From an uncultured archaeon (GTDB lineage: Archaea > Asgardarchaeota > Heimdallarchaeia > Heimdallarchaeales > Kariarchaeaceae), in the NCBI GenBank assembly GCA_964645535.1, contig CAZYCQ010000086.1, positions 1-10,019 of the forward strand: a stretch of 10,019 nt of DNA, written 5' to 3'. Shown piece after piece: positions 1 to 10,019 of this stretch. The position numbers and the translations under genes were made by a program. The notes under the pieces are model-generated. The model did no database searches, had not been told where the DNA came from, and saw only the letters and a program-made list of their open reading frames with translations. The first letter of the stretch is position 1, and each line of letters opens with the position of its first letter.

Positions 1-23
1 ATTCAAGACAAGTTATTGATCGA

Positions 24-1442
24 TCAAAGTACAACCGTCTCAATCAAACTCCTTTCCAATTGATGCAAGGTAGTTGTTTCATAAACAGGAATTCCAGATT
101 TTTGTACAAACGAAACAATGCTGTCAGCAGTATTCCAATATATTTGAGGTTCAGGATTGAATACAATAATGCGATTTACCATTTCTTTGAGTTTTGACAA
201 AATTCTTACGGAGGCAGGGTAACCATGGGGACGCGATCCTAACCAATCCCGTAAATCACCCAAAATGATAAGCGTGGTTTTTGAAGAAAGATATTCACGC
301 GCCATGTTTTCAAATTGAGAAAGAGCCATCTCATAGTTGCTGCTTTGCTTGCCGAATGTAACTTTATTCCATTCATTGATTGCAGCATTGACGCTTTTAT
401 ATAATGATTCACCAGATTCATAGGCGGAAGTAACATCGACACAAGACCCCACAAATTCATAGAAACGAACCCTATTGAAATATTCCCTCAATTCACCCAA
501 CAAAAGGAGGAATAGCCTTGTTGCATAAACAGTCGATGGACTTACATCAGTCAAAACAATTAATTGGGGTTTAGTCTTTCGTACACGTCGAGCCACGAGA
601 TTAACCATCACACCCCCATTTTGAAGATTCTTTCGGAAAGTTCGTCTAAAGTCAACCTTGCGCCTTCCTCGTTCAAGTTTTCTCTTTCGAATTGTTGCAA
701 TCCTTTTGGCAATACGTTTAAGTGCCTGCCGCAACTCATGGTTTTCCTTTAGTTGAAAAAAGTCCTTTTCTTCAATTGAATGAAGCTTTAATGGATTATC
801 ATTGAAAGAGAGGGCATTTTGAATGAGTTTTTGATCAACCGCAGTTCTGAACGTCTTTTTTATTTCCTGTGCTCTTTGCGGAAAAAGCTGGTCAACAATG
901 GTATTGATTTTTTCTAGAGCCGTATCTCTCCTCGTCATGACTTCATCAAAGTCAGTATTCAATGCCAATAGATATCTTGACACCAAAGCATCGGCTGCCG
1001 ATTCTATGTTTTCTTCAACCATTTTGCGCAACACAAACTTGAAATCTGAATGGAAAGAAAGGAGGGTATTTGGATTAGTTAGACCCGAAACCGTAGCCAA
1101 CCCAGTTCCAGCACCGATGGCAACACCACCAATGGGGTTTGGACAATGCGGATTATTGCCGAATTGTGGTCGGAACTGTTCGCTAGGTTTAACCCCCCAT
1201 TCATTTTCCTTGTTTTTTCGAGCATTTTCCAGGATCTGATCCAAGGGGCTTTGTCCAGCGACGACCTGATCAAAAATGAAATTAAAAAGTTCACGTTCAT
1301 CTTTTGATTTTGCGACAATGGCACCAATGGACAATTTGAGGTCTTCTTTTGAATCGGCAATCGAGTAAACCCGTGCGATATCGATCGATTGGTCAATACT
1401 TACCATAAAGCCGAAGTCTCGGAGGATTTTCGTAATCAACAT
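24..1442 (-). CDS. VWA domain-containing protein, CoxE-like (partner of MoxR AAA+ ATPase)
   Basis: 472-aa ORF. It has the CoxE-type 'KVDFRRTFRKNLQNGG' segment, a MIDAS-like motif 'LIVLTDVSPST' (DxSxS) and the downstream 'TTLIILGDLRD' and 'FNPEPQIYWNTADS' motifs typical of VWA_CoxE. It lies directly downstream of a MoxR ATPase on the same strand. Confidence 0.88.
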   Translation of the reverse strand: MLITKILRDFGFMVSIDQSIDIARVYSIADSKEDLKLSIGAIVAKSKDERELFNFIFDQVVAGQSPLDQILENARKNKENEWGVKPSEQFRPQFGNNPHCPNPIGGVAIGAGTGLATVSGLTNPNTLLSFHSDFKFVLRKMVEENIESAADALVSRYLLALNTDFDEVMTRRDTALEKINTIVDQLFPQRAQEIKKTFRTAVDQKLIQNALSFNDNPLKLHSIEEKDFFQLKENHELRQALKRIAKRIATIRKRKLERGRRKVDFRRTFRKNLQNGGVMVNLVARRVRKTKPQLIVLTDVSPSTVYATRLFLLLLGELREYFNRVRFYEFVGSCVDVTSAYESGESLYKSVNAAINEWNKVTFGKQSSNYEMALSQFENMAREYLSSKTTLIILGDLRDWLGSRPHGYPASVRILSKLKEMVNRIIVFNPEPQIYWNTADSIVSFVQKSGIPVYETTTLHQLERSLIETVVL

Positions 1443-1494
1443 CCGTTATTTCATTCGGTCTTCTAAATATGTTGTTTTCTAAGAAAAGAACCAC

Positions 1495-2343
1495 CTATAA
1501 ATCACCAAGGGATTTTTTTACAATTTCCTTTGCTTCATTCAGGTCAGATCGGTTTTTGATAAGGACACCCAAAATTCCCTCCAGGTGAGTCTCATCAAGA
1601 AATTCAGCCCCAAGAACAGCAATTGCCTTGGCAAAATCAATTGTTTCTGCAATGGAAGGCGGTTGTGAAATCTTAGGGGTATCTCTCAACCGCATTGCAA
1701 CGGACACAATTTTTCGTGCGATCTGTTGATCGATATCCGGTACATGAAGGCGGATGATTTCGATTTCCCGTTCTGTTGAGGGATAATCGAGGTGGAGGTA
1801 TAAGGATCGTCTTCTGAGAGCATGTGACAGGGTTCTTGTTGCATTTGAAGTGAGGACGATAAGCGGGACTTGCCTTGCAGGGATGGTGCCCAATTCAGGG
1901 ACGGTGATTTGGTACTCACCTAGAGCCTCTAGCAGGAAAGCTTCAAACTCCTCATCAGCCCTATCAATTTCATCAATCAGGAGGACGACCTTGGATGGAT
2001 TGAGAAATGCTTTAAGGAGAGGTCGTTCTATGAAAAATTCCTTGGTGAAAACGTTTTCCAGGTTCAATTCCAGATTGTTTTTTTTGGCATGTTCAATTGC
2101 CAGCAATTGTTTTGTGTAATTGAATTCCCCGATAATCTGTTCTGCGGTAATACCTTCATAGCATTGTATTCTGAAGAGAGGTGCATCCATCATTTTGGCA
2201 AGGGCTTTTGCCAATGCAGTTTTCCCGGTTCCCGGGGGTCCTTCAATGAGGATTGGACGCCCAAGTTTCTTTGCGAGAGTGGTTATTGTTCGAATTTGAT
2301 GGTCGGCGATATATCCTGCTTTGAAGAATTCGTCATCATTCAC
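1495..2343 (-). CDS. MoxR-family AAA+ ATPase, CoxD-like
   Basis: 282-aa ORF with GTG start. Walker A GPPGTGKT, CoxD-type 'RIQCYEG' motif, Walker B 'LLIDEIDRADEEFEAFLLE', sensor-1 'LTSN', Arg finger 'ALRRR' and C-terminal 'PSIAETID' motif. Confidence 0.93.
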   Translation of the reverse strand: MNDDEFFKAGYIADHQIRTITTLAKKLGRPILIEGPPGTGKTALAKALAKMMDAPLFRIQCYEGITAEQIIGEFNYTKQLLAIEHAKKNNLELNLENVFTKEFFIERPLLKAFLNPSKVVLLIDEIDRADEEFEAFLLEALGEYQITVPELGTIPARQVPLIVLTSNATRTLSHALRRRSLYLHLDYPSTEREIEIIRLHVPDIDQQIARKIVSVAMRLRDTPKISQPPSIAETIDFAKAIAVLGAEFLDETHLEGILGVLIKNRSDLNEAKEIVKKSLGDL

Positions 2344-2403
2344 AGATCCATGTTGTTTGATGACCTTATGGTTTTTTGGTAATGGTCAAGAGATGATTCA
2401 AAT

Positions 2404-2536
2404 CAATGTAAACATTGTATTAAATTGTAAACAATATACGGGATAATTAGCATACATTGAATACAATATATACAAACTAGCGCAATACAGACTAGGCACA
2501 AAAAGACATACAAAGAACACAGTGTAACAAAGAACA
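2404..2536. repeat. AT-rich cluster of palindromes and short degenerate direct repeats in a divergent intergenic region
   Basis: Inverted repeats CAATGT-aa-ACATTG (2404-2417) and ATTGT-aa-ACAAT (2424-2435) share a TGTAAACA core. ATACA occurs at 2452, 2461, 2470, 2485 and 2508. ATACARACTAG occurs at 2470 and 2485, and ACAAAGAACA at 2510 and 2527. Confidence 0.6.
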
Positions 2537-2566
2537 TGGAAAGAGTTTTGTTGGGGGAGATGTATT

Positions 2567-3835
2567 GTGTTTTTGATGGACGTCCCCACCATTTCGGGAA
2601 ACTATCGAGGGTTTGCATTCTTCAGATCAGGGGAACACACCCCCTTAGTTGAAAAGGCCCTTGCATTTTGGCAGCGGTTTGCGAAACAGCATGATCAAGC
2701 GGAACGGATTGGAAAACGCCTTTTGGGTTCAATCACAACTACCGAAAGGGACGAAATTGTAAGGGAGATGGAACAGTATTATGCACCACCCCCACCACGG
2801 AATTTGGAGCGAATCAATTTCGAATACCTACGGACATGCTTTGGTCAAGGACAATTGACGTGGCGAAGGGTTCATCCCAAGGTCATCCAATTGGAAGTTA
2901 TTTTTGACACAAGGCTTTCATTGAGTGTGAATCCATTTTTTCGATTTTTCAAGCAATTCAAAGGATTTTGCGGCATTCTTGATGAATTCTGGATGCATTA
3001 CAATGCGAACGGCACGATTGGTTCGGGAATCAATGCAGTCCCCCCAGGAGTTCGAGAAATGGAAAGTACCGCGATTGAATGGATGGAATCCATTGATTAC
3101 AACGATACGGTATTGGAAGATGTGTTTCTACTTCTTTTGGACCGTTACACCAAGACGAGAGCTTTTAAACGGAAGGAAACATTTTTCGAGAGAGTGGTCG
3201 GGGGCATCTATCTCTCGAAGGAGATCCGTCGTCGTGCATTGAAGCAGATCACAAAATTGGATCAACTCATTCTCTTGAGGCACAGGCATCCGGACATGCA
3301 GGAGGAAATCGATCGGCAGATCCGTAGTTTGGAGGAATTCATAGCTTCAACAGAATCTCATAGGGAACATATGCTCACCCGGTTAGATCTTCTTGATAGA
3401 GCAACAGTTGAATCGACAATCAGGGAAAGATATACCCATCTTGAAGAGAAACTGATCCGAAAGCTTGCAAAAATGATTATTCGTGTCCGGAAGAATACGT
3501 TTTCATCGCGGGCGAAAGCTCCGGAGGGGCATGTGGGAGTGGTCTGCACATCGGTGTTGGACGGGAACCGGTACATCATCCGAGTGCTTCCCGGCCAGCC
3601 CCCATTCAGAGAATTGCTGGTGAGGTGCGACAAGGAGATCAGGTTCATTCATCCGATAGGTTCATTGTTCGTGGTATGGCTCCCACGAGTTGTGACAGGA
3701 GACGAAAAATACTATAGATCATACAATAATGTCGCCTTGCACATTGAGTTTCCGACACTTCTTGTGGAACCCGAAGGAGAGAGAGACGAGGAAGATGAAG
3801 AAGAAGTAATTGAAGAATACCAAATATCACAATGA
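2567..3835 (+). CDS. Hypothetical multidomain protein with acidic C-terminal tail
   Basis: 422-aa ORF filling the gap between recognised genes. The start is either GTG 2567 or ATG 2576, with purine-rich GGGGGAG at 2553-2559. No confidently recognised family. The middle is helical, the C-terminal domain is beta-rich, and the tail is EGERDEEDEEEVIEE. Confidence 0.8.
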   Translation: MFLMDVPTISGNYRGFAFFRSGEHTPLVEKALAFWQRFAKQHDQAERIGKRLLGSITTTERDEIVREMEQYYAPPPPRNLERINFEYLRTCFGQGQLTWRRVHPKVIQLEVIFDTRLSLSVNPFFRFFKQFKGFCGILDEFWMHYNANGTIGSGINAVPPGVREMESTAIEWMESIDYNDTVLEDVFLLLLDRYTKTRAFKRKETFFERVVGGIYLSKEIRRRALKQITKLDQLILLRHRHPDMQEEIDRQIRSLEEFIASTESHREHMLTRLDLLDRATVESTIRERYTHLEEKLIRKLAKMIIRVRKNTFSSRAKAPEGHVGVVCTSVLDGNRYIIRVLPGQPPFRELLVRCDKEIRFIHPIGSLFVVWLPRVVTGDEKYYRSYNNVALHIEFPTLLVEPEGERDEEDEEEVIEEYQISQ

Positions 3836-3915
3836 TATCAAATTGGAGAGAAATTTTTCGGATGGTAATTAGTCGGAAAGGAAGAGATTAAAAAAACCGA
3901 AACAGAAGTTTTCTC

Positions 3916-4524
3916 ATGGATAATGGAAAGATGCCGGGAGATGGGTTGAAAATCTATGGTGAAGCCAAGCTCCCATCCCGTTTTGGCAATTTCAAGATTT
4001 ACAGTTTCAAGGGTACGCCAGACGGGAAGGATCACATTGCTGTTGTTGCGGGAGATGTTCAAGGTAAGGAGGACGTTCTGACTCGAGTGCATTCGGAATG
4101 CCTGACCGGCGATGTTTTTGGAAGTTTGCGATGTGATTGTCGGGAACAGCTGGAATTGGCACTTGATCGGCTCAGGCAGGAAGGAGAAGGAGTCATCATT
4201 TATCACCGGCAGGAAGGCAGAGGGATTGGATTGGCCAATAAGATCAAGGCCTATGAATTGCAAGATCAGGGATACAATACCATCGAGGCGAATGAGAAGC
4301 TGGGGTTCAAGGCGGATCAGAGGGATTATGCGGTAGTTCCTTTAATTCTGGAGGCATTGGGGGTCAAATCCATCAGATTGATGACCAACAATCCCGCCAA
4401 GCTCAGTGCTCTTCGTAGATTGGGAGTGAAGATCACCGGAAGGGTTGACCATCATGTGGACCCCAACGAATACAATGAGTTTTATTTAGAGACGAAGCGG
4501 GTAAAGATGGGGCATTGGCTTTAA
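3916..4524 (+). CDS. ribA: GTP cyclohydrolase II (stand-alone, riboflavin biosynthesis)
   Basis: Signature 'RVHSECLTGDVFGSLRCDCREQL' with three Zn-binding Cys, plus 'QEGRGIGLANKIKAYELQDQG', 'LMTNNPAK' and C-terminal 'YLETKRVKMGH'. An alternative start is ATG 3931. Confidence 0.96.
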   Translation: MDNGKMPGDGLKIYGEAKLPSRFGNFKIYSFKGTPDGKDHIAVVAGDVQGKEDVLTRVHSECLTGDVFGSLRCDCREQLELALDRLRQEGEGVIIYHRQEGRGIGLANKIKAYELQDQGYNTIEANEKLGFKADQRDYAVVPLILEALGVKSIRLMTNNPAKLSALRRLGVKITGRVDHHVDPNEYNEFYLETKRVKMGHWL

Positions 4525-6122
4525 TCAAGTGGATATATTTTGGTGATGGTACCGATTCCTTTGGTTCGTCCTTCCCTGAAGATGAATCGTTGGCCAACGG
4601 AGATGTATTCCGGCCGGTAGAGGAACTTGAAGGAAACTTGTGCCCGGTCACCAGTTCTGAGGAGGGGTTGGGAGATTTCCATGATACGGGCACTTTGTTG
4701 GACGGACTGGGTATGGATGACGGGAGTGTAGCCAGGTTTGATGGTAGTGCTGTGATACAAAATGAAGACTTCTCCATCAAATCTAAAGCTTGCGCCAGGG
4801 GATTCCCTAGCAGACAGAAGAACCATACCCTTTCTCACTTCATCTTTTTTCACGGTATGCAGTGCAAATGTTGCATCCTGTCCTGCAACGGCTCGATCCG
4901 TGATCACTCGTTTGTAATGGATGGATTTGATTCGAACCAATTTGAATTTTCCGCCTTCGAATGGTCCGAGATATACATTATCGTTTGCATTGATGACTCC
5001 CGAATAGATTCTTGCGGACACCACGGTACCGACACCGGGTACAGAAAAGGTTTCTGTGATGTAAGCACCAAACTCTTTTGACTGGAGTTCATTTGCAGGT
5101 TTTTTGGCAGGGAGGAGGTTGAGGAATCTTTTGAAGAGGTCAAGGTTCTCACCGGTTGAGGCGGAGATGAGAAAGATCGGGATGATATTGCCATGGGAGA
5201 TGTTCTGTGCAGCGAGAAGGACATCGTTTTGATTCTTGACGATCAGCGGAACCTTTGAGACGCCTGGAAGTTTGAGGAGTTTTTTCAGATCGTCCTTGGT
5301 TTTTGAAAGGACTGTATCCGGGGTCATATCGATCTTGGTAATGACGACGAATGTGGGGAGCTTCAGGGCGATGATCAATCCAAGGTGTTCCTTTGTCATT
5401 TTGAGGATGCCTTGATTGGCTGCGACAATGAGCATGGCATAACGTGCGCCGAGTCCTGCAAGCCCATAGATGGTCGTTTTGAGGTATTTCTCATGGCCCG
5501 CCAAGTCATGGAAGGAAATGGTCTTGATTGATCGTTCAAGGATCTGAAGATCGGTAGGAGGGTGCACTGGATCCTGGTTGACTATATTCCCATCAACATC
5601 GATACCGATGGTAGTTGAGCTGATGGATGAGGTTCGACCTGTTTCCAGTTCATGTTTGTGTCTAAACACTGCAGTTCGTGCACTTCCCCTACCGTCATCA
5701 AGATGACCGGTTTTGAGCACGCCGATAAGAGTGGATTTGCCTGCATCAACGTTACCGAGGGATACCACGGGGATGTCAACAGGAAGTCGTTCAGGGTCTT
5801 TGACTTTACGTACCAGAACTTCAGTTACCAATCGACCTTCATTTTCAGTTTGACGGAGAACAGTGGTCTTGGCATTGATCATCTTTGCAATTTCCCCCAA
5901 CTGTTCCAAAGTTGCTTTCATCTCTTCTGGAGTAATTCCTTCCGGTCTGCCATCATCAGTGATGCCAAGAATGTAGATAGCCTCCCCATTTCCTTCAAAG
6001 AGGCGGAACTTCATTTGCGACGCCAATTCATTCATTCTTTTTGCATCTGCCGAGATCTTGAGTTTGTATTCGACATTGCCATACTCCCGTTCCGGGATAC
6101 CTGCGTAGGGAACCTCCGCCAT
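4521..6122 (-). CDS. GTPBP1/GTPBP2-like translational GTPase (EF-Tu/eEF1A superfamily)
   Basis: G1 GNVDAGKST, family-specific 'LDDGRGSARTAVFRHKHELETGRTSSIS', G3 'DLAGHEKYLKTT', G4 TKID, G5 ISA, then beta-barrel domains II/III ending 'FREGRTKGIG'. The start is moved from the ORF-track value (6191) to ATG 6122 (MAEVP..., 533 aa). This removes the overlap with the HAD gene and puts a TATA-like box about 25 nt upstream. Confidence 0.95.
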   Translation of the reverse strand: MAEVPYAGIPEREYGNVEYKLKISADAKRMNELASQMKFRLFEGNGEAIYILGITDDGRPEGITPEEMKATLEQLGEIAKMINAKTTVLRQTENEGRLVTEVLVRKVKDPERLPVDIPVVSLGNVDAGKSTLIGVLKTGHLDDGRGSARTAVFRHKHELETGRTSSISSTTIGIDVDGNIVNQDPVHPPTDLQILERSIKTISFHDLAGHEKYLKTTIYGLAGLGARYAMLIVAANQGILKMTKEHLGLIIALKLPTFVVITKIDMTPDTVLSKTKDDLKKLLKLPGVSKVPLIVKNQNDVLLAAQNISHGNIIPIFLISASTGENLDLFKRFLNLLPAKKPANELQSKEFGAYITETFSVPGVGTVVSARIYSGVINANDNVYLGPFEGGKFKLVRIKSIHYKRVITDRAVAGQDATFALHTVKKDEVRKGMVLLSARESPGASFRFDGEVFILYHSTTIKPGYTPVIHTQSVQQSARIMEISQPLLRTGDRAQVSFKFLYRPEYISVGQRFIFREGRTKGIGTITKIYPLD

Positions 6123-6184
6123 TATTGAAAAATGGGGTGCGTCTAAATAAAGGCTTTTGATTAAGGGGAAATTTTCAGATTTGA
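6123..6184. promoter_or_regulatory. Compact bidirectional archaeal-type promoter (GTPase / HAD)
   Basis: 62-bp divergent gap. On the minus strand, AAAAGcc-TTTATTTA (6151-6144) is centred about 25 nt before ATG 6122. On the plus strand, TTGATTAA (6157-6164) is centred about 25 nt before ATG 6185. Confidence 0.55.
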
Positions 6185-6805
6185 ATGGCAAGGCCGAAAA
6201 TCATCCTTTTTGATTTGGATGGGACGTTGGTGGATACAAAGGAGATTGTGGCAGAGATCTATGCAGAAGGGCTTAGAAAAATGGGACTTTCTCCACCTTC
6301 CCTCTCAAAGATCATGGCTCTTTCAGGCCTTTCCACATTTGAAACCGGAAGGCATCTGGGAGTTCCCGAGAATCGACTGGATGAGATTGACCGATGGTTT
6401 TGGGATCAATTCCGGAAATTCTGTGAAGATCCATCAGAAGTCCCCTACGTTTTCACAGAGGTTCCATCCCTTCTTGAGTTTTTGACAGGTCTAGGAATTG
6501 ATCTTGGAATCGTGACATCAAATGACAGTATGAATGCACGGCTTTTGATGCGAAAGGCGAAGTTGGAGAGATATTTTTCCGCAATCATTGGATTCAGGGA
6601 GGTGACCAATCCCAAGCCCTCAGGAGAACCAATCAGGATTGCTGTTGAGAGAATTAGCAATGGAGTTGGAATGGATTTTTCCAAAGATGTTTGGATGGTG
6701 GGAGACACGGATTCGGATTGGCAGTCTGCTTTGGATGCGGGAGTCAGGCCATTGATATTGAACAGACATCTAAATTCATTGAATGACCTCAAGAAGTTAT
6801 TGTAA
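6185..6805 (+). CDS. HAD-superfamily hydrolase (phosphoglycolate phosphatase/PpaX-like, subfamily IA)
   Basis: Motif I 'FDLDGTLVD', motif II 'IVTSN', motif III 'PKPSGEP' and motif IV 'MVGDTDSD', with a helical C1 cap. The substrate cannot be determined from sequence. Confidence 0.92.
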   Translation: MARPKIILFDLDGTLVDTKEIVAEIYAEGLRKMGLSPPSLSKIMALSGLSTFETGRHLGVPENRLDEIDRWFWDQFRKFCEDPSEVPYVFTEVPSLLEFLTGLGIDLGIVTSNDSMNARLLMRKAKLERYFSAIIGFREVTNPKPSGEPIRIAVERISNGVGMDFSKDVWMVGDTDSDWQSALDAGVRPLILNRHLNSLNDLKKLL

Positions 6806-6830
6806 ACCCAGTATCCACTCAGTGAAAATT

Positions 6831-6841
6831 AAAAAAAAAAA
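6831..6841 (-). terminator. Oligo-T (T11) terminator on minus strand
   Basis: An A11 run on the plus strand (6831-6841) reads as U11 on the minus strand, immediately after a 12-bp stem. Confidence 0.65.
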
Positions 6842-6939
6842 GCGTCGCCAAGATGGTGGTTATGTTAGGTTCGAACGGATCCTTGACAACGCCTTCACTT
6901 GCATAGTGAAGTAGATTACTCTACCTCGACAATGCAGTT
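6842..6939 (-). ncRNA. Candidate structured small non-coding RNA (~100 nt), family not recognised
   Basis: It lies between a TATA box (6969-6962) and a T11 tract. Stems: GAGGUAGA-GUAA-UCUACUUC (GNRA loop), CUUCACU-AUGCA-AGUGAAG, and GCGUUGUCAAGG/UCUUGGCGACGC (12 bp, with G-U pairs that form only on the minus strand). The 5' end is estimated from TATA spacing. Confidence 0.6.
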
Positions 6940-6961
6940 AAACTATTGTATTGATTAGCCC

Positions 6962-6977
6962 TATATAAACCCTTTGT
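6962..6977 (-). promoter_or_regulatory. Archaeal TATA box with BRE-like element for the candidate ncRNA
   Basis: The minus strand reads ACAAAGGG-TTTATATA. This is a consensus TTTAWATA box with a purine-rich upstream element, and a pyrimidine-purine step at 6940/6939 at the expected distance. Confidence 0.6.
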
Positions 6978-7154
6978 CAAATCAACCACTTAGAGCTTAT
7001 AGTTAGATTTAGGAATTGACAATCGTGAAGAGGGTTTCGCGAATGCAAACAAACATCTGATCAAAAGAAGATATTTTTGAGAGGATAAACGTTTAGAAGT
7101 TTGGTTATCGATACACCTTATGGTTTAAGTGAAGTCAGACAAAGTTAAAGGAGG

Positions 7155-7162
7155 TTATTTAA
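7155..7162 (+). promoter_or_regulatory. TATA-like box for the bactofilin-like gene
   Basis: TTATTTAA is preceded by purine-rich AAAGGAGG and lies about 27-34 nt upstream of ATG 7189. Confidence 0.45.
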
Positions 7163-7188
7163 GCGAGAAATAAATAGTAGATCAGAGA

Positions 7189-8097
7189 ATGGTTTCACCT
7201 GATAGTTTAGAAAGTCGACTGAGGGCAAAACTTGCGTCCGGAGAAATTTCGGCAGAGGAGTTCGAAGAGTTGTTTGAGAGATTTAAGGAATTGGGGCTAC
7301 TCGAATCCGATGAAAGGAAACTCAATTCATTGATAGTCACTGGAAGGAAGAGCTATGATGAAGATCTTGTTGTTGAAGGGCCAGTCACAGTGGCTGGGAT
7401 ATTGAGGATTTCAGGAGATCTGGAATGTCAGCGGTTGGGGATTGCCGGTTCAGGAAATATAACTGGAGAGGTCAGGGTGAATGGTCGTTGCGCCATCAAC
7501 GGAAAACTTGATGTGGGGAAAGACATCAAGGTCAAGGGAGAGTGCACCATTACCGGGAAATGCTTTGCAAGCAATGCCATGTACTGTATTGATAGATTAA
7601 CCGTGGCAGGCAAATTGATCGCACCTGAAAAGCTAGTTGTAGGAAATCGGTTGAAGATTTTGGGAAAGGTCACGGTGGGATCTGTTGAATGTGCATCATC
7701 TATTTTGGTGCAGGGAAGTCTGAAAAGCGCTGGAAATGTGATTGCTGAGAAATTGGTATCCCCTAGGGGAGGTAATTCATCAATTGGTGGAAATCTCATT
7801 GCAAAGGAGGTTCAGGTCGGCAGGGTTCAAAAAAGCTCGGACGAATTGGGAGAGATTGTGGGGAGGTTGTTGACGTCACTCATTGGTTTGAAAACAGAGA
7901 CAATGTTTTATATCAAGGGATCAATAAAAGCAAAGAAGATACAGGCTAACAACATCCGGATCAATGGTGACATCGTGGCGGATGTAATTCAGTTAGGGGA
8001 CAATGTAGAGGTTAGAGGAAACATCTATTACACCCAATCCATTGAAGCGTCACAACATTTGAAAGAGAAAGCGGAGCGTATTGTTGCAGAAGAATAA
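7189..8097 (+). CDS. Polymer-forming cytoskeletal (bactofilin-like) beta-helix protein with N-terminal SHOCT-like motif
   Basis: There are repeated ~17-18-aa V/I-x-G units (VEGPVTVAGILRISGDLE, ITGEVRVNGRCAINGKLDV, VQGSLKSAGNVIAE, INGDIVADVIQLGDNVEVRGNIYY). The N-terminal 'LRAKLASGEISAEEFEEL' fits the SHOCT pattern GxIs/txEEF. Confidence 0.8.
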   Translation: MVSPDSLESRLRAKLASGEISAEEFEELFERFKELGLLESDERKLNSLIVTGRKSYDEDLVVEGPVTVAGILRISGDLECQRLGIAGSGNITGEVRVNGRCAINGKLDVGKDIKVKGECTITGKCFASNAMYCIDRLTVAGKLIAPEKLVVGNRLKILGKVTVGSVECASSILVQGSLKSAGNVIAEKLVSPRGGNSSIGGNLIAKEVQVGRVQKSSDELGEIVGRLLTSLIGLKTETMFYIKGSIKAKKIQANNIRINGDIVADVIQLGDNVEVRGNIYYTQSIEASQHLKEKAERIVAEE

Positions 8098-8145
8098 TTA
8101 GGTCAATTCCCAAAACTTTCATATGGCATAGATGTTAACGGATTA

Positions 8146-9930
8146 ATGATTTCGGATGATGTGCATCCTCTACTCAAGTTATTCAGGTATGGGGAAAAAT
8201 ACCGAATTGACATTTTGCTTGCGACATTATATTCCATCTTGAACAAGTTGTTTGATTTGGCGCCTCCGCTTCTGATCGGGGTGGCAGTTGATGTGGTGGT
8301 GAGGCGAGAAGGTTCCATAATTGGTGAATTGGGAGTTTCTGACCTTGTGGATCAACTGATTGTTTTGGCCGTCATGACCTTCCTTATTTGGGGGCTGGAA
8401 TCAGTGTTTGAGTTTGCATATAAGGTGAAGTGGAGGAATCTTGCCCAAGCCATTCAAAACGATTTACGATTGGACACCTATCGACATGTACAAGATTTGG
8501 AATTGGCATTTTTTGAGGACAATAACACGGGTGCACTGATGGCGATCATCAATAATGATGTTAACCAATTGGAGCGTTTTCTCGATGTTGGTGCCAATGA
8601 CATCATACAAGTGACCACGACCGCCATTGCAATCTCCCTCATGTTTTACGGGATTAATATCCCGTTAGCAGTAATTGCAAGTATTCCCATGCCAATTATT
8701 CTCTTCTTTTCGATCAAATACCAGCAGAAATTGGAGGAACGATATAGGGATGTACGGGAGAAGGTTGGAATCATCAATGCAGAACTTTCAAACAATCTTT
8801 CAGGAATCATGACCATCAAAAGTTTTGGAACGGAGGAATATGAAGCAAGAAGAATCGCGGCTGCATCAAAGGAATATGAGATTAGCAACAGGAGAGCCAT
8901 TATTCTAAGTTCTTCCTTTTCGCCGCTTATTCGAATCATTATCGTGGCAGGATTTATTGGAATGCTCATTGTTGGAGGGATAGAGACACTCAACGGGAAT
9001 ATTGAGATTGCAGCATATAGTGTTGCAATCTTTTTGATTCAGAGATTGCTTTGGCCACTTACACGACTTGGAGAGACTTTTGACCTCTATCAACGTTCCA
9101 TGGCATCAACCAATCGGATATTCTCCCTTCTCAATCGAGAGAAGAGACTCATTGATGGAAACATTCCTTTGGCCAAGGAAGATGTGAATGGAGAGATTGT
9201 TTTTGAAGATGTTGATTTCGATTATCCTAGTCGTCCCAACATTCTACGTTCAGTAAGTTTCAAAATACATCCAGGTGAAACAGTTGCATTTGTTGGGACT
9301 ACCGGGGCAGGGAAATCAACAATTGTCAAGTTAATGCTCCGTTTCTACGATCCAGTCCGAGGGACAATTTGGCTGGATGGTCATGACTTGAGAGAATTGA
9401 AGCTAAAGGATTTACGTGCAGCCATCGGGTTCGTCAGCCAGAATACATTTCTTGTTGATGGGACGATACGTGAGAACATCGCCTATGGAAAATTGAATGC
9501 GACAGACGAGGAAATCATGGAAGCTGCAAAGATTGCAGAGATTCATGATTTTGTCATGAGTTTACCTCAAAAATACGATACTCTTGTCGGAGAACGGGGA
9601 CATAAGCTTTCAGGAGGTCAGAGGCAGAGAATTGCCATTGCCCGCGCGGTACTTAAGGATCCTCCCATTTTAATTTTGGATGAAGCGACCTCTTCTGTCG
9701 ACAATGAAACAGAAGCAGCCATTCAACGTTCTCTGGAGAGGATAATTGTTGGCAGGACAACGGTGATGATTGCCCACAGATTATCTACGATAAGGAATGC
9801 AGACATCATCTATGTTCTGGAGAATGGAAGAATAATTGAGAAAGGTCGTCACGAAGATCTATTGGAGATGAATGGGGCATATGCAGCCCTTTGGCGAGTG
9901 CAGACCGGAGAACGTATCAAACCTGTTTAA
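8146..9930 (+). CDS. ABC exporter, fused TMD-NBD half transporter (ABCB/MdlB-MsbA-like)
   Basis: The N-terminal half is hydrophobic with multiple helices. Walker A GTTGAGKST, Q-loop VSQ, signature LSGGQRQR, Walker B ILILDEATS, D-loop SVD and H-loop IAHRLS are all canonical. Confidence 0.96.
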   Translation: MISDDVHPLLKLFRYGEKYRIDILLATLYSILNKLFDLAPPLLIGVAVDVVVRREGSIIGELGVSDLVDQLIVLAVMTFLIWGLESVFEFAYKVKWRNLAQAIQNDLRLDTYRHVQDLELAFFEDNNTGALMAIINNDVNQLERFLDVGANDIIQVTTTAIAISLMFYGINIPLAVIASIPMPIILFFSIKYQQKLEERYRDVREKVGIINAELSNNLSGIMTIKSFGTEEYEARRIAAASKEYEISNRRAIILSSSFSPLIRIIIVAGFIGMLIVGGIETLNGNIEIAAYSVAIFLIQRLLWPLTRLGETFDLYQRSMASTNRIFSLLNREKRLIDGNIPLAKEDVNGEIVFEDVDFDYPSRPNILRSVSFKIHPGETVAFVGTTGAGKSTIVKLMLRFYDPVRGTIWLDGHDLRELKLKDLRAAIGFVSQNTFLVDGTIRENIAYGKLNATDEEIMEAAKIAEIHDFVMSLPQKYDTLVGERGHKLSGGQRQRIAIARAVLKDPPILILDEATSSVDNETEAAIQRSLERIIVGRTTVMIAHRLSTIRNADIIYVLENGRIIEKGRHEDLLEMNGAYAALWRVQTGERIKPV

Positions 9931-10018
9931 ATTTCCTCAATGCGTTTATGATCAGAGTTTGATCTTCCTGGGAGGCAAGCAACCTCAAAGTGAGAAGGGA
10001 ATCATGATCGAGTTTCTG
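9917..10018 (-). CDS. Probable 3' end of a convergent gene truncated by the window edge
   Basis: An open minus-strand frame runs from the window edge (...QKLDHDSLLTLRLLASQEDQTLIINALRKFKQV-TGA) and overlaps the ABC gene end by 14 nt. It is only 33 codons, so chance cannot be excluded. Confidence 0.4.
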   Translation of the reverse strand, partial: QKLDHDSLLTLRLLASQEDQTLIINALRKFKQV

Positions 10019-10019
10019 A

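Follow-up and report, generated by a model that had tools for sequence, protein, structure and literature searches.

Bacterial trans-encoded sRNAs such as MicF, RyhB and those with C/U-rich loops directed against the Shine-Dalgarno (SD) sequence carry a conserved seed for mRNA start regions, end in a terminal stem followed by a U tail and act on several targets. Their seeds are usually 6–12 nt long. In type I toxin-antitoxin systems, the RNA is encoded beside or opposite its target, which is a short membrane peptide. Masking of ribosome-binding sites (RBS) by sRNAs is known from bacteria and methanogens. In Methanosarcina mazei, sRNA162 uses a single-stranded region to pair in trans with a transcription-factor mRNA at its RBS and start, which most likely represses translation (PMC3510493), and sRNA154 and sRNA41, which are intergenic, conserved in their genus, nitrogen-regulated and multi-target, mask ribosome-binding sites with an anti-RBS loop (PMC5867862). 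For Asgard archaea, our literature search, whose coverage was incomplete, found no description of a base-pairing regulatory sRNA with a named target.

We analyzed a 10,019-nt stretch of DNA (the window), which is contig C86 of the 3.6-Mb genome (G000) of an uncultured archaeon of the Heimdallarchaeia. Judging from its sequence, and with a probability of roughly three in four, a minus-strand locus in this window encodes a trans-acting, multi-target antisense sRNA that masks translation starts. Two traits of trans-encoded archaeal sRNAs were found here: an intergenic gene of 50–500 nt with a promoter and a terminator (both as sequence signals only), and an unpaired region that is complementary to an unlinked mRNA at its RBS and start. 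Like sRNA162, the predicted RNA sets an unpaired region against the RBS and start of an mRNA. In sRNA162 this region is a linker between stem-loops and the targets are neighboring genes, whereas here it is the 27-nt loop of a terminal stem, with unlinked targets and a main duplex of 26 bp; no sequence similarity between the two RNAs has been shown. The resemblance to sRNA154 and sRNA41 lies in the intergenic position, conservation within a genus, multiple targets and anti-RBS loop, but the phylum and sequence are different, and the M. mazei RNAs are nitrogen-regulated and tested whereas ours is a prediction. It has in common with MicF and RyhB a conserved start-region seed, a terminal stem then a U tail, and several targets; unlike them, it has a TATA promoter and a far longer seed. 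The RNA recalls type I antitoxins in that a long and nearly perfect duplex spans the SD and start of one main mRNA, which encodes a product with a nuclease-like fold. We rejected that class since the RNA is encoded neither beside nor opposite its target or a small toxic peptide gene, and the target lies on another contig and encodes a 204-aa protein whose family is present in 11/11 other genomes of the archaeal family. The RNA would represent a new family with a mechanism of a known kind and seems to be limited to one genus.

A putative RNA gene with its own promoter and terminator signals

A stand-alone non-coding RNA gene on the minus strand had been proposed in a sequence-only reading of the window. 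The TATA box (6969–6962), the T11 tract (6841–6831) and the minus-strand sequence quoted in that reading could be read off the window exactly as given, and the genes on both sides, for an HAD phosphatase and a bactofilin-like protein, are on the plus strand as it had stated. There are two TTTAWAWA sites in the window, one of which is the TATA box of the RNA gene. The TTTAWAWA box is present in 6/6 lineages that carry the RNA, with 18 nt from the start of the box to a conserved ATACA, and the distance from the TATA box to the 3′ stem is 77–80 nt in five of them. TAAC at the predicted transcription start is kept in 5/6 lineages. T11 is the longest A/T tract in the window, and tracts of at least 11 occur 18 times in the whole 3.6-Mb genome. 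The terminal T tract measures T8–T11 in four lineages, T5 in G001 and T3 in G003. U tracts direct archaeal termination via aCPSF1, Lokiarchaeota orthologues included (PMC8716108). Conservation of promoter spacing, fold and U tract in the six lineages supports the proposed gene, a stand-alone minus-strand non-coding RNA outside any Rfam family.

Table 1. Coordinates of the predicted RNA gene, its parts, neighboring genes and related loci (window positions unless another contig is named)
Feature	Position	Strand	Remarks
RNA gene locus	6831–6977	−	~100 nt, own TATA box and U tract
BRE-like purine run and TATA box	6962–6976	−	TATA box TTTATATA at 6969–6962
Predicted transcription start	6939–6940	−	pyrimidine-purine step ~30 nt past TATA start; placed by archaeal promoter spacing
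5′ hairpin P1	6900–6936	−	basal helix, internal loop, apical GNRA-capped stem 6924–6911
Terminal stem P2, 5′ strand	6881–6892	−	identical in five lineages, one deletion in G003
Antisense element, 27-nt loop	6854–6880	−	enclosed by P2
Terminal stem P2, 3′ strand	6842–6853	−	12 bp, three G-U pairs
U11 terminator tract	6831–6841	−	T11 on minus strand
14-codon ORF opposite RNA	6862–6906	+	by-product of the loop being the complement of SD and AUG; probably not a gene
HAD-family phosphatase gene	6185–6805	+	convergent neighbor; upstream-downstream relation differs in G003
Bactofilin-like gene	7189–8097	+	divergent neighbor; own TATA-like box near 7155–7162
Main target gene	G000:C26:25445		protein P0001, 204 aa; unlinked to RNA gene
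Stand-alone Mrr-like P0001 paralogue	L193:4004–4390; G000:C10	− (L193)	129 aa; kept in genus

Two further observations concern the flanks of the gene. In the G002 lineage, the RNA terminator is followed on the same strand by another GC-rich run with T9 behind it (L293:4620–4660), possibly a backup terminator. Upstream of the promoter are short, partly conserved palindromes at 6973–6981, 7015–7023 and 7036–7043 (two of the form TTG-W-CAA and one TTCGCGAA), which are possible regulator sites; a genome-wide count showed no enrichment of TTG-W-CAA palindromes in intergenic DNA.

Predicted fold of the RNA

The minus strand folds at −36.7 kcal/mol (z −4.79; 0/200 shuffles as good), and the RNA forms two hairpins at a z of about −4 to −5. 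The opposite strand reaches z −1.9 in G000. Of the elements proposed from the letters, the GUAA-capped hairpin was recovered in the fold, as was the 12-bp terminal stem (P2), which has three G-U pairs that fit the minus strand. The third element, a 7-bp hairpin (6911–6893), did not hold up: it can be drawn but is in neither the MFE nor the centroid structure, it is interrupted by a C-A mismatch in the two closest relatives, and the other lineages lack it. At the 5′ end the analysis supports a single long hairpin, P1 (6936–6900), that has the GNRA hairpin at its tip. P1 is variable in sequence while its fold is kept, with a hairpin of −10 to −18 kcal/mol in each lineage. The tip loops are GUAA, GCAA, GAAA and GAAA in four lineages, changes that stay within GNRA, and other loops are found in two. 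P1 probably protects the 5′ end of the RNA. The 27-nt loop of P2 is predicted to be open, with a mean unpaired probability of 0.85–0.94.

In an alignment of the six lineages, 89% of cells were paired vs 25–45% in slid controls. In the comparison of homologues that the sequence-only reading had called for, the fold is conserved in six lineages, and intramolecular covariation was not above shuffles (45–309 of 500; six kin lineages) because P2 hardly varies.

Distribution and relation to known RNA classes

The RNA is present in six lineages of one Heimdallarchaeia genus, comprising G000, three congener genomes and two lineages from metagenome assemblies, all of them kin. The other genomes of the genus (3/3) each carry a single copy, which adjoins the HAD gene in rearranged loci as well. 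P2 and the loop are identical in three lineages, 2–3 nt differ after the paired block in two, and small changes are seen in G003. Outside the genus we detected no homologue by BLAST (101 genomes) or with covariance models (61 and 12 genomes), most of these genomes being incomplete, and none in the bactofilin and target neighborhoods, by pattern searches or via each genome's own target start region. Pattern scans of public collections likewise gave no further RNA gene. An intergenic hairpin in a genome of another genus (G004:C11:12484–12560; L243 minus strand ~1505–1580) starts like the 5′ end of the RNA and continues into ACCACC and T14; with a model E of 0.84 and no TATA at the right spacing, it is a weak lead to a reduced relative.

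The locus had not been recognized as a known RNA in the sequence-only reading; Rfam 15 gave no match there up to E 10, and ARAGORN found no tRNA. A tRNA or tRNA-like RNA was ruled out by the lack of a cloverleaf; a T-loop-like octamer in the loop is closed by a single pair, with no 5-bp T-stem. A Y RNA was ruled out because the 5′ end is a separate hairpin and P2 lacks the bulged-C Ro-binding helix. A search of four genomes that are 82–93% complete found no gene for Ro60 (TROVE, PF05731). C/D guide sRNAs were ruled out as no C and D boxes with a K-turn were seen in the alignment, H/ACA guides as no pocket hairpin is followed by an ACA box 3 nt from the 3′ end, and neither class had an Rfam match. 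A riboswitch or attenuator was rejected since the alternative pairing is not conserved and the downstream gene is convergent in 5/6 lineages. Likenesses to a telomerase template, SRP helix 8 and vault RNA were dropped, as there was no Rfam match and the motifs are explained by the target.

Predicted pairing with the start of the P0001 mRNA

The loop first gave a weak BLAST match elsewhere in G000 that recurred in a congener and is the complement of the SD, AUG and first codons of the gene for P0001. In the predicted duplex, the 3′ part of the loop pairs with the GGUGGU Shine-Dalgarno sequence (6 bp) and, after a 2-nt bulge, the 5′ part pairs with AUG and codons 2–7 (20 bp). The tail of the 16S rRNA in relatives is a standard anti-SD, so GGGUGG is a valid SD. 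At −42.3 kcal/mol, this site, which lies on a start codon, is the best duplex for the loop among 180,762 windows on both strands of the genome, vs −32.2 kcal/mol for the next best. Shuffled loops on 3,777 start regions gave −26.2 ± 2.3 kcal/mol (best, −34.6 kcal/mol), and a Gumbel fit on the real loop gave an E of 0.08 before conservation was counted; the genome-wide target scan covered G000, with rough gene-start calls. Cofolding of the full-length RNA and target gains −25 kcal/mol.

The start region of P0001 is invariant at 25/33 positions in five lineages (9/15 upstream and 16/18 coding), and nine control genes, each compared over four or five of these lineages, have 2–12 of 33 start-region positions invariant. 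Within the paired block, the five synonymous-variable codons are identical without exception, as against 13/83 for invariant residues of the gene body (naive p of ~1e-4, with lineages that are kin). Sequence identity stops where the pairing stops, and the N-terminus of the P0001 family is otherwise unconserved and unalignable. Two lineages found after the target had been predicted both have the invariant loop and the invariant target site. In G003 both loop and site are changed; the loop has lost one base, and the main duplex reaches −24 to −26 kcal/mol, which falls into the range seen by chance. As for compensatory change between RNA and target, the loop is identical in five lineages, and the G003 loop pairs no better than the G000 loop with G003 sites. 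We also noted a small hairpin that abuts or overlaps the P0001 SD in G000 (L039:1480–1500, G000:C26); by eye, the hairpins of congeners differ in sequence.

Further candidate targets

Two small convergent genes on contig C4 have 14-bp matches to the SD half of the loop at their RBS, where the ACAUAACCACC part of the loop is predicted to pair in both. Such a 14-mer is expected 0.0001 times across all start regions. One gene encodes a 60-aa ribbon-helix-helix (RHH) protein (PF01402); for the other, an 85-aa protein, neither Pfam nor the Atlas gave a function. At both sites, matches of 11–15 nt are kept in four lineages while the flanking bases vary. In G002 the RHH start codon has shifted and the motif has stayed in place. 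G003 has a weaker site at the 85-aa gene and none at the RHH gene. Compensation of the changed 85-aa site by the G003 loop deletion was rejected, because the G003 loop pairs no better than that of G000. The 72-aa gene just upstream of P0001, which has an 11–12-bp match in its first codons in 3/5 lineages, is a weaker candidate target.

Two other matches lie apart from these sites. A minus-strand gene that reads like Cdc6/Orc1 (G000:C50:18233) has a 10-bp loop match over its SD (−21.4 kcal/mol, within the chance range). In other genera (L043–L060, L202), several homologues of P0001 and of the RHH gene have GGTGGTTA before the start, with no RNA homologue found there, which hints at an older regulator; GGTGGT precedes 22/2,657 starts in G000.

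Predicted fold of P0001

P0001 has no Pfam or NCBIfam match. Its structural model (pLDDT 88) matches PD-(D/E)xK folds, with AF1548 (Z 10.2, rmsd 2.9, 110 residues), NucS (Z 8.9) and Can2 (Z 8.8) as examples, and suggests a restriction-endonuclease-like fold. A short paralogue of P0001 has a match to Mrr_cat just under the cut-off. In the family alignment a D-x-K motif is common, and H or P stands, by eye, at the position expected for the first catalytic Asp, which makes nuclease activity of P0001 doubtful. The 129-aa Mrr-like paralogue on G000:C10 apparently lacks the classic QxK motif.

Proposed mechanism and alternative explanations

In the mechanism that we favor, the RNA would be transcribed on the minus strand from its own TATA promoter and end in the U tract. 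P1 would stabilize it, and P2 would display the open 27-nt loop, the C-rich end of which probably nucleates on the GGUGGU SD before zipping over the AUG. A 26-bp duplex cannot form in a closed loop; therefore the G-U-rich P2 must presumably open in part, as the cofold shows. Binding of the 30S subunit would be blocked and mRNA decay perhaps triggered, so that the P0001, RHH and 85-aa mRNAs would be silenced through loop pairing at their translation starts. The genome has one Lsm gene, whose product might help the pairing. Transcription, pairing in the cell, and repression rather than stabilization are what we infer from these features. If this is correct, Heimdallarchaeia mask the RBS of Shine-Dalgarno-led mRNAs in the manner of bacteria, with a bearing on post-transcriptional control in relatives of the eukaryotic host lineage, and the RNA would link three uncharacterized genes, a transcription regulator among them, into one regulon. 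With a main target, two co-targets and exact pairing predictions, the proposal can be tested in vitro without culturing the organism.

A positive or guide role after pairing with these mRNAs, in which the RNA would stabilize the message or direct a nuclease through the 20-bp duplex, is unlikely: the SD itself is covered at each of the three main sites, as is classic for repression, and no partner protein gene lies beside the RNA gene. On the other hand, a run of 20 contiguous pairs is long for an sRNA that acts in trans, the target SD is abutted or overlapped by a hairpin, and M. mazei sRNA154 stabilizes some targets and blocks others (PMC5867862). We also consider it improbable that the RNA guides mRNA cleavage together with a protein, or is an unlinked antitoxin that silences P0001 and co-regulated small genes; either would mean that a lineage near the ancestor of eukaryotes has an RNA-guided silencing circuit. 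A reading without RNA pairing starts from the plus strand, which has the same motif as the mRNAs and could, within the HAD 3′ UTR, be a protein decoy, or the motif could be a DNA operator. Promoter spacing, U tract, GNRA loops and G-U pairs all favor the minus strand, although the opposite strand also folds (z −1.4 to −4.5 across lineages). In G003 the HAD gene is located downstream of the RNA and on the same strand, and therefore no HAD 3′ UTR runs over the plus strand. The orthologues in other genera that have GGTGGTTA before the start and no detected RNA homologue would suit a decoy or operator, but an insertion of 2–3 nt between the two blocks of the main site is better suited to an RNA duplex than to a 26-bp operator, as are several differences from the loop complement that are G-U compatible. 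We regard this reading as quite unlikely.

Masking of translation starts by the RNA also has to be weighed against readings in which the match to the mRNA is coding, relic or incidental. Four lineages have an SD, an ATG and a 14-codon frame on the plus strand whose first six residues are common to P0001, as would a micro-gene for a 14-aa peptide; a functionless leftover of an inverted duplication of the P0001 5′ end would account for the origin of the 26-nt match. Both are very unlikely given that the first 11 codons are DNA-identical in five lineages with zero synonymous change, that the G001 frame lacks the early stop and the G003 frame is shifted to 7 codons without an ATG, and that the match to the 85-aa gene is entirely non-coding; moreover, a relic would not remain invariant while neighboring proteins drop to about 50% identity. 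We give very little credence to a structural RNA, whether Y-RNA-like or, through the T-loop-like octamer GUUCGAAC in the loop, tRNA-like, since there is no T-stem, no bulged-C Ro helix and no ARAGORN or Rfam match, and the octamer is fully accounted for as the complement of P0001 codons 3–5. The same holds for a conformational switch: in G000 a pairing between the 5′ arm and the 3′ strand is possible (−12.7 kcal/mol), but it falls to −2.5 to −8 kcal/mol in 4/6 lineages, and the switch was rejected because it is not conserved.

Neighboring genes in the window

A conserved block before the bactofilin-like gene (7115–7165, plus strand) contains a pair of similar T-rich boxes spaced by about 35 nt; in G000 the second is ~26 nt ahead of the ATG and resembles a TATA box for a leaderless mRNA. 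A plus-strand gene at 2567–3835 encodes a 422-aa protein with no Pfam or NCBIfam match; it is syntenic in the genus and divergent from a MoxR-type AAA and VWA (CoxE-like) pair. The minus-strand gene at 4521–6122 encodes a translational GTPase of the EF-Tu superfamily (Pfam), which we take to be GTPBP1-like.
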